A stretch of DNA of 64,000 bases from Phyllosticta citribraziliensis (GCF_038025025.1 NW_027117347.1:930001-994000); one strand, 5' to 3'; counted from the stretch's first letter, positions 1 to 64,000 are shown. The notes: a model not told the origin generated them from the sequence alone. A program made the numbers and translations.

Positions 1-3000
1 GTCGAGCGACAATCCGCCCATATTCCGCGGCGTTGTAGCGCATGTCAACGGATACACTCAGCCGTCCCTCAACGATTTGCACAAGCTTATAGTAACCCAC
101 GGCGGAGGATTCATGCAATACCTAGACGGGAAGACGACTGTCACTCACATCATCGCGAGTAGCTTGACTCCGAAAAAGGCCGTAGAGTTCCGCAGATACC
201 GCATCGTGAAGCCAGCATGGGTGGTCGACAGTGTGCAAGCTGGAAAGCTTTTGCCTTGGGATAATTACCGAGTCGTTGACGAAGGTGCAGGACAAAAGAT
301 CCTCGGCTTTGAAAATGGAAAGGTCGTCAACCAGGCCAACACGAGACAAAGAGGCTACCGGGACCAAACAGATGCCAGCTGGTACACCAGCCAACTCAGA
401 CAGGAGGAGAGCACACCCAAGAGTTCCTATCGCCCACTATTCTTATCACAAACCTTCCCGTCACCATCAGTACATGATGAAATTGATGATCTACCCCCTT
501 CCCATCAGCCGCAAGCTGAATTCAACGAAGCCAGGTTGGAGCAGGATGACGACGTGTGGCCAGCTGAGCAGTCACTCGTCACTCCGCCGAAAAGCGAGCC
601 TGTCCAGCCCGAACAGTCTACCGAGCCTCGGGGCGTCAAAAGGACGAGCGATGAGCAAGAAGACTCGCCATCCAAACGCAAAAAGATGACAGCTGAGGAG
701 CACAATGCCATCTTGCTGTCGGATCCTAAAATGTGGAAGTCGACAGTCGTCAATCCCGAGTTCCTGGAACAGTACTACAGGGAGTCTCGTCTCCATCATC
801 TTTCGACGTGGAAAGCGGACCTCAAGTCGCAACTCCAGGCCATGGCGGCGGAAAAGTCTTCGTCGCAAAAAGCAAAACAAAAACGAGTTCCTGGAAGCCG
901 GAGATATATCCTTCATGTAGATTTTGACAGCTTCTTCGCAGCTGTTTCGCTCAAAAAATGCCCCCAATACAAGGAACTACCGGCCGTCGTCGCTCATGGT
1001 GGCGGCAGTGGCTCTGAGATTGCCAGCTGCAATTATCCTGCCCGCAAATATGGCATCAAAAATGGCATGTGGATGAAGCGAGCACAGGATCTTTGTCCAG
1101 ATCTCAAGGTTTTGCCATATGACTTTCCGGCCTACGAAGAAGCAAGCCGAGCCTTTTACGAAGCCATTCTCGCTACTGGGGGCGTCGTTCAAAGTGTTAG
1201 CATCGACGAAGCACTCGTGGATGTTTCCATTCAGTGCATTGCCCTCGGCGGCTCGGATGGCAAAAAGATGACCGAGAGCAGCATTTACCGCGAACAGAAA
1301 GAGGCAGACAAAATTGCTCAATCTTTGAGAGATGAAGTCAAAGCCAAGACTGGTTGCGCTGTCTCTGTGGGAATTGGGTCCAACATCCTTTGCGCCAAGC
1401 TCGCTCTGCGCAAGGCAAAGCCCGCTGGTCAGCACCAGATCAAGCCTGAGGATATCCAAGAGTTTATCGGGGAACTCGAAGTCACCAACCTGCCAGGTGT
1501 CGCCTACAGCATCGGTGCGAAGCTTGAAGAAATAGGCATCAAATATGTAAAGGACATTCGCTCTATCACCAGAGAGCGTTTGACAACCGCGCTGGGCCCA
1601 AAGACTGGAGAGAAGATCTGGGACTACTCCCGGGGAATCGATCGAACAGAAGTTGGAGACCAAGTGATTCGAAAATCCGTTTCAGCAGAGGTCAATTGGG
1701 GAGTCAGGTTCGCAAATCATGAGCAAGCTGATGATTTCATCCACAACCTGTCTGGCGAGCTGCATCGACGCCTTGCAAAGGAAAACGTCAAAGGGCGTCA
1801 GCTCACGATGAAGATCATGAAGCGATCTCCCGATGCTCCCATGGATCCCCCGAAGCATCTCGGTCATGGTAAGTGCGATACTTTCAACAAGAGTGTGGCC
1901 CTTGGGGTGGCGACATGCGCAAAGGAAGTCATTTCGAAAGAAGCTCTGTCCATTTTGAAAAGCTACGGATTCTCACCAGGCGAGCTGCGAGGCATCGGCC
2001 TTCAAATGACCAAATTGGAGCCCTGGAAGGGCACTGGAGAGGCTGAGAGCAGCCAACGTCGCCTACAATTCAAAATCACGGAATCAGCCAAGCCTCTACC
2101 TTCAAAAGAGTCGGATGATCCCATTCAGGATGACATTGTCACGCCAAAAAAGCCAAAGGCGCGTCCCGACAGTGTGCATTTTGGCTCCTCGCAGTTGAAC
2201 TCGGACAGCCCAAGCCGCAAGCCCCTCAACACGCTTGGTACCCAGTTTATTTTGCCTTCACAAGCCGACCCGAAAGTTTTGGAAGAGCTTCCACGTGATA
2301 TCCGCGAAAGGTTGGCCAAGCACGCGAAAGTTTCCTTGCGCCCTCAAGATGTCCCAGTGGAAACAGTTGAAGACGGTCAAGCCGGGATGGGCGATGACCC
2401 CTTTTTCGACAGGAAAGGCATACCAGCTGGAACCATTCTGCCCAATGAATCGCAGCTGGACCCCGAAACACTTTCAGCCCTGCCTTCTGATGTCCGCGCA
2501 GAAATACTTGCCTTTTATCGCCAGTCTCCAGGATCGCCAGAGCCAGGGCAATTTCGTGCTCGGCAGCGTGACCAGGCTGTCTTACCGCAGTCCCCTCGGA
2601 AGAACCGTACAGTCAATCCCTCCAAGAAGCCTAAACCCGTCGCATTTCCAGGTCTTCGCAAACGCGGTCGCCCACCAAAGGCCGCCACGCTGGCAGCTGC
2701 AGCCGCGGCGGCAAGTCATCCAACACTGACGCAGTCCAACTTCGTTGCAACAAAGCTGGCGCGCAGAGCTCAGAGCAACGATGCGTCCACAACGGAAACG
2801 GAAGGTGACGCGGCAGAAACGGAGTCAGATGGCGAGGCGGAAATTTCGCCGGACTTCTTGGATGCCTTGCCCGACGACATACGCCGCGAAGTCTTGGAAG
2901 AGCAGCGTCGTGCCCGACTCAGGAAGAAAGGAGGCCTAGGGCTGAATGCCCCGAAGCACAACACCGGATCAGCTGCTTCTCACGCGCTGCCTCCGGGACA

Positions 3001-3346
3001 GAGAACGCTTCGGCTGCCTCCCCGCGTGCCCCGTCCGACCTTTACCACGAGGAAGTTGTGGGAGTCGGGAGAACTCAGAGAGGCTGTAAAGGAATGGATC
3101 TACGAGTTCAACGACGAGGGTCCATATCGCGAGGATGTACAGGCGCTGGGGACGTACCTGCAAAAGGTGGTGGGTGAGGAGAGAGACATGAACAAGGTTG
3201 TCGGTCTGGTGAAGTGGTTTGTGTGGATTATCGGGGAGGAGAAACTCAAGGCAAGGAGCAAATGGGATCAAGCACTGGACCAGGTCAAGTCCATGGTGCA
3301 GGATGCTGTCCGGGCGAGAGGATTGGGAGCTATCCTGTTCGATTAG
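1..3346 (+). CDS. REV1: DNA repair protein REV1 (BRCT + Y-family polymerase), 5'-partial
   Basis: Frame is open from base 2 (GVVAHVNGYTQPSLNDLHKLIVTHGG, BRCT). Y-family motifs SRLHHLSTWK, ILHVDFDSFF, IASCNYPAR and SIDE are present, followed by UBM-like repeats and a C-terminal domain. The start lies upstream of the window. Confidence 0.95.
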   Translation, partial: SSDNPPIFRGVVAHVNGYTQPSLNDLHKLIVTHGGGFMQYLDGKTTVTHIIASSLTPKKAVEFRRYRIVKPAWVVDSVQAGKLLPWDNYRVVDEGAGQKILGFENGKVVNQANTRQRGYRDQTDASWYTSQLRQEESTPKSSYRPLFLSQTFPSPSVHDEIDDLPPSHQPQAEFNEARLEQDDDVWPAEQSLVTPPKSEPVQPEQSTEPRGVKRTSDEQEDSPSKRKKMTAEEHNAILLSDPKMWKSTVVNPEFLEQYYRESRLHHLSTWKADLKSQLQAMAAEKSSSQKAKQKRVPGSRRYILHVDFDSFFAAVSLKKCPQYKELPAVVAHGGGSGSEIASCNYPARKYGIKNGMWMKRAQDLCPDLKVLPYDFPAYEEASRAFYEAILATGGVVQSVSIDEALVDVSIQCIALGGSDGKKMTESSIYREQKEADKIAQSLRDEVKAKTGCAVSVGIGSNILCAKLALRKAKPAGQHQIKPEDIQEFIGELEVTNLPGVAYSIGAKLEEIGIKYVKDIRSITRERLTTALGPKTGEKIWDYSRGIDRTEVGDQVIRKSVSAEVNWGVRFANHEQADDFIHNLSGELHRRLAKENVKGRQLTMKIMKRSPDAPMDPPKHLGHGKCDTFNKSVALGVATCAKEVISKEALSILKSYGFSPGELRGIGLQMTKLEPWKGTGEAESSQRRLQFKITESAKPLPSKESDDPIQDDIVTPKKPKARPDSVHFGSSQLNSDSPSRKPLNTLGTQFILPSQADPKVLEELPRDIRERLAKHAKVSLRPQDVPVETVEDGQAGMGDDPFFDRKGIPAGTILPNESQLDPETLSALPSDVRAEILAFYRQSPGSPEPGQFRARQRDQAVLPQSPRKNRTVNPSKKPKPVAFPGLRKRGRPPKAATLAAAAAAASHPTLTQSNFVATKLARRAQSNDASTTETEGDAAETESDGEAEISPDFLDALPDDIRREVLEEQRRARLRKKGGLGLNAPKHNTGSAASHALPPGQRTLRLPPRVPRPTFTTRKLWESGELREAVKEWIYEFNDEGPYREDVQALGTYLQKVVGEERDMNKVVGLVKWFVWIIGEEKLKARSKWDQALDQVKSMVQDAVRARGLGAILFD

Positions 3347-3945
3347 GCCAAAGCGAAATATTAGCAGGAAACTTGATGCGTAATGTGTCTCCTCGAGGCC
3401 GCTCCAGATGTTCGGCCTCCTCGGTTCGGCCTCCCGGGTCGGAGTCGGGCATCGGAGCGTCGGGCTGTTAATGAGCCCGTCTCCGTATCATCCAATCCTG
3501 CCACGTCGTGAAGCGTTGCCTAGCGAGTCAAACGCACCATAGTAAAATAGAGTTTGGAGACAGGAGGCGTCCAAGTACCGAATGTTGCATCTTACGAGTA
3601 CCGAGCAGTGCTGTTGCTCATTGGCTTTGCTGGTGTCGAGCAACACCAGGCGTCGGCGCCAATCGGCAGCCCTGCAGTCGCGCCCCGGACAGACAGCTCA
3701 GCTCAGCTGGATGCGGAATAGATCCAGGCACTTTAGCCAACCAGCCCCCATTGGATCCTCCTGGTCGGGGAATCACCTGATTGCTGACAAGCCAGGGAGC
3801 TCCAAGTGATATATGAATCGCCCGTTTCTTGTCTTACCTTTGTACTCTTTAACATCGCGCTGCCGTGCCATATATCACCCGTCACTCGTCACTCCTGCCC
3901 AGCTAACGTAAAGTCCTCGTTCACTCGACAGAGCACACACCCACC

Positions 3946-4691
3946 ATGTCACTACTCACCCAAGACTGGAATAGCTCGCCAATCGTCCGCACGGCGCAAG
4001 TCGTGGGCATCACGAGCGCCTTCATGATAGCCGGTGCGTCACAGCAGAACTTCGGCCCTCGGAAAAGCAATACATCAAGCTGACCTTCCGTTCGCTCAAA
4101 GGTGGCTCTGGATACATCAGTTACGGCGCGCTCCCCGCATACAAGGTGCTGCCTGCGCCGCTGAAGATCAAGCAATGGCAACTCAACTTTGAGGCGGGCA
4201 AAGCTGCAGCTCCCTGGTTTGGCCTCGCTGGCGGCATCTCCTTCAGCTACTTGATCTGGCATCGTGAGTCCATCACCCTGCGCGCGCGCAAGCTGTCGCA
4301 AGCGGTCGCTGTGCGTCGCGAGACTCGCGCGAGACAGGCACACAGCTGAGAAATGGCGAATGTATGGATGGTCGCTAATTATCTTCCAGAAAGCCAGGTT
4401 GCTGGACCGTCGCGCGCCTTGTACCTGTACACCCTTGCAGGCGTGCTGCTCCCGAGTATCGTGCCTTACACGAAGGTGGTCATGAAGAATGTCAACAATC
4501 GCTTGGCAGCCAAGGTCAAGGAGCTATCAACTGCTCAGCAGGGCGACGATGCGTGGACCGAGAAGGGCGTGCCCGCTGACGACACGGTCGACGCGTTGGT
4601 GGACCAGTGGAGGCGGTTGAATGCTGTGCGCGCGGTGGCTGGCTTTGTTGGCGGCGTTTCTGGGTTGATCGCGTTGGTTTGGAGGGACTAG
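3946..4691 (+). CDS. DUF1772 / anthrone-oxygenase-like membrane protein, 3 exons
   Basis: ATG at 3946 in a ccaccATG context. Two introns (GTGCGT...CTGAC...AAAG and GTGAGT...CTAAT...CCAG) join hydrophobic helices with QWQLNFEAGK, IVPYTKVVMKNVNNRL and LVDQWRRLNAVR, typical of fungal DUF1772 proteins. Confidence 0.75.
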
Positions 4692-5137
4692 ATTTAGATC
4701 GAGACTGGGACTGAGGTGTGGTTTTGGGATAGCTTCTTGTCTTGTGAGTTTTTGTTGAATGTTCCCTTGCAATGTGGGAGTTGGTTTGCCCTGAACAATG
4801 GGTTGGAAAACGAACGGGCAGACAGATGTCTATATAATTGGTCGCTCAGCCCTCCCGACAGGCGAGTCTGTATAATTGATGAACATCTGTACATGAAAGG
4901 AAAATGAACACATCAGTACGATGTACGGACAAGCTGTGTCCATGTGAGGAGCCGTGGACTGGCCACCACTTTCGGCTAGAGCGCACAGCGGGGCGGAAAT
5001 TGCCAAGACGCTAAGACTTGTCTCCGCAACCACGCTAAAACTCATCAGCCCAGACAGCCACCACCGTTGAGCTACCTGGCGACCGCTTCCCGTTGTCAAA
5101 ACCAACACCAACCACGGGCTGCTTGTCTCCGAGAGAC

Positions 5138-8033
5138 ATGGGCCAAGGGTCTTCACAGCTCGACGCAGACACTCCAAACGCCCCCGACACTGTCGAGTCG
5201 TCCGGCGTGAACGTCATGTCAGGTCAAGGTGAGTGCGCGCCGCTCAATGCTTCAGGCGCAACGCGTCGATACACACACTTTGTCGCTTCGCTTACAAGCA
5301 TCGTGCTCTTCTTCCGCTTCTTGACTTAGCGCTGACTTGGGATCTGCAGAAGACGACATGGCCGCTTCGAGCCAATTGGCCTCTGAGGAATTGACGTCGA
5401 AACATCGTCCCAAAAACAAGGATAGAAAGAAAAAGAGCTCCAAGAGAAAAAGTGAAGGCTCGGTCAAAAATCAAGAAGCTAGTCCCCTCACCAACGGTCA
5501 CGGCAAAAGTGTTGAGGCGCCCTCGAAGGCTACTGCGCCGGCAGAATCGCCTGCTGTGAAGGTCCCCAAGGATACAATGGCACAGCAAGCGGCTGCGACG
5601 GACGCGAAGGATAATGTGAAGAAGAGCAAAAGAAAATCTGCCAAGGCTGCAGAAGCAGAGAGCGTTTCCGATGTTGCGCATGAAAAGCCCAGCAAGAAGC
5701 GCAAGAGGAAATCGAAAGAGGCTGCGGACCTCAAGGCCACAGCACAACTAGACACCGAACCGGCCGCGGCGGACCTTGCGCGTACACCGAATCGTCCTGA
5801 GAACGAGGAGAAGCCGGCCAAAAAGTTGAAGAACTGCAAGCGCTTGAGTAAAGCAGGCGCTTTTCCCACGCCGCTCAAAGAGACGCCGATCCCTCCGCCC
5901 GTCGCTCTGCCCAGAACCCCAGAGGACCACAAGGATCAAACGCCGAGCAAAAGCAAGAAAAAGGCGCGAGGTTCAGAGGGAGGTGAACGGCCTGATAAGG
6001 AAAACGTGCGTTCCGCGTCTCCAGGATCGAATGATGCCAAGGTCGAAGATACCCGGGAGCTTGACGAAGTTCCCAGCAAGAAACAAAAGAAAGACAAGAA
6101 AGACAAGAAGGAGAAGAGGGAGAAGCGTGAGAAAAAGGAAAAGAAGTCTCGGCGCAGCGATGCCTTGCCAACTCAGGAGTCGTCTGGTTCACAAGATAAT
6201 CCGTCTACGGTGCCCCAGATCGCCATGCCTCAGACGGCTTCGAGTAGATTGTCTGCAGCTGATGACTCGATGATCGATCCAGCACTCTTGCCTCAAAATG
6301 GAACTCAGAACGGACAACATGTCAACGGTCTAGGCGAGGAACAGCCATCTCAGAAAAAGTCAAAGAAGTCAAAGTCATCGCGACGCAGCGAGAAGGCCGA
6401 GACACGCAACGAGGTCGAAGCTGTGCGCAAACCCGCTGAAAAAGTCCACCGGGAAAAATCGAAAAATGGTCTATTTGACACTTCCGATGCGCATGAGCGG
6501 ACGGGTCAGACTGCCTACATCGAGCATCAGAAGAAGAAGGAGAAGCGCAAGAGGGAGTCCGAGCAGGTAAACGACTCAACTGCCAATGGCTTACAGGTAT
6601 TGCCATCGACAGCGCCCGAACCGACCCAAGAACCCCGGCCCATAAAGCGAAAGACCAAGGCGAGCGAGACAGAAACTCACCAAGATACGAATTCAAAGGG
6701 CGAGAAGAAGGGCACCTTTGGGGACTCTGATGACTTTCCATCTTCTGGGCCATACACGAAAATGGAGATTGCGACACTGACGAGGGCGATCGATACGTAC
6801 CGCGACTTTTACGAATTGACGCCGCGACAGGTCAACGACATCGTCCAAGCCGGAGTTTTTGCCGAGGTTCACAACAAGTCTTGCAAAGCCTTCTGGGACG
6901 AGGTTTGCCCGTGTCTTCCCAATCGCTGGTCACGCGAAACCATCATCAAGTTCGTGCGTCGAAAATGGCACAATTACGAGAAGCGAGGCAAATGGGATCC
7001 AGAAGAGGATGACATGCTGAGAGAGGCTTATGCTCGGTTCCCTGGCCAGTGGACAAACATTGGCGGTGAGCTAGGCCGCTTCCCCGACGACTGCAGAGAT
7101 CGATGGCGCAATTACCTTTCCTGCAGTGACACCATGTCCACCAAGCGCTGGCACGACAGCGAAGTGAACGAGCTGCTCAACATTGTCCAAGAATGCCTCA
7201 ATTCCCTTTTGGAGAGACTGCCGGAAGACCAGCAGCAGCGCTGGCGAGAAGAGCTGCAGTGCACTGAGCCTAGGAAAATCTGGATGCCCAAAGAAATCCA
7301 AAACCTTGTTCGCAAGATGCCCATCTGCATGGACGCTCTCCGTGCAGCGTTTGCGCAGAAACACCCACGTAGCACTGGCCAGAAGCGTGCAACCGACAGA
7401 CGCCGTGGTTCAGGCGAAACTGACAGCTCCGTCGTTATCAACTGGGACTTGGTGTCGGAGAAGATGGGCAAGAAGCGCAGCCGTTTGCAGATCATGAGCA
7501 AGTGGAAAGCCCTCGAGAACATGTACACGGGCGAGCTCAAGGACTCCTTCTTCACCGAAGCCAACCACTGGCGCATAGAAAATGGGCAAAAGTGGGCTGA
7601 AAACATGCTGCCAGGTGACAAGTACAACATCGTCCTTGCCATGAAAGACCTTGGTCTCACCAATGAGGAGCGCATCGTCTGGAACACGGTCGCCTACCAC
7701 GACCTTGTGCGCCTGCGCTGGGCCCACCAAGCCAAGATGACGTGGCTGCTCATGAAGAGCCTTGTTCCGCCCAAAGACAGCCTGCCCAAGACGCTCGAGG
7801 CTCTCAAAAGGTACTACGAGAAGAACCACGCGGGCGAACTGGACAAGCACTGGCACAAGCCGCGCAAAGGCTCGAAGAGCGCGACTCAGAGCCGCGAAGC
7901 GAGCGAAGCTGCAACCAACGGCAATGGCACTGGAGAGCTTGAGTGGAGAGGTGGTGTCAAGTTTCCCAAAGAGACTAAAAGTGCCGCCTGGGTGTCGAAT
8001 GAGGATGAAGAGGATGACAACGGCGGGCAGTGA
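5138..8033 (+). CDS. Myb-domain DNA-binding protein, Reb1/Nsi1/TTF1-like (Pol I termination factor family)
   Basis: Lys-rich N-terminal half, then Myb repeats (GKWDPEEDDML...WTNIGGELGRFPDDCRDRWRNY; INWDLVSEKMGKKRSRLQIMSKW). Predicted exon 1 is 5138-5228, followed by intron 5229-5349 (GTGAGT...GCTGAC...CTGCAG), which joins in frame. Confidence 0.85.
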
Positions 8034-8134
8034 GAGGGATTCGATACGCGGTATCTCGATCATCCTGGGTGTCAGAGGAGGATGAAGAGGACGACAACGG
8101 CGAGCAGCGAGTGGAGTACCGGGATCTCAATCAT
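7987..8134 (+). repeat. Imperfect tandem duplication (77 + 71 bp) spanning the Myb gene stop codon
   Basis: cctgggtgtc..gaggatgaagagga.gacaacggcg.gcag...atctc.atcat occurs at 7987-8063 and again at 8064-8134. Confidence 0.85.
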
Positions 8135-8596
8135 GGGTCGGAGTTTAGGAGGAAAAAGTCGTTGCTCTTTCATACCCTCCATGGCTGACATGGCTTCTAC
8201 AGCCTCTAGGCGCTTAATACCGTCATATTGGGCTCGAAGTCCCTAAATGAAGGAAATTAGCATTTCCAAGTGGCTGATTTGAAACCCCCTTGACCTCCAG
8301 GTGAAGAGACCAGTATATATTTGCTCAGGCTGAGACGAGACGCCATGTTTTCTTCTCATTCTGAACTTTGGTACGCTCCATCTAGTTACCGAAACAAGCA
8401 ATTTGCATGCCAAAAGTCACGATATATGCAGCGCTGGACGGAAATGCAGCATGCTGATATGCCAGATGATGCTTCCCACAACCAAGGGCATCCCTCTCCT
8501 ATCGATCCTCACGAACTGAGCCACGCGCGTCCATCAATTTTGTATATCCCCACGACGCTGTTCTCCTGTTCCCACCGTGTCCACCGCCTCTTAAAA

Positions 8597-10872
8597 CTAC
8601 TCGTCATCCTCGCCATCCCTGTCCCTCTTCTTCCTCTCCAACAATTTGACATCGCCCTCGGCGCCGGGAGGCAGCCACCTAATCGTAACGGCGAAAACCA
8701 CGGCCAGGAGGAAGAAGACGAGCCAGACGAGGTAGCCGCCGAGCAGGTGGCCGCGGACGCCGACGGCGTAGAAGCTGGCGAAGGCGGCGGGGGCGAAGGC
8801 GCGGACGCCGCTACCGAGCGACAGTGCGACGGCGTTGAGCGTACCGAGCGTGGCGGGTGAGGGGGAGATGTCATTTAAGGTCAGGGTCGAGCATGCTACG
8901 TGTGTCGGTCAGTTGGGTCAGTTTTGGATGTTTGGGCGGGGGATATATGGTAAAGGAGGTTGTCAAGGGAGTGTAGGGTAGGAGAGTGCACATACTATAC
9001 GACATCGCAACACCGCTGCCCAAAACGCCATTCAGCAGCGCAGCCGTCCAAAAAGCGCGCACAAAGCCCGCCCGCAGCAGCAGACTGCCAACTGGGTACA
9101 TGACGAAAACGAGCGGCCAAAAGAGCGCGCAGCCACGGAACACGGCACCAGTGCTGTAGCGGCGCTGCAGCGGCGGGAACACGAGCAGTACCCACAGTGT
9201 CTGCGAGATGCCCAGCAGCGCCATGTACAGCGAGATTTGCAGCGGGCTGAAGCCGTAGCCGCCCAGCTCGGGCCGCGTGAAGAGGAAGACGGGAAGTACG
9301 GCCGTGAAGGAGAGCGCGATTATCATGGTCCAGCTGTGTGGGTAGCGCGCGTTAGATGGTGAATAGGGGAGAGGGGTGTGCAGTCTCACAAGTATATCAC
9401 CAGAACCATCCCGACGCCAGGGGCACAGAGGACTTCCCACGTCGACATGGGCTTAGCGGAGCTGGAGGAGCCCCTTGTCTTGCGCTTGAGCGTCTGTCAA
9501 TCTGTTAGTACCGGAAGTCAATGTCAGAGAGCCGCAAACACGCACCTCCTTGGTGAAGAAGGCATTGGCCAACAGGGCTGTCCAGGCAATACCGCCAATT
9601 GCGAAGCCGGGAAGGCAGTACGGATAGTCCTTTAGGAATTGATTGTTTCCGAATACCGACGGCAGCTGTTCTGCAGGGTTTGATAGAGCACCACCTAACA
9701 CGGTCAGCCGGATGAATCGAGGTACAGGAGCAGCACCATAACATACCAATCAATGGACCAAACATGATGCCAATGTTACTCGACGTGCTAAACCAGCTGA
9801 ATGCCCTCGCTTGCGTCTTTGGCGTCGAAATTTCTGAAATCATTGCGCGGACGGTCCTGAAATCTTCAGGTAAGCAAGCAGACAACGAGGACTACTGTGT
9901 GTTCTTCAACACCTTGTGGAGACAGGTACTTACACAATCACACCACCAAAAATCCCGGCCATGCATCGAAACAGTACCATTTGCCAAAACGACTTTGCCA
10001 TGCCAAAAATCGATATCGACAGCGCGATGCCGGTCATTGAGAACAGCAGTACTGGTTTGCGGCCGATTCGATCTGCCGCGCGGCCCCATGGTATCATGAC
10101 GAGCATTTGGGTGAATGAGAAGAGCGATTCCTGTCGAACCAGGTCAGACACGTAACTACAAGGTGAACGATTGCTTATGGGAGTTGAGTTGGCGTACAAT
10201 GAGTCCAGAGTAGAATCCCAAGTCCTCTTCCTTGACGTCGCCCGTATCCATGATCATCTAAAACATTCTGGAGTCAGCATATCGCATTCGAGAAGATACT
10301 GCAACAGTTAAGAGTCGAGTTCTAGCCCATTGGTGAGGCCAGCACAAGCAAACACACCTTGTTGATAAAGGGGAAAATGCAGAAAAAGGCAAGTGGCTCG
10401 ACGAATCTACAGCAGCGGCGACATCAGCACTTCTCCACTTTGCAACAATGACAGAAACAAAAGAAAAACGGAGGACGCTAAACACTCCAACGCACCGCGC
10501 GTAGCACACCAAAAACAGTTGCCCTGTTGGCAACGGCCTGTCCTCGTCATACTCCTCTTCTTCCGAATCCTCCGAAGAATCCGTGCCATACCGAGGTTGC
10601 GTCTCGCGTTTCTTCCCGGTTCTTGCATTTGACAGCAGGCTTCCGTTGCCTCCCACCACCAGAGGCGCATCGCCTGCCGTTTCGACGGCTACGGCCACGG
10701 CCGCGGCAGTGGCGCTCGTGCCTCCGGGTAGCAGCGGCGAAGACTCATCTGGATCGCGGAGGATACTCTTGGACGACTTGGACGACGAGGGCCTGGAGGA
10801 GGACGAAGAATATGAGGATGGTTGCTGTCGGGTCATCGTTGGCGTTGCCGAGGTCGTCCGAAACCACTTCAT
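8597..10872 (-). CDS. MFS transporter (YCR023C/ZIF-like), multi-exon
   Basis: MFS motif A (WGRAADRIGRKPVLL), VRAMISEISTPKTQARAFSWF, GPLIGG and FLKDYPYCLP. The last exon reads NDISPSPATLGTLNAVAL...RDGEDDE* with its stop at 8597-8599. ATG at 10872 (MKWFRTTS). Internal exon boundaries were not all resolved. Confidence 0.88.
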
Positions 10873-13800
10873 GGTTGAGGAGTAGGAGCAAGTGAAATGG
10901 CGAGAGCGAACAATACTAGCAAAGCAGAAAGTGTGAAAAGGCTCGTTGTGAATTTCGCTTAATCCTTTGTTTGGTTGAACAGGGTGGAAGAAGAGCTTTT
11001 CCTCATCAACTGACAGACAGGAGTGTCGCTCTCGAATGATGCACAACAGCTAGCAAGCCAGGCCACCCCAAAGAAAGAGGGAAGAGAGAAAGAGAAACGG
11101 CGGCGGTCCAACTGCAAACAAAGTCCGTTCAGAACGAGGACATAAATGAAACCACGCGGCGCAAGGTGCGGTGTGGGGGTGGGAAGGGAGCAAATAAAAG
11201 ATAAGCGAGCAAATGGAGAACTGGACAGAAGGAGACTCAGGGTCCGGCGGAGACCGGGAAGGATTGAGTGACTCTTCGCCCGGTTGGCTGGGACAATGGC
11301 AGCAGGCGCGGTAAAAAGCTTGACAGCTGCAGTAGTGTCGTGAGCGCCAACCACTGCGTATGTAAAGCGACACCGGGCTGCGACGGCGCACAGACTAATC
11401 GGGTATGACGGCAGCAAACTAGAAAATGCAGAGGGGAGAGAGGAATAAGAGCAAAAGTTTTGTTAAATATGAATGTGAAGAAGAGGGGAAGAGATAAGCA
11501 ATTGGCAAGGCTGTAGGCAGTGAGGGAAAAGAGGTGATGACGTTCAGCCCACTGACTGTGATGTGCTCGTGTCTGGACCCTGATGGCCACTACCGTGCCA
11601 CTCTGACTGCTCGCATCACCGAAGCACGCGATTGGTTGGGTCCGTCTTTCGGAGATGGCAGATAAGATTGTTGAAATTCCGGACCATCTCCTCTCGATGG
11701 ACCTGCCAGTCGAATCAGTCGTCTGTCCTTGATTATTGCAACGGAGTGTCCTTACCGGAGTCTTGGTCCTTACTAAAGACAACTGGCAGCATGTCAGGTC
11801 CAGCTATCCAGAGCTCTGTCTTGCGCCGGCGCACAATCGCACTGACTCTCCTGCCTATTGCAGTCTAGTTTAGCGACGACACCAAAATCGTTGACGGACA
11901 AAGCAATTCAGGACAGCATTCCGTTCCTAGACGATAAAACGGCGCGGAAGCGAACAGAAATCTCGGCTCGGAAACATCGTCTTCCTTCATGCAAGTAGAC
12001 CTGTCGTGCCTGGCATCGTCAAACGAAAAAAGACTCGAAAAAAGAAATGAAGCGAGATAGGAGTTCGGCTCCATTAGCGGTAAAAGTCATCAAGCCTCAC
12101 CACAAAGCCAGCGCGCCGAGCAGCTGGAAAAATAAAGCATCACCCGCAAAATCATTGGCAGCTTGGCTGGCGATGAGCAGCCGGGACAAGGGAGAATAAT
12201 GGCCTTTAGAATGCTTGAATGATCTCGATATTTGAAATAGAGTTGCACACGGCATGACACAGGGATGACGCTCTTGTGAGGTGGGGGAATTTTATACTCG
12301 TCCTGAGCCTGCTATTGTTGAAGCGAAGAACCCTGTCGCCGCCGTTGTTGTCGCCGTAAGGCTGCTGGCTACATCCCAGGCGTTGACGAGATGGCTCTGC
12401 GGCTTGAGTTTTTCTTGGCTACCTAATCGTGTTGATGGCAGGAACCGAGATTTGACATCGAGACCTCGTGAACTCTGTCTCTTTGAATCGCTCTCGATTG
12501 CGCTCATCAGTCTGATGATAGAAGTTGTGTCGATGTCGCCGCAGGGTCAATTGCGTTGTCCTTCGATTTGTTTTCGTGGCGTTGTAACGGTCGATCCCGT
12601 CCGAGTAGGCTCGAAATCAACCACGAGAAGCATAACCAGCCATGCCATTTTTCATGACAAGAAAAGGTGTCGATAGTGGGTTGGCAAGGATTGAGTTCAG
12701 AGCTTCCGTGTATTATTATTAGTACATCAAATGATATTGTTTGAATTGATGCAATGCGGAAGGGTGGCTGGGCTGGTCGGAGCTGGCGCCGCCGGTCTTG
12801 TGAATGACGTCATTTTCCATTCTTCCGCAGATCAAGAACTACGAAGAGCTGTCGAGAGGTTGTCATTGAGTCTTCGATATGATGGTATTTCGTATGCTGG
12901 AAAGGATTGGGCTTTTGAGCGTTCTGATTGCGAATGAAGAAGCCACACCTGCTGACCTTGGGCTTACCCAGCGCGGGTCAAAGTTGATGAGATTCAGGAG
13001 AAAAACGGAGCGGCAGCTTCGGCAGGTGATACCAGGCTCTTCCAATCTCTTGACATCTCTATTTCTCTTGGCTAGATGATTTGAAAGGAATAGGTACAGG
13101 AATTTGGAGAGGTAGGGCCGAGATGTAAGACTGGGACAAAAATTCCTCAGCAATGTGTTGTACTGTACAAGCGATGGAGAAAGCTCTCAACGCTCAGTAG
13201 AATGCTCGTCCATGTCTGATGATGAAGAAACATGAAGCAGCGATCTAGTCGGAAGCGAAAAAGACGAGCTGCGGCAAAATGCAGTGGCTGACTCCAGAAA
13301 AGCGAATGAGGCAGCGGCTGACTGAAGTCTAGAATCAAATGGCTTGCGCCATCGCAAGAAGCAGTTTTTTGGGCCGGAAGGATGACCAGTCTCGGGTCAC
13401 AAGGCAGACGAGCGCCAGGGAAATGCAGCCAATACCAAGGTGTCAACCAAAGAAGAAGAAGCAAAAAGCCACCGGCAAGCCAAGATGGGATGCAGATACG
13501 ACCCAGGACGAACGAACGTTAACCCGGGGCAAGGCCACGCAAGCCTCTGTGGGCTTTTCGGGTGCACCTCGCGTTTCCGGAGAAAACCCAAGGATCTCCG
13601 CCTGGGGACCCGGAGCATCACAACGACGTCCACGGCCAAGAAGACGAGAACGCACTTCGGAGCATCGCCTTGCAAGTGGTGAAGATTGGTCTGCGAGCCG
13701 GCATGCGTGGTCGATTATGCAAGAGTAAGACCAGTCGTGGCGGTGAGAGGAAGCAGAGCGATTGCCGGCGGGGTACAGAATCTAGGATTGTCGTGGACTA

Positions 13801-14309
13801 GAGCCTCAAGTAGCGTTCTAGCAAAATGAGCCGCGTGTATGGCGCGTGGAAAGGGCAAATGCCGAGGTCCGGACATCAGAGGAAGGAGAAAGGAGGAAAG
13901 TGCCGCTCTGGGTGAAGCAAGATCCAGCGCAAGAGTTGGAGCATTGATAGTGGGGGCCATGTATATCCTCAAAGCTCAGGACGACGGCAAACGCCACCAT
14001 CAAGTGTGGAGATTTTCTAGACCTCTGAAACACAACTTGCAGAGCGCGAAGTTGTGGGAGAGAATGTGGAGTCTTGGCGCACAGTCGAGACAATCTCGCT
14101 TCGATGTCAGTGATCAGTCGCCGTCTCTTGCGGTCGCAGCGCAAATCTCCTCGGCAGCGAGACCACGACCAGCGCTCCAGATCAAACGCCCTTAGCGTCC
14201 ACTAGCACCAGCGACGTCAAACCGCGCGTGCGCAGAGCGGGAGGCGCATTTCTTCTCGTGGCAATCCTGACGCACCGTGCACGCACGCTTGACGAACCGC
14301 TCCTGCCGG

Positions 14310-15856
14310 CTACCTAGCGCCTGTTTCTCGTTTTGGAGTCCCGGGTCTTGATCTTTGCGGCGCAAGCCCAGTTGAACGAAGCTCCCGTTGCGTCATGGGC
14401 AATCTTTCCATGCTGGTCCCTTCGATACCAGGAGGACCATTGTCGACACCCCTGGGAGGAGGCGGTAGATGCTGCCGCGAGAGCTGCGCGTGCGGCGCTG
14501 GATCTTGCACCAGAAACTCGCGGCTTGTTCGAGGGTCGGAGAGTCGGCTTGATTCAGCGCCGGTGAGCGTACCAGCCCGACCTCTGCCCGCCTGATGAGG
14601 CTGTTCCGTGGCCGTCGCACGTGTAGACTGATCGCTCCGTGTCCGCGCGTGACCCTTGCGTCCTGGTGTGGAAGTAGTTGATCCAGATACGTGCGAAAAG
14701 GAAGGCGACGTAAATTGCGGCGCAGAGCTCGGCGCGGGAGGCGCTTGATGTGCACCCTGCGCCTTCCGTTTCTTCGGAGAGCTCGTATAGTCTACAACCG
14801 CGTTCGTAAGCTGTCAGACGGTCTGGACGCTTCCTACTTTTGATGTTTACCTGATGGGGTCGCGGGAGGATTCGTACCAGAGCCTGATTGCGTCGTAGGT
14901 GGGACCCAATGGTGGAAGTATATCGAAGGAGACGATGTCTGCGGATCCTGTTGCTGGGATTGCTGTATGGTGCTGAGATTTACCGGAGCCGCAGGAGGAG
15001 GTTGGAACTGCATTTCGTTCGTCGTCAAGCGCGGTAATTGGGAATGGGGAGGAAGTTTCGGGCCAGTCGGATATCCTTTGGGGGCTCTTGCTCTGCTCGC
15101 TGGAGACATGCTGCCGGGCGTGTATGCTGGTGCCGAGAACGGACCACTGGGTTGAGCTGGTCCACCGACGGCTTGGCCTGGTAATGCAGGTGGACCTGGA
15201 ACCGCTGGCGGCGCTTGGCCATAGACGCCTGGTTGTGCCGGAGTAATCAACCTCTGTTCTCTTCGCAGGTCTGGGGAGCCTTGAGCCTGGGCAGCGGCTT
15301 GTTGTTGCTGAGCCTGGAGCTGAGCTACGTACTGCTGCAACCATTCCAAATTTGCGCTGGCAACTCCGGCACCACCAATTCCAGCAAAGATCATGGGCAC
15401 CAAATGAGGAGGGACGCCACCCTGGATTGACTCGCGAAGCATTGACTGTTCAACTTTTCTTTGCTCCAGACGCAGACTCTCCTGGCGCGTTTTTTCCTCT
15501 TCTTGCCTCCTCCTATCTTCTTCGACCTTCGCGGCCAGCCAATTTCGCATCGATTCTTCAGCGCCTTGCCATTGAGAGGGTGGAGCCGGCATCTGGTTCA
15601 TTGATGCCGGCATAGGAGGAGGAGGAGGGCGGCTGGGGTCCGGGAGGGTCATGGCCGCCGGCGGCGGGAGACCACGATGAGAAGAGCTCATCGCGTGTCG
15701 AGGACTGGCCGGCAGTGAAGAAGGGAGCGGACTGTGACCGCTGGTCACCTTGGGTGAATGAGATGCGGTCCGTGAATAAGGCCTCTGCGTCGTGTAATCA
15801 TGGAGATGTTTGTAATCAAAGTCCGATCTGGTCGGGGCAGAAAGAGTGAGTAACAT
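14310..15856 (-). CDS. Pro/Gln-rich fungal protein of unknown function with a coiled-coil segment, 2 exons
   Basis: 340-aa ORF containing SMRNWLAAKVEEDRRRQEEEKTRQESLRLEQRK...GGVPPHLVPMIF and SIYFHHWVPP. An intron at about 14793-14850 (GTAAAC...CTGAC...GTAG) joins exon 2 (DYTSSPKKRKA..., NLS-like), which ends at the stop at 14310. Confidence 0.75.
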
Positions 15857-18800
15857 GAGGGTCAGAGCGTGCGGTCAACGACGGACATTGGAGAAGGAGA
15901 GCCAAAAAGAGAAGTGCATGAATGAAGGGCGGATTGGGAAAAGCGGCAATTTTGGGGAGGTGAAGTACTTTGACGAGGGAGCTTTACCTTAAGAAGAAGC
16001 AAGCTTGAAGGGAGCAGAGATGCCTCAGAGCCCCAAGCGTGCAGAATTAGGCGGCGGGCCAGAAAAATGCTTGCAAGGTACCTGGTACAGGAGCAGGAGT
16101 CCCGGCCGGCTGGAAAATACGGTTCGCCTGCCGCATAAGGCTAACGGGCGGAAGTTGCAGGCCAGGATCAGAACGCTGGCTGCAACGGCGATCCAGCCGC
16201 GCAAATGGCCGGCGATCAGCGTGTATCTATGTAGTCGTGGTGGTTGTCGTGGCGCTGGTGCAGGTGGGCTCACGCGCCCGGCGCTGCTCCGATGCTGGCA
16301 CGGCTGTTTTTGAGCTGGCAGACTGACAGCCGCGCAATCTCGCTTTGATGCTCATTCATCATTACTTCCATGGCCGGGGTATCTTGCCCGTGGCGCAAGG
16401 CGGGGGCGGACGGGATAGTACTCAGTAGTTTCTTTCTCTCTCCCTCTCCCTCTTGTCGAGCGCGAGGGCACGTATTGGATCACAACAGCGGTGCCGGTAC
16501 AGCGCGATGGATCAGGGTCCGGATGTACCAGGGGCGTTACCGGCGCCAGAGCACGCTGCCCGTCTGCCACGCCCGCTGTGGCGGAGTTGGTCAAGAGGGA
16601 AGCAAGCACTTTGTTCACAATCGTTTGGGCTCGACTCGTTCCTCTGGGCTGCACGAGCAATTAAGGACCCGCCCCGCCGCGGCGAGTGCCATGTCTACCC
16701 GAAACTGGGACCTTGACAGAATGCCCGGGCACGTTCTCGGGGTCGTCTTGTCCCTCCCCCCACCGTAAGTACTACACCAGACAGCATCTCTGCTGAGAAG
16801 ATGGTCGACGGGTTCGACTGGCGAGGGATCGACGCAGCCAGCGGGCAATCGACAAGGCCCGGCGATCGTCCCGCGGTGCGAATGGAAGCGGTGCCATGGT
16901 TGCGCACCGCTGACAGTATCCATCCGTTGTCTTGCTGCGACTCCCGCGTGCATCTTGTCTCGCGTGAGAAGGCGCAGGCAGTTCCTCGTGCTCCGGGCTC
17001 GTCTGTCTGTTGCGAACGTGCCCGCCCAGCGCCCCGCAGCGGCGGCTCCATGGACCTGTTTTCCACCGCCCCACGCCCCATCCTGAACACACAGATACAT
17101 GTCCACTTTGGGTTCTGCCCGTTCGCAAGTGAAACGCCGTGGCGTCCCGATCAGGCGATTAGATCTGACGTATCGGGATCTAGACGCTCATATGCGATGG
17201 CAGCCCGTGGCACGAAGATGCAGTTGTAGAGAACTTGGCCCAAGAGTCAGCCAGCTGCTAGACACACGGTCGATGTCATGCAGTCGCACCTCGACCAATC
17301 GGGCGGCCTTGTGGAACGGTTTCCTTCTTTTCCTCAGCATGGCGAGTCAGCTCCCGGGCGGAGTCGACCAGTGGTTCGACGATTTCGTGCTTCAAGATAC
17401 GACAAGGACGGAGGACTCGAAACCTTGTCTGCGGCGTCCTGCGAGCTACGGAATGCCTGCTTGGAAATGCACGACGGCAAGACCCATGGTCGGAAACGGC
17501 ACAAACGCTCCAGTTCCAATCCTTCCGCTACCCTATTGGGCAAGGCTTCCATGTCGCGACGAGCACCTGGTCGGCCTGGTTAATTTCGAGCAGGGCGGCA
17601 ACTGCTAAGATCAACCACTCAGAAGACTGGAATATTGGATTGAAAGAAAAAAAGTTGCCGTCTTTCTGTTCCGTAGTAATTAAAAAGCCAATGATGTCTT
17701 TGGTCCAGACCGCACATTGAGGAAAGAATGACATTGTCGAGTCCGGACTAATTCCATCGACTGCCAACAGCTCAGCGTCGATTCGGCCAGGACACGGTGC
17801 GGCTCGTGTTGGGCAGCTCCAGAGCCGGAGTCTTGGACGTGAGGGGTTCCAGCCGGGACGCTACATGGCGCAGGGAGGAGTGCCGATGCAGAACGTGTCG
17901 AGAAAATGGGGAAAAAAGAAATGTGCTGGGTGCGGATGGACTATTCGTGCAGTGCCGGTCAGGGTGAGACGCCCTGCAAGCCACTCGGTGAACAAACCAC
18001 TGCTTCCGCGCGGGCGCTGAAACCCGCGCAAAGCACAACGATTCCTCGGTTGGGTTGTCGTTGTCATGAGCAGCAGCGGCTGTCTCCGCGTCGATGGCGA
18101 GCGAGGTGAACAGAGGAGCAAGGCGATGTTTGATGTCGACAATCATTCGGCGCCACGACGCGTCAGAGCCGTGATGGAAATGGTAGGGATGGATGGGCGT
18201 TCGGCCGGGGGACTCCAGCAGTCCCGTCGGCTGGGTGTTGTTGAGCGACGTCACTCAGCTGTGGTAAGCGTCTTGGCAGGGTCTGGTCGGGAATCTCTTC
18301 TCCGACCTGCGGGAACTCATGTCGTCCCTCCCTCCCACCCTCGACTCCACTCCACTCACTCCACGACCTTCGTCTCACCCCCCCTCAGTGTACAGTACCG
18401 CACTGCTTCCAGCATGCCCAACCCAGCTCCGCTGCTGCAGCCAGCCGTCAGGCAAACGTGACGACTACTCCGCCCTCAGTTTTGCTTTGCAGGGCGTCCA
18501 CAGCACGGACGTTGGCCCGGCCCATTCATGCATATCCGCTCACCATCGCATCTCCAAAGACCCAACCTAGACAGGCCTGCTCTGTTTTGGGTCAATGGTC
18601 TGGCATCGGCCTCCCTCGACCTGGTCATCATGCACCCATGCTCGTATTCATCGCCTGTGCCACCAGACGGGTTCGCAGCCGAATCTAAATGACCAAGCGT
18701 CGACATATGGGAGTACCATGACTTCTGACCCAAAACTGACTTCTTCTTCACACTAGGAAACATGGCTTATGTTGGCTGTCAGCTACGTCGCTCCATCCGA

Positions 18801-21800
18801 CTGCGCGACAACGCAAACCTGGTGCATTCGTCAGCCCCCCGAACTGCGTCATCCACCTCTGTCAACCATTCGTTTCGCACCAACATCATACAACTTCTTC
18901 CAGCATGACTAGGCGCGTCATGTAATATGCAGACATGTTCCAGAAATCAGGACTCCGGGTTTCACCCAGTTCCAACCACTCATGACCCTTGGCGAGTCTC
19001 CAGGTCAAATCAAGGTATAACCTTGCAACTCTGCCTGCTCATTCCATTGCTCTGGGCAAATGTGGCACGACCATTTGCAACTTTGCATCGGCATTGCTGT
19101 CGCCAAAAGTCGTTCAATCGAGCTCAGTCTACTGCAGTCTCTGCGGTGGATTGATGCACCCAACTTCCAGATGCGCAGTCTGCAATGTCCATCCAATACC
19201 ATCTATTGAGTACATTCCAACAAGTCGGCTCCATCGCGAGACTTTCGGCTCCTTCCCGCCAGACTAACCTTGTTGAGTCTCGCCGTAACTCTGATAGTCA
19301 TTAGCTACAGGACAATCAAACGAGAGACCAACCGGCTTGTCAAGTTGCCGCGCCGGACATGAGTCTTACTCGACGGCGTCGGCGACCACATTCCGTCCAA
19401 CCAGGACGACTGTTCCAAGCCTTTGTTTACCTTGAGCAGATTGACGACATTTCTCATTTCACTCTTGCTCCACACCCCGCTTCAGAGGTTCCGCCACTTG
19501 CAAAGGGCATCGAACCTTGCTGCACTTTCCTCAGCTGTCAATCACTGCAAGCATTCTCCGCACCGTCCCTAGAGGCGCTCGTAACAAGCCCCTCACGAAG
19601 GCTGGGGTCTCGACTAATTCGACATGACACTTTCCGTCTGATCTCCCTCCGGATTGAGTAGTCGGACACGGTCTTCCGTCAGGATGCCCGTATCGTCGTG
19701 CGGCTGCCGCCGATAGGGCTGACTAAATGTGCGTGACGCGCCTGTGCGATACTTTGGCAGGCCGCGCCGCTCAGGTACCCGCGGCGCTCCCGTCCAACTA
19801 CCAATTTTGGACGGCGGGGCCTAAGCCAATGTTAGGCACCTCTTTATGCATGTGCTCTTTTGCTCTGGGTACCTGAACGTCCGTCCGCCGCCCGCGGCAA
19901 GGTAGCCACTCTAGTGGGACCGCGGGGTTCGCAAGACGTCAGTGGTTAAAGTTAGTTAAGCTCTGGCAGTGGACTTCACGGGCAAGCAAAATCGACATGC
20001 GGCGGGCATTCGGTCAAGGGCAAACAGGAAAAAACCAAAAAACGAGTCGACGAAGCCACAATACTCAGAAATGAGCCCATCCAGTCTTCAGTCCTTTGAG
20101 CTTAAAGTCGACATGTATTGTGGCGTCGGACTGTGGTGTGGATTCCGCGTCGACCTGCTGGATTCAATGGCTTCATTAGGAGTAGTACTTCTCCAATATC
20201 CCGCCCCGACGGATGCTTGGACCCGAAGCCCGACGCCACGATTCTTCCTGCCCTCTCCTCAGCCCTAGCATGTCCATTGGCTTCATTTAACAGCAACAGC
20301 TGCATTCGGTTCACACGATTCCACGCAAACAGCGGTCCGCCACCGCTGCTGAATCAAGTCGATCCAGTTGCTGCTGTTCGCCAACTTCGGGTTCGCACAA
20401 CTTCGGCGCTCTCTCGCCATATTGGGACACCCGAGAATGCCATAAACTTCGTCAAACAAACATTTTCTGACGCGACGTCTGTTGACAATCTGTCGGAGCA
20501 CGCACTTGGCGTCGCCGCCTCTTGACGCAGGCGCACTGCAAGCGGGTGGCTAGAACCGCGAAGGCTTTTTCATCGCACCCGGGATTTCGGATCCGCCATG
20601 CGCAGAGGCAAAACAGAAAGAGTGGTTGTTCCGAGCGCGAAGACGCGTGCCCTGTCCGGTGTGGATGTGGTTGAAAAATTACCCCCCGACCCCCGGACTT
20701 GTCGATGTACAGTACTCTCTGCGCCCTGTACGAGGTACGAGAGAACACCGGTCAAGATTTCAACAACACAGTACGAAGGCACATCTGCAAATCACGGAGT
20801 CCCGCTCTTCCGCTTCTTCGCACGACCAGCTTGACCGCTCGGTCGACTCGAAATGACATTGATAGGCGCCCAGAAGTAGCACCGTCGACCTTGCTTCAAC
20901 AAACGCTAGACCTGCGCTCATATCACGCCCTGGGCTAGCGTATCCATGTGCTCTTAGTTTATCACCGTTGGCCAAGAAGGACGACGAACGGACGGAGAAA
21001 GGCCTGCAAGTCGCAGCGACAAACATCATCGTCGTAGACGTGGCTCCTAAGCGTGAGAGAAAACGCAGCCGTCTTTGCCAGCAACACTCTGACATTTGGT
21101 GCTGAACAACTATGCGAGCAGCCAAGTAACGAATTTGTAGGGAAAGGAGTCTCTGGACTCAAAATGACCCCACGCCATCCTTCTTCCCGTTCGACGTCGC
21201 CAACCACACCCACCACGGGCGAGCAAAAGATGGATGAAAAGGCATCGCAGCACAATGACACGGATGAGCAGGAACCGCGCATCATTTTACTTATATCAGC
21301 CATCTAACACGTAGTCCTGGGTACAAGTCACGCTAAAGCCCATCTCTCAGGCAAGCAAACGAGTAAGCAATCCAACACCCAGACTCCGACACTACCTCAA
21401 GTCAGAATCCAGTCATCAAACATCGAAACACGCCTCTAATTTTCGAACTTCGGTACAGAGTATATACACATTATTGATTACTATTCCTATTACTATTACA
21501 CAACCCAATCGCCCTTCCTTGTTCAATAATCCGCCATCGTCTGCTAACCGTACCAAACGTCTTTTCCTGGCTGTACCCCTTTTGAGCGACTGCCGTACCT
21601 TCTTCTCATCCTCTGTTTTGCTCGCTTGATAAACTGAATAAGTGGATGTGGCGAGAGCGGCGGCGGCGGCGCCGGCAGGCAAAGCGACGCGATGCGCCGC
21701 GACACGCACACGACTAGGATCAAAATCAACGAGGGCAAGTGCTGTTAGAAGAAAGCAGAGCCAAGCGGAGCGAGCGAGTGTTTTTGCCTTGCCCAGATGT

Positions 21801-21959
21801 CTGTCTACCCAGCGCCCACCTACACACCTCCCTATTGAGCAAGGAAGCGAGCGGGACGCGCAGACAGCAGATAGACAGTGCGGCGGCTACAAAGCTGGGA
21901 ACGGGCAAGGGAGGGAGGGAGGGACACAACAAGAAGAACAGAAAAATAGAAGCAACAAC

Positions 21960-22860
21960 AACGACAACAAAAGCAGTAGCGGTAGCATAGGTTGGTAGGT
22001 AGGTAGTAGGTAGCATAGCAGCTAAACCATTCCCACTACACCAAACCAATCGATCGATCGATCGATCAATCAACAAACGAACAAACGAACGAACCACCAA
22101 AAAACTTTGACCACTTCACTAGCTCTTCCCAGGGGTATATCGATTCCAGTCGTCCTCTCCTCTCCTCACTCTTTTGTCTTTCTCATTACCATCCCGTTCT
22201 AAACTCTTTTCTTTTGGGATTCCGCCGCCGACCAATGGAGCGCAATTTTGAAAAAGGTTTTTGCTGGTTCCTGCCGCCCGCCGAACCGCCACCAGTCATC
22301 AGGCACCGCCACCGTGGAAAAAACACAAACACAAACAATTTGGAGGAAAAACAAAAAAAGGAAAATGACCATATAGGAAAGAGGAACAAAGAGAGCATTA
22401 TTAAGCGAGGGTGTGTAGTGTGTGGTGGTGTAGGCTGATGGGCCAACAAAAACAAAGCAAAAGAAACATGAAGCAGCACCAAAAAACAACAACGAAAAAA
22501 GCCGGTCTAGTGGGTATACGATGAAGGACAAGTGGAGCGCCAAGCCGAGCCGAGCCAAGCCAACCCGAGTGCCATGCCAGGCGCGCAAGTATTAGAATCA
22601 CAGAGACCAGACCGATTGGTAGTAGAAAAGGTGGGGGGGAAAGAGGAGACACAAATGAGAGACAGACTGAGCCGACAAAAGGAAAAAGAGGGAGATGCGG
22701 CAGAGCGAGAGTGGAATAGTGTGGAAAGCAAAGACCAACAATTGTGATTGAAAGGAAAGGTGAAACTCCTCGAGCACGCGACCAGCTTCATTTGCGCCGA
22801 GACATCCATCTTGCACTCGGGTTGCATATGGCATGGAAATATGCATGCATGCATGCACGC
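21960..22860. repeat. Simple-sequence tracts
   Basis: (GTAG)n near 21995, (GATC)4 near 22050, (GAAC/AAAC)n near 22075, (GCCGA)n near 22544 and (GCAT)n near 22843. Confidence 0.6.
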
Positions 22861-23391
22861 GCGCTGTTCTCGTGGCAAAGGCAACGTAGTCGTGGCGCAC
22901 GGCAGTCGTGCTGCTAGATCGTGACGCAGTTGCGAAATGAAGACTGGCTACTGCCTCGTTTGCGTAATGTGGCGGTGTGGTCGTGACGCTCAGTCTCCGT
23001 GTCTGAAAGCATCTCAGACCACAAGATCCCTTTGGAGCGTAGCTGTGAGACTTCAGCAGGGCCAGCCTGGGCGAGGTATGGTTCAGCCTGCGGTGCCCAG
23101 GTGCCACTGGCGAAAAGTGGTTCCCAAAAAGGAAGGCCAAGAAAAAAGTAATGCAAAATCGATGGGATGTCCTTTGGTTGTTTTAGGGTCATCCTACTCC
23201 ACAACTACCCTGAGGCGAATATGAAGTTGGTCTCGCGATAGTGGTGGCTGGAAAAGAGAATAGGGAGTGCGTCTTTGACGCGGCGGTCCAGGTTCACCCG
23301 CCAAGAAAGCTGCTTTAAGTCCGGCTGCGGTATGTCCTAGTGCAGAGGCAACCAACTGGAGAAAAGAGTTAATGTACTTTTTCAGTCACAC

Positions 23392-26142
23392 TTAGCCAGC
23401 AACTGAAGCAGAGAGGGGAACAGGCGGCACCGCCGATTGGTCTCTCGCCGAAGACGGCCTTGCGGTCATTGGTCTGTTGGCGGGGATAGCCGAAGAGGGT
23501 CTCGCAGTCGCAGGTCTTGCAGTAGAAGGCCTCGTGAGCGTGGCAAGTCCGAATCCAAGTTTGTGCTCGTTAGCGCCACGAGCCGCCCTCTTCTTGCGCG
23601 CTTTCCACTCGGCCTTGGCGACACGCATTAGGAGATCCTCGTCCTTCACCGGGACCCAGCTCGTAAGCGTTTTCATGGCGTTTTCAAAGTCTGAATCCAC
23701 GATAATGTCACGCGTGGCATCAATGAGCGCAGCACTTGTTGCGTGAAGAACATCCATGTCGGCGTGAAAGCTGTTTCCGAGGTCGTTGGCGTTGGAAACG
23801 TCTCCAAGAAGCATAAATACGTCCCAGACTCGTAGTTGAGCTGGAAATGGGAGCGAGTAGTTGAAAAGGGTCAGGTACCACCGGGTTCCGTATGCTGTCG
23901 TGTGGATTCCATGCTCCTCCTGTTTGTTCAATTAGCGGGAACCGCCGAATAGCATGAGGACTCGCCCTTTTCAAGCGAGAAGAGATTGCAGACTTACCAA
24001 TTTTTGGGCCACATCTCCGTTGCGCAGCCAATCCCTTTCAAAATCATTAAGTGCCTCCATCAATCCTTCAAAGCCAGCCTCGTAAAGTCGGCCGAGACCT
24101 CTCAGTGTCCACATGCGCACCATCATGACAAAACACCTCTCCTCGTCATAATAGCATAGCAGAGTAGCAGCGAGAGCCGCCATGCCCTGGACGTATCCGG
24201 TCTCGGGAAAGTAGATCGCCATAGCATGCAAGACGCGGAACATGAGCCTCTGGCCACCCCGGTACCGCCGTCGAAACATGATGTGATGGCTGATTGTCCG
24301 GGGTACGTCGACATCAATCTGCATGTCGTCGGCGCAGTCTTCCTCCTGGAGCTCGTAAAAGCTTTCAACAAGCTCCTCATCTGTCACTTGTCCTGGTGTG
24401 TTCTTCGCACTTGCCGAGAGAAAGGCGTGCCATGCCGTCGCCCGCCATCTGTCCGGAATCCCTTTCCATGTGCGCTCAATCAACTTTGGATGTTTGGTGT
24501 CAAACTCAAACATCATGCCGCCCCCGGTCGTTGATCTGCCCACCATCCGACCCATCTTGCGCCACTTTTCTTCCCGCTGCCATTCTTTGCGCTTCATTCT
24601 CGCTGCAGTACGTCCGCTTTCGTCCTGTTCGGCAATGGATGCAAGTCCGGGCGGGAGAGTGAGCATATCACTGGCTTCGTCGACCAGCTTGCGTTCGCGA
24701 TTGTGGGGCAGTCTGTTGGCGGCGAGACGAAAGGGGTTCGAGCGGATGGTGGCAGTCGTCTTGACCGTCATTATGGATTCCGGTGGCCGCAATGATCGAT
24801 TCGACGAGAATCGCTTGCTGAATGTTGTCCTGGAAGACCTGGCAAACGAGGGTGTCCGGCGCAGGGTCCGTTTCCTCCTGGGGGAATCCGTGGCCAATTG
24901 CAGTTGCGTAGAAACGCGTTGCAATTTTGGCGCTTCGAACGTGACCAACGAGTCGCGCTGGTCTGGCGAGGTAATCTTTTTGGGGACAATGAAGCCATAG
25001 CGGTCCACCTCTGAACCCTCAATGTCTTCCCAGTCCTCAATGCCACCGGCAAGTTCGTGTGGTTCCTTGGAAATGGCACTCTTAGGTCTGACGCTGCTCA
25101 CAATGCTAAAGGTGCGGGGCGCGTCACCGTTGCGAGATTTGGCAATGCTAAGCGTGTCTCCATCTCGAGGAGCGGGGACACGGCCGACCTCGACAATTGA
25201 ATCCTCATTTGCGCCAGCGGGCTGTTCCATGACCCAATCGGCAGCTTTTTCGTCGCCATATTCGTACATGGACCTGACCTTTTTTGAAAGCATGGTCTCG
25301 TCTGCTGAGAGCGCGCGGGCTCCCGAGACTTCCCTCGTCGCGGCCAAGTTTCTGGGCCTCGTGTACGATGCAGCCGACGAGATGGGAACCGAGGACGGTG
25401 GTTGCGAAGCGGTGTCGGGTTCGGGGATGGTTGGACTCGGCAGCTGGGCAGGCGGTCCCGACAATGGCGACGTTGGCTCTGATGGCGCATTTGCGTCGAG
25501 TTGAGTACCCCTCTCGACTGCGCCTTGGTCAACCTCCTTCTTTGTCTGCTGATGATGATCATCCCCCTGTCCAAGGTGTCGCGTGCCATCCCGTGGTCCT
25601 TCCTTGGGATCGCGCGTCTCCTTGGCCGTGCTATTTTGGTCTTTCATTCTCTTCCCGTTTAAAAGAAGGGTCCCCCGTTTCGAAAATTGGATCCGGTTGT
25701 CTGCCAGCTCGTCAAAATCACCTTTTGGGATGTCGGTTTCGATGCTCTGGCAGCGGCTGTGGCTCCTCGACGCGTGAACATTGCTGGCCGCGGAAGAGCG
25801 GCGCGATTCGTCGTCTTGAACGACTATGGTGGGCAGGCTCGGTATTCTAGCGCGCTGACTGACGTCACAGTCGTCGGCGGGCCTCACGACAGAGGGAGCA
25901 AAGCCTGAGTCGCGCTTGGCGGCGGAGTCGACCAGGGTCGAGCTGCGCGGAGTGAAGGGCGTAGTCCTGGGGTCTGGGGAGGGGCGGCGGCGGGAAGGGA
26001 CCCAGGAGCGCGAGGATGAGGGACGCTTGGGAGGAGAAGTGGGTGGTGATGGCAGGTCTGAGTCGGAGTTGGGCTGGTTGGTGAGTTGTGCGAGGGACAT
26101 GGGCGGCGGCGGCTGGGCCTGAGGAGCGGCCCCATTTTCCAT
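23392..26142 (-). CDS. TBC-domain Rab GTPase-activating protein, 2 exons
   Basis: VDRYGF, WKGIPDRWRATAW, QIDVDVPRT (Arg finger), GYVQGM (Gln finger) and LPFPAQLRVWDVF. Intron at 23920-23997 (GTAAGT...CTAAT...ACAG). ATG at 26142 (MENGAAPQ). Confidence 0.92.
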
Positions 26143-27034
26143 GGCGGCGCGGGCCTTGTGCGCGATGAAACACGATTGATTGATTGCGGGGAGAGATGGG
26201 CGTCGGGCGAGGTTCCGGGGCGCTTTGTCTAGTTGGCGGATGAGGTGGCAGCAGACGGGGGGCGCGGGTGCAGATGTAGATGTAGAGCTGGCGGCATGGT
26301 GTTGGAGCTTGTATGTAAAAAGGGGGCCGGGGTGCGAGGTGATGGTTGGTAGAGGGCTCATGAGAGAGAGGCGGTGGTGGGTCGTCATTCGGAGATTGGC
26401 CTGAGCGACGTTTCCCTGCCACGCCAACTGACGAGGCGCCCAAGGCTAAGGCTACGGCAACGGGAGCTTTTTCTGCTGCAATATCAAAGGACCGGCCGGC
26501 TCAGCTTGTCAAACGGCGGGCTAAGCAGCGTCTGATGGGGGCGCTGTTCAATGCATTCCACCATGACAGCTTGACAGTAGTGGCAGCTGACCCGCCATGA
26601 TCATCCAGGAACTAGAGTAGAGTATCGTGTGTAGCTATGTTTCCTTGGACGAATCATGCAGGTGCCCCTGGCAGAACAGAGATCAGATCTGCATTGCACC
26701 AACGAAATTGCCAGCGAGTAGCTTGACGATAGGCACAGCCAACGTAGGTACTGGCAAGTACTCTATGACGGTGGACGCAGCCTAGGGACTGAGGTCGGGG
26801 GCAGCTGGCTGAGGCGCGAAGTGGCCAAAAATAAACATGAACCGTACATGTACCTAAGGTACAGTACAGGCGCAGGGCTGGCTGGCCGACCTGACGGAAG
26901 ACTTCCGCCGATCGCCCGGGAGTTCCGCTTTGCCCCGCCCCGCCTCTACAGTACCCAAGGTTACTCCCCCACACTCCACCCTCATAAATCAATTCAGAAC
27001 GCAACCACCTGCTCCCTCCCATCCATCTGTCCCA

Positions 27035-28353
27035 ATGGCTGCGCAAAAGGTCGCCCTCATCACCGCCGGCTCAGCCGGCCTCGGAGCCCAAATCGCCCGC
27101 ACATTTGCCCCCGACTTTCGACTTGTACGTACTTGGTGCCAATCCGAGCGGCCAATTTCCCCGCCGAGCCACTGACGACCGGGTCCCAAACAAAGGTCAT
27201 CAACTACGCCAACAACGCCTCCCGCGCCGACGCTCTGCTCCAAGACCTTCACAACATTCCACTTTCGACTTCCATTGCCGCCGCCCATGCCCAGACCCCC
27301 CGCTTCCACGCCATCCAAGCCGACGCCGGCGACAAGGCGGCAGTGCACAACTTGATCGCCGAGACGATCCAGGTCATGGGCCGCCTCGATGTCGTCGTCA
27401 GTAACGTCGGTTGGACCCGCGTGACCAACATTTTCAACTTCGACGAGGGCGTCGTCGACGAAGACTGGGACCGCTGCTACACTTACAACGTCAAAACGCA
27501 CATGTGGCTGGCATATGCCGCCAAAAAGCACCTCGAAGAGACTGAGGGAGCCTTCGTGTCGACGGCTAGTATCGCTGGTGTTAAACCGAGCGGAAGCTCA
27601 TTGGTCAGTTTATTCACCATCACCGTCACCTCTCTTGTCCAAAAAAGAAAAGCCAAATCATTCTCCCGAGGCATTTTCACACCTCTCGAAAAAGAAACAC
27701 CCCCAGCCCAAAAACCGACCTAGCTGACGGTCCGCTTGCTTGCTTGCCCGACAGCCGTACGCCGTCACCAAAGCGGCTCAGATCCACCTCGCCAAAGCCC
27801 TCGCAGTCATCTGCGCCCCCAAAATCACTTTCAACTCGGTCTCACCGGGTCTGCTAATGACGGTGAGTCAAAGAAGCAAACCCTTTTTCCACTATCCTCG
27901 CCCCGGTCCCAACCTTTTCCATTTCCACCGTTACCGTTACCGTTGCACGTTGGCCCCCATTGCACCACCCGCACCCCCCCAGGTATCACCACGCATGCCG
28001 AAACCCCAGCCGCAGCTAGCCCTAGCCCCAACCTCCATTCCACCCACCGTCTCACAGGCCCCCATCACCTTCATCGTCATCACACCCTCTTTTCAATCTT
28101 TCTCCATAAAACAGAATCATGAAAAAAGAGCCTCCCCAAAAGAAACTTCTGCCAATAATGCAGCCCCGCTCTGACTCAGGGATAGGAATGGGGCGCCAAG
28201 TTCCCACCCGAAAAGATCGAGCGCAGCATCAACAACACCAAGCTCAAGCGCTTGGCCACCGTCGAGGACGTCGCGGCTCAGGTGCGTCTGTTGGCGACCA
28301 CCCGCTCCATGACGGGGCAGAACATCGTCGTCGATAGTGGGTTTAGCGTCTAG
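27035..28353 (+). CDS. Short-chain dehydrogenase/reductase, 4 exons
   Basis: KVALITAGSAGLG, LDVVVSNVG, catalytic YAVTK, NSVSPG and the C-terminal SMTGQNIVVDSG. Three GT-AG introns, the third about 325 nt. Confidence 0.9.
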
Positions 28354-28573
28354 GTAGGTTCAGAAAGGGTCGTCTTTTCATTGGGCATGACACGACTGAT
28401 ATGATTTTACGAACGCGTTGTGCTCGATCCGTCAATCCGGTTGATTCAATACGCAGGTGAGTAGGAGCTAGCTCCGTAGGTGGTGGTGGAGCATGTATAT
28501 ACAAGTTCCCTCAGGGGGCGCCAATCGTCTTTGCACAAAGCACGCTCGAATCCAACGCTACCAGGCTAGCACA

Positions 28574-29790
28574 TCACGCCGCACTGCCCTGCCCTGACGG
28601 AACGTTGTACGGACCGTATCCAGGCCTGGGGAAGCTGGGGGAGCCGTCGTCGTTCCACCCAAACTGCTGCGCACGAATGCTGCGGGCATACCAGCCATTA
28701 GTTGGGTTGCGCATGCCGTGATAGACGATCCAGTCCTCCTGGCCGTCAGGGCTAGTGGTGAAGCTGGCGTGGCCGACCCCGTAGGCCTCGGCGCGGGGGT
28801 CCTGGTAGAAGACGCAGCCGGCCGTGTGCTTGTCCCAGTCGCCGACGTTCATGGGGTCGTCGCCGACGAGCTCGAGCTGGCCGAGGCAGTAGTTGCGATT
28901 GTCGGAGCGGCCGCCGCTGTAGATGACGAATTCCTGCCCCGTCGTCGGGTTGGTGAGCTGCTGCGGGCCTTCGTTTGTGGCGAGGCGGTCGTTGAGGCGG
29001 CGGCCGTACGGCGTCTTTTCCCAGTCGCCGCTGGGCACGCTGAGGATCTGGCGCTGGCTGAAGTTGGACGCGACGGTCCACGGGTTGCTCATCTTGGTGA
29101 TGCACAGGTTGGCCGGCCACGCGTCGTACGCCCGCACCCAGCACGAGTAGATGTGGTACAGCCCCGTGCTGTGCTTGAAGTAGGTCCCGTCGATGGCGAA
29201 CTGGTCAAACGTGTCCAGCTGCGCCTTGAACGTGTACTGCGCCTCCCACGGGTCGTCGCCGAGCCCTTCGAGCACGTACATGCGGTGGTGGACCGCGGGG
29301 CACGACTGGTCGCAGAGCATCTCGACCTCGGGCGGCGGCGAGTCTGACCGCGGGTCCGCTGTGAAGATGACGTACCAGTTGTTGTCGATTTGGTGCAGCT
29401 CGGGCGCCCACAGGTTGGTCGAGTAGTTTTGGCCCTTGGGCGGGTCGAAGATGAGCCGTTTCTCGGCATTGTTCCAGTCTGTCAGGATCCGGCTGCGAAG
29501 GAGCGTGATGTTGTCAGTGGTGGTGTATGTCATGTAGTAATATTCATTGTGGCGGATGACCCATCTACGCAGAGTCAGTAATGCTCAGCCAGCCTCTGAA
29601 GATCCATATAGAGTGCTCACGGGTCGGCGCCGGTTGCACTCAATACTGGGTTGGTATAGGTGTTGTTGTTCGTGTTAGTGGCGTTGTTGAATTGACGGGA
29701 CCTCAATTGTGACGCAGCGTCAAAAGCGCCCTTGTACTGAGCTGCCACGGACGTCACCAGAAGTGACAGCAGAAGAGTAAACAGAGCCAT
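28574..29790 (-). CDS. Secreted glycoside hydrolase family 43 (arabinofuranosidase-like), 2 exons
   Basis: Signal peptide MALFTLLLSLLVTSVAA; NPVL..GADP|W spans the intron; WAPELH, FAIDG, NEGPQ and GVGHASF are present. Confidence 0.9.
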
Positions 29791-30257
29791 AATGCCTGTG
29801 CAACACACGTGCAAGCCTGAGGAGGGAGACCTGCCGTGGGCTGTAGACTTTGCCGCGGCGGCGGCCTGTCATGCCATATATACATGTACTGGCAGACATG
29901 ATGAACGGTTCAAGGTAAGGGCTGCAGTCGAGCCGGACTGCCTTTACCCGGAGAGGAAGACCGGTGCAGATGGACATGCATGCGGAAGGTCGAAGTGGAC
30001 TTGATCGTCTTGGTCGGGCAAGCAGCAGAGGCACAGGGCCAGGCAGGGAACAGGTCCAAAGGCGGGGGATCCAAGCACCGGGTCCACTTTCTTTTTGCAT
30101 TTTCTGCCCGTCCACCAATCGCAGCCCACCACCCGACGGCGCCCGCCCCCGGGGACATCCTCCGTTGCTGTCCGTTGCTTAGGTGAACCACCGCTGGGCT
30201 TCCATCGATATTGTTTTATTGGCCTCCTTGCTCCGTCCGTCGTTCACCGCCATCGCC

Positions 30258-31975
30258 ATGAACAACCAAGACTTCCGCAAGCTTATTGATCGCCCGTCTT
30301 CCGGCAGCCCGGGCACCAACTCCAGCAATGCCTCGCGCACGCCGGCTAGCTCGCTGGGCTCGCGCATGCGGTCGAGCATCCCCATGACACCGTGAGTCGC
30401 TGCCCCGGGCCTCGCGTCCTCCACAACGCCGTTGCATCTAACGTTGCGGGCCTCAGGCGCACAGTCAAGGGCGGAACTGGCATCGACTTTCAACGTCAAC
30501 TCGCCGAGCAGCGCGCAGGCTCCCAGCCCTCTACGAAGAAGTTCCGTTCCGCTGCCGCACCCAAGGGCTCAAGGCTCGCCACTGGATACACGGATCGCAC
30601 GCAGAATCGCGTCGACGAGGATGACGAGGCAGACGACCGCGCCAAACGCATCAAGGCGCTCGAGGAGAGCATGAAGCTTGGTCAAATCGACCAGGAGACG
30701 TTTGAGAAGCTGCGCGACCAAATAACTGGCGGAGACGTCAGCGCCACACACTTGGTCAAAGGCCTTGATCGCCAGCTGTTGGAGCGCGTCAGGAGGGGCG
30801 AGGACGTCCTCGGCGTGGGCAGCGGCAGCAAACCCGGGGAGAAGGAGCCAGAACCCGACGTCGACGACGAGTTTGAACAACTGGAACGAAGAGAGGTGGC
30901 GCCGGTCGTCAGGGAAAAGACGGAGAAGAAAGGCGAGACGGCTCTTGCGGGAACCAAACGCACGCGGAATGAGATTTTGGCAGAGCTCAAAGCGCAACGA
31001 CAAGCGGCCGCGGCTGCAAAGGCCGCGGCGCAACCGCAGCTGGGTTCAAAATTCAAAAGGCTCGGAGCCCATCAGACCGAGACGTACCCCAGGATTGAAA
31101 TAGACGACCATGGAAGGGAGGTTCTGATAACATTGGATGAAGATGGGCATATCAAGAGAAAGGTCAGAAAGATCAAAGCAGAGACGGAGCCTGAGGAAGA
31201 GACGTCGAGTTTGCCAATGCCAGACCCCAAGGCCAAGCCGTTGGGTATGGACGTTCCTGAGCAGCCACAGGAGGAAGAGGATGACGACGAGGACATTTTC
31301 GAGGGCGTGGGTGCCGAATACGATCCACTGGCTGGGCTGGGCGATGATGACAGCTCATCCGAGGAGGAAGACGGCGAAGTTACAGCACCAACGGAACCAA
31401 AGTCACCCTCCAACGAGCCGCCCAGAGAAACTTCCCCTGTGTCAGACAAGTCGGATTCAGCAGCAATGCCACCGCCCCCCAAACCCAAAGCTACAGGTTC
31501 TATTCCGAAGACCAACTACTTCAACGACTCCTCCCCGGCTTCTTCTACAAGCGAGCATCCACCGTCCAATCCATTGACCGACCCAACCATCCTCGCTGCG
31601 ATCCGCAAGGCCAAGGAAATCGACCCCGAAAGACTCAGAGCCGACGACGACTCTTCAACCGCCAAAGATCCCGCAGAAGAAGCGCGTCTCAAGAAGCGCG
31701 CTGCCATGCTTGCCGGTCAAGACCGCGATCTCGAAGATATGGACATGGGCTTTGGATCTAGCCGATTTGACGATGCCGAGGAGATGGAAGAGGAGGGTAC
31801 GAAGATTAAGCTGTCTGAATGGAAGGGCATGGGTGGAGGTGACGACGATGACGATGGCGGAAAGGAAAAGGGCGGCAAGAAGAGGAAGAGGGGCCCTAAG
31901 AAGAGGAAAGGGGATAAGGACAGTGCTGCTGATGTGCTCAAGACGATGGAGCGGATGAAAGAAACTGGAAAGTAG
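30258..31975 (+). CDS. RED-like protein (RED_N domain, splicing-associated), 2 exons
   Basis: MNNQDFRKL start; LGSRMRSSIPMTP|R across a GTGAGT...CAG intron; GYTDRT, GGDVSATHLVKGLDRQLLERVR and DIFEGVGAEYDP. Confidence 0.85.
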
Positions 31976-32373
31976 GCTATGCGTGGGCCAAAGATGTGTT
32001 TGGCGTGGGAAGAATATCTTCTCCGGCTAATTAACCAACCATTTATCACTCTGGCTTGCTCGAATCACGAGCGCCGTCAAATCAGAGTACAGACACGGCA
32101 AAATTGCAAATATCACCTGTGCCACATCACTCATGCCATGCAATCCCAAAAAACCAAGGCAAGTCTCCCCTTGAAGTAACAAACCACGGATCGAGAGGAG
32201 CTGATGTTCGATCAAAAAAGCCTGTCTTCTATATCCAAGAACGCTCATATCTGACCTCAAAGAGCTAATCTAAAATCTAGTACTGCTAATAATGATATCC
32301 GTCCAGAATCCAAACAATACGCCACATCTGCAAAGCAGTCTATCGAAGAAAGAAAAGGTCATAAAAAAGTCAT

Positions 32374-35178
32374 TCAAATGCCACTCTCCTTGAGGACGCT
32401 CTTGAACTTCTTCTGGAACGTCGCAACGTGCGCCGTGATGAGATCAAGATGCGACCCGTCGACGAGATGGAATTGCACGCCGCCGCCAATGTACTTGTTC
32501 CACTCGCTCAAGCCCTCCATCCACTGCTCGAGGTTGAATCCAATCCACGCGGGCGGCTTGGCGTAAAAGACGTGCATGCCAGACTTTGTCAGGCCCGACG
32601 GCTCATACGGCTTGGAAATGACCTTGAGGCTGTAGTCCGTGGCAGTCCAGGCCTCCAACTGCGTCCTCGTCATGCCCATCTCGGAAAGTCGGATGGGGTC
32701 GGCGTGCTGCATGATGAAGTCGAGGGCGTCGTCTTGAGACATGCCGGTAAGGACGGGGCGCAGCGAGACGTTGCACTCTTGCTCGGAGATGAGGCCGAGC
32801 GAGTGCGACAGGAACAGCAGACTGCCGGTCCAGTCGCGCGTGTTGATGTGGTCGACGAAGCGCGGCTGCTGGTCCAGCGCCGACAGGAAGCGCACCTCGC
32901 AGCCCGCCGCCTCGAGCCCCTTGGCCACCTCGAACGCCACGTTGCCGCCATACGAGTAGCCCACGATGGCATATGGGCCCTCGGGTTGCGCGGCGCGGAT
33001 TGCGTCGACGTATATCGCCACCATTTCGGGAAAGGATGTGAAGACCTCTTCGCCGTCGAGGCCGCGGGCGCGCAGCCCGTACACGCGTCGGTCCGTGATG
33101 TATGTTGCCAGCTTCATGAAGACAAGGACCTCGCCACCGCCAGGGTGGATGCACCACAGCGGGGTGCCGTCGCCGTTGGGCTGCAGGACGGTGACGGGGT
33201 CGTACTCGCCGCTCTGCAGCTTCTCAATGGCCTGGGCCAGCGTCTTGATGGTGGGGTTGGTCATGAAGACGGAGACGGGGATCGACTTTGAGACGCCGAG
33301 CGCCTCCTCGAAGAAGAACTTGAGCTTGAGCAGCTCCACCGACGTCACGCCCAGGTCGAAAATGTCGTCGTTGATGCCCAGCTCGCGGTCCGTCTGGAAG
33401 TAGTCGATCAGCACCCGGTGGATCGTCTTTTCCGTCTCGCTGCCCGGCGCCTCGTAGAATTGCAGCTTGTACTCCTTGATGAGCGCGTCGTTGGTTGTCT
33501 CGCACTCGAGGTACTGTCCGGCTTCGAACGCCTTGCGCAGCTTGGCGCGCGACAGCTTGCCCAGCGACGACAGCTGCAGGTGTTGCCGCGTCAGGGGAAT
33601 GACGCGATATGGCCGCACGCTGTAGTGCTGGAACACCATCTTGGTGATTTGCTCCGTCGTCTCGACACGCGCAACAATGTCGTCCTCGGCATACGTGGGC
33701 AGATATACGACGACGACGACTTCGGTGTCGTGGCCCTTGGGCCGGTGCGGGAAGACGGCCGTGAAGCCGGGCGTCAGGCCGGTGACGCGGCCGTCGTCCA
33801 GATCCGTTTCCAGGTCCTGCGTGAAGTACTTGACGCCGTTGACGTTGACGCTGTCCTTGGCGCGGCCGGTAAAGTTGAGGCAGCCCTGCCCGTCGAGGTA
33901 CGCCATGTCGCCTGTCTGGAACCACCCGTCGAGGATCGACTCGTTCGTCGCCGTCGGGTTGTTGTAGTAGCCTTGGAAGACGACAGGACCTGAGACTTGC
34001 AGATATCCCGTTTCGTTGGGGCCGAGGACTGCTCCCGTCTCTTGGTCTACGACGCGCATGTCGATGCCTGGGACGCAGTGTCCGAGCGACGCAAACTCGA
34101 GGTCGTTGGCGAGGTCGTACGACGGGCAGTTGTTGTTGTAGATGGATCCGGCGCAGGTCTCGGTCATGCCGAAGCCGGGTCTGATGAAGTCGGCGGGCGC
34201 GCCGAACTCCTTGAGCTGTAGGCTCAGGGCGGCGCACGTCTCGACGACGTTGGCTTCTCCACCAGAGATGAGGGCGCGCAGGTTCGACAGATCAAACTTG
34301 TCGTCGAAGCGGAACCCGTCGGGCTGGTTGAGGGCGCGGCGGATGTTGGCGAGGAAGAAGTTTGGCGCAAAAGTGTATGCGACTCTGTTCTTGGCCAGCA
34401 GTTCGAGGAAGAAGAGCGGTTCCTTGATCATGTCGACGGCAGGGACTTGGACCTGCTCGGCTGCCAGGTTCATGGCGTGAAGGTGGATTTCAGTCAGGTT
34501 TGCAACGTCTATTCAAGGTTAGTGATTTTCATTCACAGTTTTGACGTGTGCCTTACGGTCAAATCCGATCCAGTTGAGAAAGACGTCTTCCGACTTGGTG
34601 TCGTGGTGAAAGCTCTTTCCTCGGATTGCGGTCAACATTTGCCCATGACGGAGCATGACTGCCTTGGAGTTGCCAGTGCTTCCCGACGTGAGCATGAGCG
34701 CAGCGAGATCGTCGGCACCCTTTGAAAGACCAGTAGCCTCTTGCGCAGTCTTGTCCACGGCAAACTGGGCCAAGTCCTCCACTGGACGAAGCTTGAGGTA
34801 TTCATGGCCGACAAAGTCGTCGACGAGGCGCGAGGAAGTCAACACAAGCGGATCCAGCAGCGTGTGCAAGTGATCGAGATGCCTCTTCCGCGCCTCGAGG
34901 TCGGAGACGAGCGGAGTCGAAACAGCTGGAACATAGCCGGCAAGTACAACGGCCCAGAACCAGGTAATGTTGTCGTAGTGGTTATCGAAGTGGAGCAAGA
35001 ACCTGGTGTCCTTCTCGGCGCCCAGGCTGAGAATTGAGGACGTCTTTTCCTGCGCTATCTCGAGGAGCTTCCGGTATGTGACGTGCTTCGACCCGGCCGA
35101 GGACTCAAACAAGATGCCCCGGTTGGCGGGATACTCTGCGGCATTGACAAGAATCTGGGACAAGTTTTTGGCCAACAT
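32374..35178 (-). CDS. NRPS-like A-T-TE enzyme (aryl alpha-keto acid condensing; MicA/AtrA/PgnA-type), about 918 aa, 2 exons
   Basis: A domain: LMLTSGSTG, WIGFDHVANL (across intron 34509-34556), GFGMTET, WFQTGD, GRAKD and LGKLSR. T domain: DLGVTSVEL. TE domain: HPGGGEVLVF, GYSYGG and DGSH. No condensation domain. Confidence 0.93.
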
Positions 35179-36542
35179 GTTGAGCTGGTGTTGGACGAGA
35201 CGGGCGCCTGCTGTCGAAACCCTCGTACCGCGGCCACTCTATTAAAACATTTCCTACCGGCGAGCGACACCACATGATTGCTGCATGCGATTATCGGACT
35301 CCAGCACGTGTGTTGGTCTCGGCGTATTGATAGATTCCCGTATCCGACTCGCCTGGAGGTGTTGTTGAGGTGGATCTTCCATCAAAGGCTCCACCATATC
35401 ACTAAATCACCGCTATCACGAGTCGAGGACAATGAGTTGCAAAGATATCAGATACTTGGCTTTCTCCTTGGCAGCAAATCCCGCCTTGGAAACCTAGAGT
35501 CTAGGTGACTGAGCGATCGAAGCTTTCAACAACAAAGAATGAAGCCTCTTCCGAACCCAAGATCCAACCAACACTAAAAGAGGGATGTTTTCAGACCTGA
35601 TACGACTGGGGGATCCTGCCATGAAGATACAAGTCATTGACATACCATGCACGACTAGAGCACCCAGGCAGTAAAGCGCCGGCTTACCAACGATGATACC
35701 ACCACAGACGTCTTCTCGGTTTAATTGGACGAATGCCTTGAAACTTGGCCATCGATCGATACCCGCAGTCCAGATCCATCATGGTAGACACGGGCTAACC
35801 CGACAGTAACCGAGACACGAGTAAAGTAATCCCTTAAACCAAGCTCTCTCGCGTGCGAGTCCTGCATCTATCACGATTTGCCTCTGCTGAAGTCTGTTCC
35901 TTGCCGATCTTCGCTTACGGGGGGAATCTCCCGACTCTCGGAAGCCGAGCCCTACAGGGTTGATGAATAACAGCGTGGACGTGGGATGATGAAGTTTTTT
36001 GCGCCTGAAGATGTCGAATACCGAAACTCGTTGTTTCGTTGGCGTCGAAGTTTCGGGTGGAAAGACTTGCTGGTTGTGGTTTTTGGCGCTGTCGCTGTCC
36101 TGTCCAGTGGCTATTTTTGTCGAGATTGCGGCGGATACCAATGACTAGGTCAACGTCTCGCCTCTTGATCATGACAAGTCGATATTGCGGAACAGTAAGC
36201 ATGGTTGCAACAGACGTTGAGAGTGTATTCCAGCAAATAGTACTTGTTCAATGACACGCGTAGCAGGGATTATGCCTTTCGGCAGCCGGCGTCGCGAACC
36301 ACTGGCCTGGAAAAGGTTTCCATGAGCAAGTCGACAAAAACACAAATGTTCCGATGGGGTTTCCAACGACGTCACTCTCTGTCCAGTTTGAACGTCAAGT
36401 TGTAGCCAATCACGTTTGCTCTGGTGCATGCAACTGATTGCTATAGAACAAGCTCAATCCCAAAAGCCGGCGCAAACTCGTGGCTTGAACGCCTTCCCGC
36501 GAGCTTGTATCTTCGAGTGGCGTTTTTAACGAGCGTTTAAAC

Positions 36543-38001
36543 ATGGACTCTTTCAGCCACACCGTCGGGGCCTACCTTAAACCGCATACTACTGACTCGC
36601 CCCTGCCATTCGTCACACTGGGAGCAGTCGACAAGTCGGGTCAGTATCTTGGCGAGATAGGGGAGTGCAAAGAGCAGCGCTGACATCTGGACAGGCGCCT
36701 TTTACTACGAAAAGTTCTTTGGAACCGATTGCAGCACTGCGGCTGGGCCGCAAGACACCAGCTCCGTCCATTGGGTGGCTTCCTGCTCAAAGCTGGTCAC
36801 GACCATTGCCGCGCTGCAATGTGTTGAGAAGGGACTGCTGACTCTCGATGGCGACATTGGAGACGTGCTGCCTGAATGGAAGAATCCCAAGATCTTGATT
36901 GGTTTCGAGGACAATGGGGAGCCCATCTTGAAGCCTACGCAAAGTCACATTTCACTCAGGTACAGTATAGCGCAATGAACCCGCATCCCTTTGGCGACTA
37001 TTTACAGACCTTGTAGACACATGTTGTCGCGCTCGAGCGGAATGGCATATGCTTTTTTGGATCCATTGATGTCAAAGTATCAAGATTGGCATGGTGCAAA
37101 GCCTAAGAGCAACCTGACCATTGTAAACACTGGCGAATGCGGTAGTTACAGAATTCCAACGGCTAACGAAGGAACCAGAAAGATTCCTTCGACGAGATTC
37201 TCATTTTCGAGCCCGGGACAAGATGGAGATATTCCCCAGAAGCCGAATATGTCGGCCTGTTGGTCAGTAACCCACGATCCCGTCCCTTGGAATCCCAAGC
37301 TAAAGGACCCGCAGGTCGAACGTGTGAACGGCGGGATCAAACTCGGCGAGTACATGCGCCGCAATATCTTCGAGCCCCTCGGCATCAAGGACATGACGTT
37401 CCATCTCGAAGACCGCGAGGACATGCGCAAGCGGTTGGCTCGCATGTGGCAACGCACGCCCGATGGAGGCCTACAGATGCGCAACGACTGGTTCATGCCC
37501 GACCCCGTCATCGACGACTTCGGCGGCACCGGACTCTACGCGACTGCCCCTGAGCTGTTGAAAATTTACGCGGCACTCCTCCGCAATGATGAACGGTTGC
37601 TGAAGAAGGAGACGGTCGATCTCATGTTTACTCCGCACATACCGACGACGGTCGATTTCGACGATGCGCGCAAGGCGTCGGTCTTTGTCCGCAACAGTGT
37701 TTTCAACAGCATTCCCGACGACGCGGCCGTCAACTCGGGGCTTGGTGGCGTGTTGAACACGACGGCCGTGCCGGGACGGAGAGGTGCACCTTCGCTTACC
37801 TGGTCTGGCATGAGCAATTGCTTCTGGGTTAGTATTGTTCCCTGATTCCTCTACTTTGTTCTGACTTGCTTTTATTAGTGGATCGACAGGGCCAATGGAA
37901 TCGCTGGCGTTTTTCTATCGCAGTTCCTACCGGGTGGAGACAACAAGACGATTGAACTGCTGTCAAAGTTTGAAGAGGCCGTCTACGCTGCTCAGAAGTA
38001 G
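36543..38001 (+). CDS. Beta-lactamase-fold serine hydrolase / LovD-like transesterase, 6 predicted exons
   Basis: SxxK motif in WVASCSKLVTTIAALQCVEKG; ISLR|HMLSRSSG; LIFEPGTRWRY; LGEYMRRNIFEPLGIKDMTF; WSGMSNCFW|WIDR. Five GT-AG introns restore the frame. Confidence 0.88.
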
Positions 38002-38504
38002 ACAAGTAGACGAGGAATCAATGAAAGCTACGGGGATTCTATTTGTGTGAGCCCGACGAGAAAAGAGTCGATGATTTGTATATTATGCAGTTCTCCAAAG
38101 ACATTTAGCAAATGAGAAGCGGCATTGTAGATTGAAGTATGGTAGTGATTCGGATCAAGTAGCAAAAGGCAGTTGGTGGAAACAGAAAATTCCAGGGCAA
38201 CACGGTGGACCCATCGGTGACTCCGCAGTGACCAGCAAACACCGAACTCCTCGATTATCCTCACTCCGCACTAAATACGCAGTCGTGAAACCGCTCTACC
38301 GTTCTTTCGCAGGCGATGCACACCCCTCGTCTTCCCCTGTTCACTCCCGCGGCTGTTGCAGCGCCTCAGTCTTCCTTTACCATCACTTGCAAAATTCAAA
38401 CCCCTTGACATATCCCTTCCCAAAAATATGAGTGCTCTGCTTAGAACGCTAGATTCTGCTGATGTGGGGGTGCCAGGGATGAGGAATCGGCCAAGAATTC
38501 GGCC

Positions 38505-38512
38505 AAAAAAAA
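38505..38512 (-). terminator. Pol III oligo-T terminator of the tRNA
   Basis: T8 run just 3' of the tRNA discriminator base on the minus strand. Confidence 0.8.
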
Positions 38513-38513
38513 G

Positions 38514-38639
38514 TACACCGGCCGAGACTTGAACTCAGGACCTTCAGTGATCACCACCACAGTCAACCCCTGCTTCAGAGCAAGGAATTGGTGCTGTCTG
38601 ATGTTAGACTGACGTGATAACCAACTACACCACCGGTGC
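38514..38639 (-). tRNA. tRNA-Val(AAC) with 52-nt intron (38550-38601)
   Basis: Acceptor stem GCACCGG/CCGGTGT; D arm TGGTGTAGTTGGTTATCAC; anticodon stem TCAGT/ACTGA around CT-AAC-A; T arm CTGAG-TTCAAGT-CTCGG. The intron sits after position 37. Confidence 0.92.
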
Positions 38640-39390
38640 TGCTTGGTTGTGAGATAAGATGAGGCGCAGAAAATATATATTCTACTATTTTTTGAGTTCC
38701 CGACACCTGCGGCCAAAAACAGAAGTTTTGGGCCAGATTGCCGTTTCTATGGTTGAACATTCTGTTAACATAACAATAACAGTCGACTCCGAGAGTACTC
38801 CCATCGCGACAGTACTACATGCGCGAAAACAAGGGATGAGATCACAACTCTGGTCGGCGAAGTAATGCCAACACAACAAACGATTGATCCCGACTCGACT
38901 TTATCAACACGATTCGCCGTTTCGTTTGTGAAATATGGTGGATGGGCCGGGTGGCTGGGAGTGTTCAATAACAAGGCGCATGTGTGGCTTCAACCCTCAG
39001 ATCGCCTTTCTTTTCCAGTGTTGAGCCTCCCTGGTCGACACGCATGTTAGGCGTGTTGCTCGCTCTTGACTCCAGTGTCTCATCGCTCATGAGCAAGCAA
39101 AATTTGAAGTTTTTGTCTAAATTAAAAACACTTTTGCGATGCGATTTGTCGATGTCGTTGCCCGCGATCGTTGGGATGCGCGCTTACCCGCTCGGCTGAG
39201 AAGCTCCAATGATCCAACGCAACCACGCGGCAATCCTGCGGCCCGCTCCGCACCCAACCTCTTCTACCTGGACACCGCAGTCTTCCAGCAAACTCCGCTC
39301 ACTCGCCTCCGATATGATCATTCCGCGCTCCAGCGGCCTCGGACGAGGCGCACCGCCCACCACTTTGTCCATCGGTATTGATTGCGACGC

Positions 39391-40028
39391 ATGCCAGGAT
39401 TCCAAGAACACATCGAGGTGAGGACGACGCGCCTTTGTTTGCGCCGCTTGCGCGTGCAGGATGCGGAAGATGTCCATCTGATCCGGTCGCGTCTCAAGGC
39501 CATGGGTTACTCGTAAGTTTTCCACACCAGTCAGGCCTCGCGACCAAGGTGACACGCTGACCAAGCTGCAGTATCAGAGGCCCCGACACGAGCATCGAAC
39601 ACACGCAGAACTGGATTCGCACCGAATCGAGCCGTTCCAACACGCACAATCTCGGCATAGTGTTGCTGGACCCAGAAGAGGACTCGACTAGCGCTTCAAA
39701 CAACTCCAACAGACATAGAGTGATTGGCTTGGTAGGCGCAGTCGAGGCTCCAGAAATCGGCTACGTGATCCATCCGGATTTTTGGGGGCGCGGTCTGGCC
39801 ACAGAAGCCCTGCAGACGTTCATGCCACTCTACTGGGAGCAATTCCGGACCAAGTTTGACTTTGCTTTTGCCAAAATAGACCCGAACAATGGTGCAAGCA
39901 AGAAGGTGTTGCTGAAATGTGGCTTCAACCTGGAAGAGACGCAAACCATCGGCTTCGAAAACCCAAGTCTAGGCCTGACAGATATTGATATCTACCGCCT
40001 GCGGCGCCCAAGGCCCATTTGTCAATAG
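39391..40028 (+). CDS. GNAT acetyltransferase (RimJ/RimL, Acetyltransf_3-like), 2 exons
   Basis: IEVRTTRLCLRRLRVQDAEDV; intron GTAAGT...GCTGAC...GCAG; EIGYVIHPDFWGRGLATEAL and IDPNNGASKKVLLKCGF. Confidence 0.87.
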
Positions 40029-40189
40029 AGACAACTGTCTGCAACGGGGCAAAGTGTTCCTGGAGGACGGTCCAGAACCTTCGGGCCAGCTCGAGTAGCA
40101 CGGCAGGAGTTTGATGATACGGAGTTTTGCACATGGCAAACGGCCATTCTTCCACTTGGCTGAGCCTGGCTTTCGAAACGTCGTCCCGC

Positions 40190-40305
40190 AAGGGTGAAGA
40201 AAACAAGCCGGCCCGCCTGTGGCGCCTGTTGGAGGCTCAAGTCATGTGATTCTGCCCTGCGTCGGCAGCAGGGTACGTTGAGCCAGTTAGTGCGTCACTA
40301 CGAAG
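40190..40305 (+). pseudogene. Possible decayed Zn(II)2Cys6 DNA-binding domain
   Basis: KKTSRPACGACWRLKSCD, then after a frameshift PCVGSRVR*AS*C. The Ser codon AGC is one base from TGC. This resembles both halves of a binuclear zinc cluster, with wrong spacing and stops. Confidence 0.3.
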
Positions 40306-40962
40306 GATCCAGCGTCAGCCTCGCGATGAAAGAGGCGCAGGCCATGGCGGAGCGAATGATCAAGCACGAATCAGCCTCATCCAGCAGTTCAACACCCATG
40401 ACACTCCAGATTCACGCTCTGTCCGAAGCCCTGACTACGACTTTCGAACAAATGTTCCTTCTTTGGTCGCCTGAGTTCGCCTTGGTCTGGTGGTTTTGGG
40501 TGTTGAAGCAACCCAGGCTGCACACATGTGGCCTTGAGTCTGTCCTTCTGCCAACGAGGAGTCAAGCCTCAACGTCACTGCAGGAGGACTCGGCAAACAT
40601 TGGCCCCCAACGTACCTTTTTCTTCGCGCATGTCGAGTGAACAACGACCGTAGAATTGGAGACTTTCGCTCAGGTTTTCCAACTTGGATTATTCACAAAC
40701 TGCGTTTTCTCATTTGATATGGACGCAACTTTTGCTTGGCACTCCGGGAAAGAATCACGTTGCCTTGACATCACGAGCCCTGGAGCCTTCGGCAAAGACA
40801 GGCTCCATTAAAGGGTCGAAGATTCCTCATTGACTCACCACAAATCGATCGCCCTCGAACGCCTTGATTGTCCCGGCAAGACCCCTTTTGGCGTCATCTG
40901 GACGGCCGCAAAACCTCGACGACGTATTTAAGTCTAACTGGCCCGCTTCGCAACGAATCATC

Positions 40963-43008
40963 ATGCACCCGCCACAAACAGAGATGGAAGGATCAAAACC
41001 CAACCCTCGCGCCCCACTCCGGCTTCTCTCGCTCGACGGTGGAGGAGTTCGGGGCCTGTCCAGCCTCATGGTACTGGACGACTTGATGGAGAACATTGCG
41101 CTCGAAGAGAAGAGACTGGGCTTGCGTCAGACCAACGATAACGCACCGCTCAAGCCCTGCGATTATTTCGACCTCATCGGTGGTACCAGCACAGGCGGAA
41201 TCATTGCCATCCTACTTGGACGACTGCAGCTGGACATCAAGGCCTGCCTCAAGATTTACACCGAACTCGCAGAACAGATTTTCAAAAATGACAGGTCCTT
41301 CAATTTTGCTGGAATGAAGGTCCCCGTCGGCAAGACTCGTTTTTCTGGTGCAGTTCTCGAAAATGCCATCAAAAAAGCGCTCGTCAATCTTGGTTACGAC
41401 GAAAACGAGCTCATGTGGGACGATTCCCTGTTCGAAGAGCAAGGCGAGCAAAGAGACACGCAGGCTGATAGCATCTGGGCCGATGTTCCGGCGCCAGCCA
41501 TCACTGAATCACCGCAGGAAAGCCTCAAGGCAGAAAGCAGGGCTCCTACTCCAACAAAGTTGTCAAAATCCAAAACGACCAACAGCTTCTCTGAAGCCTC
41601 AACACTCCAATCTTTCAAACGCCACAATCGCAAAAATACTCCCACGTGGCGAGTACACCGGCATACGTCTGTACACCGAAAGCCCAACCAAAGAGGCTGT
41701 CGCACGTTTGTGGTCTCTGCTCTCAAAAATGCCCTTGGTCTTCCTCGCATCCTATCTACGTACGATCCCAACGACCGTCAGACAAGGATTTGGGAGGCTC
41801 TCCGTGCCACCTCTGCTGCTCCCACATTTTTCGAAGAAATGGCTTTTGGCACGCCTCGCATGACATATCTTGATGGAGGCGTCGGATTTAACAACCCTTG
41901 CGCCGAGGTCGACTACGCGGCCAAGTCAGTTTGGGAAGGCCGTTCGATTGGCGTCATAGTGTCTGTCGGGACAGGGCTCCAAACCATTCCATCGGTCAAG
42001 AAAGTTGCAAGTTGGCTTCCCTTTGGCCTGGGCACAGACATTGCGCTTGCATCTGCACTCGGCTCTTTGGCAACCGGCACTGCGCGAGTCGATAATGAAA
42101 TGCAGCGCATGTACTACGACACACCCACGCAGTACTACCGCTTCGATGTTGATGGCGGTCTTGCCAACATTTCCCTCGAGCAGTGGATGATGGAAGACGA
42201 AATGGCTGCTCTGACTGAGCAATACATGCGGGACTCGCAACAAATGCGCCGCGCCCAACAGTTCGGCGAACTCATCGTCAAGCTCTCCGCTCTACCGTCC
42301 AAGTTTGAAATCCCCGCGACCGCTTTCCGAGCCGGCATCACAGGCCGCGGCCTCATTGATGGCTCCTTCATCCAAGAAGAGCTCGACTTCAAAACGGGGT
42401 TCCCCCTCGGCGTCGTCCCGACTCTGAGCGAACGTCAAAACCTGTCCCAGCTCGCCACCACCTCGCCTTCAGGGCAGCGCGGTATCACTCTCGACTCCAA
42501 CGGCCGCGTCCGTGGCGTGCTACCCGTGGCGCTCGACCTCGACGGTGACGGCCGCCGCGAAGAATGCGCTGTCCTCACTTGCAAGCGCGCAGACAACGTG
42601 TGCCTTCGCGCTTTGCGCACTGGCATACCACCTGGCCACTACCGCGTCTCGTTCATCGTGTCGTTGTTCACACCCCAGCCGGACTGTACCATTCCATCAG
42701 AAATAGTCTTTTCAGTCGGGAAACCCTTGGACATGGCGACGTTTACGCATCGCATGGTCGATGTCAAGATTACCCCGGATGTGGTGCCAGTGCTGCTTGG
42801 TGTTGATGCTGTGCGCGTGCGTGTTGGCCGGAGCAGGTACGCAGAGATGAACGGCAAGGGCTGGATCGAGGTCAATGCGGACGTCGAGGTCGAGGTGGGC
42901 CTGGACGGCGCGCTGGGATTGCTTGTCACCAAGAGCTTCGAAAAGGGTGTCTTCGTGGGTGGATGGAGCTTTGGAGGTGTGAGATTGGAGCCAGTTGGCG
43001 CGCGGTGA
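40963..43008 (+). CDS. Patatin-like phospholipase with uncharacterised C-terminal beta-rich domain
   Basis: LSLDGGGVRG (oxyanion loop), YFDLIGGTSTGG (catalytic Ser), ATSAAPTFF and YLDGGVGFNNP (catalytic Asp). Single-exon ORF; the start may alternatively be at 40984. Confidence 0.9.
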   Translation: MHPPQTEMEGSKPNPRAPLRLLSLDGGGVRGLSSLMVLDDLMENIALEEKRLGLRQTNDNAPLKPCDYFDLIGGTSTGGIIAILLGRLQLDIKACLKIYTELAEQIFKNDRSFNFAGMKVPVGKTRFSGAVLENAIKKALVNLGYDENELMWDDSLFEEQGEQRDTQADSIWADVPAPAITESPQESLKAESRAPTPTKLSKSKTTNSFSEASTLQSFKRHNRKNTPTWRVHRHTSVHRKPNQRGCRTFVVSALKNALGLPRILSTYDPNDRQTRIWEALRATSAAPTFFEEMAFGTPRMTYLDGGVGFNNPCAEVDYAAKSVWEGRSIGVIVSVGTGLQTIPSVKKVASWLPFGLGTDIALASALGSLATGTARVDNEMQRMYYDTPTQYYRFDVDGGLANISLEQWMMEDEMAALTEQYMRDSQQMRRAQQFGELIVKLSALPSKFEIPATAFRAGITGRGLIDGSFIQEELDFKTGFPLGVVPTLSERQNLSQLATTSPSGQRGITLDSNGRVRGVLPVALDLDGDGRREECAVLTCKRADNVCLRALRTGIPPGHYRVSFIVSLFTPQPDCTIPSEIVFSVGKPLDMATFTHRMVDVKITPDVVPVLLGVDAVRVRVGRSRYAEMNGKGWIEVNADVEVEVGLDGALGLLVTKSFEKGVFVGGWSFGGVRLEPVGAR

Positions 43009-43663
43009 GTGTGTCGAGACGATTTCTTTCTGTCCACGGTTCGTCCTGCATTTCAGAGATATCCTTTCCCTGCATATGCACAGCAGCCGGAACTTTTGAT
43101 GGGTCTGTTGTGTATTCCTGTTTTTTTGTCCTATATCCCTATCTTGAGACAGCATTTTCGAAGCATTCTACGCGCAGCACATATACCCTACATCGCAAGT
43201 TATTATACGACTGGTTTTCTCCCCCATGTTCACATTTCCTCGAGATCACACGGGGATGATCACGAAATGGTCTGTGCCTCTGCAACTTGAGATCCGACGG
43301 TGGGTTGCGCCGCTTTTCTACTCCACCACTCGCCTTCTGACCCCGGTCCCGTTGACACGTCTCTCGCTCTTGCCGGTTTGGTGTTCGATACTCGCAGCTC
43401 AGTCCGCTTTGCCACGCAACGCCGGTCGATCCAAACTTTTTCTGGTGGTCTTTTTGTTCCTCTTCCCGGCTTTGGTCCACAAACTTAAACGATCCCCCCC
43501 GCGGGTCTCAACCAATTTACCTTCATCCAACTCTTCCTCATCCCTCCTGGTTTTGCATCAACACACACTCTGACCTCGACCAACCCTGATTCCACTGTGA
43601 GATTCTCTCTAAGGCAACCCTCTGACTTCATTTGATCAAATAGACTCTTGAAGCCTCCAGCAT

Positions 43664-43727
43664 GTAAGTTTGGCGTTGTGTCGAGCGGTACAACACAGAG
43701 GTTTGACTTCCTGACACGAAATTGCAG
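43664..43727 (+). other. Predicted 5'-UTR intron of Gag-like gene A
   Basis: GTAAGT donor at 43664, CTGAC branch point at 43711, TTGCAG acceptor ending 43727. Length 64 nt, ending 28 nt before the ATG. Confidence 0.6.
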
Positions 43728-43755
43728 CTGATTGATCTCGTATTTGAGAAAGAGC

Positions 43756-44478
43756 ATGGAGGAAAGCCAAAAAATCATTCTCTCCGAGTCGTCTGACTGG
43801 GATGCTTGGCTTTGCGCCGTCAAGATCCGCGCTCTCCAGCTGGGCACCTGGGACCTGATTGACCCCGCGAAAGAATCAAAGCCACGAGAAATCGCTCGAC
43901 CGAGCCCTCCCGAATGTCTTCAGGGTGACGAGAACTCTGAAACACACCAGAAGCATCTGGTGAAATGGCAGATCTACCAGATCCAGATGGAGCAATACCA
44001 GTTGCAGCAACGCGACCTTGGCTCGATTTCGGACTTCATCCTGCAACGAGTGTCTCCTTATTGGCTTTCCCGTCTGATGTTGCTCGCCAAATCCCATCAT
44101 CCTCTTGAGATCCTGCGCATCTTGCACGAAAGGATGACTCCCACACACTATGAGAGGATACACCTCTCGCAATCCGAACCGATAAAAGTTGACAAGATGC
44201 CCAAGGGTCCCAAGGAGAGCACGGTCTATGAGTGGCTCGACGCGTGGGATATGATTGAGGCAAGAAGCCGCTGGAGCCGGGATGAGATATGGAGGGATTT
44301 CCTGGCGGCCAGATTGGAAATGCTGGATGAGAAGTGGTACAAAGAGAACAAGTCTGCTGTTGACAAGGACTGGAATACGCGAGAGCTCATTGACAATTAT
44401 CGTCGGCACTGGAGAGACTCGCGAGCGCTGGACCTATGCAAATACGGATATGTTAGAACCACGCCGGAGGAGAGCTAG
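43756..44478 (+). CDS. Ty1/copia Gag-like protein A (240 aa, capsid region only)
   Basis: N-terminus IILSESSDWDAWLCAVKIRALQLGTWDLIDP...PSPP matches the pattern of ascomycete copia Gag N-termini. It aligns by eye with the ORF at 45582 (HHPLEILRILHERMTPT vs HHPWDILRLLQQKVAPT). Confidence 0.75.
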   Translation: MEESQKIILSESSDWDAWLCAVKIRALQLGTWDLIDPAKESKPREIARPSPPECLQGDENSETHQKHLVKWQIYQIQMEQYQLQQRDLGSISDFILQRVSPYWLSRLMLLAKSHHPLEILRILHERMTPTHYERIHLSQSEPIKVDKMPKGPKESTVYEWLDAWDMIEARSRWSRDEIWRDFLAARLEMLDEKWYKENKSAVDKDWNTRELIDNYRRHWRDSRALDLCKYGYVRTTPEES

Positions 44479-45489
44479 ACATGTTGCAGCTGAAAGATCA
44501 AGCCTAGGCAAAGCACTCATTCCCCACAACTAGCTTCAAGGCCACGACCGCGTTGTGGTTTCGACCTAGGAGCATAATGCTAGCAACCCTAAAATTAGGG
44601 GCCAGTTCGGCTAAGCCTTTCGACGCTGGAATTCGAAGCATCAAAACAGGCGAACACTGATCGCAAATGCCAGCCATCTGTAAAATTTGCCACTGCAGCC
44701 CTGGATCCTCTTGTTCTTACAGAGTGGCGAGCGCTCTACCGCAGTAACCCCTGCAGTCCATCATCGCTATCTTGTCTTTCACTGCACCTGGACGGACCTG
44801 CGACACCATTGCACGTACGCGAAAATTACACGTCGCTTGCCGCCCGCGGGAGAGGCTGTGCCTGAAGCCGTGCGTATGTCTTAATTGCGCAAGACCATTC
44901 TCTCGGACAGGTTTGCAGCATATATACACCGATCAGGGAGCCCGTCAACCAAGGAAAAGTCTTCAGTAACCAACCCCCTTTCTGTCGTTTCAAGTATAGA
45001 TTACTTCCTGCTACCACTGTACAATGTTTGAAGTTTCAATTTGAATCTTTGATCTGTGGATTAGGTGGTTGTTGCCCAGCGCCGTACGCCAGCGCGTTAT
45101 CAACTGTGTTGTCAATCAACCGCGCGCCACCACGCGTTCCGAAATGTAATAAGAACATATTCTTAACATGTTCCTCTCCTCTCTAAGTGACAACGTCCTC
45201 CTGCTTCCTTTGCTGATGCAGTTGGAGTTGCCCCTGATGCAGTGTAACATGCACCTCCATCATCCCTCACTTGCCCCCCACTTAACGTTTGATGAACGAC
45301 ATCAAAGCAGACTCAAACGCCGGCTTGTACGTCGACTCTTGCCTTGCTATTTTTGGACTCGGAAGGTCCGGAGGTATGCCGGTTCTTCGTTCAGTCCATC
45401 TGGCTTCATCCGAAAATTCTCACCAAGCCTGTTCGTCGTCCACCAACCGCCGCTGCTAGAGTCGCGAGCCCCGGAGGAACCTTGAACAC

Positions 45490-45563
45490 GTATGTCGAAC
45501 TTCCCAATAGCCTGTAACTGGCGATGAATTGCCTTTCTAACGATGATTCCTCATGTCTTCTAG
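45490..45563 (+). other. Predicted 5'-UTR intron of Gag-like gene B
   Basis: GTATGT donor at 45490, CTAAC branch point at 45537, TTCTAG acceptor ending 45563. Length 74 nt, ending 18 nt before the ATG. Confidence 0.65.
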
Positions 45564-45581
45564 CACACAATTTTTGGCGAC

Positions 45582-46775
45582 ATGGATGCGCGGCGTGTCG
45601 ACTTCGTACTTTCTCAGCCATCCGACTGGGATGTCTGGATATTCGTCATCAAGACACGCGCTCTATCTCAAGGCATCTGGAACCTGATCGATCCATCGGA
45701 GAAAAGCAAGCCACAGGAGCCCGGCGAACCCACAGCGCCCTCGTTCATGGACGACTTGAGAGCCGGGCGTTTGCAACTTTCATCCAAACAAGACGAGCTC
45801 GAACTGCAGCTCCGGATGGCACAGATGGCAGTGTACACCAAGGATCTGGAGGAGCGACATGCGCTACGAGGTAAAATCAACGCCATGGCCGAGTTCATCA
45901 TCGATCGCGTGTCCCTGGACATGCTGTGCTGGCTGGCGTACACGGTCGACGAGCCACGCCATCATCCGTGGGACATACTGCGTCTACTTCAGCAAAAGGT
46001 GGCGCCGACGGCGCTCGAGAGGGAGCGCGACATACGGCTCAAGATCAAGGAGCTCGAAGCGCAGCCGCCCAGCACCAAGACCCTTTGCGAGCACCTGGAG
46101 ACGTGGGACAGGACCATCGCTCGAGCCGCCAAGCACGGCGTCAGAGTCGACGGGAACGAGCTCGCGTCCGTCTTCCTCGGCTGCATCGCGCGCGTCAACG
46201 AGGCGTGGGCGGCGGAGCAGATGGAGTCTCTCATCATTGACGGCGAGGACACGACGGCGCGCTCGCTCATCGACAAGTTCCGCAGCGACCGCAAGGTCAA
46301 GGGCATGTTTGCCGCCAGGGGGCCGCCGCCACCGCCGCACCTCCTCATCAGCAACGGCGCTGCCAACGCCAGCAACGGCAGCGAATCGAGCTTCCCCAGC
46401 ACGACGCTGCAAACCCCCGACGCCGAGACCAGGTACAAGCCGCCGCAGCACCACCACCCGATGCCATGGCGCCCGCTCTGCCCATGCGGCAAGTACGAGT
46501 ACTTCCCCGACTGCGCATATTTCAACCGGGCGGCGCGGCCGCCAGGTTGGGTTCCCAATCCGGTCACGCAGGAAAAGGTGGCCACGTACCTCACGGATCC
46601 GGCCAACGCGGACAGGGTCGAAAAGTCGCTGGACCGATGGAGGAAGATCCAGGCCAAGTTCAATCCGGGCTGGAGGGGTCTCGGTGATGGCGATGATGGT
46701 GGTGGTGGTGGTGACGAGTATGATGCGAGGTCGGATAGTGCTCCCCTGTGGCGGCGCAATGACTCTGGGTGGTGA
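45582..46775 (+). CDS. Ty1/copia Gag-like protein B (397 aa, with degenerate zinc knuckle)
   Basis: VLSQPSDWDVWIFVIKTRALSQGIWNLIDP...EPGEPTAP, a helical body, and CPCGKYEYFPDCAYFN...RPPGWVPNP, resembling the CxCGxxHxxxxCxY...RPxGWxP knuckle region of fungal copia Gag. Confidence 0.8.
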   Translation: MDARRVDFVLSQPSDWDVWIFVIKTRALSQGIWNLIDPSEKSKPQEPGEPTAPSFMDDLRAGRLQLSSKQDELELQLRMAQMAVYTKDLEERHALRGKINAMAEFIIDRVSLDMLCWLAYTVDEPRHHPWDILRLLQQKVAPTALERERDIRLKIKELEAQPPSTKTLCEHLETWDRTIARAAKHGVRVDGNELASVFLGCIARVNEAWAAEQMESLIIDGEDTTARSLIDKFRSDRKVKGMFAARGPPPPPHLLISNGAANASNGSESSFPSTTLQTPDAETRYKPPQHHHPMPWRPLCPCGKYEYFPDCAYFNRAARPPGWVPNPVTQEKVATYLTDPANADRVEKSLDRWRKIQAKFNPGWRGLGDGDDGGGGGDEYDARSDSAPLWRRNDSGW

Positions 46776-49137
46776 TGTTGGGTCTTCTCCAGAGTCTGGT
46801 TCCTGCTGCTGGTCGAGTGCTTGCAATAGCCTTCGCCACTGCTTCCAAGTGCTTGAATTCCTTTTCTCCTTTGGATGCACCGCCCAACTTTTGATCTGGA
46901 TGGCTGACTATTCTCTGGTTCGCATCACATTGTCCCTGATTTTAGTGGCTTTGAAAATGCACAAGACTCTTCGACGCCATTTCAGCAAAGTGACGGTGGG
47001 AGACCTGGAGTAAAGCAATCTGAGACAGGTCATTGAGAGAGCCAGGGTCGAAGTACATGACGACGCGGGAGCCAGTAATCTAGCCACCCTCCCTCGAGCA
47101 TCATCGGGGAGTCGTGATATACGAATCTTCATTGCCATAATCATTTGCACCTTCTTTGCTGTCATGGTCGGTGTGCTCAGGTTGGTCGTGAAATTAGTGC
47201 ATAGCGTAGTCAGAAATTCTTCCGGTTTCCCCTTTGTAGTCCTCTAAATCGCCTATAAAGCGGAGCGAGTGAGAGTCTTTGCTACGTTCCGTGCCAAACT
47301 CGTGCCTGAGGAGCTGGCGCCGCAGCAAATGCCTCCACGACTACCACAGGGGGTGAACTTATTGGTCGAACTCGCCAGGAGTTGGTTCTTACACACGAAA
47401 GGAGTGAGAGATCTCTTTCTCTCGCGGTGAGCACAAGATACACACGAGCCATTCACTCACCTTTTTCCTGCGCATCACTCTGGACAGCACTCGCCGTACA
47501 CGAAGCACGCTGTCTCTCAACGTCCCTACCTTTTTGAACGCCTGAACAAGGATCACTTCATCTTTTGCAAGAGAGTGTGCCCCCTGACTAACCCCCCAGA
47601 CAGCCCCCAGCCCCCAGCCCCCTGGCACGTGCAGCACAGCAACGCGAGGACGCACAGGACACCGACGGTCTAGCTTGAGCACGGCACGGACGTGGAGCGA
47701 GCGCCACGCACGAGCAGCAAGAGGCAGGTACACGGGCCAAGCGAGCCGGGTGAAGCCGGAGCAGACAGGGGCGGACGTGCCCGCCTGCGCCACGCTTCGG
47801 CCGGGCTCGTGGGTTGTGGTGCCTGGGCGTCGGCGGGCAGCGGTGGAGGCTGCTGCACAACGGAACCGACTCTATCGGTTCGCCGGTGACGGCACGACGG
47901 ACCGGTGAGCGGAGAGGACAAGTTGCACACGGGGTGGGTGGTTTTGGGATGGGGGCGGAGGTGGGGAGCTGTGTCGACGGGAGGCGAATGGAAGCGGGCT
48001 TTTGTGGGGAGGACGGGTCGTGGTGATGAGAGGTGGTGGCGAGCGAGCGAGCGACGCACGCCTTGCGGCCAGACGACAGACGTATGCTGATGATGGTGTT
48101 GACGGCTGGGAGCAGGTAATAATGGCGACGTGATCATTGGTGGAGGGGCCAAGGAATATCTTGTTGGACGGCGAGGGACCCTGCGTGGCGATGAGCGGCG
48201 AGCGAGCGAGCTTCGTCCGGTCCAGCGGGTGGTCTTTTTTTCTTCGCTGTTTTTCCTGGTGATGTTGTCGATGTTAGGGCGCGAGGACGTGAGCTGAGCC
48301 TGACTCGCCCGCCTCGGGGCCCGCCGCCGCCGACTTCGGGTCTGATGTGCGGGTTGCAGCGGAAAGCCGAAGAGGCATGTTTGGGCTTGCGAAGCGCCAG
48401 GCCGAGTTGCAGCGATGAGATGGGGTTCTCTCGGCGGCAGTCGCAAAAGTGATTACAGATGCAGAGAATAATGAGTGGGCCAAGACGATAGGTCGAGAGA
48501 GACGGGCAAGTCTAGCGTGTAACGGCGACCTGGCCCGGCCGTCGAGCTCCGGATGGTATCCCCGACATGTCGAGTACGGATGCAGCCATCAGGCGAGCAA
48601 GCTGTCCTGGTACTTTTGTCGCCGAGTGAAATTGTCATGGGGAACGAGGGTCGATATTTTGGGTTTTATCTGCGTTGGTGCAGATGCTTTGTCGTCGAGT
48701 TGACACACGGCTGAGGGGTCGACGTCTCGGCTATCGACCAACCATGTGCAGGGTACCTTGGCAGCAGCAGACTACCAACGACGGTGGCAGAAGGCGCATT
48801 GCTTGGATGGTGGCTCAGCTGAAGATTGTAAATTATAGATGGTCATGCCATGAGCTGGTGTTTCATTGGTCAGCATTGGCAATGGCTGGGGGCGCTGCCA
48901 GCGATTGAAGTGGTGCGTAGTATTGAACGAAGAGACGATATTGAACGGCAAAGACAGGGTAATTGAATCGATACTGCATACAGATTGAGATGTTCAAGTC
49001 ATTGAGCAGCAGCTGAACCGGGAGTGGTGCATCTTGGCCGGAGGTTGCGCGTTGTGGTTGAGAGTGGACCCTGAGATGCAGGGAAATGGAGAACAAAGTG
49101 TGACCAAAAGCTGGGGAACATGGAGAAAGCTTGGCCG

Positions 49138-50107
49138 GATAAGAATGGTTTGCTTGTTTTCAGCTGCGCAGCATTTAGCTTGTGGTTGTGGCGCAGAGGT
49201 TGTCCAGGGAGGCGATAAGGTAGTTCCCGAGATAGCCAACCGGCTGGACGGGTCGCGAGGTAGGGTAGGGTAATGAACGGGGGAAGATGATGACGCAGGA
49301 GATGTTGTCACACGGCGGGCGGAGGAAGGTCTGAAGACGGAGGATCCGCGTGGGAGTGAGTTTCAGACGCGGACATGTTGGTGTTTGTATTTGTAGCTTA
49401 TCTGGGGCGGCGTGGTGGTGATTTCTTTCGGGGCCGGAGAGGCGGGAAAAGGGCACGGCACATGCAAGATGGCGCAAAGACCTGGAGGCACGAGTCGCAC
49501 AGCGAGCGCATGGCAAAGTCTGGTTGTCGGGCTCGCAAAACCGCATGCGGAGGATGGAAGTTGGGTGTTGTTTTGGGACACTCCACTGCAGTCGACCTGC
49601 CATGACGCTGATTGGCCCAGGCTTATCAGCGGGCTAGACCAGGATGGCGGGCGATCGGTGGCGGGGCTAGGCCGCAAGAGGCAAGGGGGCATGCGTGGGT
49701 TGCATAAGGCTATGAGCAACCGATTGCCGCCACAGATAAGCTCTCTCCTCTCACCTCTCACGCTGTCTCCTCCCGTGCCAAGCCCACCGCACTACCGCAC
49801 CGCGCTGCATGTCTCCCGCTGCAGCTGATGAAATGTCGTGTCTTGGACTCGGCGAGCGGGCAGCCATTGCCTCAGCGCTTCAGCTGCTTTTTGCGCGCAG
49901 ATAGGACAATGCGGCGTCGTCAGTGGCCCCGCCGTTCGCAGCATCGAGAATCGCCCCGATTGTCCAGCGCAGTGGGCAGCCGAGGGCAGGGGGCGGTTCC
50001 ACGCTTCGACGTCTCTTCCAAGAAACCAAACCCCACGAGGGCGAGGGCGAGGCGGCGGCACCGGCCTCGTTTAATTTGCCTCAAGGAGCCTGGCCAGCGA
50101 CGATAAG
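49138..50107. promoter_or_regulatory. Cluster of GATAAG sites (AreA/NIT2-type) upstream of the ammonium permease
   Basis: GATAAG or CTTATC at 49138, 49214, 49397, 49622, 49735 and 50102, plus AGATAG near 49230 and 49899. Confidence 0.6.
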
Positions 50108-50329
50108 CGTCGGCTCATGCTGGCTTGCCCTGACCCTCGCTCCGCTCTTGACCTTTTCTTGCCTGTTGCCCAACCCAAACATTAAAACCGCTCAGGCCCC
50201 GCACTCCCTGTACCTGTTTACCTCCAGTAGATCCACCTCCGTCTACCTTACCTCCATCCTCCACTCTCTCCAACCACCACTCACTCGCCTGTCCGACGCC
50301 TCTCCCTTCCGTTGCTCCTCCCGCCCACC

Positions 50330-52155
50330 ATGTCCTACGCCTGGGTCGGCGCCCCGGCCGTCTACAATGGCACTGATCCCTTGGGCGGCGATTCAAGTGA
50401 GTACTGCCATGTCTTTGCCCTTCCTTGACTTTTGGTCCATCACGTGAAAGTGACGCGCCTGACGCGAACCACGACACGCCAAACGGGAATTTCCACTGAC
50501 GGCCCCAGAATCCGAAAACTTGAACCAATGGTTCCAATCTGGCGACCAGGCCTTCATCATCGTGGCTGCCGCCATGGTCTTGATCATGGTCCCTGGTCTC
50601 GGCTTCCTCTACTCGGGTCTCGCAAGAAGAAAATCTGCCCTGTCCATGGTGTGGGCCTGCATGGCCTCGTGTTCCGTCATCACTTTCCAATGGTACTTCT
50701 GGGGCTACTCGCTGGCATTTAGCCAGTACGCAACAAATGGCTTCATTGGAGACCTGCAAAAGTTCGGTTTGATGAAGACTCTTGCCGAACCGAGTCCTGG
50801 CAGCCCCCTGATTCCGGATTTGCTCTACGCCTTTTACCAGGTTGGTCCCTTTGGTCAATCCATTACAGCAGCTTTCTAACTGATGCAGATGCAATTCTGC
50901 GCCGTCACCGCTGCCATTGTCGTTGGTGCCGTTGCCGAACGCGGTCGCCTCATCCCCTGCATGGTCTTCATCTTTGCCTGGGCCACCATCGTCTACTGCC
51001 CGATCGCATGCTGGGCCTGGAACGTCAACGGCTGGTTTTACAAATGGGGAGGTCTCGACTACGCTGGTGGTGGTCCCGTCGAAATCGGTTCCGGAATGTC
51101 TGCCCTCGCCTACTCCTGGGTCCTCGGCCGTCGTCAGGAGAAGATGATGCTCAACTTCCGCCCCCACAACGTCTCCCTCATTACGCTCGGCACCATCCTC
51201 CTGTGGTTCGGCTGGCTCGGCTTCAACGGTGGATCCGCTTTTGGCGCCAACTTGCGCGCCGTCATGGCCTGCTGGAACTCCAACTTGACCGCCATGTTTG
51301 CCGCCATCACTTGGGTTCTTCTTGACTGGAGGCTCGCTCGCAAGTGGTCCATGGTCGGCTGGTGCTCGGGCACCATTTCCGGCCTCGTTGCCGCCACTCC
51401 TGCCTCTGGTTTCATCCCTCCCTGGGCAAGTGTTATCCTCGGCATTGTGACGGGCATTGTCTGCAACTTTTCGACCAAGAGTAAGTCTCACTCCACGTCA
51501 CGCCACTTTTCGAATGCTAATCAAAACAGTCAAATTCTGGATCCGCATCGACGACGCCATGGATGTCTTTGCCGAGCACGGCGTCGCTGGCATGGTCGGT
51601 CTCCTCTTCAACGGCATTTTCGGAGCGTCCTACATCATCGGCCTCGACGGCGTCAACACCGGACTCTACCCTGGCGGCTGGATCGAGCACGAATGGATCC
51701 AACTGCCCAAGCAAATCGCCTACATCGCCGCCACGGCCGGATGGGCCTTTTTCATGTCGGCGCTGCTGGCCTTCATCATCAACAAGATCCCCGGGCTGCA
51801 CCTGCGCGCCTCGGAAGAGGCCGAGCTGCTCGGCATGGACGACGACCAGCTGGGCGAGTTTGCCTACGACTACGTCGAGGTGCGCCGCGACTACCTGGCG
51901 TGGACGCCGGCCAAGAACGAGCCCGTGTCCAACGGCCACCAGATCCCGCAGGGCGAGCGCCACGGCATCGCCCAGCACAGCCAGATGCTCGAGGGCAAGG
52001 ACCCCAGCGAGAGCAGCTCCTCGGCCGGCCACGAGCACACCATGATTGGCGGCGACCGCCACGCCATTGCCATAGACGAAAAGGCCGAGACGACGCACCC
52101 GCAGCACATTGCGCCGATTGCGCCGCCGCCGCAGTCGGCACCGCGCGAGGAATAG
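50330..52155 (+). CDS. Ammonium transporter, Amt/Mep family (MeaA/Mep1-type), 4 exons
   Basis: GGDS|..ENLNQWFQSGDQAF; MVPGLGFLYSGLARRKSALS; DYAGGGPVEIGSG; FRPHNV; WFGWLGFNGGS; IDDAMDVFAEHGVAG; EEAELLGMDDDQLGEFAYDY. Confidence 0.95.
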
Positions 52156-54002
52156 AGGGACCTGGCCACCAAAAGTCTTTGTTTCTTGATGGATCTTTAC
52201 GAATGCCTTTTTCTCCCTTTTGCTTTTGCGACGTTTTGGATTTGAGCGCGGATCTTTTTTGGCGTTGGATACCACCACCAGATGTTGGTCTGGCTGTCTT
52301 GTCTTGTCTTGTCTTTTCACGCACCCCCCACCTCCTTACATACCTTACTGCACATACAATTTTTTTCTCGACACATATTTACACGTCGTTTGTAATCGAA
52401 TTTGGATGGTCTGCTTCTCCAACAAATCCTCGTCCCTCGCCACACGTGCAGTTCTTCGTCGTTGGAGAGCAGACTGGATGAAAGCTGCCACGGCGTGACA
52501 TTTTCTTGGCTCCATTCCACCTGTCATCTCTGCTTGCGCGCCTCGCCTCGTCCGCTCACTTCCGCGGGAGACCATGCCGCACGCCTGCGCGCACGTACTG
52601 CAGCTTTGCAAGTAAACGCAGCACCCCCACGAACTCAGACAGACAAACGAGGCGAAAAGACGGCACGGGGCAAAAGCAATTTCTAGCCAATCACTTCCTC
52701 TCCTCTCGCCGTGAGCCAATGAGTGTGGCAGCTGTGGGTGAAACATGTCTGACCGGCTGCTGCTCGCCAGGCGGCGTGGACGCATCGCAGGGCAAGCTGA
52801 CGTGTTGGTGGTGGTTGTCTGTCTCGGTAGTTACCTTGGCTGTGCATTTGCGTCTCTTCTTTTCTTTTTCTTTTCTTCTCTAGTTCCACCCGCTGGCCCG
52901 GCCTTCCCCCACGTTGCCATGCCCACGTGCTCCCCCACATGGATCTCGTCCCACTCGTCTCATCCCGCGCGCGCGTGTTTAGGCGCCCTTCAGCCCTCTT
53001 TCCTCCCAAGACGTAGACAGTCGATGAGCAAGCATTACACACGTCTTCTCACGTCCAAATCTAATTCCTGCCTAGGCCTCCTGCTGTCTTTCTTTCTTGG
53101 ATCGCGTTGGTGCTCTCTGCTGTGTTGCCGGTGCTGTAGAGTCGATTCGCGCGTTACTATCACCACGTGGATCCTGATTCTGGCCGATACCAGCTTCCGG
53201 GAGTAAAGCAAAGCTCGTGGTGTTTCTGGGACTCGATTGCGAGGGAAGGGGGTTTTTGGAAGTAGTCCACGGTGTTGGATTTGGTACCCTGTTTACAGTC
53301 GGGGGCGCAATCATTCGGAAGCTCCCAGTTCCTCATGTTCAGTGCACAAGGTACCAGACGCACGTCAAGACTATTCGCGCGCCATCATGTTACCAACCAA
53401 ACCGGAACGCCGATCCACGTGCGTGCCGCCGCACTCAGTCGTGGCTCTTCTCGGCTGATACAAAGGCATCAGAGTTGACGACTCGCTTCCGATTGTACCG
53501 CCCTCAGCATCACTGGGCAGGACTATTTCGTGTGCAAGTCGGGAACCCGAGATACGGGATGCATGACGGCGGTGGAAAACATCTTCCCAGATGAAGATAA
53601 AGTCCACTACGACCTTTGGGAATGGTTCAACCAGGAGTTGACAGTATACTGGGATGTAAGACGGTCAATGGAGGTACTTCATACGTGTGGAAGTGCACTC
53701 AGGACGGGCTAGGACATGACGCTGATTTTGCTGGCTGCTGCGGTGTGTCTCAATGGCCCAGAAGCAGCTCAACCGTCCAATGAATAGGTATTTTGTCAAA
53801 AATAGCCAGCAGTTGTAAGGTCAGACGTCAAAATACACAGGGACGGGGACGAAGATCGCCGACGCGCCACCACACGCGCCCCGCTAGGCCCGGCTCGCGC
53901 TTCGTCGCGGCCGCCAAACCGCTTTGCTTTGCTCCTCCCAACACCACCTCGCACCATGTGAAAGGCCAGCAACCACCACCAGCGACGCACTCCTTGCCCG
54001 CA

Positions 54003-55238
54003 ATGGGCCCCGAAGCAATGCAGGCGCAGCCACCGACAGGAACTGCGCCGCCCAATGCGAGCTACAATGGCGCCTCCGCGGCCGCTGCGGGAGCCACCGA
54101 CGCATCGACGCCGACGGCCACGCCAAACCAGCGGCCGGCGACCATGGAGCCCAACGTCATCAACGTCGTGCTTGGAGATTTGTTGGTCAAGCCGTGGTAT
54201 CCTTCGTTCTACCCAGAGGAGCTGGTTGCTAGGCGTATCGAGCGGTTGTATGTGTGTCAATGGTGCTTCAAATACTCGAAGGAATTGATTCCATTTCTGG
54301 GACACACGGTAAGACCACCACCGCAGAGAATTTGAGCTGAAGCTAATACGTGCGCCAGAAAGTATGTCCCTTGAAAGAAGCGCCGCCGCCGGGCACCAAG
54401 ATCTACGCCAAAGACAGCTACTCGATCCACGAAGTCGACGGCGAGCAACACAAGGTGCGCAGCTACACGGCCAGCAGCAATGCGTCCCACCCAAACCACG
54501 CGCCAATCCACCCTAGCTGACACACGTTCGCTTACCCAGCTCTACTCGCAAAACCTGTCGCTCTTCGGCAAACTGTTCCTCGACACCAAGTCCGTCTTTT
54601 ACGACGTGACGACGTTTCTGTACTACCTGCTCACCAGCACCAACCCGACGACGGGCGCGCGCCAAGTGATCGGCTTCTTCAGCAAGGAAAAGATGAGCTG
54701 GGACAACAACAACCTGGCGTGCATCCTCGTGTTTCCGCCGTGGCAGCGCCAAGGCCTCGGCCAGATGCTCATGGGCATCAGCTACGAGCTGAGCAGACGC
54801 GAGGGCCGCATTGGAGGGCCCGAGAAGCGTGAGTTGGCAGCGCCACGCTCCTCCGAGATAAAGACTCCATGTGTCTCATGTTGCTAACCACGCGTTGTTG
54901 CAGCGTTGTCGGAGCTTGGCCGCCGCGGCTACACGGCGTACTGGAGCGCGACCATTGCGCGCGTCGTCCTCGCCGTGCCGGGAAACGGCACCCTCACGCT
55001 GCGCGACTTGAGCGACGCGACGTACATACTCGTCGAGGACATTGTCGCGACGCTCAAGAGCATGGCCGTGCTGGAGCATCGGCCGAGCAAAAAGGGCGCC
55101 GACGACGACGCCGTCTTGAACAAGGCCAAGTTGCGGCGATGGGCTCTCGAGCATGGCATCAGTCTCGTGCCGCCGGTCGATCCGGCGGCCTTTGTAGGAG
55201 AGGGAGAGAGCATGGAGGGCATTGTGGCGGCCGAGTAG
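54003..55238 (+). CDS. MYST histone acetyltransferase, Sas2-like, 4 exons
   Basis: VKPWYPSFYPEE, C2HC finger LYVCQWCFKY, YSQNLSLFGKLFLDTKSVFYDV, GFFSKEK, NNLACILVFPPWQRQGLG and GGPEKP|LSELG. Short protein without a chromodomain. Confidence 0.88.
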
Positions 55239-55729
55239 GCGAGTTGATATACCCGGATTGGGGAAGCATGTTGAAACGAGGTCATTGCTTTATTCGCACG
55301 TAGAGAGGTAGGTAGAAGGTTATAGGAGGGTTTGTTGTTTGTCTACTTTTGACTTTTCCGCGTCTCACAATGGCAAGCGTCCCCTATGTTGGAAGAGCTC
55401 AAGGAAAGCAGGTCTCAAGGTATCAAACAAGATTGTAATTCCACTGAATGCATGCCTTTCCCCGAAATCATCATCAACACCACCAGCCAGTCAGCCCACC
55501 TCAACCAACACAAGCAAGAGGCCCCACGCCAAAAGCCTCAGCATCCAGTAACCCACTTCCCAACCTCGTGTCCACGAGCAACAACAGATGGGTATCTCCA
55601 GCTCTCAAGACGCCAGCCAAAAACTCCTGACCTACTTCCACCCAAGGACGCTCTTCACACAGCAGCCATACATACCCCTTTTTCGAGAACCAGTGACTCC
55701 CAGAAACTCCGTCGGCCGCTTCGACGCCC

Positions 55730-57163
55730 TCACAGCTTCGCCTTCGCCGCTTCGTTCCGTCCACGATGGCCGCCGTCTTGGTCTCTCCCACGCGCAGCGG
55801 CAGCGGTGGTAGATGCATTGCCGCTGCGGCTCTGTCGAAGATTCGATGCAAGTATGCCGCCGCTGCTCCTGGCATCTGGTCCGTCTACACTGCGCTTCCG
55901 GCCGCGCGATTGTGCTTCATCGTCGCTGTCGTCGTCGTCTCTTGCTCGCGCGCGCTGCTGCTGCTGCTGCCTCGCTAGCGCGTGCTCTGCTGTCCGAGTC
56001 TGCACATCATGATCGACAATGGCCGCGACCACACCACTACCTTTTCCCGCATCTCCTTCTCCTTCGTCGCCATTGTCGCCGTCGCTGTCGCCGTCGCCGT
56101 CCAGACTCAGCTTCTCAATCGCGTCCGCATCCGCCGCTCCACCCGCTGCCCTCAGCGCACCACCCTGCGCGCCATCTCTATCCCGTTTCCCCTGTCCAGC
56201 GCTTCGGCCGCGTCCCTCGCCATCGCCATCGCCATCGCCATCGTTCACCGGCCGCAGCCGCGGCGCTGGGGGACATGTCGGCACTGGCGCTGACTTTGGC
56301 ATTGGCGCTTGCGCTTGCGTTTTCGTCTGCGCTTGCCTCTGCCTCTGCCTCTGCCTCTGCGTTTGCGCCGCAGCGCGCCGCGCCCCCGGCACATCCGGCG
56401 CCGCCTCGCCGTCGGCATACGGGTCGAAGCTGAGCGGACGCGCGACGCTGACGGTGAGCGACGCGGCGAGGTGGTCGGAGGCGTCGTGGTGGTCGTCCCA
56501 AGCGCGCATCGAGGCGTCGAGGTCGAAGATGTCGAGGTGTGGTGGGCTGCCATGGTGCTGCTGCTGGTGACGGGGTTGGTGGGGGTGGTTTTGGTGATGG
56601 TGTTGTTGGTGACGATGGCGCGCAGATGACGCGTCGGGATAGCGAGGAAAGGTTTGCGGGTAGGGGTAGGGGTACTCGAGGGGTGGGCCGGTGCAGTTGA
56701 CGCAGACGGAGGCCGAGGGCGCGCTGGTGTGCGTTGTTTTGTGCGCGGGCTTGTCGTTGGCGTTGTGGGGGGCGAGGATGTGACGGCCTCCACGACGACG
56801 ATGACGATCAGGGGGCGTTGTGGGCGAGGAGAAGGAGGAGGAGGGGGGCGTGCTTCCTGGCGACCGCGACCACCATGGCGATGATGGCGAGGATGTGGTG
56901 TTGCTGCTGGTCGCGCTGCTTGGTGTGCTGGTACAAGGGCTCGGTGTGCCAGTGGCCAACGGCAACGATCCTACGTGTGGAGGCTGCTGCTGTTGTCGCT
57001 GTCCCTGTTTATCGAGACTGGAGAGGGGGGAGGTTGCATGTCTACTCCTCTCACGCGTCGGCGTCACAGCAGCAACGATGAGCGGCTCAATGGCAGCCGG
57101 GCACAGCTCCAGATGCGCGTGGGCATGCGTGCAGGCGAAGTGGGTCGTGTGTGCGTGGCACAT
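55730..57163 (-). CDS. Low-complexity protein with N-terminal MC-x8-C-x-H-x7-C motif
   Basis: 477-aa ORF beginning aagATG with MCHAHTTHFACTHAHAHLELC, a later VCVNC, and S/H/Q/D/G-rich tracts. Confidence 0.6.
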   Translation of the reverse strand: MCHAHTTHFACTHAHAHLELCPAAIEPLIVAAVTPTRERSRHATSPLSSLDKQGQRQQQQPPHVGSLPLATGTPSPCTSTPSSATSSNTTSSPSSPWWSRSPGSTPPSSSFSSPTTPPDRHRRRGGRHILAPHNANDKPAHKTTHTSAPSASVCVNCTGPPLEYPYPYPQTFPRYPDASSARHRHQQHHHQNHPHQPRHQQQHHGSPPHLDIFDLDASMRAWDDHHDASDHLAASLTVSVARPLSFDPYADGEAAPDVPGARRAAAQTQRQRQRQRQAQTKTQAQAPMPKSAPVPTCPPAPRLRPVNDGDGDGDGEGRGRSAGQGKRDRDGAQGGALRAAGGAADADAIEKLSLDGDGDSDGDNGDEGEGDAGKGSGVVAAIVDHDVQTRTAEHALARQQQQQRARARDDDDSDDEAQSRGRKRSVDGPDARSSGGILASNLRQSRSGNASTTAAAARGRDQDGGHRGRNEAAKAKL

Positions 57164-60100
57164 CTTGTCCTTTGCTCGTTCCTCTGCTCTTGTGTTCTTT
57201 CTCTGGTTGGTGGATTGCTTTATGTGGAGGTTGAAGAGGACTTGTGTGTGGTTTGAGGGCCAGTGTGTCGATATATATCAAGTCTCTTCTGTGGCTGTGG
57301 GGTCGAGTTGTTGGATGCAGATTGTGAAGAGATGAAGAGCAGAGTCGACCGCCAGCGGCAGCGCTATGCCGTCGAAGAGAAGAATGAGCAACGGAGTGGA
57401 GGAATCGAGCCAACAATGAGCACCAGACCGCCTCTCGCCTCGTCGAAATCTCTAAATACCGTCAGACAATCCAGTACAGACACGACGCACTCTCAGACCA
57501 CAAGCAAGAAGAGCAGTCAGCCAGTCCACTTACCAATGCCTCCTTCACCCAGACTCCCTTTGATCTCTTCTCCTCAAGCAAACAGACCACCAATGCAACC
57601 CACCAAATTCAGATTCAAGATCAATTCGTAATTGTAGGCGTGTGGATAGATGCTGAGAATCAAAACGCGTCTACAACTGCCCCGGCACGTCGACATAATA
57701 AACGCGTCGACTAGCTCGCCCCCCTCCTCATCACGCGCGTCATCCCAGCCGACACCGCTGCCGCTGCCGGAGCCGCTGCCGCCGCCGCCGCCATCATCTT
57801 CGCAGCCGATACGATTCATCATCATTGGCGCTGGCTGGCTGCTGAGCTGCTGAGCCGCTGCCGGAGCCGCTCCATCCGTCGCCTCTCGGCAAGCCGCCTG
57901 GCCTGGCTGCCAGCTGTCACTCGGGCGGGACGCGTGAGCAGGGAGGTCGGGACGGGCATTGGACCGCGGACGGGGACGGGGACGGGAACGGCGGCGCCCA
58001 GTTGCGCGTGCTGCGCCGCTCCGCGGTGCGCCGGACGCGGTGGGTGCCTGGGTGCTTTGCGCAAAGATGGCGCGTGGGCGGTGGGTGTTGTTGGGGTGGG
58101 TTGCGTGGCGCGTGCTTGATTAACTGGTCAGGGTTATTGGGTGGGAGTGCTTTGGAGAGGGGGAGAGAGAGAGTCGGGGCGCGTGTATTGAGGGACGGCA
58201 GGCAGATGATGGGGTTTGTGGTGTTGGTATTGTGGACTTTGGCAATTGACATGGGACGGTTTTGAAAGTAGATTTTTCCGGACGAGGTTTAGAAGTGGAG
58301 AATTTCACAGACAGCAATGAGTTGACGTGGATTTGGAAGCATGCCAGTTTCAACGGATGGCTGTCAACATTCATTCGCGGCTCTACGCCTCCCTTCACGG
58401 CAAGACTGGAGAGAGAAATCGCAGGCAAGTTTAGGGCGAAGATGTTTCATTCGCGGTGGACTAAGATCCCATCCATCCAAGACACTTCAGGGCATTGACT
58501 TGAACGAGAGGAGAACCAGACAGAAAAAGAAGCAACTCCAAACACCTGACCAACCTACCGCCAACTCAACAAACACATCCAACGAAAACATACCCCAACT
58601 CGGTGCCTGCCGCCCCGACACGCCACACTCAGAGCGTTGAGACAGCAGAGCTCGCCGTTGTGCTTTTGCTCAAAGCAAAGAAGTCCGAATGAGGGAATCC
58701 ATCTCTTATTCGGGCCAGGACGTTATTGACTTGAGAGCACGACGTCGCGTCAGGCGCGCCTCTGCAAAAACGAGACAGCGGGAAAAAGAACTGCCAAGGA
58801 CATGGGTGGGCGGGTCATGTGAGGTCTTGGTGTGACCAAGGAGCGGGAAGGGCGTCTGGAGAAGCGGAGCGCAGAGGGCAAGACAGGCTGAAGACGATCA
58901 AGGGAGAAGACTTCGATGAGGACTCTGGAAATGTGGTGGTGAAAACACTCTAGGCGCATGCGACTGAGGCTGGTTCTCGCAGCGAGATGAAAGTCTAGAC
59001 TGTCCTATAATGATGACAAGTGATTTGCAAGAGTGGAAAAGGGATGAAGAAAAAGCAATGCAGTGGCAGATGCAGCAAAGGTGTTCGCGCAGTGCGACGC
59101 AAAGGTCACTTTCGTTCCACCGCCTGGCACAAGCCGCAGCGAAAAAGCAAAAGACGAAAATTGGCAAAGACGGGGGGCTCACGAAAACCCCCAGAAAAAA
59201 GCGGTACCCGCTGGGCCGGTGTTTGTAAACACACGGCAAGCAGATCTTTCAAGACGTCGATACAAGCTCACGGTCGGAATTGGCATTCTCGATCCATTGA
59301 TGATGTATGACGATGATGTGCGCCCAACGACGATCCCGGATAGACGATTTCGCACGCGTTTGATGGAAATCGAACATGGTTAAAAAGTAAAGTCGATGTT
59401 TGCGCGATATTCGCAAAGTTTGTCGCGTCCTTGCACTGTTGGATGGGCGACTGGCAAAATGGAGAGCAGAGAGCAAATGGTAGACTTTGAGGGGGGAGTA
59501 GACCGAGACACGGGCCGTGGAGGAGAAGATGTCTCGAGGGGGCGGCAAATCGGCGATGCAGCATCAGCCCTGCCGATGTGGGCGGAGACGACGGGAGGGA
59601 GGGAGGGAGGAAGGGAGAGGGACGAACGGCCCACGGGTCGCTGCTCGTGGCCGGCCGGCTTGCAGTTCCGGATCAAGGAGTTGGACGGATGACTGATTCA
59701 GTCACGTCTCAGCTTCACGTGCGGCGGGCTTGCGCAAGGAGGAGGAAGCCAAAGTGCAGAGTTTGACAAGGATGGACCTGTGGCTTCATGTCGATTCGAT
59801 CTGGGGCCCCACGCGCCTCGACGATTTATCCGGAAGACGCGTTGTTTGGCAAGTCAAAGGTTGAAGATGGCCGAGGATCGCGTCACGGGCAGGGCCAGAC
59901 TCGAGAAAAGAAGCATCGCACGGACAGCGACCCTGAGGATCGCCATGGGTTGGGCGGTGCAATAAGCGTCGGGAGCTGCACGAAATGAGCATCAAAACAA
60001 AGACACGAGGTGTGAGTGGCTTAGAGGACGACGCGGTGCAACCAGACGAGGAGGGCTCCCTGGCCGTCGTAAGACGACGCGTTCGACTGGCGACGGCATT

Positions 60101-62126
60101 GGCGGCCACGTAGGCGCAGCATGTCGCTCGTAGCCGAACACGACTTCAGCCACGGGGATTCGTTCAGCACGGGGGTTTGATCAGTGTCGGAGGATACAGT
60201 GGCAGAGTGAGCTGTTATCTGAGGTGGCGATTTGGACGGGTTGGGGTAGCTGGACGAGTGCGTGGTAAAGGTGACGGTGTAATCCAAGACGGGGTTATTT
60301 TTGGAGCGAAACGGGAGGCCCCACCAATGGAGGTGGTAAATTACAGCTAGTCCCGTTTGGAGGCGGGCTTCAGCCACGGGGGCCGTGTCGGTGTCGAGGA
60401 GAACAAGTGCGGTGGGCGATCTGCTTGGGCCAAGTCGATCATGTCATGACGATATGGAGCAGCCAAAGATTGAAGCAATACGGCAAGCAAGTACATGGGC
60501 GGGCATGAGGCTGGCCATGCGTCGTGGAACGCCGCTAGGGACCCGCCGTCGTCCCCGCTGGCAGGGTCTTGATGCAGGCCGTCAAGCGCAGGAGGAGCAT
60601 TGCTAGCAGATGCGACGTTGATGGAAAAAGACGCGACGGGCGCGCGACACGCGTTGGATCGGCGGGCGGTCGGTGAGGTGAGTGGAGAGAGCGGAGGAGC
60701 AGCACAGCACGGCCTCTGAAGTCGACGACCACCTCAGTCTTGCCGACGATGAGGGGATTGGGGATGAGGGCGGACGAGGAGACATGCAGACCGGGGCCCA
60801 TGGCTTCACACTCTCACTGCATGCAACGGCCGTGGCGTCCGTGTGAGCTGGCGGCAGACTCGAGGGCACACTGCAGATGTTCCTGCCTGGGACTGGCCAG
60901 AAGCGGACAGGAGTAAACAAACAACGGCCATGGCTTCATCAGGTCTGCTCTGGGCTCCGTCTTGATGGCCACGGGCGCAGCCAGGACCAGGGCGGAGCTG
61001 GGGTGGTGAATCGAGCGGCGACGACGACGATGATGCAGAGGAGAGTAAGGTACTGTAAGTAGACAAGGGCTTGACTGACTTGACTGACTTGGGCCAGCCC
61101 AGGGAAGGAGCGACCTGACCTGAGTGCGGGCGGCGGGGCGCTCGGGCCATCAGGCGCCAACTGCTAATTGGTGGACAGCCTGGTGCCCTGCCCTGGTGCC
61201 CTGGTGCTACTACTTACTAGTCACTGGCACCCACCCGACTCCTCTCCCTCCCGCGCCTGCCTGCCTCTTGCCTGTCGCCGCTGTCTACCTCCACTGCCTG
61301 CTCGCGTCTTCTCTGCCCTGCCCTGCCCTGCCCGTTCTTCACCACCAACCTCCCCTCCTTCAACCCTCACCACCGCCCTCCCACCACACCGCCGCCGTCG
61401 TCGCCTGCCGTCCCTCTGCCCTCCTCGCCTTCGCCTTCGACCTCGACTCGCGAAAGCATGCCGACGCTTGCCTCTTGATCCTTCGTCGCATGTAGCTCTG
61501 CTGCGTCGCCGCCCGACCCTGTTTGCGCCCTCGTCCACCCCAACACCGTCCTCGCCCACCACCCTCGGTCCCCTAGCCCGCTTCCATAGCGCGCGCCCAC
61601 CCGACTACCACTTCAATCACTTCCCGACCTTCCGTGGACCCCGACCGACGCTTGCGCGCGCAGCCGTCGCAACTACACTCCTTACGCTACCCTCGCTCCA
61701 TCGCTCTCCTGTCACTGAATCCACCTCATCTGGCGTAGCTTGGGACTGCTTCGACTCGATTGCGCCACTCTTACGCGACCCTTTAGCCTGTTTTCTGTCG
61801 ACCAAAACAATCGCGACGTCTTGCGCTGCCATCGAGAAATCGCCTCCCGAGCTCGAGCTCCACCGAGACCCGGATTGACCAGCGCTGCTGCTTCCCCAGC
61901 CGCTGCTAATTTGACGCTTTACGTCCTCATTGGCCTTTTTAATCCATTTGCCTTGCGGAATCGTTTCCGACCCTGGAATCCGCTCTGCAAGGAGTCTTTG
62001 CCAACTCTCGGCTACGCGACCACCATCCGTGCGCCCTTGTATTGTTGTCGACAATCAAGGGAGAAAAACACAATCTCCGACGCTTGATTCCTTACCGGGC
62101 ACTCTGTATATCTGGAATCCGCAACC

Positions 62127-64000
62127 ATGCCGCCCGTTCGTCCCCACCTCTCGGTGACGCTGCCCAAGAACTTCACCTTCCACTACACCGACGGCTGCCT
62201 TCCCAAGACACCAGAGCCCGAAGACAAAGACGAGCCTACCGAGCCTCCTCAGATTCCTCGCCAAGCATACCGCGTCCGAAGGCGCAGACGAGCTCTGCCC
62301 GCCTACGCCCCCACCAACTTTACCTACGCGTCGAGAGACATTCCGATTCCCACGATAGACGCCCCGGACCCCGAGACGGACGCGACTTTTGCTCGTTTTG
62401 AGACGCCGTCCGATCCTGAGGACGGCTTCCTCAAGCCCGCTCCTACCTTGCGCCCCATTTCCCCGCCCAAGACGCCAGTCGGGCAGATCGGGATGAGCCC
62501 CAGCGATCTGGGCTCTTTCGATTCTGATCTCGACAACCTCGCTCAGGCCGAGTTCATCAGCAGGCCTTCTTCATCATGCTCTGGCATTTCCGACTCTTCC
62601 ATCTCGTCTCGCGACAGCATGGGCTCGTCTGATTCGACTGGTAGCTGCACGAGCCCCGAAAGCGACTCCTCGGATCCCTTTGTTTTTCCAGACTCCAAGA
62701 TTGCCAGAGCCTTTCCTTCGTCGCCCCTCGAGGCCTACAATGAGCGTCCGGCGAAACGCATGAAGACGCGCAAAGATGCCGTTTGGACCAAGGCCATGGA
62801 TGATCACCTCTGGTTCACCTACATGCGGTGTCTGCAGGATCCCATGGTCACGCCTTTCAAGATGCTGCCAGGAACAGTTCCTCCCCTTGGAATTTGTGCT
62901 CGCGTCGCGCGCGAAGCCAAAAAATCATGGAAATCCAGTCCAGCCTCGAGGAGCACCGTGGCATCTCCCGACGCTTCGCGGGACTCTCGGAGCGGCAGTG
63001 ACACCACCCCGACCCTGCTGAGAGTTCCCAAGCCCGGCTCCAAGTGGCCTCGTTCCGAAGCCGCGGCACGTGGCAGATTGAGGAAGCTCTGCAAGCGCCA
63101 GCCAACGCTTGCTGCTCACTACCAGCGCCTTCTTCGGACTCGCACCCCATCTCCGTTTCCTTCTTCTTCCCCTCAGACTGTCTCCAGTGCGGGCCCAGCT
63201 CCGATGAATGCATACACGGATCGCAAGCCGTCCGAGTCGTTGTCCTTCTCCACCCGCGACATGAGCGTCTCCTTGACCACAAGTACCTCGACAATGATGC
63301 AAGTTGGAAATCCTCTGCATGCCCTGGCCACCGAGAGCACACCGCAAGGCAGCGAAACTTTTGCATCTCAGCAAAGCCCTCGCTCCCACACTCATCAAAA
63401 GAGCCAATCCCTCCAGTTTGGATCTGGACTCGGCAGTCCCATGTCTCTTGAATCATCCAAGCCAACGCTTGCGTCGCCTTTTTCAGCAACTTCGTCCAAG
63501 AGCCAATGCGGCAGCTTCTCGCCCGAGGCTTGCAGGCCCGTGTCTCAACCTCTTCCCAGGTTGGATCCCCCGGTGGAACTGCATGCGCCTGTACCAATCA
63601 CTCGGTCTTTCAAGCGGAGAGCTCAGCAGTATTTGGAAGACATGGCCAATGCTGAAAACATCAACAGTGGTGGCCAGAACTTCCTGCAGCAACTTTTTGG
63701 TGCAACTGCTGAAATCAGCCACCGCCGGGTGCGTAGTCGCGGGTTCAGCCTCGGTGACATGGATGGCGGTGCTCGGCAGCTGTCGTCCCTGTTCACGCCA
63801 CCGGCTTCGTTCGACCAAGCGGACGACACCATGATGGGCACGGAGCCGACAGACCAAAGCTTCCTAGCGCCGCCCACCGAGGCCGATCCTGAACGGCGCC
63901 TAGGTTCTCCCTTTGGCGGAAAGTCATCAAACAACTTCAGCACGTTTCCTCGCATGTCTGCCCCGAATCGCGTCTTTGAACAGTCGGCGACGTTTGAGGA
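62127..64000 (+). CDS. Ser/Pro-rich fungal protein of unknown function with a Myb/SANT-like W motif, 3'-partial
   Basis: ATG in a caaccATG context (MPPVRPHLSVTLPKNFTFHY). The frame appears open to the window end, so it is absent from the ORF track. It contains WTKAMDDHLWFTYMRCLQDPMVTPF...PPLGICARVAREAKKSW and KWPRSEAAARGRLRKLCKR. Confidence 0.8.
   Translation, partial: MPPVRPHLSVTLPKNFTFHYTDGCLPKTPEPEDKDEPTEPPQIPRQAYRVRRRRRALPAYAPTNFTYASRDIPIPTIDAPDPETDATFARFETPSDPEDGFLKPAPTLRPISPPKTPVGQIGMSPSDLGSFDSDLDNLAQAEFISRPSSSCSGISDSSISSRDSMGSSDSTGSCTSPESDSSDPFVFPDSKIARAFPSSPLEAYNERPAKRMKTRKDAVWTKAMDDHLWFTYMRCLQDPMVTPFKMLPGTVPPLGICARVAREAKKSWKSSPASRSTVASPDASRDSRSGSDTTPTLLRVPKPGSKWPRSEAAARGRLRKLCKRQPTLAAHYQRLLRTRTPSPFPSSSPQTVSSAGPAPMNAYTDRKPSESLSFSTRDMSVSLTTSTSTMMQVGNPLHALATESTPQGSETFASQQSPRSHTHQKSQSLQFGSGLGSPMSLESSKPTLASPFSATSSKSQCGSFSPEACRPVSQPLPRLDPPVELHAPVPITRSFKRRAQQYLEDMANAENINSGGQNFLQQLFGATAEISHRRVRSRGFSLGDMDGGARQLSSLFTPPASFDQADDTMMGTEPTDQSFLAPPTEADPERRLGSPFGGKSSNNFSTFPRMSAPNRVFEQSATFE

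Follow-up and report, generated by a model that had tools for sequence, protein, structure and literature searches.

The described systems closest to the two genes reported here include: (i) yeast restriction factors, namely p22/p18, which are encoded by Ty1 itself and act on Ty1, and Drt2, an endogenized Ty1' Gag of Saccharomyces cerevisiae, which acts on Ty1', both described as co-assembling with particles and poisoning their lattice (PMC12530519; further literature in PMC10951436, PMC8458377 and PMC4599808), (ii) Crtg12 and Crtg13, copia-derived co-opted gag genes of Dothideomycetes (Wang & Han 2021, PMC8321522), and (iii) animal host genes with a two-lobed capsid (CA) fold, such as Arc/dArc1, PEG10, PNMA2, MOAP1 and Fv1. 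The genes compared with them, A and B, lie in a 64,000-nt stretch of the Phyllosticta citribraziliensis genome (GCF_038025025.1 NW_027117347.1:930001-994000), hereafter the window.

Like Drt2, A and B are fungal, Ty1/copia-derived capsid genes that lack Pol and probably occupy a fixed locus, and their models are predicted to share the CA C-lobe fold of Drt2 and Ty1'. Sequence similarity of A or B to Ty1 Gag was not found (profile search, PDB sequences). Unlike Drt2, they form a diverged tandem pair in a filamentous ascomycete, have a 5'-UTR intron each, and are assigned to restriction only putatively, by analogy.

With Crtg12 and Crtg13, as these are described, A and B share the character of stand-alone, expressed ascomycete genes derived from a copia gag (PMC8321522). 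Crtg12 and Crtg13 are reported as single copy, carry Retrotran_gag_2 (Crtg13 also Retrotran_gag_3), and neighbour AbiEii or are flanked by PTZ00376 and ACPS (PMC8321522), whereas A and B are without a Pfam match, lie behind a patatin gene and stand in tandem. A and B probably come from another copia Gag lineage than Crtg12 and Crtg13, the comparison being one of described domains and neighbours. As Crtg12/13 (PMC8321522) and Drt2 (PMC12530519, PMC10951436) precede it, the locus is less novel than a preliminary description had assumed: co-opted copia gag genes were already known in fungi. If A and B are host genes, they add a likely further case to the small number of fungal ones in which a transposon capsid is kept for host use.

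The animal capsid genes match A and B in fold with Z 5.7-8.3. Mouse Fv1, from an ERV-L-like source, is a restriction factor against MLV that is conceptually similar to the yeast factors. A and B differ from the animal genes in their independent origin and in having a putative function only; the animal genes other than Fv1 are described as being of Ty3/gypsy origin (PMC8321522).

Gag ancestry and capsid architecture

The preliminary description had recognised two co-oriented paralogous ORFs, and their positions, lengths and common blocks agree with the ORF call and BLASTP (Table 1). The proteins are 30% identical over 233 aligned positions (E 2e-27), a likeness far above chance, and have in common an N-terminal LSxxSDWDxW...RAL..G.W.LIDP block, an HHP block and a LID..(F/Y)R block. 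At the DNA level, blastn aligns just 111 nt, in the N-terminal coding region (68%). The upstream neighbour of the pair is a patatin gene, as identified by Pfam; downstream of B nothing was recognised up to an ammonium transporter gene, and eight downstream ORFs are without any Pfam family.

Table 1. Features of the A/B locus, in window positions.
Feature	Position	Strand	Extent	Description	Evidence
Gene A 5'-UTR intron	43664..43727	+	64 nt	GTAAGT...CTGAC...CAG	X1 contig
Gene A CDS	43756..44478	+	240 aa		ORF call, HMMER, AF2 model
A CA N-lobe	43765-44145	+	residues about 4-130		
A CA C-lobe	44146-44442	+	residues about 131-229		
A/B spacer	44479..45489	+		A 3' UTR, then B promoter and first exon	
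Gene B 5'-UTR intron	45490..45563	+	74 nt	GTATGT...TCTAAC...TAG	X1 contig
Gene B CDS	45582..46775	+	397 aa		ORF call, tblastn co-linearity, AF2 model
B CA N-lobe	45594-46004	+	residues about 5-141		
B CA C-lobe	46005-46316	+	residues about 142-245		
B linker			residues 254-294	disordered, Pro/Ser/Asn-rich	
B nucleocapsid-like part	46479..46661	+	residues 300-360		motif scan, AF2
B tail			residues 370-397	disordered	

A and B almost certainly derive from a copia Gag. A phmmer search of 1.84 billion representatives with A returns 156 matches at E<=1e-3, 30 of them at E<=1e-10. Pfam was run on 24 of these matches: Pol-type families (Pol_BBD, gag_pre-integrs, SH3_retrovirus) follow the matched N-terminus in 17, RVT_2 is present in two, and seven, including P0002-P0005, are without any Pol-type family. 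Five copia polyproteins used as tblastn queries match B co-linearly with their residues 1 to about 335 (E 1e-24 to 1e-27) and A with residues 1 to about 240; both genes are homologous to the Gag part of fungal Ty1/copia (Pseudoviridae) polyproteins. Family alignments show that the nearly invariant residues (invariant or at least 90% conserved) are all kept, 11/11 in A and 15/15 in B. A has no Pfam family at E<=1, B gives two chance-level Pfam rows only, and the copia Gag models Retrotran_gag_2/3 and DUF4219 are matched by neither. ESM Atlas structure rows, which are leads only, liken A to Retrotran_gag_2 clusters (TM 0.50-0.58).

The AF2 models (pLDDT 90.0 and pTM 0.77 for A; pLDDT 81.8 for B) indicate that each gene encodes a complete, two-lobed, all-helical capsid. 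In an unbiased VIA scan of 48,161 PDB chains with the model of A, ranks 1-9 are all retroelement capsids, with 8vvw_A, the copia capsid of Drosophila, at the head (178/184 residues aligned, Z 10.2); a further copia capsid match reaches Z 8.7. These are followed by the PEG10 CA C-terminal domain (CTD; Z 7.2), dArc1 (7.0) and PNMA2 (7.0 and 6.8) and, at lower ranks, Drt2 (6.1), a dArc1 capsid (6.0) and MOAP1 (5.8). PEG10 CA-CTD and Drt2 align on A residues 131-225, the Drt2 chain 9rxy_A on 131-222. For B, a second look with VIA again places 8vvw_A first (Z 10.6, 181/184 aligned, model residues 5-245), so that nearly the whole copia capsid chain is matched by both models; B also matches the Ty1' CA-CTD 9rxx_B (Z 9.6, rmsd 3.0, 91/91 aligned, model residues 145-244) and PNMA2 (Z 8.3), the first unrelated row being at 6.3. 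Thus the earlier view of A and B as copia Gag-like is borne out both by the phmmer/Pfam link to the N-termini of copia polyproteins and by the copia capsid as best fold match.

A is CA only, without a nucleocapsid part. B continues into a knuckle, C-P-C-G-K-Y-E-Y-F-P-D-C, followed by an RPxxW block and two helices, and its residues 300-360 are modelled with pLDDT >90. The family motif, C-x-C-G-x-x-H-x4-C, becomes C-x-C-G-x-x-E-x4-C in B, with Glu for His. A Cys/Cys/His/Cys zinc knuckle is hence found in neither protein, A ending before it. Of 150 stored proteins, 32 have the knuckle motif; its His position is occupied by His in 27, by Met in three and by Glu in two (B and P0005). As Met stands for His in three relatives, one of which (P0019) carries RVT_2, the Glu of B says little for a loss of function. 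Ahead of the B knuckle, a stretch of 50 residues holds three Lys/Arg, the lowest value among the 32 proteins (range 3-12).

This architecture bears on a reading of A and B as domesticated Gags with another function than restriction, either an RNA-carrying host capsid of the Arc, PEG10 and PNMA2 kind, possibly mixed, or a non-capsid adaptor or scaffold. Both CA lobes are kept in A and B, when the C-lobe alone is described as sufficient for restriction in p18m/Drt2m (PMC12530519); the region of B after the knuckle is kept at high model confidence; and PNMA2, PEG10 and dArc1 are among the top fold matches. However, the knuckle of B is without His and its linker unusually poor in basic residues, A is without any nucleic-acid-binding part, and the matches to Arc and PNMA2 reflect common CA ancestry, not function. 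Such a role is considered unlikely, if not strikingly so. The dominant-negative factor and the two-subunit particle that the preliminary description had proposed are candidate functions.

Transcription, composition and flanking sequence

Both genes are present in RNA contigs and are spliced, i.e., expressed. The contigs are from run X1 and from run X2 of a second study. An X1 contig covers both genes and omits exactly the two 5'-UTR introns of Table 1, both with GT..AG ends and with fungal branch-point motifs. The distance from intron end to start codon is 28 nt in A and 18 nt in B. Spliced A has an in-frame TGA 27 nt before the ATG, which makes an upstream extension of the ORF impossible, and in spliced B a TAG lies in frame 51 nt upstream. 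Both ORFs are also represented by X2 contigs: one (44078-44602) spans the 3' half of A, three (45668-45827, 46515-46665 and 46658-47024) lie on B, and none covers 44828-45395 in the spacer between the genes. The X1 contig extends across the patatin gene upstream and the two intergenic spacers, so some of its cover could be read-through; its crossing of two genes does not imply a single transcript, and contig depth is uninformative on the level of either gene.

The preliminary description also held that the frames are intact and free of RIP damage, that B has host-like GC-ending codons, and that the genes stand alone without Pol or LTRs; all of this stands for the window. TpA/ApT is 0.35 in A and 0.31 in B and (CpA+TpG)/(ApC+GpT) is 1.61 and 1.28, values within the span of the neighbouring host genes, and no RIP signature was found in A or B by these two indices. 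GC3 is 0.65 in A and 0.78 in B, inside the range of 0.51-0.89 of 11 other ORFs of the window; codon use of both is host-like. LTR-like direct repeats are absent from 38-52 kb around the genes, and blastn self-comparison of 42-49 kb at word size 7 found neither direct repeats nor an LTR pair. Protease, integrase and RT remnants were not found in the 64 kb by tblastn with the five copia polyproteins, the only matches being the Gag parts on A and B, which are the only two Gag-matching loci of the window. The spacer between the genes, by self-comparison and the same tblastn, holds no long repeat or coding remnant. Thus A and B differ from copia elements in lacking Pol and LTRs, in their spliced leader introns and in a knuckle that is without His (B) or absent (A).

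Close copies of A or B are missing from the protein collections: a collection of 5.8 billion clusters returns only A and B themselves, each with one member on two contigs. A metagenome scan for orthologous loci returned a single spurious bacterial contig. Gag-only elements do exist, as with TR-GAG in plants, so described in PMC4350172, and A and B could by this precedent be non-autonomous LTR retrotransposons that depend on an autonomous copia for mobilisation in trans. However, terminal repeats flank neither gene even at word size 7, close copies are lacking in the protein collections, a tandem pair of 30% identity is unlike the products of recent transposition, and each mRNA has a spliced intron; a TR-GAG-like element is therefore highly improbable.

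The Pol-less clade and a putative restriction function

A, B, P0002, P0004 and P0005 form one clade in a tree of 94 rows (SH-aLRT 99), and with P0003 the clade has a support of 99/98 in a tree of 37 rows. The stand-alone clade comprises six representatives only; none of them has Pol, and they are apart from the Pol-bearing Gags. Outside the clade, many short relatives adjoin Pol-bearing ones in the 94-row tree, and short library proteins can be annotation fragments. Within the clade, A lies closer to proteins from other genomes than it does to B, and branching is weakly supported (83-93 bootstrap), which leaves the order of duplication and nucleocapsid loss uncertain. P0005, which its source names as a Phyllosticta capitalensis hypothetical protein, aligns co-linearly to B along 361 positions (30% identity, E 1e-47) and has in common with it the end point and the His-to-Glu change. 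The end branches of the clade measure 0.71-1.43 and are no shorter than in element Gags (median 0.8-0.87), which fits relaxed constraint and an arms race alike.

The long end branches would also suit relics of old copia insertions, either two of them or a single relic later duplicated, whose gag frames are still open and which are transcribed by read-through or pervasively. The RNA contig that runs unbroken from the patatin gene across both spacers is in line with such relics, as is a 384-aa ORF that overlies B in another frame (45859-47013, a G+C-rich stretch), given that long open frames alone then mean little. Yet, with about 70% of residues different between A and B, both frames are intact and all nearly invariant residues kept, and the whole architecture and end point of B are retained in P0005 at 30% identity. 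For two independent relics, neither a common spliced intron just 5' of the start codon nor a single Pol-less clade at 99/98 is expected, and Pol or LTR debris is absent and codon use host-like. This origin is thus judged improbable, and A and B, by indirect signs, likely have the status of host genes. The old domestication followed by duplication that had been proposed for them gains indirect support from the 5'-UTR introns, the host-like composition, the Pol-less clade and the lack of close copies.

The explanation that best accommodates these features, held tentatively, is that A and B are tandem, transcribed, putatively single-copy host genes from a Pezizomycotina Ty1/copia gag that restrict via capsid contacts. 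The Gag of the source copia lineage would have diverged beyond the reach of the Pfam Gag models. The ancestor, a Gag-only gene that probably had the nucleocapsid-like part still seen in B and P0005, would have lost protease, integrase, RT and LTRs, gained or retained a short 5'-UTR intron, and then been copied by a DNA-level tandem duplication, after which copy A may have dropped the nucleocapsid part and copy B the zinc-binding His. We infer this order of losses, the selection of A and B as host genes, and their function.

A restriction function, drawn by analogy, is itself possible but somewhat doubtful. Our best guess is a restriction factor that poisons a capsid lattice, similar to yeast Drt2: A and B would act via capsid-capsid contacts, most likely by co-assembling with Gag from active copia relatives and poisoning the particle lattice, and the two diverged copies may represent two specificities. 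The CA C-terminal domain, which is the site of contact with the target Gag in restriction factors, is present as a fold in the models of both A and B.

The tandem ORFs and their transcripts

Two co-oriented ORFs, A (240 aa) and B (397 aa), lie where the preliminary description placed them and are paralogous, sharing 30% identity over 233 positions by BLASTP (E 2e-27). In both, the N-terminus has the LSxxSDWDxW...W.LIDP block, and the HHP and LID blocks listed earlier as common to the pair are present too. At the DNA level, the alignable stretch is limited to 111 nt (68%). Among the residues that are invariant or at least 90% conserved in two family alignments, A keeps 11/11 and B keeps 15/15; the N-terminal conserved residues were also checked visually against the A and B sequences. 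The two frames differ at 70% of positions, yet both are intact and retain the core residues of the fold. Over most of their past they have evolved under constraint on the encoded protein, be it as host genes or as part of an element.

Coordinates of A, B and the features around them
Feature	Position	Strand	Details
NRPS-like ORF	32374-34473	-	end of AMP-binding domain, PP-binding domain, thioesterase domain
Patatin-like phospholipase gene	40963-43008	+	681 aa; Pfam Patatin on residues 22-315, E 6e-24
A leader intron	43664-43727	+	removed exactly in X1 contig; GT..AG; GTAAGT...CTGAC...CAG; ends 28 nt before ATG
ORF A	43756-44478	+	240 aa
B leader intron	45490-45563	+	removed exactly in X1 contig; GT..AG; GTATGT...TCTAAC...TAG; ends 18 nt before ATG
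ORF B	45582-46775	+	397 aa
ORF in another frame over B	45859-47013	+	384 aa; Arg/Ser/Thr-rich, low complexity
Short GGT/GAT-type repeat	46682-46725		codes the Gly/Asp run of the disordered tail of B
Interval between B and ammonium transporter gene	47000-50880		~3.9 kb

Two sequencing runs from different studies, X1 and X2, have contigs that cover the A/B region. No run is on record as RNA; X1 is read as such because one of its contigs (7,517 nt, covering 40000-47467) removes two canonical introns, both of which are typical short fungal introns. This contig also spans the spacers and the patatin gene; a contig spanning several genes does not equate to a single transcript, and its depth is not assignable to one gene. 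The X2 contigs are placed on the 3' half of A and on three parts of B, such that both ORFs are partly covered in the second study as well as by the spliced X1 contig; none is placed on 44828-45395 or 47668-48500, from which no conclusion is drawn. The GGT/GAT-type repeat was skipped when the contigs of the runs were placed. In the spliced forms, in-frame stops occur 27 nt (A) and 51 nt (B) upstream; thus, the ORFs are complete, and an N-terminal extension of A or B through the introns is excluded. The presence of an intron at an equivalent place in both paralogs suggests that the ancestor was already intron-bearing and that the duplication occurred at the DNA level.

Copia Gag ancestry and capsid fold

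The Gag-like nature of A and B, as earlier proposed, is supported by sequence (phmmer, and tblastn to polyprotein N-termini) and by fold, with copia capsid at the top. A Pfam scan of A and B finds no meaningful family, and Pfam offers no model specific to this copia Gag lineage. A word-based homolog search with A, B and the clade alignment returns only the query proteins, P0005 and P0006 (a 63-aa fragment, 78% identical to the start of A); as the search requires shared 5-residue words, this blank is a weak one. By contrast, phmmer with A over 1.84 billion representatives detects 156 relatives at E<=1e-3, including 30 at E<=1e-10. The 24 longest and closest of these were scanned with Pfam. In 17 of the 24, Pol_BBD, gag_pre-integrs or SH3_retrovirus lies downstream of the matched N-terminal region, with RVT_2 (copia-type reverse transcriptase) in two of the 17, while seven are without any Pol family, including the four closest (P0002-P0005). 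When five such polyproteins were compared to the window by tblastn, their residues 1 to ~335 match B (E 1e-24 to 1e-27), their residues 1 to ~240 match A, and no match is found beyond A and B. From these extents, B is equivalent to all of Gag as far as the start of the protease barrel, and A to the capsid (CA) part of Gag. A metagenome scan with a four-sequence alignment gave a sole locus, a bacterial membrane-transporter contig, which was rejected as spurious.

The relatives were placed in two trees of the Gag region. The first includes those 94 of the 150 stored proteins for which 140 or more residues aligned, without the 4,984-aa chance hit P0115, and unites A, B, P0002 (259 aa), P0004 (237 aa) and P0005 (369 aa) in one clade (SH-aLRT 99, stem 0.78). 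The second, of 37 rows, brings together this clade, P0003 (trimmed to 240 residues) and every row that bears a knuckle (the zinc-knuckle-like motif of the nucleocapsid-like part) or has at least 420 aa, with P0064 dropped for its long branch; it supports a six-member clade (A, B and P0002-P0005) at 99/98. Pol is absent from all six members, whereas outside the clade short proteins are mixed among Pol-bearing ones. Many relatives of ~200-260 aa without the knuckle branch beside Pol-bearing Gags (e.g., P0091 with P0051, and P0022 with P0028); the short knuckle-less relatives outside the clade are probably annotation fragments of elements. Inside this six-member clade, A is placed closer to P0003 and P0002 than to B, at a weak bootstrap of 83-88; if this grouping is right, the A/B duplication predates the split from the genomes carrying P0002 and P0003. 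P0005 (8 members on 2 contigs) is, according to its source, a hypothetical protein of Phyllosticta capitalensis. It aligns co-linearly with B across 361 positions (30% identity, E 1e-47), with the same end point, the same Glu in the knuckle and far better conservation of the last 60 aligned residues.

The nucleocapsid (NC)-like end of Gag in this lineage is marked by C-x-C-G-x-x-H-x4-C, followed by RPxxW and a helical block, and the knuckle motif is present in 32 of the 150 stored proteins. A is without the NC part, and B has an NC-like part without the His. The seventh position of the motif is His in 27 of the 32 carriers, Met in three (P0019, P0054 and P0063) and Glu in two (B and P0005). 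P0019 has both Met and RVT_2; thus, the knuckle His is not strictly kept even in a Pol-retaining element. The linker of B has 3 basic residues in 50; counts in the 32 proteins with a knuckle run from 3 to 12, which puts B lowest, tied with P0043. Given the wide range among element Gags, this is only a hint.

AlphaFold models of A (pLDDT 90.0, pTM 0.77) and of B (pLDDT 81.8, from a 37-sequence alignment) show both proteins as complete two-lobed capsid proteins at the level of predicted structure. The B model exceeds a pLDDT of 90 over residues 10-245 and 300-360 and is disordered over residues 254-294 and 370-397. Foldseek with the B model gives no match at E<=0.001, and its top three rows are Drosophila copia capsid (twice) and PNMA2 capsid (E 0.079-0.91). 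In VIA, B matches copia capsid 8vvw_A (Z 10.6, 181/184 residues aligned), Ty1' CA-CTD (Z 9.6, rmsd 3.0, 91/91 aligned on B 145-244), copia T=9 capsid (Z 9.3) and PNMA2 (Z 8.3 and 7.6) before the first unrelated row at Z 6.3. In a search of A against 48,161 chains that is independent of Foldseek, ranks 1-9 are all retroelement capsids: copia (Z 10.2 and 8.7), PEG10 CTD (7.2), dArc1 (7.0), PNMA2 (7.0 and 6.8), Drt2 (6.1), dArc1 capsid (6.0) and MOAP1 (5.8). Helical models commonly reach Z 7-8 by chance, and the capsid assignment is based instead on the occurrence of one protein family in the top ranks and on the near-full cover of the target chain. Searching PDB sequences with a profile of the family alignment gives only four chance-level rows (E 0.28-1.1). 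Neighbors in the ESM Atlas, which serve as leads only, belong to ascomycete clusters labeled 'Gag protein' or hypothetical; those found by structure are plant Retrotran_gag_2 clusters.

Host gene or element, and candidate roles

The observation of two tandem stand-alone copia Gag-like genes is upheld, while the old domestication proposed for them is supported in part. Consistent with the earlier statement that LTR and Pol are lacking, the repeat comparison (38-52 kb) finds no direct repeats flanking A or B, and the polyprotein tblastn finds no Pol debris in the window. In a 5.8-billion-cluster collection, A and B are each present once, on two contigs; a Gag-only mobile element is a very improbable account of the pair. 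RIP damage is likewise not apparent. The TpA/ApT index is 0.35 for A and 0.31 for B compared to 0.26-0.77 for 11 other window ORFs, and the (CpA+TpG)/(ApC+GpT) index is 1.61 and 1.28, respectively; the indices of both are within the range of these ORFs, and the usual RIP cut-offs are ~0.89 and 1.03. GC3 is host-like in A (0.65) and B (0.78), and the CAI-like index relative to the genes of the window is 0.705 for A and 0.753 for B, in a host range of 0.66-0.84, in agreement with the host-like codon use first noted for B. That A and B are undomesticated relics is improbable.

The best fungal precedent for a mechanism is found in yeast, where the Ty1 p22/p18 fragment and Drt2, an endogenized gene with a fixed locus, are described as CA C-terminal domains (PMC12530519, PMC10951436, PMC8458377, PMC4599808). 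Each is described as binding Gag from its own subfamily and poisoning the assembly of particles, with a specificity set by three interface residues (PMC12530519). By analogy, A and B would work via CA-CA contacts, binding copia Gag and poisoning particle assembly, and the diverged tandem pair could provide two specificities. Lattice-poisoning restriction factors like Drt2 are a tentative reading of A and B, one that the long branches of the diverged pair would fit. Another domesticated role, in which the proteins form a capsid of their own (possibly mixed) or act as an adaptor, is unlikely. Complex prediction of B(1-250) with A, run without controls, scores 0.05 (mark 0.34) and is evidence neither way on A-B binding. 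It is possible, if doubtful, that the locus is an ancient diverged tandem pair of Gag-derived genes of filamentous ascomycetes, coding for CA-only (full-length) and CA/degenerate-NC subunits with both lobes kept and forming a two-specificity or two-component system, either a diversifying array of lattice-poisoning restriction factors against copia or a mixed host capsid. As a restriction array, it would extend Fv1/Drt2-like systems beyond yeasts and animals for the first time.

Wang and Han report that a screen of 2,011 eukaryotes yields three fungal gag co-options (PMC8321522). Two of these are copia-derived, Crtg12 and Crtg13 of Pleosporales and relatives, both single copy, which carry Retrotran_gag_2 (and, in Crtg13, also Retrotran_gag_3) and are located beside AbiEii or between PTZ00376 and ACPS genes (PMC8321522). 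A and B differ in having no Retrotran_gag match and different neighbors, and identity with Crtg12 or Crtg13 is excluded on these grounds. As far as these sources extend, the fungal record holds only the three deep gag co-options (PMC8321522) and the yeast restriction factor Drt2 (PMC10951436, PMC12530519). The A/B family is not described in the full-text literature covered (subscription journals are outside this coverage), and the lineage, the tandem CA-only and CA-NC-like arrangement and the leader introns appear to be undescribed. As Pfam Gag models are blind to the lineage, domain-based screens would miss the pair and its relatives. If A and B are confirmed as host genes, the lineage is a case of a fungus retaining a stand-alone copia gag, a kind already known. 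Such genes would (i) extend capsid capture to filamentous ascomycetes, which have RIP and RNAi, (ii) provide a natural example of duplicates that differ in their loss of the NC part, and (iii) offer a tractable test of lattice poisoning as a general anti-retrotransposon strategy.

Genomic setting of the pair

The window looks like a gene-dense stretch ordinary for a filamentous ascomycete, with a G+C content of 48-66% and genes for REV1, a Myb protein, a RabGAP, an NRPS-like A-T-TE protein, a GH43 enzyme and an ammonium transporter. Judging from its domains, the NRPS-like ORF is a putative carboxylate-activating enzyme, and the GH43 gene and a short-chain dehydrogenase are nearby. A and B are directly downstream of the patatin-like phospholipase gene, with which they share the long X1 contig; the C-terminal half of the patatin protein (~360 aa) is without a Pfam match. 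The 384-aa ORF over the G+C-rich part of B is most likely a by-product of the GC3-rich codons of B, a warning that ORF length alone has little meaning in this region. In the interval that separates B from the ammonium transporter gene, several stop-to-stop ORFs of 120-460 aa have no Pfam match, and a second X1 contig is placed at 47803-48500.
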